Origin: Escherichia coli
GTDB lineage: Bacteria; Pseudomonadota; Gammaproteobacteria; Enterobacterales; Enterobacteriaceae
Direction: 5' to 3' (one strand)
Length of the DNA: 64,000 nucleotides
NCBI RefSeq assembly: GCF_003334335.1
Contig: NZ_QOWQ01000004.1
How positions within the stretch are numbered: position 1 is the first letter of the stretch; every line of letters begins with the position of its first letter. Both the position numbers and the translations under genes were made by a program. A model generated the notes under the pieces. That model ran no database searches. It saw only the letters and a program-made list of their open reading frames with translations, and had not been told where the DNA came from. Shown here in pieces: positions 1-64,000 of the stretch.

Positions 1-705
<705 letters not shown>

Positions 706-778
706 GTGAGGCACTCGGTTATGAATTACCGCGATGCTACAATGTGGCGCGAAGAATGTTAACCCTCTGGAGCGTTTT

Positions 779-3208
779 GTGTCGTCGTTGCCCGTTGCTG
801 CCGTCTTACCTGAATTACTTACCGCTCTCGATTGTGCGCCGCAGGTATTATTAAGTGCGCCGACCGGGGCCGGGAAATCAACCTGGCTGCCGCTGCAACT
901 GCTGGCGCATCCCGGCATTAACGGGAAAATTATCCTGCTGGAGCCGCGTCGTCTGGCGGCGCGTAACGTCGCGCAACGGCTGGCGGAGCTGCTTAACGAA
1001 AAGCCAGGCGATACCGTTGGCTACCGGATGCGTGCGCAAAACTGCGTCGGGCCGAATACCCGCCTGGAAGTGGTTACCGAAGGCGTGCTGACGCGCATGA
1101 TCCAGCGTGACCCGGAACTGAGCGGTGTTGGACTGGTGATCCTTGATGAATTTCATGAGCGCAGCTTGCAGGCGGATTTGGCGTTGGCGCTGTTACTCGA
1201 TGTGCAACAAGGTCTGCGTGATGACCTTAAACTGCTGATTATGTCGGCTACCCTGGACAACGACCGCTTGCAGCAAATGCTGCCAGAAGCGCCTGTCGTC
1301 ATCTCAGAAGGGCGCTCGTTTCCGGTTGAACGCCGTTATTTACCGCTGCCCGCGCATCAGCGTTTTGACGATGCCGTTGCGGTAGCCACCGCTGAAATGC
1401 TGCGTCAGGAAAGCGGATCATTACTGTTATTTTTACCTGGCGTCGGAGAAATTCAGCGTGTGCAGGAACAACTGGCTTCGCGCATCGGCAGTGATGTATT
1501 GCTCTGCCCGCTGTATGGCGCGTTGTCGCTGAACGATCAGCGAAAAGCGATCCTCCCGGCACCGCAAGGGATGCGCAAAGTGGTGCTGGCGACCAATATT
1601 GCTGAAACCAGTTTAACCATTGAAGGTATTCGTCTGGTGGTGGATTGTGCCCAGGAGCGTGTGGCGCGTTTTGATCCGCGCACGGGGCTTACGCGACTGA
1701 TTACTCAACGCGTTAGCCAGGCATCCATGACGCAGCGTGCCGGGCGCGCCGGGCGTCTGGAGCCGGGTATCAGCCTGCATTTAATCGCCAAAGAACAAGC
1801 AGAACGCGCCGCGGCGCAAAGTGAACCGGAGATCTTACAAAGCGATCTTTCTGGTTTGCTGATGGAATTACTGCAATGGGGATGCAGCGATCCGGCGCAG
1901 ATGAGCTGGCTGGATCAACCGCCAGTAGTGAATCTACTGGCCGCGAAACGTCTGTTACAAATGCTGGGGGCACTGGAGGGTGAACGGCTTAGTGCGCAAG
2001 GGCAAAAAATGGCAGCGCTGGGTAACGATCCGCGTTTAGCGGCAATGCTGGTTAGCGCGAAGAACGACGACGAAGCTGCTACCGCGGCAAAAATTGCCGC
2101 CATTCTCGAAGAGCCGCCACGGATGGGCAATAGTGACCTGGGCGTGGCGTTTTCGCGCAATCAACCAGCCTGGCAGCAACGTAGTCAGCAACTGTTAAAA
2201 CGCTTAAACGTACGTGGCGGTGAGGCAGACAGTTCGCTTATCGCGCCGCTACTTGCCGGGGCGTTTGCCGATCGCATTGCTCGTCGCCGTGGGCAAGATG
2301 GACGCTATCAACTGGCAAACGGCATGGGAGCGATGCTCGATGCCAACGACGCGCTAAGCCGCCACGAATGGTTGATCGCACCGTTATTATTGCAGGGCAG
2401 CGCCTCGCCGGATGCGCGGATTTTACTGGCGCTGCTGGTCGATATTGATGAGTTAGTACAACGCTGCCCGCAGCTGGTACAGCAGTCTGACACTGTGGAG
2501 TGGGATGACGCGCAAGGTACGCTGAAAGCCTGGCGTCGGCTACAAATCGGTCAGTTGACGGTGAAAGTGCAGCCGCTGGCGAAACCGTCAGAAGACGAGT
2601 TGCATCAGGCGATGCTTAATGGCATCCGTGATAAAGGTTTAAGCGTGCTCAACTGGACGGCGGAAGCGGAACAGCTACGCTTGCGTTTGTTATGCGCCGC
2701 AAAGTGGTTGCCGGAATATGACTGGCCAGCGGTTGATGATGAAAGTTTATTGGCAGCGCTGGAAACGTGGCTGCTGCCACATATGACTGGCGTACATTCA
2801 CTACGCGGCCTGAAATCACTCGACATTTATCAGGCACTACGCGGATTACTTGATTGGGGAATGCAGCAACGTCTGGATAGTGAATTGCCTGCGCATTACA
2901 CTGTGCCGACGGGAAGCCGGATCGCCATTCGTTATCATGAAGATAACCCGCCCGCGCTGGCGGTGAGAATGCAAGAGATGTTTGGCGAGGCCACCAATCC
3001 GACGATCGCCCAGGGGCGCGTGCCGCTGGTGCTGGAGTTGCTTTCACCTGCCCAAAGGCCATTACAAATCACACGAGATTTGAGCGCCTTCTGGAAAGGA
3101 GCGTACCGTGAGGTGCAAAAAGAGATGAAAGGGCGTTATCCCAAACATGTCTGGCCGGACGACCCGGCAAATACTGCACCGACGCGACGGACGAAAAAGT
3201 ATTCGTAA
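779..3208 (+). CDS. hrpB: ATP-dependent RNA helicase HrpB (DEAH-box)
   Basis: ORF 734..3208; Walker A GAGKST, DEFH box, SAT motif; start set at in-frame GTG 779 to give the expected 809 aa. Confidence 0.9.
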   Translation: MSSLPVAAVLPELLTALDCAPQVLLSAPTGAGKSTWLPLQLLAHPGINGKIILLEPRRLAARNVAQRLAELLNEKPGDTVGYRMRAQNCVGPNTRLEVVTEGVLTRMIQRDPELSGVGLVILDEFHERSLQADLALALLLDVQQGLRDDLKLLIMSATLDNDRLQQMLPEAPVVISEGRSFPVERRYLPLPAHQRFDDAVAVATAEMLRQESGSLLLFLPGVGEIQRVQEQLASRIGSDVLLCPLYGALSLNDQRKAILPAPQGMRKVVLATNIAETSLTIEGIRLVVDCAQERVARFDPRTGLTRLITQRVSQASMTQRAGRAGRLEPGISLHLIAKEQAERAAAQSEPEILQSDLSGLLMELLQWGCSDPAQMSWLDQPPVVNLLAAKRLLQMLGALEGERLSAQGQKMAALGNDPRLAAMLVSAKNDDEAATAAKIAAILEEPPRMGNSDLGVAFSRNQPAWQQRSQQLLKRLNVRGGEADSSLIAPLLAGAFADRIARRRGQDGRYQLANGMGAMLDANDALSRHEWLIAPLLLQGSASPDARILLALLVDIDELVQRCPQLVQQSDTVEWDDAQGTLKAWRRLQIGQLTVKVQPLAKPSEDELHQAMLNGIRDKGLSVLNWTAEAEQLRLRLLCAAKWLPEYDWPAVDDESLLAALETWLLPHMTGVHSLRGLKSLDIYQALRGLLDWGMQQRLDSELPAHYTVPTGSRIAIRYHEDNPPALAVRMQEMFGEATNPTIAQGRVPLVLELLSPAQRPLQITRDLSAFWKGAYREVQKEMKGRYPKHVWPDDPANTAPTRRTKKYS

Positions 3209-3216
3209 GGTTGGTT

Positions 3217-3310
3217 TTCTCCCTCTCCCTGTGGGAGAGGGCCGGGGTGAGGGCATCAGCGCGCACGTTCACCCTCACCCTAACCCTCTCCCTCAAGGGA
3301 GAGGGGACCG
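3217..3310. repeat. GC-rich imperfect-palindromic intergenic repeat (BoxC-like) between hrpB and mrcB
   Basis: Two inverted copies of ctccctctccctgtgggagaggg..gggtgaggg; family name is from memory and uncertain. Confidence 0.55.
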
Positions 3311-3403
3311 ATCGAGCACAAATTTTGAGAGATATCTTCTTCTGTCTTGTAACAGAAGAACAGAAAATCGGGCTTTTGCGCCTGAATATTGCGGAGAAAA
3401 AGC

Positions 3404-5938
3404 ATGGCCGGGAATGACCGCGAGCCAATTGGACGCAAAGGGAAACCGACGCGTCCGGTCAAACAAAAGGTAAGCCGTCGTCGTTACGAAGATGACGATG
3501 ATTACGACGATTATGATGACTATGAGGATGAAGAACCGATGCCGCGCAAAGGTAAGGGCAAAGGCAAAGGGCGTAAGCCTCGTGGCAAACGCGGCTGGCT
3601 ATGGCTACTGCTAAAACTGGCTATCGTTTTTGCCGTGCTGATCGCCATTTACGGCGTTTATCTCGATCAAAAAATTCGTAGCCGTATTGATGGCAAGGTC
3701 TGGCAACTGCCTGCGGCAGTTTATGGCCGAATGGTCAATCTTGAGCCAGACATGACCATCAGCAAGAACGAGATGGTGAAGCTGCTGGAGGCGACCCAGT
3801 ATCGTCAGGTGTCGAAAATGACCCGTCCTGGCGAATTTACCGTGCAGGCCAACAGCATTGAGATGATTCGCCGTCCGTTTGATTTCCCGGACAGTAAAGA
3901 AGGACAGGTGCGCGCGCGTCTGACCTTTGATGGCGATCATCTGGCGACGATCGTCAATATGGAGAACAACCGTCAGTTCGGTTTCTTCCGTCTTGATCCG
4001 CGTCTGATCACCATGATCTCTTCGCCAAACGGTGAGCAGCGTCTGTTTGTGCCGCGCAGTGGTTTCCCGGATTTGCTGGTGGATACTTTGCTGGCGACAG
4101 AAGACCGTCATTTTTACGAGCATGATGGAATCAGTCTCTACTCAATCGGACGTGCGGTGCTGGCAAACCTGACCGCCGGACGCACGGTACAGGGTGCGAG
4201 TACGCTGACGCAACAGCTGGTGAAAAACCTGTTCCTCTCCAGCGAGCGTTCTTACTGGCGTAAAGCGAACGAAGCTTACATGGCGCTGATCATGGACGCG
4301 CGTTACAGCAAAGACCGTATTCTTGAGCTGTATATGAACGAGGTGTATCTCGGTCAGAGCGGCGACAACGAAATCCGCGGCTTCCCGCTGGCAAGCTTGT
4401 ATTACTTTGGTCGCCCGGTAGAAGAGCTAAGCCTCGACCAGCAGGCGCTGTTAGTCGGTATGGTGAAAGGGGCGTCCATCTACAACCCGTGGCGTAACCC
4501 AAAACTGGCGCTGGAGCGACGTAATCTGGTGCTGCGTCTGCTGCAACAGCAACAGATTATTGATCAAGAACTCTATGACATGTTGAGTGCCCGTCCGCTG
4601 GGGGTTCAGCCGCGCGGTGGGGTGATCTCTCCTCAGCCAGCCTTTATGCAACTGGTGCGTCAGGAGCTGCAGGCAAAACTGGGCGATAAGGTAAAAGATC
4701 TCTCCGGCGTGAAGATCTTCACTACCTTTGACTCGGTGGCCCAGGACGCGGCAGAAAAAGCCGCCGTGGAAGGCATTCCGGCACTGAAGAAACAGCGTAA
4801 GTTGAGCGATCTTGAAACTGCGATTGTGGTCGTCGACCGCTTTAGTGGTGAAGTTCGTGCGATGGTCGGAGGTTCTGAGCCGCAGTTTGCGGGCTACAAC
4901 CGTGCGATGCAGGCGCGTCGTTCGATTGGTTCCCTTGCAAAACCAGCGACTTATCTGACGGCCTTAAGCCAGCCGAAAATCTATCGTCTGAATACGTGGA
5001 TTGCGGATGCGCCAATTGCGCTGCGTCAGCCGAATGGCCAGGTCTGGTCACCGCAGAATGATGACCGTCGTTATAGCGAAAGCGGCAGAGTGATGCTGGT
5101 GGATGCGTTGACCCGTTCGATGAACGTGCCGACGGTAAATCTGGGGATGGCGCTGGGGCTGCCTGCGGTTACGGAGACCTGGATTAAACTGGGCGTACCG
5201 AAAGATCAGTTGCATCCGGTTCCGGCAATGCTGCTGGGGGCGTTGAACTTAACGCCAATCGAAGTGGCGCAGGCATTCCAGACCATCGCCAGCGGTGGTA
5301 ACCGTGCACCGCTTTCTGCGCTGCGTTCGGTAATCGCGGAAGATGGCAAAGTGCTGTATCAGAGCTTCCCGCAGGCGGAACGCGCTGTTCCGGCGCAGGC
5401 GGCGTATCTGACACTATGGACCATGCAGCAGGTGGTACAACGCGGTACGGGTCGTCAGCTTGGGGCGAAATACCCGAACCTGCATCTGGCAGGGAAAACA
5501 GGGACTACCAACAATAACGTAGATACCTGGTTTGCGGGCATTGACGGCAGCACGGTGACCATCACCTGGGTCGGCCGTGATAACAACCAGCCGACCAAAC
5601 TGTATGGTGCCAGCGGGGCAATGTCGATTTATCAGCGTTATCTGGCTAACCAGACGCCAACGCCGCTGAATCTTGTTCCGCCAGAAGATATTGCAGATAT
5701 GGGCGTGGACTACGACGGCAACTTTGTTTGCAGCGGTGGCATGCGTATCTTGCCGGTCTGGACCAGCGATCCGCAATCGCTGTGCCAGCAGAGCGAGATG
5801 CAGCAGCAGCCGTCAGGCAATCCGTTTGATCAGTCTTCTCAGCCGCAGCAACAGCCGCAACAGCAACCTGCTCAGCAAGAGCAGAAAGACAGCGACGGTG
5901 TAGCCGGTTGGATCAAGGATATGTTTGGTAGTAATTAA
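3404..5938 (+). CDS. mrcB: Penicillin-binding protein 1B (bifunctional glycosyltransferase/transpeptidase)
   Basis: ORF 3389..5938; start at ATG 3404 ([14 protein letters not shown]...) gives 844 aa; acidic D/Y-rich N-terminus, TM helix, transpeptidase motifs, Q-rich C-terminus. Confidence 0.95.
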
Positions 5939-6091
5939 CATCTAAGCGTGAAATACCGGATGGCGAGTTGCCATCCGGTAAAATAACATCCCATCTAAGA
6001 TATTAACCCTTTCTTTTCATCTGGTTGTTTATTAACCCTTCAGGAACGCTCAGATTGCGTACCGCTTGCGAACCCGCCAGCGTTTCGAATA

Positions 6092-6134
6092 TTATCTTAT
6101 CTTTATAATAATCATTCTCGTTTACGTTATCATT
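6092..6134. promoter_or_regulatory. Fur box(es) in the fhuA promoter
   Basis: attatcttatctttataataatcattctc and gttatcattc resemble the GATAATGATAATCATTATC consensus, 25-65 nt upstream of fhuA. Confidence 0.7.
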
Positions 6135-6157
6135 CACTTTACATCAGAGATATACCA

Positions 6158-8401
6158 ATGGCGCGTTCCAAAACTGCTCAGCCAAAACACTCACTGCGTA
6201 AAATCGCAGTTGTAGTAGCCACAGCGGTTAGCGGCATGTCTGTTTATGCACAGGCAGCGGTTGAACCGAAAGAAGACACTATCACCGTTACCGCTGCACC
6301 TGCGCCGCAAGAAAGCGCATGGGGGCCTGCTGCAACTATTGCGGCGCGACAGTCTGCTACCGGCACTAAAACCGATACGCCGATTCAAAAAGTGCCACAG
6401 TCTATTTCTGTTGTGACCGCCGAAGAGATGGCGCTGCATCAGCCGAAGTCGGTAAAAGAAGCGCTTAGCTACACGCCGGGTGTCTCTGTTGGTACGCGTG
6501 GCGCATCCAACACCTATGACCACCTGATCATTCGCGGCTTTGCGGCAGAAGGCCAAAGCCAGAATAACTATCTGAATGGCCTGAAGTTGCAGGGCAACTT
6601 CTATAACGATGCGGTCATTGACCCGTATATGCTGGAACGCGCTGAAATTATGCGTGGCCCGGTTTCCGTGCTTTACGGTAAAAGCAGTCCTGGCGGCCTG
6701 TTGAATATGGTCAGCAAGCGTCCGACCACCGAACCGCTGAAAGAAGTTCAGTTTAAAGCCGGTACTGACAGCCTGTTCCAGACTGGTTTTGACTTTAGCG
6801 ATTCGTTGGATGATGACGGTGTTTACTCTTATCGCCTGACCGGTCTTGCGCGTTCTGCCAATGCCCAGCAGAAAGGGTCAGAAGAGCAGCGTTATGCTAT
6901 TGCACCGGCGTTCACCTGGCGTCCGGATGATAAAACCAATTTTACCTTCCTTTCTTACTTCCAGAACGAGCCGGAAACCGGTTATTACGGCTGGTTGCCG
7001 AAAGAGGGAACCGTTGAGCCGCTGCCGAACGGTAAGCGTCTGCCGACAGACTTTAATGAAGGGGCGAAGAACAACACCTATTCTCGTAATGAGAAGATGG
7101 TCGGCTACAGCTTCGATCACGAATTTAACGACACCTTTACTGTGCGTCAGAACCTGCGCTTTGCTGAAAACAAAACCTCGCAAAACAGCGTTTATGGTTA
7201 CGGCGTCTGCTCCGATCCGGCGAATGCTTACAGCAAACAGTGTGCGGCATTAGCGCCAGCGGATAAAGGCCATTATCTGGCACGTAAATACGTCGTTGAT
7301 GATGAGAAGCTGCAAAACTTCTCCGTTGATACCCAGTTGCAGAGCAAGTTTGCCACTGGCGATATCGACCACACCCTGCTGACCGGTGTCGACTTTATGC
7401 GTATGCGTAATGACATCAACGCCTGGTTTGGTTACGACGACTCTGTGCCACTGCTCAATCTGTACAATCCGGTGAATACCGATTTCGACTTCAATGCCAA
7501 AGATCCGGCAAACTCCGGCCCTTACCGCATTCTGAATAAACAGAAACAAACGGGCGTTTATGTTCAGGATCAGGCGCAGTGGGATAAAGTGCTGGTCACC
7601 CTAGGCGGTCGTTATGACTGGGCAGATCAAGAATCTCTTAACCGCGTTGCCGGGACGACCGATAAACGTGATGACAAACAGTTTACCTGGCGTGGTGGTG
7701 TTAACTACCTGTTTGATAATGGTGTAACACCTTACTTCAGCTATAGCGAATCGTTTGAACCTTCTTCGCAAGTTGGGAAGGATGGTAATATTTTCGCACC
7801 GTCTAAAGGTAAGCAGTATGAAGTCGGCGTGAAATATGTACCGGAAGATCGTCCGATTGTAGTTACTGGTGCCGTGTATAATCTCACTAAAACCAACAAC
7901 CTGATGGCGGACCCTGAGGGTTCCTTCTTCTCGGTTGAAGGTGGCGAGATCCGCGCACGTGGCGTAGAAATCGAAGCGAAAGCGGCGCTGTCGGCGAGTG
8001 TTAACGTAGTCGGTTCTTATACTTACACCGATGCGGAATACACCACCGATACTACCTATAAAGGCAATACGCCTGCACAGGTGCCAAAACACATGGCTTC
8101 GTTGTGGGCTGACTACACCTTCTTTGACGGTCCGCTTTCAGGTCTGACGCTGGGCACCGGTGGTCGTTATACTGGCTCCAGTTATGGTGATCCGGCTAAC
8201 TCCTTTAAAGTGGGAAGTTATACGGTCGTGGATGCGTTAGTACGTTATGATCTGGCGCGAGTCGGCATGGCTGGCTCCAACGTGGCGCTGCATGTTAACA
8301 ACCTGTTCGATCGTGAATACGTCGCCAGCTGCTTTAACACTTATGGCTGCTTCTGGGGCGCAGAACGTCAGGTCGTTGCAACCGCAACCTTCCGTTTCTA
8401 A
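6158..8401 (+). CDS. fhuA: TonB-dependent outer-membrane ferrichrome receptor FhuA
   Basis: 747-aa ORF with signal peptide, TonB-box region and C-terminal aromatic beta-barrel terminus (..TFRF). Confidence 0.95.
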   Translation: MARSKTAQPKHSLRKIAVVVATAVSGMSVYAQAAVEPKEDTITVTAAPAPQESAWGPAATIAARQSATGTKTDTPIQKVPQSISVVTAEEMALHQPKSVKEALSYTPGVSVGTRGASNTYDHLIIRGFAAEGQSQNNYLNGLKLQGNFYNDAVIDPYMLERAEIMRGPVSVLYGKSSPGGLLNMVSKRPTTEPLKEVQFKAGTDSLFQTGFDFSDSLDDDGVYSYRLTGLARSANAQQKGSEEQRYAIAPAFTWRPDDKTNFTFLSYFQNEPETGYYGWLPKEGTVEPLPNGKRLPTDFNEGAKNNTYSRNEKMVGYSFDHEFNDTFTVRQNLRFAENKTSQNSVYGYGVCSDPANAYSKQCAALAPADKGHYLARKYVVDDEKLQNFSVDTQLQSKFATGDIDHTLLTGVDFMRMRNDINAWFGYDDSVPLLNLYNPVNTDFDFNAKDPANSGPYRILNKQKQTGVYVQDQAQWDKVLVTLGGRYDWADQESLNRVAGTTDKRDDKQFTWRGGVNYLFDNGVTPYFSYSESFEPSSQVGKDGNIFAPSKGKQYEVGVKYVPEDRPIVVTGAVYNLTKTNNLMADPEGSFFSVEGGEIRARGVEIEAKAALSASVNVVGSYTYTDAEYTTDTTYKGNTPAQVPKHMASLWADYTFFDGPLSGLTLGTGGRYTGSSYGDPANSFKVGSYTVVDALVRYDLARVGMAGSNVALHVNNLFDREYVASCFNTYGCFWGAERQVVATATFRF

Positions 8402-8451
8402 TTTCTCTTTTGGGGCACGGATTTCCGTGCCCATTTCACAAGTTAGCTGTT

Positions 8452-9249
8452 ATGCAGGAATACACGAATCATTCCGATACCACTTTTGCACTGCGTAATA
8501 TCTCCTTTCGTGTGCCCGGGCGCACGCTTTTGCATCCGCTGTCGTTAACCTTTCCTGCCGGGAAAGTGACCGGTCTGATTGGTCACAACGGTTCTGGTAA
8601 ATCCACTCTGCTCAAAATGCTTGGCCGTCATCAGCCGCCGTCGGAAGGGGAGATTCTTCTTGATGCCCAACCGCTGGAAAGCTGGAGCAGCAAAGCGTTT
8701 GCCCGCAAAGTGGCTTATTTGCTGCAGCAGCTTCCTCCGGCAGAAGGGATGACCGTGCGTGAACTGGTGGCGATTGGTCGTTACCCGTGGCATGGCGCGC
8801 TGGGGCGCTTTGGGGCGGCAGATCGCGAAAAAGTCGAGGAAGCTATCTCGCTGGTTGGCTTAAAACCGCTGGCGCATCGGCTGGTCGATAGTCTCTCTGG
8901 CGGCGAACGTCAGCGGGCGTGGATCGCCATGCTGGTGGCGCAGGATAGCCGTTGTCTGTTGCTCGACGAACCGACCTCGGCGCTGGATATCGCCCACCAG
9001 GTTGATGTGCTGTCGCTGGTGCACCGTTTAAGTCAGGAGCGTGGCCTGACGGTCATTGCCGTGTTGCACGATATCAATATGGCGGTACGCTACTGTGATT
9101 ATCTGGTCGCCCTGCGCGGCGGTGAAATGATTGCTCAGGGAACGCCTGCGGAAATTATGCGCGGCGAAACCCTCGAAATGATTTATGGCATCCCGATGGG
9201 TATTTTGCCGCATCCGGCGGGTGCTGCACCTGTGAGTTTTGTTTATTGA
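8452..9249 (+). CDS. fhuC: Ferric hydroxamate ABC transporter ATP-binding protein FhuC
   Basis: ORF 8410..9249 trimmed to ATG 8452 (MQEYTNHSDTTF...), 265 aa; Walker A GHNGSGKST, ABC signature LSGGERQR. Confidence 0.93.
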   Translation: MQEYTNHSDTTFALRNISFRVPGRTLLHPLSLTFPAGKVTGLIGHNGSGKSTLLKMLGRHQPPSEGEILLDAQPLESWSSKAFARKVAYLLQQLPPAEGMTVRELVAIGRYPWHGALGRFGAADREKVEEAISLVGLKPLAHRLVDSLSGGERQRAWIAMLVAQDSRCLLLDEPTSALDIAHQVDVLSLVHRLSQERGLTVIAVLHDINMAVRYCDYLVALRGGEMIAQGTPAEIMRGETLEMIYGIPMGILPHPAGAAPVSFVY

Positions 9250-10139
9250 TGAGCGGCTTACCTCTTATTTCGCGCCGTCGACTGTTAACGGCGATGGCGC
9301 TTTCTCCGTTGTTATGGCAGATGAATACCGCCCACGCGGCGGCTATTGATCCCAATCGTATTGTGGCGCTGGAGTGGTTGCCGGTGGAATTACTGCTGGC
9401 GCTCGGCATCGTGCCTTACGGCGTGGCGGATACCATCAACTATCGCCTGTGGGTCAGCGAACCACCATTGCCGGACTCAGTGATCGACGTCGGTTTGCGC
9501 ACAGAACCTAACCTTGAACTGCTGACCGAAATGAAACCATCGTTTATGGTCTGGTCGGCAGGATATGGCCCTTCACCAGAAATGCTGGCTCGTATTGCGC
9601 CGGGTCGCGGATTTAACTTCAGTGACGGCAAACAGCCGTTGGCGATGGCGCGTAAATCGCTGACGGAAATGGCAGATTTACTTAACCTGCAAAGCGCAGC
9701 GGAAACGCATTTAGCGCAATATGAAGACTTTATCCGCAGCATGAAACCCCGCTTTGTGAAGCGTGGTGCGCGTCCGTTATTGCTGACGACGCTTATCGAT
9801 CCGCGCCATATGCTGGTCTTCGGTCCAAACAGCTTGTTCCAGGAAATTCTTGATGAGTACGGCATCCCAAATGCCTGGCAAGGGGAAACCAACTTCTGGG
9901 GCAGTACCGCCGTCAGTATCGATCGTCTGGCGGCGTATAAAGACGTTGATGTGCTCTGTTTTGATCACGACAACAGCAAAGACATGGATGCGCTAATGGC
10001 AACGCCGCTGTGGCAGGCCATGCCGTTTGTCCGCGCCGGACGCTTTCAGCGCGTACCTGCAGTCTGGTTTTATGGTGCGACGCTCTCGGCAATGCACTTT
10101 GTGCGCGTTCTGGATAACGCCATCGGAGGTAAAGCGTGA
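9249..10139 (+). CDS. fhuD: Periplasmic ferric hydroxamate-binding protein FhuD
   Basis: ATG 9249 overlaps the fhuC stop (TGATG); 296 aa with RR-containing signal peptide. Confidence 0.93.
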   Translation: MSGLPLISRRRLLTAMALSPLLWQMNTAHAAAIDPNRIVALEWLPVELLLALGIVPYGVADTINYRLWVSEPPLPDSVIDVGLRTEPNLELLTEMKPSFMVWSAGYGPSPEMLARIAPGRGFNFSDGKQPLAMARKSLTEMADLLNLQSAAETHLAQYEDFIRSMKPRFVKRGARPLLLTTLIDPRHMLVFGPNSLFQEILDEYGIPNAWQGETNFWGSTAVSIDRLAAYKDVDVLCFDHDNSKDMDALMATPLWQAMPFVRAGRFQRVPAVWFYGATLSAMHFVRVLDNAIGGKA

Positions 10140-12118
10140 GTAAACGAATTGCGCTTTTCCCGGCGTTATTGCTGGCGCTGTTAGTGATTGTCGCTACGGC
10201 GCTCACCTGGATGAACTTCTCGCAGGCGCTGCCGCGTAGCCAGTGGGCGCAGGCTGCCTGGTCGCCGGATATTGACGTCATCGAGCAGATGATTTTTCAC
10301 TACAGCTTGTTGCCGCGTCTGGCGATTTCGCTGCTGGTGGGCGCGGGTCTGGGGCTGGTGGGCGTGCTGTTTCAGCAAGTGCTGCGTAACCCGCTGGCGG
10401 AGCCGACGACGCTTGGCGTTGCTACAGGCGCGCAACTGGGGATTACCGTCACTACGCTCTGGGCGATCCCTGGTGCGATGGCGAGCCAGTTTGCTGCGCT
10501 GGCAGGGGCTTGTGTTGTTGGCTTAATTGTCTTTGGCGTCGCGTGGGGGAAACGGCTGTCGCCGGTAACGCTGATTCTCGCGGGGTTGGTAGTGAGCCTT
10601 TATTGCGGCGCAATCAATCAGTTACTGGTTATCTTCCATCATGACCAACTGCAAAGCATGTTTCTGTGGAGCACTGGAACGCTGACGCAAACCGACTGGG
10701 GCGGCGTTGAGCGTTTATGGCCGCAGCTGCTGGGCGGTGTGATGCTGACGTTGCTGCTACTTCGTCCGTTAACCCTGATGGGGCTTGATGATGGCGTGGC
10801 GCGCAATCTCGGGCTGGCCTTGTCGCTTGCGCGTCTGGCGGCGCTGTCGCTGGCGATTGTCATCAGTGCGCTGCTGGTGAACGCTGTGGGGATTATCGGC
10901 TTTATCGGGTTGTTCGCGCCGCTGCTGGCAAAAATGCTGGGGGCGCGGCGTCTGCTGCCACGACTGATGCTGGCGTCGTTGATTGGTGCGCTGATCCTCT
11001 GGCTTTCCGATCAAATCATCCTCTGGCTGACTCGCGTGTGGATGGAAGTGTCCACCGGTTCGGTCACTGCGTTGATCGGTGCGCCGCTGCTACTGTGGCT
11101 GTTGCCGCGTTTACGCAGCATTAGCGCGCCGGATATGAAGGTCAACGATCGTGTCGCGGCTGAACGCCAACATGTGCTGGCGTTTGCCCTCGCGGGCGGC
11201 GTGCTGCTGTTGATGGCTGTGGTGGTGGCGCTGTCGTTTGGTCGTGATGCGCACGGCTGGACGTGGGCGAGCGGGGCGTTGCTCGAGGATTTAATGCCCT
11301 GGCGCTGGCCGCGAATTATGGCGGCGCTGTTTGCGGGCGTCATGCTGGCGGTGGCGGGCTGTATTATTCAGCGACTGACCGGAAACCCGATGGCAAGCCC
11401 GGAAGTGCTGGGGATTAGCTCCGGCGCGGCGTTTGGCGTGGTGTTGATGCTGTTTCTGGTGCCGGGTAATGCCTTTGGCTGGCTGTTACCTGCAGGCAGT
11501 CTCGGCGCGGCGGTGACGCTGTCGATCATTATGATCGCCGCCGGCCGCGGTGGATTTTCCCCACACCGTATGTTACTGGCGGGGATGGCGTTAAGCACCG
11601 CGTTCACCATGCTTTTGATGATGTTGCAGGCAAGTGGTGACCCGCGAATGGCGCAAGTGCTGACCTGGATTTCCGGTTCGACCTACAACGCGACCGATGC
11701 GCAGGTCTGGCGCACCGGAATTGTGATGGTGATTTTGCTGGCGATTACCCCGCTGTGCCGCCGCTGGCTGACCATTTTACCGCTGGGTGGTGATACCGCC
11801 CGAGCCGTAGGAATGGCGCTGACGCCGACGCGAATTGCGCTGCTGCTGTTAGCGGCTTGCCTGACGGCGACCGCGACGATGACTATTGGACCGTTGAGTT
11901 TTGTTGGTTTAATGGCACCGCATATTGCGCGGATGATGGGCTTTCGACGGACGATGCCACACATCGTAATTTCGGCGCTGGTGGGTGGTTTACTGCTGGT
12001 GTTCGCTGACTGGTGTGGGCGGATGGTGCTGTTTCCATTCCAGATCCCGGCGGGGCTGCTGTCAACCTTTATCGGCGCGCCATATTTTATCTATTTGTTG
12101 AGAAAGCAGAGCCGTTAA
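10136..12118 (+). CDS. fhuB: Ferric hydroxamate ABC transporter permease FhuB (fused double permease)
   Basis: 660-aa polytopic membrane protein; GTG start at 10136 overlaps the fhuD stop (GTGA). Confidence 0.93.
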   Translation: MSKRIALFPALLLALLVIVATALTWMNFSQALPRSQWAQAAWSPDIDVIEQMIFHYSLLPRLAISLLVGAGLGLVGVLFQQVLRNPLAEPTTLGVATGAQLGITVTTLWAIPGAMASQFAALAGACVVGLIVFGVAWGKRLSPVTLILAGLVVSLYCGAINQLLVIFHHDQLQSMFLWSTGTLTQTDWGGVERLWPQLLGGVMLTLLLLRPLTLMGLDDGVARNLGLALSLARLAALSLAIVISALLVNAVGIIGFIGLFAPLLAKMLGARRLLPRLMLASLIGALILWLSDQIILWLTRVWMEVSTGSVTALIGAPLLLWLLPRLRSISAPDMKVNDRVAAERQHVLAFALAGGVLLLMAVVVALSFGRDAHGWTWASGALLEDLMPWRWPRIMAALFAGVMLAVAGCIIQRLTGNPMASPEVLGISSGAAFGVVLMLFLVPGNAFGWLLPAGSLGAAVTLSIIMIAAGRGGFSPHRMLLAGMALSTAFTMLLMMLQASGDPRMAQVLTWISGSTYNATDAQVWRTGIVMVILLAITPLCRRWLTILPLGGDTARAVGMALTPTRIALLLLAACLTATATMTIGPLSFVGLMAPHIARMMGFRRTMPHIVISALVGGLLLVFADWCGRMVLFPFQIPAGLLSTFIGAPYFIYLLRKQSR

Positions 12119-12138
12119 TTTTTCCATATAACGGCCCT

Positions 12139-12266
<128 letters not shown>

Positions 12267-12275
12267 CATGCTGGA

Positions 12276-13556
12276 TCACAACTTCGCAAACACCCGACGT
12301 GCAGCATCGATGGTGTTATTGATATCTTCCATGCTGTGCGCCACGGACATAAAGCCCGCTTCAAACGCTGACGGTGCCAGGTAAACACCTTCGCCCAGCA
12401 TCATATGGAAGAAACGCTTAAAGCGTTCCACGTCACAGGCCATCACATCCTGATAGCACGTCACGGACTCGGCGTCGGTAAAGAAAATACCGAACATGCC
12501 GCCAACGTGGTTAACGACCAGCGGAATTCCGGCTTCTTCTGCCGCTTCCAGCAGACCTTCTGCCAGACGTGTTGTCAGCTCATCCAGCGTTTCGTGAACG
12601 CCCGGCTGCGCGACTTCATTCAGACAGGCGAAACCCGCTGCCATCGCAATCGGGTTACCGGAAAGCGTACCCGCCTGATAGACCGGACCCGTCGGGGCCA
12701 GCGCATCCATTACATCACGACGACCACCGAATGCGCCTACCGGCATTCCACCGCCGATGATTTTGCCGAGGCAGGTTAAATCTGGCACTACGCCGTAATA
12801 ATCCTGTGCGCCAGCTAGCGCTACGCGGAAACCGGTCATCACTTCATCGATGATCAGCAACGCGCCAAATTCGTCGCACAGCGCGCGCAGACCTGGCAGG
12901 AACTCTGGCAGCGGCGGAACACAGTTCATATTGCCTGCCACCGGCTCGACGATAATACAGGCAATCTCTTGCGGGTATTGCTCAAATGCGGCGCGTACAG
13001 AAGCCAGATCATTATAAGTACAGGTTAAGGTATGTTTGGCGAAATCTGCCGGAACGCCCGGCGAGTTTGGCTGGCCTAACGTGAGTGCGCCAGAACCGGC
13101 TTTCACCAGCAGGCAGTCAGCGTGACCATGGTAACACCCTTCAAATTTAATAATTTTGTCGCGACCGGTAAAACCACGGGCCAGGCGGATGGCGCTCATG
13201 GTCGCTTCAGTGCCGGAGTTCACCATGCGCACCATATCCATGGTCGGGACCAGTTCGGTCACCAGTTGCGCCATTTTCACTTCCATTTCGGTTGGTGCAC
13301 CAAAGCTTAAACCACGCTCGGCGGCTTCAATCACGGCATTGCGGATTGCCGGATGGTTATGGCCCAGCACCATCGGCCCCCAGGAACCGACATAATCGAT
13401 ATAGGCTTTGCCATCAACATCGTACAGATAAGCGCCGTCCGCTTTTTCGATAAACAGTGGAGTGCCGCCCACGCCAGTAAAGGCGCGAACAGGGGAGTTC
13501 ACACCGCCAGGGATCAGCTCGCGCGCTGCGCTGTAAAGATTTTCAGACTTACTCAT
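12276..13556 (-). CDS. hemL: Glutamate-1-semialdehyde 2,1-aminomutase
   Basis: 426-aa [29 protein letters not shown]..., PLP aminotransferase class III. Confidence 0.95.
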
Positions 13557-13762
13557 GGAGGGTTCCTGATTCGTAGAAAAAGTGAATGGCTGCTATTCTA
13601 TGTTATTCATAACAAGTTAAATACTCGTCAAACATCAGGCTGCTTGTACTGGTGCAATCCTGATTTCTTAGAGTATAAAAGTTTTGTGCATTTGAAACAT
13701 TACGCTTTGCAAAGGATTTTCATGGAACGTGCGAGTAAAATGCCGTCATCTTATTTGTATGA

Positions 13763-15202
<1,440 letters not shown>

Positions 15203-15283
15203 ACGAAATACCAGGGTATTAGATAATGGCGATTATTATTGGGTTAGAATTTGCCCAATTGCCGATGTCGTTTGGAGCAAAAT

Positions 15284-15628
15284 ATGAGTGATGACGTAGC
15301 ACTGCCGCTGGAGTTTACCGACGCAGCAGCCAACAAAGTTAAAAGCCTGATCGCTGACGAAGATAACCCGAATCTGAAATTACGCGTGTATATCACCGGT
15401 GGCGGTTGCAGCGGCTTCCAGTATGGTTTCACCTTTGATGATCAGGTGAACGAAGGCGATATGACCATCGAAAAACAGGGCGTTGGCCTGGTGGTTGATC
15501 CGATGAGCCTGCAATATCTGGTCGGCGGTTCCGTTGATTATACCGAAGGTCTGGAAGGTTCTCGTTTCATCGTGACCAACCCGAACGCGAAAAGCACCTG
15601 CGGTTGCGGTTCTTCCTTTAGTATCTAA
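15284..15628 (+). CDS. erpA: Iron-sulfur cluster insertion protein ErpA (A-type carrier)
   Basis: ORF 15251..15628 trimmed to ATG 15284 ([11 protein letters not shown]...), 114 aa; C-terminal CGCGSSF motif. Confidence 0.9.
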
Positions 15629-15638
15629 TCTGTTGTTC

Positions 15639-15665
15639 ATGTGCCGGATAAACTATCCGGCACAT
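15639..15665. terminator. Bidirectional stem-loop terminator between convergent erpA and yadS
   Basis: atgtgccggata-aac-tatccggcacat, a perfect 12-bp stem. Confidence 0.65.
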
Positions 15666-15674
15666 CTTCTCTCT

Positions 15675-16298
15675 TCAACGCCCATTCTCATCCAGCGCAA
15701 ACGTCGGTAGCTTAAGATGCCAACGAATAGCCGCCAGCCGAATCAATAGCGTCACGACCATGCCCATCATACTGGCTGTTTCCAGTGGTACGGAAAATGT
15801 GTAATAAGCCGTAGCGTGGACAATACCGCCGATAATACAGGCAGTTGCGTAGATTTCTGTACGTAAAATCATGGGGATTTCGCGGGCCAGAACATCACGA
15901 ATGATCCCGCCGCCAACGCCAGTAATGACGCCCATACAAACCGCGATTAACGGACCGGCTTCCGCATTAAAGGCTTTATTCACGCCAATGCCGACAAACA
16001 CCGCCAGACCAACGGCGTCCAGCACCGGCAACATCCATTTTGGTAAGCGTCTTGGCTGGCGCACCAGCACGATGGTCAGCATGCTGGTGACCATTGCAAC
16101 GACCAGATCGGTGGGATCTTTCACCCAAAATACCGGGCCGTGATCCAGCGCCATGTCGCGAATTGTCCCGCCGCCTACTGCGGTTACCACGCCCAGTACC
16201 AGAACACCAAAAGGGTCCATACGCAATTTTCCGGCTAACAAAACGCCGGAGATGGCAAATACCGCTGTGCCGACTATATCCAGCCAATAGACGAGCAT
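15675..16298 (-). CDS. yadS: UPF0126-family inner membrane protein YadS (function unknown)
   Basis: 207-aa hydrophobic ORF with two GGGxxRD repeats. Confidence 0.85.
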   Translation of the reverse strand: MLVYWLDIVGTAVFAISGVLLAGKLRMDPFGVLVLGVVTAVGGGTIRDMALDHGPVFWVKDPTDLVVAMVTSMLTIVLVRQPRRLPKWMLPVLDAVGLAVFVGIGVNKAFNAEAGPLIAVCMGVITGVGGGIIRDVLAREIPMILRTEIYATACIIGGIVHATAYYTFSVPLETASMMGMVVTLLIRLAAIRWHLKLPTFALDENGR

Positions 16299-16335
16299 TG
16301 TTCAATCCCCACTGAGCACCTGAAAAGGTCAGGCG

Positions 16336-17136
16336 CTAATCTACCTGTGAAAGCGCATTACAGAGCTGTTGTGCAGCGAGGATAATACGTGGGCTTGCAC
16401 GTTCAAACCAGTCACTCGTGAGAGGAATAACGGGAATTTTGAGCTGTTCACCCCAGTATTGTTTGATTTTAGGAATTTGGTCCGGTCCGCCTGTAATGAC
16501 AATCGCCTGTGGCGAGCGTGCTAACACCTGTTCGCGGCTAACTTGCGGCCAGGGAACCCGGCTGTCTTTAAAGATGTTTTCTCCGCCACAAACTTCGAGT
16601 ACCTGGTTCTGAATCGACTCTTTTCCACTGGTAAATGGCGGATTAATGCCGAATTGCAGAAAAACACGTTTTTTAGGTTTATCAGCATATTGCGCTTTCA
16701 ATTGCGCGTACTGATCCAGCAGGGATTGCGCGGCTTGTTCGGCCTTGTCTGGTTGCGGACTCCAGGGGGCCAGTTGACGTAACGCATTGGCAATTTGTTC
16801 AATGCTTGTCGCATCGACCCACATCACTTTTATTCCCAGCGAAGCCAGCTGGTCAACCTGCCGCTCGGCATTACCTCCACGCCAGGCAATCACCAGATCG
16901 GGTTTCAGCGCGACAATGCGTTCCAGATTCATCCCCTGCCAGGTGGAAACCTGCTCAATCTTTTGCGCTTGTGGAGGATAGTCGGAATAGCTGCTGACCC
17001 CAACCGGCGTGATCCCGGCGGCAAAGGCAAGTTCAGTGTTGGCGGGAGAAAGCGTGATGACGCGCGGCGCGGCGTTGAGCCACAGTGGCGCAAGAAAAGA
17101 CAGGGCGACCAGCGCCCTGAACAGTGACTTAGCCAT
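16336..17136 (-). CDS. btuF: Periplasmic vitamin B12-binding protein BtuF
   Basis: ORF 16336..17163 trimmed to ATG 17136 ([14 protein letters not shown]...), 266 aa with signal peptide. Confidence 0.9.
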
Positions 17137-17827
17137 GTGCAAGTTTCTGCACCAGTGACTCAACCATCAGGCTGGACTGTTTAGCGGCAACAGCCAGGAA
17201 CTCATCGAAGCTAAGATGAGACTGTTGATCGGCCACGTCGGAGATGGCGCGTACGACAACAAACGGGACGTTGAAATTGTGGCAGACATGGGCGATTGCC
17301 GTCGCTTCCATCTCTACAGCAATGGCCTGTGGGAAGTTGTGGCGGATTTTCGCCAGACCAACAGAACCGTTGATGAAAGCGTCGCCGCTAACAATCAGGC
17401 CACGTACAGCGTTAAGATTCAGTTCGGCAATGCAGGCCTCAGCGGCAGCGATCAGTTTATCGTCAGCTTTAAAGCCTGCCGGACAGCCTGGTAACTGACC
17501 GTATTCATAACCAAATGCCGTGACATCCGCGTCGTGATAACGTGCTTCGTCCGAGACAACGATATCGCCCACTTTCAACGTTGGTGCCAGGCCACCGGCA
17601 GAACCGGTGTTAATAATCACATCTGGCTTGCAGTGTTCCAACAGCAAAGTGGCACCCAGCGCCGCAGCGACTTTACCGATGCCCGATTTCAGAAGCGCAA
17701 CCTCGGTTCCATTCAGTTGGCCGGTATAGATTTCGCAACCGCCGAGACTGATAGTTTGACGGTTTTCGATTTTGTCACGCAGCAGCGTAACTTCTTCTTC
17801 CATTGCACCAATGATGCCGATTTTCAT
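17129..17827 (-). CDS. mtnN: 5'-methylthioadenosine/S-adenosylhomocysteine nucleosidase
   Basis: 232-aa [16 protein letters not shown]...; its stop overlaps the btuF start by 8 nt. Confidence 0.95.
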
Positions 17828-17910
17828 AGATTTACTCGCGATAAGCCCGATTTGAAGGCATAGTTTACCATGCGCTTACGGGGAAGCGTATTTCTCACGC
17901 GGGAGAGGAC

Positions 17911-19428
17911 ATGGCACAGATTGATTTCCGAAAAAAAATAAACTGGCATCGTCGTTACCGTTCACCGCAGGGCGTTAAAACCGAACATGAGATCCTGCGG
18001 ATCTTCGAGAGCGATCGCGGGCGTATCATCAACTCTCCGGCAATTCGTCGTCTGCAACAAAAGACCCAGGTTTTTCCACTGGAGCGCAATGCCGCCGTGC
18101 GCACGCGTCTTACCCACTCGATGGAAGTCCAGCAGGTGGGGCGCTACATCGCCAAAGAAATTTTAAGCCGTCTGAAAGAGCTTAAATTACTGGAAGCATA
18201 CGGCCTGGATGAACTGACCGGTCCCTTTGAAAGCATTGTTGAGATGTCATGCCTGATGCACGATATCGGCAATCCGCCGTTTGGTCATTTTGGCGAAGCG
18301 GCGATAAATGACTGGTTTCGCCAACGTTTGCACCCGGAAGATGCCGAAAGCCAGCCTCTGACTGACGATCGCTGCAGCGTGGCGGCACTACGTTTACGGG
18401 ACGGGGAAGAACCGCTTAACGAGCTGCGGCGCAAGATTCGTCAGGACTTATGTCATTTTGAGGGGAATGCACAAGGCATTCGCCTGGTGCATACATTGAT
18501 GCGGATGAATCTCACCTGGGCACAGGTTGGCGGTATTTTAAAATATACCCGTCCGGCGTGGTGGCGTGGCGAAACGCCTGAGACACATCACTATTTAATG
18601 AAAAAGCCGGGTTATTATCTTTCTGAAGAAGCCTATATTGCCCGGTTGCGTAAAGAACTTAATTTGGCGCTTTACAGTCGTTTTCCATTAACGTGGATTA
18701 TGGAAGCTGCCGACGACATCTCCTATTGTGTGGCAGACCTTGAAGATGCGGTAGAGAAAAGAATATTTACCGTTGAGCAGCTTTATCATCATTTGCACGA
18801 AGCGTGGGGCCAGCATGAGAAAGGTTCGCTCTTTTCGCTGGTGGTTGAAAATGCCTGGGAAAAATCACGCTCAAATAGTTTAAGCCGCAGTACGGAAGAT
18901 CAGTTTTTTATGTATTTACGGGTAAACACCCTAAATAAACTGGTACCCTACGCGGCACAACGATTTATTGATAATCTGCCTGCGATTTTCGCCGGAACGT
19001 TTAATCATGCATTATTGGAAGATGCCAGCGAATGCAGCGATCTTCTTAAGCTATATAAAAATGTCGCTGTAAAACATGTGTTTAGCCATCCAGATGTCGA
19101 GCAGCTTGAATTGCAGGGCTATCGGGTCATTAGCGGATTATTAGAGATTTATCGTCCTTTATTAAGCCTGTCGTTATCAGACTTTACTGAACTGGTAGAA
19201 AAAGAACGGGTGAAACGTTTCCCTATTGAATCGCGCTTATTCCACAAACTCTCGACGCGCCATCGGCTGGCCTATGTCGAGGCTGTCAGTAAATTACCGT
19301 CAGATTCTCCTGAGTTTCCGCTATGGGAATATTATTACCGTTGCCGCCTGCTGCAGGATTATATCAGCGGTATGACCGACCTCTATGCGTGGGATGAATA
19401 CCGACGTCTGATGGCCGTAGAACAATAA
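17911..19428 (+). CDS. dgt: dGTP triphosphohydrolase (HD domain)
   Basis: 505-aa ORF with HD-domain motif (..[10 protein letters not shown]..). Confidence 0.93.
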
Positions 19429-19483
19429 CCAGGCTTTTGTAAAGACGAACAATAAATTTTTACCTTTTGCAGAAACTTTAGTT

Positions 19484-19513
19484 CGGAACTTCAGGCTATA
19501 AAACGAATCTGAA
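19484..19513 (+). promoter_or_regulatory. Sigma-E (RpoE)-dependent degP promoter
   Basis: -35 cGGAACTT (19484-19491), 16-nt spacer, -10 TCTGAa (19508-19513), about 45 nt before the degP ATG. Confidence 0.8.
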
Positions 19514-19557
19514 GAACACAGCAATTTTGCGTTATCTGTTAATCGAGACTGAAATAC

Positions 19558-20982
19558 ATGAAAAAAACCACATTAGCACTGAGTGCACTGGCTCTGAGTT
19601 TAGGTTTGGCGTTATCTCCGCTCTCTGCAACGGCGGCTGAGACTTCTTCAGCAACGACAGCCCAGCAGATGCCAAGCCTTGCACCGATGCTCGAAAAGGT
19701 GATGCCTTCAGTGGTCAGCATTAACGTAGAAGGTAGCACAACCGTTAATACGCCGCGTATGCCGCGTAATTTCCAGCAGTTCTTCGGTGATGATTCTCCG
19801 TTCTGCCAGGAAGGTTCTCCGTTCCAGAGCTCTCCGTTCTGCCAGGGTGGCCAGGGCGGTAATGGTGGCGGCCAGCAACAGAAATTCATGGCGCTGGGTT
19901 CCGGCGTCATCATTGATGCCGATAAAGGCTATGTCGTCACCAACAACCACGTTGTTGATAACGCGACGGTCATTAAAGTTCAACTGAGCGATGGCCGTAA
20001 GTTCGACGCGAAGATGGTTGGCAAAGATCCGCGCTCTGATATCGCGCTGATCCAAATCCAGAACCCGAAAAACCTGACCGCAATTAAGATGGCGGATTCT
20101 GATGCACTGCGCGTGGGTGATTACACCGTAGCGATTGGTAACCCGTTTGGTCTGGGCGAGACGGTAACTTCCGGGATTGTCTCTGCGCTGGGGCGTAGCG
20201 GCCTGAATGCCGAAAACTACGAAAACTTCATCCAGACCGATGCAGCGATCAACCGTGGTAACTCCGGTGGTGCGCTGGTTAACCTGAACGGCGAACTGAT
20301 CGGTATCAACACCGCGATCCTCGCACCGGACGGCGGCAACATCGGTATCGGTTTTGCTATCCCGAGTAACATGGTGAAAAACCTGACCTCGCAGATGGTG
20401 GAATACGGCCAGGTGAAACGCGGTGAGCTGGGTATTATGGGGACTGAGCTGAACTCCGAACTGGCGAAAGCGATGAAAGTTGACGCCCAGCGCGGTGCTT
20501 TCGTAAGCCAGGTTCTGCCTAATTCCTCCGCTGCAAAAGCGGGCATTAAAGCGGGTGATGTGATCACCTCACTGAACGGTAAGCCGATCAGCAGCTTTGC
20601 CGCACTGCGTGCTCAGGTGGGTACTATGCCGGTAGGCAGCAAACTGACCCTGGGCTTACTGCGCGACGGTAAGCAGGTTAACGTGAACCTGGAACTGCAG
20701 CAGAGCAGCCAGAATCAGGTTGATTCCAGCTCCATCTTCAACGGCATTGAAGGCGCTGAGATGAGCAACAAAGGCAAAGATCAGGGCGTGGTAGTGAACA
20801 ACGTGAAAACGGGCACTCCGGCTGCGCAGATCGGCCTGAAGAAAGGTGATGTGATTATTGGCGCGAACCAGCAGGCAGTGAAAAACATCGCTGAACTGCG
20901 TAAAGTTCTCGACAGCAAACCGTCTGTGCTGGCACTCAACATTCAGCGCGGCGACAGCACCATCTACCTGTTAATGCAGTAA
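19558..20982 (+). CDS. degP: Periplasmic serine endoprotease/chaperone DegP (HtrA): trypsin-like domain plus two PDZ domains
   Basis: 474-aa ORF with signal peptide and catalytic GNSGGAL motif. Confidence 0.95.
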   Translation: MKKTTLALSALALSLGLALSPLSATAAETSSATTAQQMPSLAPMLEKVMPSVVSINVEGSTTVNTPRMPRNFQQFFGDDSPFCQEGSPFQSSPFCQGGQGGNGGGQQQKFMALGSGVIIDADKGYVVTNNHVVDNATVIKVQLSDGRKFDAKMVGKDPRSDIALIQIQNPKNLTAIKMADSDALRVGDYTVAIGNPFGLGETVTSGIVSALGRSGLNAENYENFIQTDAAINRGNSGGALVNLNGELIGINTAILAPDGGNIGIGFAIPSNMVKNLTSQMVEYGQVKRGELGIMGTELNSELAKAMKVDAQRGAFVSQVLPNSSAAKAGIKAGDVITSLNGKPISSFAALRAQVGTMPVGSKLTLGLLRDGKQVNVNLELQQSSQNQVDSSSIFNGIEGAEMSNKGKDQGVVVNNVKTGTPAAQIGLKKGDVIIGANQQAVKNIAELRKVLDSKPSVLALNIQRGDSTIYLLMQ

Positions 20983-20990
20983 TCTCCCTC

Positions 20991-21018
20991 AACCCCTTCC
21001 TGAAAACGGGAAGGGGTT
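20991..21018 (+). terminator. Rho-independent terminator after degP
   Basis: aaccccttcc-tgaaaacg-ggaaggggtt stem followed by ctcctt. Confidence 0.7.
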
Positions 21019-21136
21019 CTCCTTACAATCTGTGAACTTCACCACAACTCCATACATCTTCATCATCCTTTAGGCATTTGCACAATGCCGTACGTTACGT
21101 ACTTCCTTATGCTAAGCCGTGCATAACGGAGGACTT

Positions 21137-22294
21137 ATGGCTGGCTGGCATCTTGATACCAAAATGGCGCAGGATATCGTGGCACGTACCATGCGCATCA
21201 TCGATACCAATATCAACGTAATGGATGCCCGTGGGCGAATTATCGGCAGCGGCGATCGTGAGCGTATTGGTGAATTGCACGAAGGTGCATTGCTGGTACT
21301 TTCACAGGGACGAGTCGTCGATATCGATGACGCGGTAGCACGTCATCTGCACGGTGTGCGGCAGGGGATTAATCTACCGTTACGGCTGGAAGGTGAAATT
21401 GTCGGCGTAATTGGCCTGACAGGTGAACCAGAGAATCTGCGTAAATATGGCGAACTGGTCTGCATGACGGCTGAAATGATGCTGGAACAGTCGCGGTTGA
21501 TGCACTTGTTGGCGCAGGATAGCCGTTTGCGGGAAGAACTGGTGATGAACCTGATTCAGGCAGAGGAGAATACTCCCGCACTTACTGAATGGGCGCAACG
21601 GCTGGGGATCGATCTCAATCAACCGCGAGTGGTGGCTATTGTTGAGGTCGACAGCGGTCAGCTTGGCGTGGACAGCGCAATGGCGGAGTTACAACAACTG
21701 CAAAACGCGCTGACTACGCCCGAGCGTAATAATCTGGTGGCGATTGTCTCGCTAACCGAAATGGTGGTGTTGAAACCGGCGTTGAACTCTTTTGGGCGCT
21801 GGGATGCAGAAGATCATCGTAAGCGAGTTGAACAACTGATTACCCGCATGAAAGAGTACGGCCAGCTGCGTTTTCGCGTTTCACTGGGCAACTATTTTAC
21901 CGGTCCTGGCAGTATTGCCCGATCCTATCGTACGGCGAAAACGACGATGGTGGTGGGTAAACAGCGGATGCCAGAAAGTCGCTGCTATTTTTATCAGGAT
22001 CTGATGTTACCTGTGTTACTCGACAGTTTGCGTGGCGACTGGCAGGCCAACGAACTGGCGCGACCGCTGGCGCGGCTGAAAACGATGGACAATAACGGCT
22101 TGCTGCGACGAACGCTGGCGGCGTGGTTTCGCCACAATGTGCAACCGCTGGCAACGTCAAAGGCGTTGTTTATTCATCGTAATACCCTGGAGTATCGGCT
22201 TAATCGTATATCGGAACTGACCGGGCTTGATTTGGGCAATTTTGATGACAGGTTGCTGCTGTATGTGGCGTTACAACTGGATGAAGAGCGGTAG
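21137..22294 (+). CDS. cdaR: Carbohydrate diacid regulator CdaR (SdaR)
   Basis: ORF 21119..22294 trimmed to ATG 21137 (MAGWHLDTKMAQDIV...), 385 aa. Confidence 0.88.
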   Translation: MAGWHLDTKMAQDIVARTMRIIDTNINVMDARGRIIGSGDRERIGELHEGALLVLSQGRVVDIDDAVARHLHGVRQGINLPLRLEGEIVGVIGLTGEPENLRKYGELVCMTAEMMLEQSRLMHLLAQDSRLREELVMNLIQAEENTPALTEWAQRLGIDLNQPRVVAIVEVDSGQLGVDSAMAELQQLQNALTTPERNNLVAIVSLTEMVVLKPALNSFGRWDAEDHRKRVEQLITRMKEYGQLRFRVSLGNYFTGPGSIARSYRTAKTTMVVGKQRMPESRCYFYQDLMLPVLLDSLRGDWQANELARPLARLKTMDNNGLLRRTLAAWFRHNVQPLATSKALFIHRNTLEYRLNRISELTGLDLGNFDDRLLLYVALQLDEER

Positions 22295-22382
22295 GTTATG
22301 CGTTAAGGTTGAGGCGGCGCTGGCTCATTCCCCTCAGCCCGAAGGGTAGAGGGGAATGCCCGAATTAACCGTCAGTTCGGGA

Positions 22383-22769
22383 TTATTTACGCGTTAGTTT
22401 TTCCAGATCGGCTTCAATCTCGCTGATCTTATTGGTTACGACTGACTCCAGGTGACGTAAGTCGTCGAGGATCTTACGCTTAAGATCAACTTCGCTGCGG
22501 TCACGCTGGCAGATTTGATCAAGCTCATCAATGATATACCGTAGATTCGGGCTGATTTCCTGGACTTCTTTATAACCCTGACCCACACCATCAGCGACGA
22601 CCGTTTTACGCTGACGCGGATATTTAAACTTAACGCTCTTGGCGAAAAACTCGCCTTTGTCTTTCTGGAAATAGATTTTCAGAATATCGTTGTTGGCTTC
22701 CTGCCGGAGGCTGTAACGATCAATTTCTTCAGGATTGGTAATACCCAGACTTTTCAGATTGTCGTACAT
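22383..22769 (-). CDS. yaeH: UPF0325 protein YaeH (function unknown)
   Basis: 128-aa [24 protein letters not shown]... Confidence 0.85.
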
Positions 22770-22930
22770 AGCGTTACCTCAAAATGAGTCAGTAAATTGT
22801 GCTTATTTTAGCATTTGGCCTGGCCCGCCCGGCTCGACTGTGATCGCAGAAAGCCTTTTTCTTCCAGACTTCTATCATGGCGTAAAAATCAAAAAATTAC
22901 CTGCTTTATTCTGGTGATAAAATTCACGAT

Positions 22931-40774: not shown

Positions 40775-41230
40775 TTGACTACTAACACTCATACTCTGCA
40801 GATTGAAGAGATTTTAGAACTTCTGCCGCACCGTTTCCCGTTCTTACTGGTGGATCGCGTGCTGGATTTTGAAGAAGGTCGTTTTCTGCGCGCAGTAAAA
40901 AATGTCTCTGTCAATGAGCCATTCTTCCAGGGCCATTTCCCTGGAAAACCGATTTTCCCGGGTGTGCTGATTCTGGAAGCAATGGCACAGGCAACAGGTA
41001 TTCTGGCGTTTAAAAGCGTAGGAAAACTGGAACCGGGTGAGCTGTACTACTTCGCTGGTATTGACGAAGCGCGCTTCAAGCGCCCGGTCGTGCCTGGCGA
41101 TCAAATGATCATGGAAGTCACTTTCGAAAAAACGCGCCGCGGCCTGACCCGTTTTAAAGGGGTTGCTCTGGTCGATGGTAAAGTAGTTTGCGAAGCAACG
41201 ATGATGTGTGCTCGTAGCCGGGAGGCCTGA
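40775..41230 (+). CDS. fabZ: 3-hydroxyacyl-[ACP] dehydratase FabZ
   Basis: ORF 40682..41230 trimmed to TTG 40775 preceded by aggaagag RBS, giving 151 aa ([28 protein letters not shown]...). Confidence 0.9.
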
Positions 41231-41233
41231 TAC

Positions 41234-42022
41234 GTGATTGATAAATCCGCCTTTGTGCATCCAACCGCCATTGTGGAAGAGGGCGCGTCAATTGGCGCGA
41301 ACGCACACATTGGTCCTTTTTGTATCGTTGGACCCCATGTCGAAATTGGTGAGGGTACCGTACTGAAATCTCACGTTGTCGTGAATGGTCATACTAAAAT
41401 TGGCCGCGATAATGAGATTTATCAGTTCGCCTCCATCGGCGAAGTTAACCAGGATCTGAAATATGCTGGCGAACCGACCCGTGTGGAAATCGGCGATCGT
41501 AACCGCATTCGCGAAAGCGTCACCATTCATCGTGGCACAGTCCAGGGCGGTGGATTGACGAAGGTGGGCAGCGACAACTTACTGATGATCAACGCGCACA
41601 TTGCGCACGATTGTACGGTAGGTAACCGCTGTATTCTCGCCAACAACGCAACGCTGGCGGGTCACGTATCGGTTGACGACTTCGCGATCATCGGCGGCAT
41701 GACCGCAGTCCATCAGTTCTGCATCATTGGTGCGCACGTGATGGTTGGCGGCTGCTCCGGTGTGGCGCAGGACGTCCCTCCTTATGTCATTGCGCAGGGT
41801 AACCACGCAACGCCGTTCGGTGTCAATATCGAAGGGCTGAAGCGCCGCGGATTCAGCCGTGAGGCGATTACCGCTATCCGCAATGCGTATAAGCTGATTT
41901 ATCGTAGCGGTAAAACGCTCGATGAAGTGAAACCGGAAATTGCTGAACTGGCGGAAACATATCCGGAAGTGAAAGCCTTTACCGATTTCTTTGCACGCTC
42001 AACGCGCGGTCTGATTCGTTAA
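41234..42022 (+). CDS. lpxA: UDP-N-acetylglucosamine O-acyltransferase
   Basis: 262-aa ORF with GTG start at 41234 and hexapeptide repeats. Confidence 0.95.
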
Positions 42023-43170
42023 TGACTGAACAGCGTCCATTAACGATTGCCCTGGTCGCCGGAGAAACCTCCGGCGATATCCTGGGGGCCGGTTTAATCC
42101 GCGCTCTGAAAGAACATGTGCCCAACGCCCGCTTTGTTGGTGTTGCCGGGCCACGAATGCAGGCTGAAGGCTGCGAAGCCTGGTACGAAATGGAAGAACT
42201 GGCGGTGATGGGCATTGTTGAAGTACTCGGTCGTCTGCGTCGCTTACTGCATATTCGTGCCGATCTGACAAAGCGTTTTGGCGAACTGAAGCCAGATGTT
42301 TTTGTTGGTATTGATGCGCCTGACTTCAATATTACTCTTGAAGGTAACCTCAAAAAGCAGGGTATCAAAACCATTCATTACGTCAGTCCGTCAGTCTGGG
42401 CGTGGCGACAGAAACGTGTTTTCAAAATAGGCAGAGCCACCGATCTGGTGCTCGCATTTCTGCCTTTCGAAAAAGCGTTTTATGACAAATACAACGTACC
42501 GTGCCGCTTTATCGGTCATACCATGGCTGATGCCATGCCATTAGATCCAGATAAAAATGCCGCCCGTGATGTGCTGGGGATCCCTCACGATGCCCACTGC
42601 CTGGCGTTGCTACCGGGGAGCCGTGGTGCAGAAGTTGAAATGCTTAGTGCCGATTTCCTGAAAACGGCCCAGCTTTTGCGCCAGACATATCCGGATCTCG
42701 AAATCGTGGTGCCACTGGTGAATGCCAAACGCCGCGAGCAGTTTGAACGCATCAAAGCTGAAGTCGCGCCAGACCTTTCAGTTCATTTGCTGGATGGGAT
42801 GGGCCGTGAGGCGATGGTCGCCAGCGATGCGGCGCTACTGGCGTCGGGTACGGCAGCCCTGGAGTGTATGCTGGCGAAATGCCCGATGGTGGTGGGATAT
42901 CGCATGAAGCCTTTTACCTTCTGGTTGGCGAAGCGGCTGGTGAAAACTGATTATGTCTCGCTGCCAAATCTGCTGGCGGGCAGAGAGTTAGTCAAAGAAT
43001 TATTGCAGGAAGAGTGTGAGCCGCAAAAACTGGCTGCGGCGCTGTTACCGCTGTTGGCGAACGGGAAAACCAGCCACGCGATGCACGATACCTTCCGTGA
43101 ACTGCATCAGCAGATCCGCTGCAATGCCGATGAGCAGGCGGCACAAGCCGTTCTGGAGTTAGCACAATGA
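42022..43170 (+). CDS. lpxB: Lipid-A-disaccharide synthase
   Basis: 382-aa ORF; ATG overlaps the lpxA stop by 1 nt. Confidence 0.95.
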
Positions 43171-43763
43171 TCGAATTTGTTTATCCGCACACGCAGCTGG
43201 TTGCGGGTGTGGATGAAGTCGGACGCGGGCCGTTAGTTGGCGCGGTCGTCACCGCTGCGGTGATCCTTGACCCGGCGCGCCCGATTGCCGGGCTGAATGA
43301 TTCCAAAAAGCTGAGCGAAAAACGCCGTCTGGCGCTCTATGAAGAGATCAAAGAGAAAGCGTTGAGCTGGAGTCTGGGCCGCGCGGAACCCCACGAAATC
43401 GACGAGCTGAACATTCTTCATGCGACCATGCTGGCGATGCAGCGTGCCGTCGCTGGGCTGCATATTGCGCCGGAATATGTGTTGATTGATGGTAACCGCT
43501 GCCCGAAATTACCGATGCCTGCGATGGCTGTGGTGAAAGGCGATAGCCGCGTACCGGAAATCAGTGCCGCGTCTATCCTGGCGAAAGTGACGCGTGACGC
43601 CGAAATGGCGGCGCTGGATATTGTTTTCCCGCAATATGGTTTTGCCCAACACAAAGGGTACCCAACCGCTTTTCATCTGGAAAAACTGGCTGAACACGGC
43701 GCGACCGAACACCATCGGCGCAGCTTTGGGCCTGTCAAACGCGCACTGGGACTTGCGTCCTGA
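43167..43763 (+). CDS. rnhB: Ribonuclease HII
   Basis: 198-aa ORF; ATGA overlap with the lpxB stop. Confidence 0.95.
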
Positions 43764-43799
43764 TTCTTGTGTCGAGATTAAGTAAACCGGAATCTGAAG

Positions 43800-46700
43800 A
43801 TGTCTGAACCACGTTTCGTACACCTGCGGGTGCACAGCGACTACTCGATGATCGATGGCCTGGCCAAAACCGCACCGTTGGTAAAAAAGGCGGCGGCGTT
43901 GGGTATGCCAGCACTGGCGATCACCGATTTCACCAACCTTTGTGGTCTGGTGAAGTTCTACGGAGCGGGACATGGCGCAGGGATTAAGCCTATCGTCGGG
44001 GCAGATTTTAACGTCCAGTGCGACCTGCTGGGTGATGAGTTAACCCACCTGACGGTACTGGCGGCGAACAATACCGGCTATCAGAATCTGACGTTGCTGA
44101 TCTCAAAAGCGTATCAGCGCGGGTACGGTGCCGCCGGGCCGATCATCGATCGCGACTGGCTTATCGAATTAAACGAAGGGTTGATCCTTCTTTCCGGCGG
44201 ACGCATGGGCGACGTCGGACGCAGTCTTTTGCGTGGTAACAGCGCGCTGGTAGATGAGTGTGTCGCGTTTTATGAAGAACACTTCCCGGATCGCTATTTT
44301 CTCGAGCTGATCCGCACCGGCAGGCCGGATGAAGAAAGCTATCTGCACGCGGCGGTGGAACTGGCGGAAGCGCGCGGTTTGCCCGTCGTGGCGACCAACG
44401 ACGTGCGCTTTATCGACAGCAGCGACTTTGACGCACACGAAATCCGCGTCGCGATCCACGACGGCTTTACCCTCGACGATCCTAAACGCCCGCGTAACTA
44501 TTCGCCGCAGCAATATATGCGTAGCGAAGAGGAGATGTGTGAGCTGTTTGCCGACATCCCCGAAGCCCTTGCCAACACCGTTGAGATCGCCAAACGCTGT
44601 AACGTAACCGTGCGTCTTGGTGAATACTTCCTGCCGCAGTTCCCGACCGGGGACATGAGCACCGAAGATTATCTGGTCAAGCGTGCAAAAGAGGGCCTGG
44701 AAGAGCGTCTGGCCTTTTTATTCCCTGATGAGGAAGAACGTCTTAAGCGCCGCCCGGAATATGACGAACGTCTGGAGACTGAACTTCAGGTTATCAACCA
44801 GATGGGCTTCCCGGGCTACTTCCTCATCGTTATGGAATTTATCCAGTGGTCGAAAGATAACGGCGTACCGGTAGGGCCAGGCCGTGGCTCCGGTGCGGGT
44901 TCACTGGTGGCCTACGCGCTGAAAATCACCGACCTCGATCCGCTGGAATTTGACCTGCTGTTCGAACGTTTCCTTAACCCGGAACGTGTCTCCATGCCTG
45001 ACTTCGACGTTGACTTCTGTATGGAGAAACGCGATCAGGTTATCGAGCACGTAGCGGACATGTACGGTCGTGATGCGGTATCGCAGATCATCACCTTCGG
45101 TACAATGGCGGCGAAAGCGGTGATCCGCGACGTAGGCCGCGTGCTGGGGCATCCGTACGGCTTTGTCGATCGTATCTCGAAACTGATCCCGCCCGATCCG
45201 GGGATGACGCTGGCGAAAGCGTTTGAAGCCGAGCCGCAGCTGCCGGAAATCTACGAAGCGGATGAAGAAGTTAAGGCGCTGATCGACATGGCGCGCAAAC
45301 TGGAAGGGGTCACCCGTAACGCCGGTAAGCACGCCGGTGGGGTGGTTATCGCGCCGACCAAAATTACCGATTTTGCGCCGCTTTACTGCGATGAAGAGGG
45401 CAAACATCCGGTCACCCAGTTTGATAAAAGCGACGTTGAATACGCCGGACTGGTGAAGTTCGACTTCCTTGGTTTGCGTACGCTCACCATCATCAACTGG
45501 GCGCTGGAGATGATCAACAAGCGGCGGGCGAAGAATGGCGAGCCGCCGCTGGATATCGCTGCGATCCCGCTGGATGATAAGAAAAGCTTCGACATGCTGC
45601 AACGCTCGGAAACCACGGCGGTATTCCAGCTTGAATCGCGCGGCATGAAGGACCTGATCAAGCGTCTACAACCTGACTGCTTCGAAGATATGATCGCCCT
45701 AGTGGCACTGTTCCGCCCCGGTCCGTTGCAATCAGGGATGGTGGATAACTTTATCGACCGTAAACATGGTCGTGAAGAGATCTCCTATCCGGACGTACAG
45801 TGGCAGCATGAAAGCCTGAAACCGGTACTGGAGCCAACCTACGGCATTATCCTGTATCAGGAACAGGTCATGCAGATTGCGCAGGTGCTTTCTGGTTATA
45901 CCCTCGGTGGCGCGGATATGCTGCGTCGTGCGATGGGTAAGAAAAAGCCGGAAGAGATGGCTAAGCAACGTTCTGTATTTGCTGAAGGTGCAGAAAAGAA
46001 CGGAATCAACGCTGAACTGGCGATGAAAATCTTCGACCTGGTGGAGAAATTCGCTGGTTACGGATTTAACAAATCGCACTCTGCGGCCTATGCTTTGGTG
46101 TCATATCAAACGTTATGGCTGAAAGCGCACTATCCTGCGGAGTTTATGGCGGCGGTAATGACCGCCGATATGGACAACACCGAGAAGGTGGTGGGTCTGG
46201 TGGATGAGTGCTGGCGGATGGGGCTGAAAATCCTGCCACCAGATATAAACTCCGGTCTTTACCATTTCCACGTCAACGACGACGGCGAAATCGTGTATGG
46301 TATTGGCGCGATCAAAGGGGTCGGTGAAGGTCCGATTGAGGCCATCATCGAAGCCCGTAATAAAGGCGGCTACTTCCGCGAACTGTTTGATCTCTGCGCC
46401 CGTACCGACACCAAAAAGTTGAACCGTCGCGTGCTGGAAAAACTGATCATGTCCGGGGCGTTTGACCGTCTTGGGCCACATCGCGCAGCGCTGATGAACT
46501 CGCTGGGCGATGCGTTAAAAGCGGCAGATCAACACGCGAAAGCGGAAGCTATCGGTCAGGCCGATATGTTCGGCGTGCTGGCCGAAGAGCCGGAACAAAT
46601 TGAACAATCCTACGCCAGCTGCCAACCGTGGCCGGAGCAGGTGGTATTAGATGGGGAACGTGAAACGTTAGGCCTGTACCTGACCGGACACCCTATCAAC

Positions 46701-47282
46701 CAGTATTTAAAAGAGATTGAGCGTTATGTCGGAGGCGTAAGGCTGAAAGACATGCACCCGACAGAACGTGGTAAAGTCATCACGGCTGCGGGGCTCGTTG
46801 TTGCCGCGCGGGTTATGGTCACCAAGCGCGGCAATCGTATCGGTATCTGCACGCTGGATGACCGTTCCGGGCGGCTGGAAGTGATGTTGTTTACTGACGC
46901 CCTGGATAAATACCAGCAATTGCTGGAAAAAGACCGCATACTTATCGTCAGCGGACAGGTCAGCTTTGATGACTTCAGCGGTGGGCTTAAAATGACCGCT
47001 CGCGAAGTGATGGATATTGACGAAGCCCGGGAAAAATATGCTCGCGGGCTTGCTATCTCGCTGACGGACAGGCAAATTGATGACCAGCTTTTAAACCGAC
47101 TCCGTCAGTCTCTGGAACCCCACCGCTCTGGGACAATTCCAGTACATCTCTACTATCAGAGGGCGGATGCACGCGCGCGGTTGCGTTTTGGCGCGACGTG
47201 GCGTGTCTCTCCGAGCGATCGTTTATTAAACGATCTCCGTGGCCTCATTGGTTCGGAGCAGGTGGAACTGGAGTTTGACTAA
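43800..47282 (+). CDS. dnaE: DNA polymerase III alpha subunit
   Basis: 1160-aa ORF with N-terminal PHP domain ([21 protein letters not shown]...). Confidence 0.97.
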
Positions 47283-47294
47283 TACAGGAATACT

Positions 47295-48254
47295 ATGAGT
47301 CTGAATTTCCTTGATTTTGAACAGCCGATTGCAGAGCTGGAAGCGAAAATCGATTCTCTGACTGCGGTTAGCCGTCAGGATGAGAAACTGGATATTAACA
47401 TCGATGAAGAAGTGCATCGTCTGCGTGAAAAAAGCGTAGAACTGACACGTAAAATCTTCGCCGATCTCGGTGCATGGCAGATTGCGCAACTGGCACGCCA
47501 TCCACAGCGTCCTTATACCCTGGATTACGTTCGCCTGGCATTTGATGAATTTGACGAACTGGCTGGCGACCGCGCGTATGCAGACGATAAAGCTATCGTC
47601 GGTGGTATCGCCCGTCTCGATGGTCGTCCGGTGATGATCATTGGTCATCAAAAAGGTCGTGAAACCAAAGAAAAAATTCGCCGTAACTTTGGTATGCCAG
47701 CGCCAGAAGGTTACCGCAAAGCACTGCGTCTGATGCAAATGGCTGAACGCTTTAAGATGCCTATCATCACCTTTATCGACACCCCGGGGGCTTATCCTGG
47801 CGTGGGCGCAGAAGAGCGTGGTCAGTCTGAAGCCATTGCACGCAACCTGCGTGAAATGTCTCGCCTCGGCGTACCGGTAGTTTGTACGGTTATCGGTGAA
47901 GGTGGTTCTGGCGGTGCGCTGGCGATTGGCGTGGGCGATAAAGTGAATATGCTGCAATACAGCACCTATTCCGTTATCTCGCCGGAAGGTTGTGCGTCCA
48001 TTCTGTGGAAGAGCGCCGACAAAGCGCCGCTGGCGGCTGAAGCGATGGGTATCATTGCTCCGCGTCTGAAAGAACTGAAACTGATCGACTCCATCATCCC
48101 GGAACCACTGGGTGGTGCTCACCGTAACCCGGAAGCGATGGCGGCATCGTTGAAAGCGCAACTGCTGGCGGATCTGGCCGATCTCGACGTGTTAAGCACT
48201 GAAGATTTAAAAAATCGTCGTTATCAGCGCCTGATGAGCTACGGTTACGCGTAA
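47295..48254 (+). CDS. accA: Acetyl-CoA carboxylase carboxyltransferase alpha subunit
   Basis: 319-aa [25 protein letters not shown]... Confidence 0.96.
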
Positions 48255-48270
48255 TTCGCAAAAGTTCTGA

Positions 48271-48299
48271 AAAAGGGTCACTTCGGTGGCCCTTTTTTA
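48271..48299 (+). terminator. Rho-independent terminator after accA
   Basis: aaaagggtcac-ttcg-gtggccctttttt hairpin with T run. Confidence 0.65.
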
Positions 48300-48352
48300 T
48301 CGCCACGGTTTGAGCAGGCTATGATTAAGGAAGGATTTTCCAGGAGGAACAC

Positions 48353-50494
48353 ATGAACATCATTGCCATTATGGGACCGCATGGCGTCTTTTATAAAGAT
48401 GAGCCCATCAAAGAACTGGAGTCGGCGCTGGTGGCGCAAGGCTTTCAGATTATCTGGCCACAAAACAGCGTTGATTTGCTGAAATTTATCGAACATAACC
48501 CTCGAATTTGCGGCGTGATTTTTGACTGGGATGAGTACAGTCTCGATTTATGTAGCGATATCAATCAGCTTAATGAATATCTCCCGCTTTATGCCTTCAT
48601 CAACACCCACTCGACGATGGATGTCAGCGTGCAGGATATGCGGATGGCGCTCTGGTTTTTTGAATATGCGCTGGGGCAGGCGGAAGATATCGCCATTCGT
48701 ATGCGTCAGTACACCGACGAATATCTTGATAACATTACACCGCCGTTCACGAAAGCCTTGTTTACCTACGTCAAAGAGCGGAAGTACACCTTTTGTACGC
48801 CGGGGCATATGGGCGGCACCGCATATCAAAAAAGCCCGGTTGGCTGTCTGTTTTATGATTTTTTCGGCGGGAATACTCTTAAGGCTGATGTCTCTATTTC
48901 GGTCACCGAGCTTGGTTCGTTGCTCGACCACACCGGGCCACACCTGGAAGCGGAAGAGTACATCGCGCGGACTTTTGGCGCGGAACAGAGTTATATCGTT
49001 ACCAACGGAACATCGACGTCGAACAAAATTGTGGGTATGTACGCCGCGCCATCCGGCAGTACGCTGTTGATCGACCGCAATTGTCATAAATCGCTGGCGC
49101 ATCTGTTGATGATGAACGATGTAGTGCCAGTCTGGCTGAAACCGACGCGTAATGCGTTGGGGATTCTTGGTGGGATCCCGCGCCGTGAATTTACTCGCGA
49201 CAGCATCGAAGAGAAAGTCGCTGCTACCACGCAAGCACAATGGCCGGTTCATGCGGTGATCACCAACTCCACCTATGATGGCTTGCTCTACAACACCGAC
49301 TGGATCAAACAGACGCTGGATGTCCCGTCGATTCACTTCGATTCTGCCTGGGTGCCGTACACCCATTTTCATCCGATCTACCAGGGTAAAAGTGGTATGA
49401 GCGGCGAGCGTGTTGCGGGAAAAGTGATCTTCGAAACGCAATCGACCCACAAAATGCTGGCGGCGTTATCGCAGGCTTCGCTGATCCACATTAAAGGCGA
49501 GTATGACGAAGAGGCCTTTAACGAAGCCTTTATGATGCATACCACCACCTCGCCCAGTTATCCCATTGTTGCTTCGGTTGAGACGGCGGCGGCGATGCTG
49601 CGTGGTAATCCGGGCAAACGGCTGATTAACCGTTCAGTAGAACGAGCTCTGCATTTTCGCAAAGAGGTCCAGCGGCTGCGGGAAGAGTCTGACGGTTGGT
49701 TTTTCGATATCTGGCAACCGCCGCAGGTGGATGAAGCCGAATGCTGGCCCGTTGCGCCTGGCGAACAGTGGCACGGCTTTAACGATGCGGATGCCGATCA
49801 TATGTTTCTCGATCCGGTTAAAGTCACTATTTTGACACCGGGGATGGACGAGCAGGGCAATATGAGCGAGGAGGGGATCCCGGCGGCGCTGGTAGCAAAA
49901 TTCCTCGACGAACGTGGGATCGTAGTAGAGAAAACCGGCCCTTATAACCTGCTGTTTCTCTTTAGTATTGGCATCGATAAAACCAAAGCAATGGGATTAT
50001 TGCGTGGGTTGACGGAATTCAAACGCTCTTACGATCTCAACCTGCGGATCAAAAATATGCTACCCGATCTCTATGCAGAAGATCCCGATTTCTACCGCAA
50101 TATGCGTATTCAGGATCTGGCACAAGGGATCCATAAGCTGATTCGTAAACACGATCTTCCCGGTTTGATGTTGCGGGCATTCGATACTTTGCCGGAGATG
50201 ATCATGACGCCACATCAGGCATGGCAACGACAAATTAAAGGCGAAGTAGAAACCATTGCGCTGGAACAACTGGTCGGTAGAGTATCGGCAAATATGATCC
50301 TGCCTTATCCACCGGGCGTACCGCTGTTGATGCCTGGAGAAATGCTGACCAAAGAGAGCCGCACAGTACTCGATTTTCTACTGATGCTTTGTTCCGTCGG
50401 GCAACATTACCCCGGTTTTGAAACGGATATTCACGGCGCGAAACAGGACGAAGACGGCGTTTACCGCGTACGAGTCCTAAAAATGGCGGGATAA
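48353..50494 (+). CDS. ldcC: Constitutive lysine decarboxylase
   Basis: 713-aa ORF MNIIAIMGPHGVFYKDEPIKELE...; Orn/Lys/Arg decarboxylase family. Confidence 0.94.
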   Translation: MNIIAIMGPHGVFYKDEPIKELESALVAQGFQIIWPQNSVDLLKFIEHNPRICGVIFDWDEYSLDLCSDINQLNEYLPLYAFINTHSTMDVSVQDMRMALWFFEYALGQAEDIAIRMRQYTDEYLDNITPPFTKALFTYVKERKYTFCTPGHMGGTAYQKSPVGCLFYDFFGGNTLKADVSISVTELGSLLDHTGPHLEAEEYIARTFGAEQSYIVTNGTSTSNKIVGMYAAPSGSTLLIDRNCHKSLAHLLMMNDVVPVWLKPTRNALGILGGIPRREFTRDSIEEKVAATTQAQWPVHAVITNSTYDGLLYNTDWIKQTLDVPSIHFDSAWVPYTHFHPIYQGKSGMSGERVAGKVIFETQSTHKMLAALSQASLIHIKGEYDEEAFNEAFMMHTTTSPSYPIVASVETAAAMLRGNPGKRLINRSVERALHFRKEVQRLREESDGWFFDIWQPPQVDEAECWPVAPGEQWHGFNDADADHMFLDPVKVTILTPGMDEQGNMSEEGIPAALVAKFLDERGIVVEKTGPYNLLFLFSIGIDKTKAMGLLRGLTEFKRSYDLNLRIKNMLPDLYAEDPDFYRNMRIQDLAQGIHKLIRKHDLPGLMLRAFDTLPEMIMTPHQAWQRQIKGEVETIALEQLVGRVSANMILPYPPGVPLLMPGEMLTKESRTVLDFLLMLCSVGQHYPGFETDIHGAKQDEDGVYRVRVLKMAG

Positions 50495-50550
50495 CTTGCC
50501 AGAGCGGCTTCCGGGCGAGTAACGTGCTGTTAACAAATAAAGGAGACGTT

Positions 50551-50940
50551 ATGCTGGGTTTAAAACAGGTTCACCATATTGCGATTATTGCGACGGATTA
50601 TGCGGTGAGCACAGCTTTCTACTGCGATATTCTTGGTTTCACGCTGCAAAGCGAAGTCTATCGCGAAGCGCGCGACTCATGGAAAGGGGATTTGGCGCTT
50701 AATGGGCAATATGTGATTGAGCTTTTCTCATTTCCGTTCCCGCCGGAACGACCCAGCCGACCGGAAGCTTGCGGTCTGCGTCATCTGGCTTTTAGCGTTG
50801 ATGACATCGATGCGGCAGTGGCGCACCTTGAAAGCCATAACGTGAAGTGTGAAACCATCCGTGTCGATCCATACACGCAAAAACGCTTCACCTTCTTTAA
50901 CGATCCGGACGGGCTGCCGTTGGAACTGTATGAGCAGTAA
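50551..50940 (+). CDS. yaeR: VOC (glyoxalase/bleomycin-resistance) family protein YaeR
   Basis: ORF 50524..50940 trimmed to ATG 50551 (MLGLKQVHHIAIIATDY...), 129 aa. Confidence 0.85.
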   Translation: MLGLKQVHHIAIIATDYAVSTAFYCDILGFTLQSEVYREARDSWKGDLALNGQYVIELFSFPFPPERPSRPEACGLRHLAFSVDDIDAAVAHLESHNVKCETIRVDPYTQKRFTFFNDPDGLPLELYEQ

Positions 50941-51004
50941 GGCTTGTCATCGCCGCATTTGCCCGGTAACGTGCCGGGCATTGCTACTGTAAAATCGCAC
51001 CATC

Positions 51005-52303
51005 ATGACACTCACGCTCAATAGACAACTTCTCACCTCACGCCAGATTCTGGTGGCCTTTAGCGGCGGGCTTGACTCCACCGTTCTGCTGCATCAGTTG
51101 GTGCAGTGGCGGACGGAAAATCCGGGTGTCGCTCTGCGCGCTATTCATGTGCATCACGGTTTAAGTGCCAATGCCGATGCCTGGGTTACGCATTGCGAAA
51201 ACGTCTGCCAACAGTGGCAGGTGCCGCTGGTGGTCGAACGCGTACAACTTGCGCAAGAAGGACTGGGCATTGAGGCCCAGGCGCGGCAGGCACGTTATCA
51301 GGCATTTGCCCGCACCTTGTTGCCCGGTGAAGTGCTGGTCACCGCGCAACATCTCGACGATCAATGTGAAACCTTTCTGCTGGCGCTAAAACGCGGCAGT
51401 GGCCCTGCCGGGCTTTCGGCTATGGCGGAAGTCTCGGAGTTTGCCGGAACGCGGCTTATTCGCCCGTTGCTCGCCCGCACGCGGGGGGAACTGGTGCAGT
51501 GGGCGCGTCAGTATGATTTACGCTGGATTGAAGACGAAAGTAATCAGGACGACTCATACGATCGTAACTTTCTGCGCCTGCGCGTAGTGCCGTTATTGCA
51601 GCAGCGTTGGCCGCATTTTGCCGAAGCAACGGCCCGCAGCGCCGCACTTTGTGCTGAACAAGAGAGCCTGCTGGATGAACTGCTGGCAGATGATTTAGCA
51701 CACTGTCAATCGCCGCAGGGGACGCTGCAGATTGTGCCAATGCTGGCGATGAGTGATGCCCGCCGCGCGGCGATTATCCGCCGCTGGCTGGCAGGGCAGA
51801 ATGCACCGATGCCTTCCCGCGACGCGTTGGTGAGGATCTGGCAGGAAGTGGCGCTGGCGCGGGAAGATGCCTCACCCTGTTTACGTTTGGGCGCGTTTGA
51901 AATCCGACGCTATCAGTCGCAACTGTGGTGGATTAAATCCGTCACCGGGCAAAGCGAAAACATTGTGCCGTGGCAGACGTGGCTTCAACCGCTGGAATTA
52001 CCGGCGGGGCTGGGAAGTGTACAGCTTAATGCGGGAGGCGATATTCGCCCTCCGCGTGCAGACGAAGCGGTCAGCGTGCGTTTCAAAGCGCCAGGATTGC
52101 TGCATATTGTCGGGCGTAACGGCGGACGTAAGCTAAAGAAAATCTGGCAAGAGCTGGGCGTGCCGCCGTGGCTACGTGACACCACGCCACTGCTGTTTTA
52201 TGGCGAAACGCTGATTGCGGCGGCAGGGGTATTTGTGACGCAAGAAGGTGTGGCTGAAGGTGAGAATGGCGTAAGTTTTGTCTGGCAGAAAACGCTTAGT
52301 TAA
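51005..52303 (+). CDS. tilS: tRNA(Ile)-lysidine synthetase
   Basis: 432-aa ORF with PP-loop SGGLDS. Confidence 0.94.
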
Positions 52304-52308
52304 GTGAA

Positions 52309-52343
52309 AGCCGGATAAGACGCATCAAACGTCGCATCCGGCG
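52309..52343. repeat. REP (repetitive extragenic palindrome) element
   Basis: gccggataagacgc..gtcgcatccggc imperfect palindrome at the convergent tilS/rof junction. Confidence 0.6.
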
Positions 52344-52351
52344 AAAGTCAA

Positions 52352-52606
52352 TCAGGATTCGCTTACCACCACCGTACCGATTTCCGGGTGGCTAAAGCTG
52401 GTAATTTTATCCAGACGCAGCTCGCGGGTTTCGCCAGCGGCCTCGACGACCAGGTACTCCACATTTTTGCGGGAGACTAAATCACTGGCTTTTGCCTGCA
52501 ATTTTTCGCCATCTTTCAGCTCAAGTGTCAGCATTAAATGATGCTGGCAGGCGAGCTCAAGATTATCGTAATCATCACAATTGATTGGTTGATACGTATC
52601 ATTCAT
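52352..52606 (-). CDS. rof: Rho-binding antiterminator Rof
   Basis: ORF 52352..52612; start set at the second ATG ([21 protein letters not shown]...) for 84 aa; the upstream ATG at 52612 is an alternative. Confidence 0.85.
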
Positions 52607-52799
52607 TGACATAATCGCTCACCAGTAAGTTTGCCGCAGCGTATGCTGCTTTTTCCCTGACAGCCTCAGAAAGGGCGTCGTCGGCAGCCATTTCATTCAG
52701 CACTTTCAAAACGCAGCCCAGCGCGTCCGGAACGTATCCTAAGTCTCCGCTGGCGATTTCCGCGTACCGCTTGCGTATTAACTCACAATATTTTTCCAC
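52599..52799 (-). CDS. yaeP: UPF0253 small protein YaeP (function unknown)
   Basis: ORF 52599..52817 trimmed to GTG 52799 ([18 protein letters not shown]...), 66 aa; its stop overlaps the rof start. Confidence 0.8.
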
Positions 52800-52964
52800 A
52801 TGCCCTCCTGTCAGCACTCTGACTTAACCGTGGATGCAAGTCTAAGCCTACGAAGATAAACTCTGTTTCGCAAGGTGACTATACCACACTCATTTCTGCA
52901 ATATCAGCGCCGCAACTGCACGTATTCCGTTACAATGGCCTCCTGATTCGAAAGGAGTTTTCTT

Positions 52965-53510
52965 ATGGCGCTTAAAGCGACAATTTATAAAGCGACGGTT
53001 AATGTGGCCGATCTCGACCGCAACCAGTTTCTCGATGCCTCTCTGACGCTGGCGCGCCATCCTTCAGAAACCCAGGAGCGTATGATGCTGCGCTTGCTGG
53101 CGTGGCTGAAATATGCTGATGAACGTCTGCAATTTACCCGTGGTTTGTGTGCCGATGATGAGCCGGAAGCGTGGCTGCGTAACGATCACCTGGGCATTGA
53201 TTTGTGGATTGAGCTGGGGCTGCCGGATGAGCGGCGGATTAAGAAAGCCTGCACCCAGGCCGCAGAAGTGGCGCTGTTTACCTATAATAGTCGGGCGGCG
53301 CAAATCTGGTGGCAGCAAAATCAGAGCAAATGTGTGCAGTTTGCCAATCTTTCCGTCTGGTATCTGGACGATGAACAACTGGCGAAAGTAAGCGCCTTTG
53401 CCGATCGTACCATGACGCTGCAGGCAACGATTCAGGATGGCGTGATCTGGTTATCGGATGATAAGAATAATCTGGAAGTGAACTTAACCGCCTGGCAACA
53501 ACCTTCATGA
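52965..53510 (+). CDS. yaeQ: YaeQ-family protein (function unknown)
   Basis: 181-aa [24 protein letters not shown]... Confidence 0.88.
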
Positions 53511-53929
53511 TTGTGATTTCCCGACATGTTGCTATTCCCGATGGTGAGCTTGAGATCACCGCCATTCGTGCGCAGGGCGCGGGCGGGCAGCATGTTAATA
53601 AGACCTCAACGGCTATTCATCTGCGTTTTGACATTCGGGCGTCCAGCCTGCCAGAGTATTACAAAGAGCGTCTGCTCGCCGCCAGCCATCATTTGATCAG
53701 CAGTGATGGCGTGATTGTCATTAAGGCACAGGAATACCGCAGTCAGGAACTGAACCGCGAAGCAGCTCTGGCCCGGCTGGTGGCTATGATTAAAGAATTA
53801 ACAACAGAAAAAAAAGCCCGACGACCCACGCGGCCCACCCGTGCATCGAAAGAGCGCAGGCTGGCATCGAAAGCACAAAAATCAAGCGTGAAGGCGATGC
53901 GCGGCAAAGTGCGCAGCGGTCGGGAATAA
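53507..53929 (+). CDS. arfB: Peptidyl-tRNA hydrolase ArfB (alternative ribosome-rescue factor B, YaeJ)
   Basis: 140-aa ORF with release-factor GGQ motif ([12 protein letters not shown]) and basic C-terminal tail; ATGA overlap with the yaeQ stop. Confidence 0.92.
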
Positions 53930-53942
53930 AAAGAAGGAATGG

Positions 53943-54653
53943 ATGGTGAAAAAAGCGATAGTGACAGCGATGGCTGTAATCAGCCTCTTTACTCTGATGG
54001 GATGTAATAATCGGGCCGAAGTCGATACGCTTTCTCCGGCGCAGGCTGCCGAACTGAAACCGATGCCGCAAAGTTGGCGCGGCGTGCTGCCGTGTGCCGA
54101 TTGCGAAGGAATCGAAACCTCTCTGTTCCTCGAAAAAGACGGAACATGGGTGATGAATGAGCGTTATCTCGGTGCTCGTGAAGAACCTTCCTCCTTCGCT
54201 TCCTACGGTACATGGGCGCGAACCGCTGACAAGCTGGTATTAACCGACAGCAAAGGTGAAAAGTCATATTATCGGGCGAAAGGCGATGCGCTGGAGATGC
54301 TCGATCGTGAAGGCAATCCGATTGAATCGCAGTTCAACTATACGCTGGAAGCGGCACAATCCAGTTTACCTATGACGCCGATGACCCTGCGGGGCATGTA
54401 TTTTTATATGGCTGATGCGGCGACCTTCACTGATTGCGCGACCGGAAAACGTTTCATGGTAGCGAATAACGCAGAGCTGGAGCGTAGCTACCTGGCTGCG
54501 CGCGGTCACAGTGAAAAACCGGTGTTACTGTCAGTAGAAGGTCACTTTACGCTTGAGGGTAATCCGGATACCGGTGCGCCGACTAAAGTATTGGCACCCG
54601 ATACGGCAGGGAAATTTTACCCCAACCAGGATTGCAGTAGTTTGGGGCAGTAA
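53943..54653 (+). CDS. nlpE: Outer-membrane lipoprotein NlpE (CutF), Cpx-pathway surface sensor
   Basis: 236-aa ORF with lipobox LMGC and CxxC motif (PCADCEG). Confidence 0.92.
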   Translation: MVKKAIVTAMAVISLFTLMGCNNRAEVDTLSPAQAAELKPMPQSWRGVLPCADCEGIETSLFLEKDGTWVMNERYLGAREEPSSFASYGTWARTADKLVLTDSKGEKSYYRAKGDALEMLDREGNPIESQFNYTLEAAQSSLPMTPMTLRGMYFYMADAATFTDCATGKRFMVANNAELERSYLAARGHSEKPVLLSVEGHFTLEGNPDTGAPTKVLAPDTAGKFYPNQDCSSLGQ

Positions 54654-54728
54654 CCCGTCTTGAGACAGAAACAAACGCAAAACAGGCCAGAAGGATATAT
54701 TTCAACATTTTGAATTTGCACGTTTTTT

Positions 54729-54848
<120 letters not shown>

Positions 54849-54852
54849 TTTA

Positions 54853-55677
54853 TCACCGGGTCAAACCAACAAAGCGACCCGCCTTGATATAAATCCCAGG
54901 CTTCAGGTGCCCAACATACTGTAACTGCGTTTCTGGCTTAAACGCAGAGACATCACCAATACGCATATGCATCAGATCGGCAGGGCTAATCCAGCCCGAT
55001 TGCGCCAGTGTAAGTGGATGCCCGGCTTTGGCAAAGGCATCCGTGACAAATTCCGAACAAAACCACGACTTTTTGTCTCCTTCGCCCACACTGCTTAACT
55101 GCGCTTTCGCCAGGCCGCTGACGCACTGTTGGCGAAAATCCTCGGAGAACGGATTCAGTGAGCACATCTGGCGAGTCACCATAAAGGGAATAAATTCGAC
55201 AATGCCGCGATAGTTATAACCGCTATCTTTGATTTTATTGGCAAACGCGGTGATATCTGTGGCTTGTTGCGGGGTAAGATCCGGGACTCGTAAGACGAAA
55301 AGCTTATCACTATGCTTCATCGCTTTTTTAAGGGAAACGATCTGGACGCCAGCGCCTGTCGCTTCTGCAACGTTATTATCACCCAGAAAGATTGCAACGT
55401 GACTCACAGAGGAAGTGCTGAAGACGCGGATTCCAAATGAGGTTACCCCAAGGCTTGAGGAGAACAGCAAATCGCCGGGTTTGAGATCAGGTGCCGTTAT
55501 TTCTTTTATTGATTGTTCGGTGAAAGAGCTTTGATGCTGGAATTTGACAGCCCATGTTTTTGCCTCGGCATCTACTGCTGTGGCTGATGGGTCTGGCTGG
55601 CTGATATCAACGGTACAAGCCGAAAGTAAAAGAAAGCTGGGGAGAAACAGGCGGCAGTACGCCTTTGGTTTATCCAT
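54853..55677 (-). CDS. yaeF: Putative NlpC/P60-family lipoprotein YaeF
   Basis: ORF 54853..55731 trimmed to ATG 55677 (MDKPKAYCRLFLPSFLLLSACTVD...), 274 aa; lipobox LLSAC; family assignment from memory. Confidence 0.82.
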   Translation of the reverse strand: MDKPKAYCRLFLPSFLLLSACTVDISQPDPSATAVDAEAKTWAVKFQHQSSFTEQSIKEITAPDLKPGDLLFSSSLGVTSFGIRVFSTSSVSHVAIFLGDNNVAEATGAGVQIVSLKKAMKHSDKLFVLRVPDLTPQQATDITAFANKIKDSGYNYRGIVEFIPFMVTRQMCSLNPFSEDFRQQCVSGLAKAQLSSVGEGDKKSWFCSEFVTDAFAKAGHPLTLAQSGWISPADLMHMRIGDVSAFKPETQLQYVGHLKPGIYIKAGRFVGLTR

Positions 55678-55730
55678 TTTATACAATCCATGTAAAAAAA
55701 GGGCCCTGAAATTCAGGACCCTTTCTGGCA

Positions 55731-57449
55731 TCAGCCTTTAATCTGTTTCACCAGATATTCGACGATGTCACCAGTCTTAATTAACTGTTTCTCGCCGTTG
55801 CGACGATATTTATATTCGATATCGTCGTTGTCGAGGTTACGGTCGCCCAGCACAATAGTGTGCGGAATACCGATCAGTTCCATATCAGCAAACATCACGC
55901 CCGGACGCTCTTTGCGGTCATCCAGCAGCACTTCGATACCTTGTGCACGCAGTTCGCTGTACAGTTTCTCAGCAAGCTCTTGTACGCGGAAGGATTTGTG
56001 CATGTTCATCGGCAGAATCGCCACCTGGAACGGCGCGATAGCGTCAGGCCATACGATGCCTCGTTCGTCGTAGTTCTGCTCAATCGCCGCAGCTACCACA
56101 CGCGTTACCCCGATACCGTAGCAACCCATCGTCAGGATTTGGTTACGGCCATCTTCACCCTGTACGGAGGCTTTCAGTGCTTCGGAGTACTTGGTACCCA
56201 GCTGGAAGATGTGACCAACTTCGATACCACGTTTGATCAGCAGCGTACCCTGGCCATCCGGGCTTGGATCGCCAGCCACCACGTTACGGATATCTGCAAC
56301 TTCCGGGGTAGCGACATCGCGATCCCAGTTGATGCCGAAGTAGTGTTTACCATCGATGTTAGCACCAGCAGCGAAATCACTCATCGCCGCAACGGTACGG
56401 TCAATCACCACCGGAATCGGCATGTTTACCGGACCCAGTGAACCCGGACCGGCTTTAACCACGGCACGAATTTCTTCTTCGGTCGCGAAAGTCAGCGGGC
56501 TTGCAACCTGCGGCAGTTTTTCTGCTTTAACTTCGTTCAGCTCGTGATCACCGCGCACCAGCAGCGCAACCAGCGGGAAGCTGCTGCCTTCAACCGCTTT
56601 AACCAGCAGAGTCTTAACCGTTTTCTCAATCGGCAGATTGAACTGTTCAACCAGTTCCGCGATGGTTTTCGCGTTCGGCGTATCAACCAGCGTCATTTCC
56701 TGGGTAGCAGCAGCGCGCGGTTCTTTCGGCGCGATAGCTTCTGCCAGTTCAATGTTCGCTGCATAGTCAGAGGTGTCGGAGAAGACCACATCGTCTTCAC
56801 CGCTCTGCGCCAGCACCTGGAATTCGTGAGAGGCGCTGCCGCCGATAGAACCGGTGTCGGCTTGTACGGCGCGGAAATCCAGCCCCATGCGGCTGAAGAT
56901 TTTGCTGTAGGCCGCATACATTGCATCGTAGGTTTCCTGCAGGGATTCCTGAGAAGTATGGAAAGAGTAAGCATCTTTCATCAGGAATTCGCGGGAACGC
57001 ATGACGCCGAAACGCGGACGCACTTCGTCGCGGAACTTGGTCTGGATCTGATAGAAGTTCAGCGGCAGCTGTTTGTAAGAGCTAAGCTCGTTACGAATCA
57101 GGTCAGTGATAACTTCTTCATGAGTTGGGCCGAGTACGAACGGACGCTCGCCACGGTCAACAAAACGCAGCAGTTCCGGACCGTACTGTTCCCAACGACC
57201 ACTCTCTTGCCACAAATCGGCTGGCTGAACCACCGGCATCGACACCTCGATCGCACCGGCGTTGTTCATCTCTTCACGCACGATGTTTTCGACTTTTTTC
57301 AGAACGCGCACGCCGGTCGGCAGCCAGGTATATAACCCGGAGGCCAGCTTGCGGATCATCCCGGCGCGCAGCATCAGCTGATGGCTGATCACCTCGGCGT
57401 CGGCAGGTGTCTCCTTGAGAGTGGAGAGCAGGTATTGGCTAGTACGCAT
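55731..57449 (-). CDS. proS: Proline--tRNA ligase
   Basis: ORF 55731..57503 trimmed to ATG 57449 ([20 protein letters not shown]...), 572 aa. Confidence 0.95.
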
Positions 57450-57560
57450 GTTGTTACGGTTCCAGTTGGAAGGTAGAACAGGCTCAAGGCGAGCCTGGGA
57501 CAAAAAAAAGTGATTTAGTTTACCAGTGCAAAAGAAATGTCAAAAGAGAAGGGCGTGAAT

Positions 57561-58268
57561 TTAACGCGGTTCCAGCGCAAAGACTTCAAAACCTGCGTCG
57601 GTGACGCGCCAGCGAACGTTAAAATCATGTAGCCAGACGGCATAGGTTTTGCCCGTTTCCTCACCTTTACGATAGGCCGGGCGCGGGTCCTGCGCCAGTA
57701 CTTCGCGGATAAACAGCGTTAACTGCGGATAACGCTTCTCCAGCGTCAAAAGCTGCTTTTCGACCTCTGCGGTAAAACTCACCGCCATCTCTGCAGCTGG
57801 CGCACTTTGCGCATAGCTGGCACTGGCATCGGGAAGCGATTCGGCAAAGGGGAGATACGGTTTGATATCCACTACCGGCGTACCATCGACCAGATCCAGA
57901 CTGCCGAGCTTCAGAATCACGCTGTCTTTATGGCAAACAACCTCTTTCAGCTCTACCAGCGACATGCCAATTGGGTTAGGGCGGAAAGTAGAGCGTGTTG
58001 CGAAAACCCCCATTCTGGCGTTACCGCCGAGGCGCGGTGGACGCACAGTCGGACGCCAGCCGCCTTCCATCGTTTGATGAAAGACGAAAAGGATCCATAA
58101 ATGGCTGAACGCTTCCAGGCCGCGAACGGCGTCGGCCTGGTTGTAGGGAGCAATGAGATGCAGTTCGCCGTTGGCGCTTTTTACCAGACCTGGCTGGCGC
58201 GGAACGGCGAACTTTTCTTTATAGGGCGAGCGAATAACGCCTATTTGCTCGAACTGGAAACTGCTCAT
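57561..58268 (-). CDS. tsaA: tRNA (adenine37-N6)-methyltransferase TsaA (YaeB)
   Basis: 235-aa ORF MSSFQFEQIGVIRSPYKEKFAVPRQPG... Confidence 0.9.
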   Translation of the reverse strand: MSSFQFEQIGVIRSPYKEKFAVPRQPGLVKSANGELHLIAPYNQADAVRGLEAFSHLWILFVFHQTMEGGWRPTVRPPRLGGNARMGVFATRSTFRPNPIGMSLVELKEVVCHKDSVILKLGSLDLVDGTPVVDIKPYLPFAESLPDASASYAQSAPAAEMAVSFTAEVEKQLLTLEKRYPQLTLFIREVLAQDPRPAYRKGEETGKTYAVWLHDFNVRWRVTDAGFEVFALEPR

Positions 58269-58669
58269 TTCGCCGTAATGTTAAGCGCAGAACCGATACA
58301 TACAGCCTGACGATAGCAGCCTGGCGTACCGCTGGTGACTTCGCAGCTATGCAGTAATACAGCATTGGCTTTCATTTTAGAGGCGTTGATTTGCATCCGC
58401 TTACGTGCGGTTGGAATGCTCGGCGGAGAGTCCTGATTAGAGGCCTGGCAAGAGTCGCCACTGACTTCACCGAGATCGCGGAACGGTTTGCCGACTAATT
58501 CTTCTGCATTGGTATAAATTCGGACCGGCGTGGCGCGCGGCGCTTTCGGTTTTGCAGGCTCCGCTTTCGGCTGGGGTGCAGTGCTTTGAACGGGTTCGAC
58601 AGGGGATCTGCTTAACATGGAACAGCCGCTTAGCATGAGTGCTACTAAACAGATCGGTAAAGCACGCAT
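58265..58669 (-). CDS. rcsF: Outer-membrane lipoprotein RcsF (Rcs phosphorelay sensor)
   Basis: 134-aa ORF with lipobox LSGC; its stop overlaps the tsaA start (ATGA). Confidence 0.93.
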   Translation of the reverse strand: MRALPICLVALMLSGCSMLSRSPVEPVQSTAPQPKAEPAKPKAPRATPVRIYTNAEELVGKPFRDLGEVSGDSCQASNQDSPPSIPTARKRMQINASKMKANAVLLHSCEVTSGTPGCYRQAVCIGSALNITAK

Positions 58670-58719
58670 AGTATTTCCTCAATGTATGATCAAAACGTCA
58701 ATATTGAATCAGGAGCTTG

Positions 58720-58749
58720 TAAAAATGACAAGACGGGCAAGCGCCCGTC
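58720..58749 (-). terminator. Rho-independent terminator of the metNIQ operon
   Basis: Stem gacgggc/gcccgtc; on the minus strand it is followed by ttgtcattttta. Confidence 0.6.
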
Positions 58750-58786
58750 CTGAATGATATTACAAATTGTGGAAACAGCCTAAAAA

Positions 58787-59602
58787 TTACCAGCCTTTAA
58801 CAGCTCCGCCGTTAAACACTTTGTTTGCTGCTTCGTAAACTTCGTCAGACTGATAAGCCTGGACGAATTTCTTCACGTTCTCGGCGTCTTTGTTATCTTC
58901 ACGCGTCACGATCAGGTTTACGTACGGGGACTCTTTATCTTCAACAAAGATACCGTCTTTCGCCGGAGTCAGGCCAATCTGGCTGGCATAGGTGGTATTG
59001 ATAACTGCCAGAGCGATTTGCGCGTCGTCCAGAGAACGCGGCAGTTGCGGTGCTTCCAGTTCAACAATTTTCAGATTTTTGGGGTTCTCAACAACATCAA
59101 GAACGGTCGGCAGCAGGCCAACGCCATCTTTCAGTTTGATCAAGCCCACTTTTTGCAGCAGCAGCAGTGAACGACCAAGGTTAGTTGGGTCGTTTGGCAC
59201 GGCAACCTGCGAACCATCCTGCAGTTCATCCAGTGATTTGATTTTCTTGGAGTAACCAGCAATCGGATAAACAAAAGTGTTGCCTACTGCGACCAGTTTG
59301 TAGCCACGATCTTTCAGTTGCTGATCAAGGTACGGTTTATGCTGGAAGGCGTTGGCGTCGATATCGCCTTTGCTCAATGCTTCGTTTGGCAGAACATAGT
59401 CGTTGAAGGTTACCAGCTCAACGTCCAGGCCATATTTGTCTTTCGCAACTTTCTGCGCGACTTCTGCAACCTGCTGTTCGGCACCAACAATCACGCCGAC
59501 TTTAATGTGGTTTGGATCTTTTTCATCCTGACCGCAGCCTACCAGTGCCAGTGATCCGATCAGGGCTCCCACTGCCGCAAAGGTTTTGAATTTGAACGCC
59601 AT
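58787..59602 (-). CDS. metQ: D-methionine-binding lipoprotein MetQ
   Basis: 271-aa ORF with lipobox LVGC. Confidence 0.94.
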   Translation of the reverse strand: MAFKFKTFAAVGALIGSLALVGCGQDEKDPNHIKVGVIVGAEQQVAEVAQKVAKDKYGLDVELVTFNDYVLPNEALSKGDIDANAFQHKPYLDQQLKDRGYKLVAVGNTFVYPIAGYSKKIKSLDELQDGSQVAVPNDPTNLGRSLLLLQKVGLIKLKDGVGLLPTVLDVVENPKNLKIVELEAPQLPRSLDDAQIALAVINTTYASQIGLTPAKDGIFVEDKESPYVNLIVTREDNKDAENVKKFVQAYQSDEVYEAANKVFNGGAVKGW

Positions 59603-59641
59603 ACCTTATTCCTTCTTCAATTATTTATGTTGTGTTGAACG

Positions 59642-60295
59642 TTACTTGCGAGTGACAGCCCGGACGATGCGGTCGCCTGCGAACTGAATTAAATAAACCA
59701 GAATGACCAGCAATACCAGTACCGTATTCATCACCGTCGCGTTATAGCCGATGTAGCCATACTGATAGCCAATCTGACCTAAACCACCGGCACCGACTGC
59801 ACCACCCATCGCGGAATAACCGACCAGGGTAATCAGGGTGATAGTTGCCGCATTCACCAGACCCGGCAGCGCTTCCGGTAACAGCACCTTACGGACGATC
59901 TGCATCGGCGTGGCACCCATTGCGCGGGAAGCTTCAATTAACCCGGTTGGGATCTCCAGCAGAGCGTTCTCGACCATACGGGCAATAAACGGTGCTGCAC
60001 CAACGGTTAACGGAACAATCGCTGCCTGCAAACCAATCGATGTACCGACAATAACGCGGGTAAACGGAATCATCCATACAAGCAAGATAATGAACGGGAT
60101 GGAACGGAAAATGTTCACAATCGCAGAAACGGTACGATACAGCTTCGCGTTAGCAATAATTTGCCCCGGACGCGTGACATAAAGCAGAACGCCAACCGGC
60201 AGACCAATCACAAAGCCAAAAAAACCGGATACGAAGGTCATTGCCAGCGTTTCCCATACGCCACGAACCAGCAGCCACATCATCGGCTCAGACAT
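59642..60295 (-). CDS. metI: D-methionine ABC transporter permease MetI
   Basis: 217-aa hydrophobic ORF. Confidence 0.94.
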
Positions 60296-61319
60296 AACCC
60301 AGTACCTCTACTTTTACATGGTGTTCCTGCAGCCAGGCAATGGCGGCTTGCGTATCTTGTTGTGTGCCGTGCATTTCAGTCAGCATGATGCCGAACTTAA
60401 CGCCACCGGCGTAATCCATCTGCGCGCTAATAATGTTGTTGTTGACGTTGAAACGACGCGCGGTTTCAGAAAGCAGTGGGGCATCGACCGATTGACCGGT
60501 AAACTCCAGACGCAGCATCGGCACGCAGTCAGTAAATGGCTCCGCTTGCAGACGTTCCTGGTAATCTTCCGGGATATCCAGATGCAGGGTCGACTGAATA
60601 AACTTCTGCGCCAGCGGCGTTTTCGGATGCGAGAACACTTCACTTACCGTGTCCTGCTCGATCAGTTCTCCATTGCTGATGACCGCCACGCAATCACAAA
60701 TGCGCTTCACAACGTCCATTTCGTGGGTGATCAACAGAATCGTCAACCCCAGACGGCGGTTGATGTCTTTCAGCAGTTCGAGAATAGAACGTGTCGTTGC
60801 CGGGTCCAGCGCGCTGGTGGCTTCATCACACAGCAATACTTTGGGATTGCTGGCTAACGCACGGGCAATTGCCACACGTTGTTTCTGCCCACCGGAAAGA
60901 TTCGACGGGTAGCTATCATGCTTATCGCCAAGACCAACCAATGACAGCAATTCCGTCACGCGACGTTTGACCTCGTCTTTCGGTGTGTTGTCCAGCTCCA
61001 GCGGCAGAGCCACGTTGCCAAAAACAGTACGCGAAGAGAGCAGGTTAAAATGCTGGAAAATCATACCAATCTGGCGGCGAGCTTTGGTCAACTCGGATTC
61101 TGACAGCGTGGTCAGTTCCTGGCCATCGACCAGCACGCTACCCTCGGTTGGGCGCTCCAGCAGGTTTACACAACGTATAAGCGTACTCTTACCCGCGCCT
61201 GAGGCACCGATAACGCCATAAATTTGTCCAGCTGGCACATGCAGGCTGACGTTGTTCAACGCCTGGATGGTGCGGGTGCCCTGGTGGAACACTTTGGTGA
61301 TATTCGAAAGTTTTATCAT
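60288..61319 (-). CDS. metN: Methionine import ATP-binding protein MetN
   Basis: 343-aa ORF with Walker [10 protein letters not shown] and signature LSGGQKQR; its stop overlaps the metI start by 8 nt. Confidence 0.95.
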
Positions 61320-61401
61320 TGATTATTTATTATCGTCATTAAGTTAGTCGTGGCATCTCGAATGCCTGAAACGGGCAACGCCGTCAATGAAATGGATGTT
61401 A

Positions 61402-61425
61402 AGGCATCCAGACGTCTAAATCAAT
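61402..61425. promoter_or_regulatory. MetJ operator (met box) in the metN promoter region
   Basis: Perfect AGACGTCT at 61410-61417 flanked by degenerate 8-mers, about 90 nt upstream of the metN start. Confidence 0.6.
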
Positions 61426-61506
61426 CAGGTTTATGCGAAGAGCACTTTCTTGCAGGTCGAAACATGCGATACTAGCGTCACATGCCTTATTAAGGAGCTA
61501 TAAAAG

Positions 61507-62082
61507 GTGGCGAAGAGCGTACCCGCAATTTTTCTTGACCGTGATGGCACCATTAATGTCGATCACGGCTATGTCCATGAGATCGACAACTTTGAATTTA
61601 TCGACGGTGTTATTGACGCCATGCGCGAGCTAAAAAAAATGGGCTTTGCGCTGGTGGTAGTAACCAACCAGTCTGGCATTGCTCGCGGTAAATTTACCGA
61701 AGCACAGTTTGAAACGCTGACCGAGTGGATGGACTGGTCGCTGGCGGACCGAGATGTCGATCTGGATGGTATCTATTATTGCCCGCATCATCCGCAGGGT
61801 AGTGTTGAAGAGTTTCGCCAGGTCTGCGATTGCCGCAAACCACATCCGGGGATGCTTTTGTCAGCACGCGATTATTTGCATATTGATATGGCCGCTTCTT
61901 ATATGGTGGGCGATAAATTAGAAGATATGCAGGCAGCGGTTGCGGCGAACGTGGGAACAAAAGTGCTGGTGCGTACGGGTAAACCTATTACGCCTGAAGC
62001 AGAAAACGCGGCGGATTGGGTGTTAAATAGCCTGGCAGACCTGCCGCAAGCGATAAAAAAGCAGCAAAAACCGGCACAATGA
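61507..62082 (+). CDS. gmhB: D-glycero-beta-D-manno-heptose-1,7-bisphosphate 7-phosphatase
   Basis: 191-aa ORF with GTG start and HAD motif FLDRDGT. Confidence 0.93.
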
Positions 62083-62100
62083 TTAAAAGATGAGCGGTTG

Positions 62101-62160
62101 AAATAAAAATGCATTTTTCCGCTTGTCTTCCTGAGCCGACTCCCTATAATGCGCCTCCAT
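62101..62160 (+). promoter_or_regulatory. rrnH P1 promoter with AT-rich UP element
   Basis: UP element aaataaaaatgcattttt; -35 ttgtct (62123-62128), 16-bp spacer, -10 tataat (62145-62150), GC-rich discriminator gcgcctcc. Confidence 0.8.
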
Positions 62161-62232
62161 CGACACGGCGGATGTGAATCACTTCACACAAACAGCCGGT
62201 TCGGTTGAAGAGAAAAATCCTGAAATTCAGGG

Positions 62233-62260
62233 TTGACTCTGAAAGAGGAAAGCGTAATAT
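62233..62260 (+). promoter_or_regulatory. rrnH P2 promoter
   Basis: -35 ttgact (62233-62238), 16-bp spacer, -10 taatat (62255-62260). Confidence 0.75.
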
Positions 62261-62300
62261 ACGCCACCTCGCGACAGTGAGCTGAAAGCCGCGTCGCAAC

Positions 62301-62313
62301 TGCTCTTTAACAA
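62301..62313 (+). promoter_or_regulatory. rrn leader boxA antitermination element
   Basis: tgctctttaacaa matches the boxA consensus. Confidence 0.8.
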
Positions 62314-62444
62314 TTTATCAGACAATCTGTGTGGGCACTCGAAGATACGGATTCTTAACGTCGCAAGACGAAAAATGAATACCAAGTCTCAAGAGTGAAC
62401 ACGTAATTCATTACGAAGTTTAATTCTTTGAGCATCAAACTTTT

Positions 62445-63986
<1,542 letters not shown>

Positions 63987-64000
63987 CCTTAAAGAAGCGT

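Follow-up and report, generated by a model that had tools for sequence, protein, structure and literature searches.

The 24-bp array at 61394-61417 of the E. coli DNA analysed here (a stretch of 64 kb, which we call the window) is very probably the MetJ operator of the metNIQ promoter and represses it, with the divergent gene gmhB standing essentially outside MetJ control; we give this reading a probability of roughly 0.93. The array itself is already known, as it is the same DNA as the catalogued MetJ operator of metNIQ (metD locus).

The met-box array between metN and gmhB

The stretch around the spacer is E. coli K-12 MG1655 DNA at 100% identity, and the RefSeq annotation is concordant. Both the sequence and this annotation bear out the starting point of the original prediction, a 187-bp spacer between divergent metN and gmhB (Table 1). 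In MG1655 the gene order is rcsF, metQ, metI and metN on the minus strand, the spacer, gmhB on the plus strand and then the 16S rRNA gene of an rrn operon. Window positions were related to the genome by an offset of 161326, taken from the metN coding region given by Kim et al. (221614-222645 in NC_000913). Using 60900-62100 as the query, we found the locus region in 5425 of 5426 complete E. coli genomes. In the genome searches with this segment and with 61388-61430, three of the matching places were plasmid-borne and not chromosomal, and some genomes carry two copies of the metN-gmhB region.

Table 1. Features of the metNIQ-gmhB locus in window coordinates. Positions with a minus sign count from the metN transcription start site; mean column identity refers to the alignment of Enterobacterales spacers.
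Feature	Position	Strand	Details
metNIQ operon	58787..61319	-	encodes methionine ABC transporter; regulated target
metQ	58787-59602	-	methionine ABC transporter
metI	59642-60295	-	methionine ABC transporter
metN	60288-61319	-	ATG at 61319; methionine ABC transporter
Intergenic spacer metN/gmhB	61320-61506		187 bp, between divergent genes
metN 5'UTR	61320..61387	-	69 nt counting the start site; mean column identity 0.61
metN transcription start site (A)	61388	-	NC_000913 222714
Met box 3, GGATGTTA (TAACATCC on the metN strand)	61394..61401		3.63 bits, marginal; -13 to -6; contains the metN -10 hexamer
metN -10 hexamer, TAACAT	61396..61401	-	7 nt upstream of the start site; mean column identity 0.99
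Met box 2, AGGCATCC (GGATGCCT on the metN strand)	61402..61409		4.22 bits, degenerate; -21 to -14
metN promoter spacer, 17 nt	61418 to 61402	-	
Met box 1, AGACGTCT, perfect consensus	61410..61417		12.58 bits; -29 to -22
metN -35 hexamer, TTGATT	61419..61424	-	17 nt upstream of the -10; mean column identity 0.93
gmhB extended -10, TG-c-GATACT	61465..61473	+	TG 61465-61466, GATACT 61468-61473; not part of the MetJ operator
gmhB transcription start site	61480	+	U00096.2 222806; Cappable-seq score 31.4
gmhB ribosome-binding site, GGAG	61494-61497	+	
gmhB (b0200, = yaeD)	61507..62082	+	GTG start; D-glycero-beta-D-manno-heptose 1,7-bisphosphate 7-phosphatase; divergent neighbour

The perfect met box claimed for the spacer, AGACGTCT, is present at 61410-61417 and is the sole copy of this octamer in the 64 kb, counting both strands. 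Taken alone, the octamer is not significant: the expected number per window is 0.49 copies, and at least one copy turned up in 37 of 100 dinucleotide shuffles. Hence, we relied on an array-level matrix test instead, scanning every register of the whole window with the half-box information matrix published for MetJ. The thresholds were those of Augustus & Spicer 2011, which ask of each box no less than one quarter of the consensus score (3.15 bits) and of the total no less than the consensus score itself (12.58 bits). This position-weight-matrix scan for tandem boxes, the first check proposed with the original prediction, gave a single qualifying site across the 64 kb, the in-register tandem array GGATGTTA, AGGCATCC and AGACGTCT at 61394-61417, with 3.63 + 4.22 + 12.58 = 20.43 bits. 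The array thus contains the two or more in-register tandem boxes above the published thresholds by which a MetJ operator is recognised. A qualifying site of some score arose in 47% of 500 dinucleotide shuffles of the 64 kb; a score of 20.43 was matched in none of the 500, the shuffle maximum being 19.69.

Regarding the individual boxes, the second and the third are weak, with 4.22 and 3.63 bits against the threshold of 3.15. The original prediction had described degenerate repeats flanking the perfect box. This description holds on the metN side, where those two boxes lie, but not on the gmhB side, where the next octamer, AAATCAAT, scores -9.9 bits and is not a box. Nor is the next octamer on the far metN side, AATGAAAT, which scores -19.4 bits.

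In Table S1 of Augustus & Spicer 2011, the MG1655 entry for b0199 (metN) lists three boxes with 20.45 bits, a gap of 74 and the sequence agacgtctggatgccttaacatcc. Reverse-complemented, this sequence is that of window 61394-61417, and the gap is that between the array and the metN start codon in the window (61394 - 61319 - 1 = 74).

We also noted several features elsewhere in the locus. An Rfam search of 61000-62450, with E values up to 1, found no RNA family in the spacer. It returned a full-length match to Ysr197 (Yersinia sRNA 197) at 62076-62323 on the plus strand (145 bits, gathering score 167, E = 1e-36), which sits after the stop codon of gmhB and ahead of the 16S rRNA gene, probably in the rrnH promoter/leader region. 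Published sigma-54 ChIP-seq places a weak antisense intragenic site, TTGGCGTCGATATCGCC, in metQ at about 59360 on the plus strand (genome position 220686); the nearest gene downstream of it is gmhB, 2.1 kb off. The published papers on sigma-54 ChIP, Rac YdaT and RNase III that mention gmhB are silent on the metN/gmhB spacer.

Two back-to-back promoters and their response to MetJ

The metN start site was mapped by Kim et al. 2012 to minus-strand position 222714 (83 reads, 69-nt 5'UTR), for which they print the 50 nt upstream as TCGCATAAACCTGATTGATTTAGACGTCTGGATGCCTTAACATCCATTTCA; the start-site table of the same study (Kim et al. 2012) gives the Klebsiella pneumoniae metN orthologue an identical promoter sequence and a 71-nt UTR. 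The position therefore comes from a single E. coli data source together with the Klebsiella orthologue, there being no minus-strand Cappable-seq entry near 2227xx among the entries listed. Counting from this start site (61388), the three boxes occupy -29 to -6 and lie over the spacer and the -10 hexamer of the promoter TTGATT-17-TAACAT, so that the operator overlaps the promoter of its target. The 5'UTR showed no significant structure when its folding was compared with that of shuffled sequence (z = 0.29), and there is no evidence of a structured leader or a riboswitch in it. Farther into the operon, Kim et al. list a weak metI start site inside the 3' end of metN (60303 on the minus strand, NC_000913 221629, 14 reads, 8-nt UTR), which may be an internal promoter of metNIQ.

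On the other side of the spacer, Cappable-seq identified a strong plus-strand start site at U00096.2 222806, with a score of 31.4 (Ettwiller et al. 2016), and the -10 hexamer of gmhB ends 6 nt before this position, 61480 in the window. The start sites of metN and gmhB are thus back to back and 92 bp apart, and the boxes fall at -86 to -63 relative to that of gmhB, outside its core promoter. Two further Cappable-seq start sites on the plus strand are weak, each with a score of about 2; the one at 61341 (222667) is antisense to the metN 5'UTR and the one at 61552 (222878) is inside gmhB. A generic promoter scan gave hits at 61304-61333 (plus strand) and 61356-61329 (minus strand), which we rejected, as neither is supported by the start-site tables. 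The scan missed both real promoters because that of metN matches only 8 of 12 positions and that of gmhB has an extended -10.

Expression in the presence and absence of MetJ has been reported for E. coli and Salmonella. With lacZ fused to the 400 bp that precede E. coli metN, the wild type/metJ deletion ratio was 0.05, a 20-fold repression (Augustus & Spicer 2011), and an independent comparative study assigns metNIQ to the core MetJ regulon. When a metJ deletion strain of E. coli colonised stinkbug, metN, metI and metQ were increased by 3.98, 3.80 and 3.61 log2 units, respectively. Salmonella Typhimurium carries the identical 24-bp array, 75 bp from metN, and RNA-seq of its metJ deletion versus the wild type (Data Set S4 of a 2022 mBio study) gave log2 fold changes in LB and SPI-2 medium, respectively, of 5.84 and 4.27 for metN, 4.85 and 4.18 for metI and 3.86 and 3.17 for metQ. 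All three genes were thus derepressed in metJ mutants of both species (log2 3.6-4.0 in E. coli and 3.2-5.8 in Salmonella), which is the kind of expression data that the original prediction had pointed to as a check. Together with the catalogued site and the lacZ ratio, these published data on E. coli and Salmonella establish MetJ-dependent expression in vivo downstream of the array and support the repression of metNIQ that the original prediction had put forward. The strain can be taken to encode MetJ through its 100% identity to MG1655, in which metJ is b3938 in the regulon table of Augustus & Spicer 2011; the gene lies outside the window. A literature search for MetJ ChIP data yielded nothing usable.

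Whether gmhB responds as well had been left open by the original prediction, and the answer is mostly no. In the Salmonella data set, yaeD (= gmhB) changed by 0.44 log2 units in LB (p 0.071) and by 0.24 in SPI-2 medium (p 0.31), with adjusted p values of about 1.0 in both. Expressed as fold changes, metN rose 19- to 57-fold and gmhB 1.2- to 1.35-fold, the latter not significantly. In the stinkbug experiment, gmhB was not among the 38 genes with |log2FC| of at least 2.5 in the E. coli metJ deletion, a list that covers that cut-off only. It is also missing from the metbox catalogue of Augustus & Spicer, in which sites shared by divergent genes get two entries. The two marks of a shared operator, boxes over the divergent promoter and MetJ-dependent expression, were thus not found for gmhB. 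From the geometry of the spacer and the Salmonella expression data we can conclude that co-regulation of gmhB is unlikely.

Conservation of the boxes and of the gmhB neighbourhood

We collected 80 metN loci, from one genome per species with MetN, and examined the first 52 of them. Among these, gmhB lies divergent to metN in each of the 21 Enterobacterales loci, across spacers of 172-327 bp, and all 21 have a qualifying array of two to three boxes placed 61-103 bp from the metN start codon. The ten Vibrionaceae have three to four boxes with 26-35 bits, again with gmhB divergent, and the metN loci of Orbaceae and Haemophilus have two boxes each. No qualifying array was found within 400 bp upstream of metN in Rodentibacter and Salinivibrio, in contrast to their relatives; Rodentibacter nevertheless keeps gmhB divergent from metN. 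In Aeromonas, Psychromonas and an uncultured gammaproteobacterium, metN is preceded by boxes and gmhB is not adjacent. Both boxes and gmhB are missing at the metN homologues examined in Bacteroidota and the Halomonas group. Hence, the boxes travel with metN and not with gmhB, and they are conserved upstream of metN in genomes with MetJ and absent from the Bacteroidota and Halomonas-group homologues examined, the presence or absence of MetJ in those genomes being taken from the literature. Most Enterobacterales contigs end 0.8-1.4 kb upstream of metN, just past gmhB, as expected if an rRNA operon follows there too and breaks the assemblies.

These neighbourhoods bear on the first alternative to be weighed, that MetJ at 61394-61417 acts as a shared bidirectional operator, controlling gmhB too, so that LPS heptose synthesis would be tied to methionine status. 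In its favour, the two genes have a 187-bp spacer in common with palindromic boxes in it, and the divergent gmhB-metN arrangement has been kept across four families or orders (21 of 21 Enterobacterales loci, ten Vibrionaceae, two Pasteurellaceae and an Orbaceae genome), with no obvious functional link between gmhB, a gene of LPS heptose synthesis, and methionine import. A precedent is found in V. cholerae, where nhaP shares its operator with metH and is repressed as strongly as metH; besides, gmhB was slightly up in both media in the Salmonella metJ deletion. However, this rise is not significant in the very samples in which metN soared, the boxes lie beyond the core promoter of gmhB, and the catalogue, despite its double entries, does not contain the gene. 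There is also a precedent in the opposite sense, exbB beside metC, a neighbour whose spacer is bound and which is not regulated, and metN retains its boxes in genomes without an adjacent gmhB. We therefore consider a shared operator very improbable. As gmhB rises slightly in both Salmonella conditions, it may be subject to a small indirect coupling. There is a slim chance, marginally better than that of a shared operator, that metN derepression or MetJ occupancy modestly tunes the gmhB promoter, for instance via transcription-driven supercoiling. If true, such a coupling of metN and gmhB might explain why the divergent arrangement has been kept in at least four gammaproteobacterial families.

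At the level of single bases, the aligned Enterobacterales spacers (n = 20) show two sharply conserved blocks, the rest being variable, with a mean column identity of 0.59. The first block consists of TTGAYT and the boxes, with mean column identities of 0.93 for the -35 and 0.95 for the boxes, in which 18 of 24 columns are invariant; box 1 and box 3 each have 7 of 8 columns invariant in the 20 Enterobacterales. The second, on the gmhB side, is CATGCGATACT on the plus strand (mean column identity 0.95). In the more distant Enterobacterales, box 2 is stronger, reading AGACGCCT or AGACACCT, and the metN -35 is TTGACT. Within the species, the 43-bp core at 61388-61430 occurs unchanged in 5211 of 5426 complete E. 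coli genomes. We assigned the promoters of lineages other than E. coli by eye and not by mapped start sites. On this basis, Enterobacterales, Orbaceae, Haemophilus and Psychromonas share one layout, in which the -35 is followed by one base, two boxes (16 bp) that fill the 17-bp spacer, and the -10. The layout of Vibrionaceae and Aeromonas differs, the boxes abutting the upstream edge of a conserved TTGAC-N17-TAGCAT.

Since the first block begins right after the -35 and box 3 contains the -10, one might object that it is the metN promoter alone that is conserved, that its likeness to met boxes is incidental and that the effect of MetJ on metNIQ is indirect. The conservation of box 3 could indeed reflect promoter function alone, and indirect effects of MetJ do exist, such as those on metH through MetR and on folE. 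Promoter spacers normally vary, though; this one hardly varies and reads as a perfect consensus box. The score of the array was reached in none of the 500 shuffles. In Vibrionaceae the boxes persist at a different promoter position, which points to selection on the boxes themselves, and the fusion to the 400 bp upstream of metN is repressed 20-fold. All this leaves the objection with even less to recommend it than a shared operator. Least credible of all, the octamer could be a chance palindrome, expected as it is in 37% of shuffles, or the inverted repeat at 61393-61410, which a consensus scan flagged as a terminator-like stem (TGGATGCCTTAACATCCA, then TTTCATTG), could be a small minus-strand terminator or attenuator hairpin, but the T-run is poor, the stem is the internal symmetry of neighbouring met boxes and, lying at -22 to -5, upstream of the metN start site, is absent from the metN transcript, and we rejected it, with a protein-binding operator indicated by the statistics of the array, by its conservation and by the published genetics alike.

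Proposed mechanism and comparison with known MetJ operators

MetJ dimers bind cooperatively, each on an 8-bp box of its own, with S-adenosylmethionine acting as corepressor. For the operator at 61394-61417, we propose the following sequence of events. When methionine, and hence S-adenosylmethionine, is plentiful, MetJ-SAM dimers would bind cooperatively at -29 to -6, one per box. With two of the boxes clear and the third marginal, either two or three dimers would be expected on the DNA. Because the boxes lie over the spacer and the -10 of the metN promoter, we infer that bound MetJ-SAM would sterically exclude RNA polymerase from the sigma-70 promoter TTGATT-17-TAACAT, and the methionine importer would not be made. 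When methionine is scarce, MetJ would leave the boxes and metNIQ would be transcribed. The divergent gmhB is transcribed from a promoter of its own, with an extended -10, and its start site is 92 bp away from that of metN. The operator would thus be an ordinary one, a standard case of repression by promoter occlusion.

The metNIQ operator adds nothing new to the MetJ regulon, as member or as variant; it is already in the published catalogues, and between the b0199 entry and 61394-61417 there is no difference in sequence. Hence, our results are mainly a confirmation of a textbook-style repressor site that fills a promoter spacer and a -10 element. What we add to the catalogued site is where it falls with respect to the published start sites of metN (-29 to -6) and gmhB (-86 to -63), along with the gmhB comparison, a small gain in the form of a base-resolution layout of two back-to-back promoters.

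Compared with the other MetJ operators of E. coli, those of metA, metBL/metJ, metC, metE/metR, metF, metK, mmuP and ybdH/mtnE likewise consist of in-register tandem 8-bp repeats resembling AGACGTCT in promoter regions. They have two to four boxes and 15-31 bits, a range in the middle of which the metN site falls with its 20.4 bits; it differs from them in having one perfect box and two weak ones. Regarding the divergent neighbours, those at metB/metJ, metE/metR and ybdH/mtnE belong to the MetJ regulon, whereas gmhB, the neighbour of metN, is not a member. A further likeness is with the metC/exbB spacer, in which met boxes are also shared with an unrelated divergent gene: there, MetJ binds the DNA and exbB is unregulated in vivo. 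The non-regulation of gmhB is drawn from the Salmonella RNA-seq and the geometry of the spacer and not, unlike that of exbB, from a dedicated reporter assay. Like exbB, the LPS gene gmhB shares its spacer with met boxes and yet is not a MetJ target, which calls for caution in assigning one regulator to both genes of a divergent pair.

Follow-up and report, generated by a model that had tools for sequence, protein, structure and literature searches.

The region upstream of the 16S gene analysed here is almost certainly where the rrnH operon of E. coli begins, directly after gmhB, in a phylogroup-A strain that is near K-12 and has ST167-like clinical isolates as its closest relatives ("the window" below means the whole stretch of DNA that was analysed, 64,000 nt in length). 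Nothing contradicts this explanation. The rrnH promoters, the antitermination leader and the 16S start are textbook E. coli biology and were already known; few sequences in bacterial genetics have been studied as closely as the rrn P1 and P2 promoters, the antitermination leader and rrnH itself, and nothing in the window goes beyond what is known of them. Coordinates of all features are collected in Table 1.

Because gmhB ends at 62082 and the synteny matches that of strains MG1655 and LAU-OXA, the operon can be assigned to rrnH. The base right after the gmhB stop codon is 62083, and both metN and gmhB are found upstream of the operon. In the annotation of MG1655 the order is gmhB-rrsH-ileV-alaV-rrlH-rrfH-aspU-dkgB (rrnH operon NC_000913.3 223409-229004), and downstream in LAU-OXA it is 16S-tRNAIle-tRNAAla-23S-5S-tRNAAsp-dkgB, as in MG1655. 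An earlier note made from the sequence alone had named the operon rrnH, a label borne out by metN and gmhB on the upstream side and by the order of genes downstream in LAU-OXA. Since MG1655 and LAU-OXA share this layout, the content beyond the window end can be predicted with confidence, though it lies outside the window. The arrangement is nearly universal in the species: the last 2.6 kb of the window (61400-64000) were matched in all 5426 of 5426 complete E. coli genomes, at least 80% of this segment was covered at one place in 5397 of the 5426, and the junction between gmhB and the rrn operon was present in 5416 of them. Among the matches listed, gmhB and a 16S gene were annotated under the match, with gmhB directly upstream in every genome of that list.

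As for the strain itself, MG1655 161327-225326 is the collinear counterpart of the whole window at 99.95% identity (28 mismatches and 2 gaps, i.e. 30 alignment columns), which makes the organism a close relative of K-12 and not K-12 itself; the window tail has no exact counterpart in MG1655. Over 25 kb the genomes that match best come from clinical isolates of phylogroup A, among them LAU-OXA, WCHEC005784 and one strain called ST167, and LAU-OXA differs from the window by a single mismatch over the last 25,000 bases. Twenty-one single-base differences from MG1655 fall at 1852-56572, upstream of gmhB and outside the rrn region, and the A at 42225 is absent from MG1655 as well as from LAU-OXA, the closest genome checked.

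Table 1. Features at the 5' end of the rrnH operon, in window coordinates (numbers with a minus sign count from the P1 start for P1 elements and from the 16S 5' end for leader elements)
Feature	Position	Strand	Sequence and evidence
gmhB (yaeD) ORF	61507-62082	+	Stop TGA 62080-62082; same strand as the rRNA operon
Upstream FIS-like candidate activator site	62018-62032	+	GGGTGTTAAATAGCC; 10/11 motif match; centred at -134 of P1, inside gmhB
FIS-like site I (candidate)	62081-62095	+	GATTAAAAGATGAGC; 10/11 motif match; centred exactly at -71 of P1; invariant in 12 strains
P1 UP element region (putative)	62099-62121 (about -60 to -38)	+	TGAAATAAAAATGCATTTTTCCG; A+T-rich; same columns as the rrnB P1 UP element
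P1 -35 hexamer	62123-62128	+	TTGTCT; promoter scan; aligned with TTGTCA of rrnA/B/C/G; invariant in 12 strains
P1 -10 hexamer	62145-62150	+	TATAAT; 16 bp after the -35; identical in all seven MG1655 operons
P1 discriminator, G+C-rich	62151-62158	+	GCGCCTCC; aligns with GCGCCACC of rrnB P1
P1 transcription start (predicted)	62159	+	A; placed by alignment with the +1 A of rrnB P1
P2 promoter	62233-62260	+	-35 TTGACT 62233-62238, 16-bp spacer, -10 TAATAT 62255-62260; scan; aligned with rrnB P2 TTGACT/TATTAT
boxB-like hairpin	62271-62297	+	GCGAC...GUCGC; MFE -13.5 kcal/mol, z = -2.2 against shuffles; just 5' of boxA
Leader (5') strand of the predicted leader-trailer helix, the RNase III processing stem of pre-16S	62299-62356 (-146 to -89)	+	Cofolding
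boxA	62301-62313 (-144 to -132)	+	TGCTCTTTAACAA; identical in the seven operons and in 12 strains
boxC	62326-62335	+	TCTGTGTGGG; exact match to the boxC string in PMC10250234; invariant across the operons and 12 strains
16S rRNA gene (rrsH locus), complete, 1542 nt	62445-63986	+	Rfam RF00177 positions 1-1533 of 1533, 1577.5 bits, not truncated
16S-23S spacer (trailer), first 14 nt	63987-64000	+	CCTTAAAGAAGCGT; operon cut by the window end; continues in LAU-OXA and MG1655

The 16S gene starts with AAATTGAAGAGTTTGA and ends with TGGATCACCTCCTTA, and its anti-Shine-Dalgarno 3' end (CACCTCCTTA) is present. It had been described as complete, with a length of about 1542 nt as the check on its limits; the full-length match to RF00177 bears out the description, the length is 1542 nt, and the boundaries map exactly onto those of the annotated MG1655 rrsH (223771-225312). 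The statement that the window stops 14 nt into the spacer proved exact, as did the other coordinates of the earlier note.

It is in the allele carried by this gene that the window departs from the MG1655 locus. We observed no differences from MG1655 rrsB or rrsE and ten from MG1655 rrsH, the latter at 16S positions 1002, 1006, 1010, 1019-1023, 1038 and 1120 (window 63446-63482 for 1002-1038, and 63564 for 1120), at each of which the window has the rrsB-type base. Likewise, at position -30 of the leader the window has a G (62415), where MG1655 and W3110 have an A. The comparison with the other rrn copies that had been proposed as a way of detecting operon-specific 16S variants therefore turned up none, the gene being identical to rrsB and rrsE and devoid of the bases specific to MG1655 rrsH. 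The ten variants that distinguish rrsH lie in the head domain (h33) and have been linked to stress-response phenotypes (Kurylo et al. 2018, PMC6312700). When 11 gmhB-linked loci were sampled, five were of the H-type (MG1655, W3110, JNE181771, O157:H7 SS17 and U1) and six of the B-type (BH100N, 22AR0322, H2, CAVP776, J53 and LAU-OXA). In a species-wide search that considered the best match per record only, a 100-nt H-type h33 segment was found at an identity of at least 99%, in one copy or more, in 3279 of 5433 E. coli records, and was absent from 2148 of the 5433. Polymorphism of the 16S allele at the rrnH locus among E. coli strains is known, and because of it the label "rrsH" does not imply the variant ribosome treated in work on heterogeneous ribosomes.

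The likely cause of the B-type allele at rrnH is gene conversion. Specifically, gene conversion has probably homogenised rrnH to the rrsB-type, at least from leader position -30 to 16S position 1120, in the ST167-like phylogroup-A lineage. If this is true, an operon that has been reported as relatively up-regulated under nutrient limitation encodes no head-domain variant ribosome in such strains, and these would be natural knock-outs for testing the variant-ribosome hypothesis, i.e. the proposed tuning of the RpoS stress response.

One may also consider a technical explanation, namely that the B-type 16S at rrnH is an artefact of assembly or polishing, short reads derived from the other six copies having replaced the true rrsH-type variants. 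We consider this unlikely, even though the K-12 lineage offers it some support: over 61400-64000 the K-12 derivatives J53, NCM3722 and MFDpir match the window at 100% identity, and a direct reading of J53 showed the B-type with a G at leader -30 (NZ_CP028702.1 619014-621814), whereas the MG1655 and W3110 references are H-type at rrnH. Since J53 is derived from K-12, such an allele difference within one lineage could be technical. However, many independent ST167-like assemblies match the window over 25 kb that include the 16S gene, the 2148 records with no H-type h33 anywhere indicate that genuine absence of the H-type is common, and there is ample documentation of gene conversion among rrn copies (PMC6312700). 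The split between J53 on the one hand and MG1655 and W3110 on the other may itself stem from gene conversion among the rrn copies of laboratory lineages or from a minority variant lost in polishing.

Another suspicion, that a different rrn copy (such as rrnE or rrnD) was mislabelled as rrnH, or that misassembly across the rRNA repeats placed a chimera beside gmhB, could draw on the same 16S gene, which equals rrsB and rrsE and not MG1655 rrsH, and on the stretch from the P1 -10 to boxB, where 151 of 156 positions are identical to rrnE. Yet this possibility is hardly credible, as the UP tract, the -35 and the sequence upstream of them are unique to rrnH and run continuously into gmhB, the same gmhB junction recurs in 5416 of 5426 complete genomes, and the B-type allele occupies the gmhB-linked locus in six of 11 independently assembled genomes. 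The promoter region of rrnH is, judging by its alignment, a mosaic. The part upstream of -37 is peculiar to rrnH, the other operons being about 52-58% identical there; between the P1 -10 and boxB the region agrees with rrnE as given above, with rrnD at 134 of 157 positions, and with the A/B/C/G type at only about 100 of 164; and from boxA to the 16S gene the window and the seven operons of MG1655 differ at one base only.

A relaxed-threshold Rfam search over 61900-62480 gave one extra match only, to RF02849 (Ysr197, "Yersinia sRNA 197") at 62076-62323, with 145 bits, below the gathering score of 167 (E = 5e-37). Since this match takes in untranscribed DNA that lies 5' of the P1 start, we read it as homology to the rrn promoter and leader and not as a separate sRNA gene. 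The family RF02849 appears to model rrn promoter/leader sequence, rather than an independent sRNA.

The promoter elements were located in an alignment of the window with the 480 nt that precede the 16S gene in every one of the seven operons of MG1655, whereby P1, P2 and boxA fall column for column on their counterparts in MG1655 rrnA/B/C/D/E/G. The P1 discriminator is identical in rrnE and rrnD, and the P2 start would lie a few bases downstream of its -10, at about 62267 (+ strand). In 12 rrnH loci sampled from diverse strains across the species there is no variation in either pair of hexamers, in the discriminator or in the +1 base, and the substitutions fall in the P1 spacer, the interval between P1 and P2, and the boxB loop. 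A generic sigma-70 and terminator scan of 61000-64000 scored 10 of 12 consensus matches for the P1 hexamers and 9 of 12 for those of P2, and the total of hexamer sites was not above that of shuffled sequences (5 sites versus 2.7 +/- 1.5); the case for the promoters therefore rests on homology and conservation, not on the scan. The alternative that the P1 and P2 hexamers arose by chance and that rrnH depends on transcription reading through from gmhB is very improbable, for although the scan is no richer than shuffles and a + strand terminator-like site is absent between gmhB and P1, the elements are exactly collinear with rrnB P1 and P2, they are invariant across strains while the adjoining bases vary, and a promoter fragment of about 500 bp from rrnH gives reporter expression (PMC4696680). 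Tandem P1 and P2 promoters occur in all seven rrn operons, together with a UP element and FIS sites, and the activity of the rrnH promoter has been measured (PMC4696680). In that work, in which about 500 bp were cloned per rrn promoter region, rrnH was the weakest of the seven in fusions, and its promoter region was one of three bound by H-NS (Maeda et al., PMC4696680).

Upstream of the -35, the A+T content reaches 74% over 62099-62121 and 81% over -60 to -40. Against the SELEX-type UP consensus this tract matches 6 of 14 positions, like rrnE, whereas rrnB matches 11 of 14. Its only variation in the 12 strains is one substitution, G to A at -38. A UP element of rrnH P1 is thus plausible by position and composition, with no strong match to the consensus. 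For FIS we scanned with the motif GNNYAWWWWWTRNNC, allowing no fewer than 10 of the 11 specified positions to match and requiring the terminal G and C, which gave only 26 matches in the 64-kb window (a density of 4e-4 per base), the two candidates just upstream of P1 among them. The candidate site I, at -71, overlaps the gmhB stop codon TGA (62080-62082). Applied to the other operons, the scan placed the centre of a site at -71 in both rrnA and rrnC, and in rrnB at -143; these are the positions classically assigned to FIS sites I and III. FIS footprints and the effect of the UP element were reportedly measured on all seven rrn P1 promoters by Hirvonen et al. in 2001. Gel shifts on an rrnH promoter fragment gave the number of FIS sites previously reported (Maeda et al., PMC4696680). 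What is said here of UP and FIS draws on the motif scans, on PMC4696680 and on established knowledge.

These results allow the promoter claims of the earlier note to be weighed. Its reading of P1 (-35, -10 and discriminator), of P2 and of boxA holds, each having been located correctly by homology to the other six operons. Its UP element is in the right place and rich in A+T, but with few consensus positions. Its description of the architecture in 62083-62444 as "complete" stands for P1, P2 and boxA and is slightly overstated otherwise, because the candidate FIS sites at -71 and -134, at or beyond the 5' edge, extend upstream of 62083.

Judged by these candidate FIS sites, the 3' end of gmhB may also serve the rRNA promoter as its upstream activating region, and since the sites overlap the end of the gene, promoter and coding sequence would constrain each other. 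In some strains (L013, L016 and CAVP776) gmhB is annotated as 573 and not 576 nt, with TAA-TGA in place of CAA-TGA; the change falls at window 62076-62082, just 5' of FIS-like site I. From the gmhB stop to the UP tract there are just 16 bp, and the terminator scan found no + strand terminator-like hairpin between the stop and P1 (62083-62122), so that gmhB transcripts probably read into the rrnH promoter. Four terminator-like sites were recorded in 61000-64000, all of them on the - strand, and they look incidental.

Just after P2 the boxB hairpin, boxA and boxC follow one another in 5'-to-3' order. BoxA is the NusB/NusE-binding element of the rRNA antitermination complex. The boxB loop varies between strains and between operons. 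Strains H2 and CAVP776 have an rrnE-type boxB loop (gtgcgctaaag--cgcg) at rrnH, aligned to 62278-62292, which is consistent with gene conversion between the rrnE and rrnH leaders. The positions of boxA and boxC in the window agree with those of PMC10250234, where the boxA deletion spans -147 to -133, the key U is at -141 and the boxC string is UCUGUGUGGG.

Cofolding of the leader with the trailer of LAU-OXA predicts 49 pairs, between leader -146 to -89 and trailer nt 1548-1599, and boxC belongs to the 5' strand of this leader-trailer helix. The predicted 49-bp duplex spans the segment (-113 to -89 with 1548-1570) that is experimentally essential (PMC10250234). Only eight of the 49 predicted pairs have their trailer base inside the window, and therefore the window end truncates the 16S processing helix as well as the spacer tRNAs and the 23S gene.

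From homology to rrnB and established knowledge one may propose how this region would work, and for the rrnH copy in the window we infer start sites, FIS binding and Nus-factor binding by that homology. Transcription would begin at two tandem sigma-70 promoters, at A 62159 in the case of P1, which would be activated as the alpha C-terminal domains of RNA polymerase touch the UP tract and FIS bound further upstream (site I at -71). The P1 open complex would be short-lived through the combined effect of the consensus -10, the sub-optimal spacer of 16 bp and the discriminator rich in G+C, and this in turn would render it responsive to the initiating NTP (ATP, given the +1 A) and to ppGpp/DksA. 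P2, about 108 bp downstream of P1, would provide basal expression. The boxB-boxA-boxC leader would recruit NusB/NusE, NusA, NusG, S4 and SuhB into the rRNA antitermination complex, nucleated by boxA in the nascent RNA, and the boxC region would later pair with the trailer 3' of the 16S to form the leader-trailer helix, at which RNase III would cleave to release pre-16S.

Among known systems, the experimentally characterised reference for rrn promoters is rrnB P1/P2. Its P1 shares with the rrnH of the window the TATAAT hexamer, the 16-bp spacer, an 8-bp G+C-rich discriminator, the +1 A and an A+T-rich tract at -40 to -60, and differs in its -35 (TTGTCA, against TTGTCT in the window) and in the discriminator (GCGCCACC, against GCGCCTCC). 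The UP sequences of the two also differ. Further down, the P2 -35 is TTGACT in both, the P2 -10 of rrnB is TATTAT where the window has TAATAT, and the P1-P2 interval of the window is shorter, of the E/D type; boxA, boxC and the leader of rrnB are identical to those of the window. The similarity to rrnE extends from the P1 -10 to boxB (151 of 156 positions), with the same discriminator and the same P2, whereas the upstream activating region, UP element and -35 of rrnE are unrelated to those of the window, and its boxB loop differs by a 2-nt deletion and substitutions. The variant "rrsH" allele of Kurylo et al. 2018 (PMC6312700) occupies the same chromosomal locus, in the rrn operon farthest from the replication origin, but the window has none of its ten variant nucleotides and is rrsB-type over positions 997-1044. 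MG1655 rrnH shares with the window the locus, the neighbouring genes, P1, P2, boxB, boxA, boxC and the boundaries and length of the 16S gene; the promoter interval 62083-62414 is identical in the two, and the 11 differences between the operons comprise one leader base and ten 16S positions.
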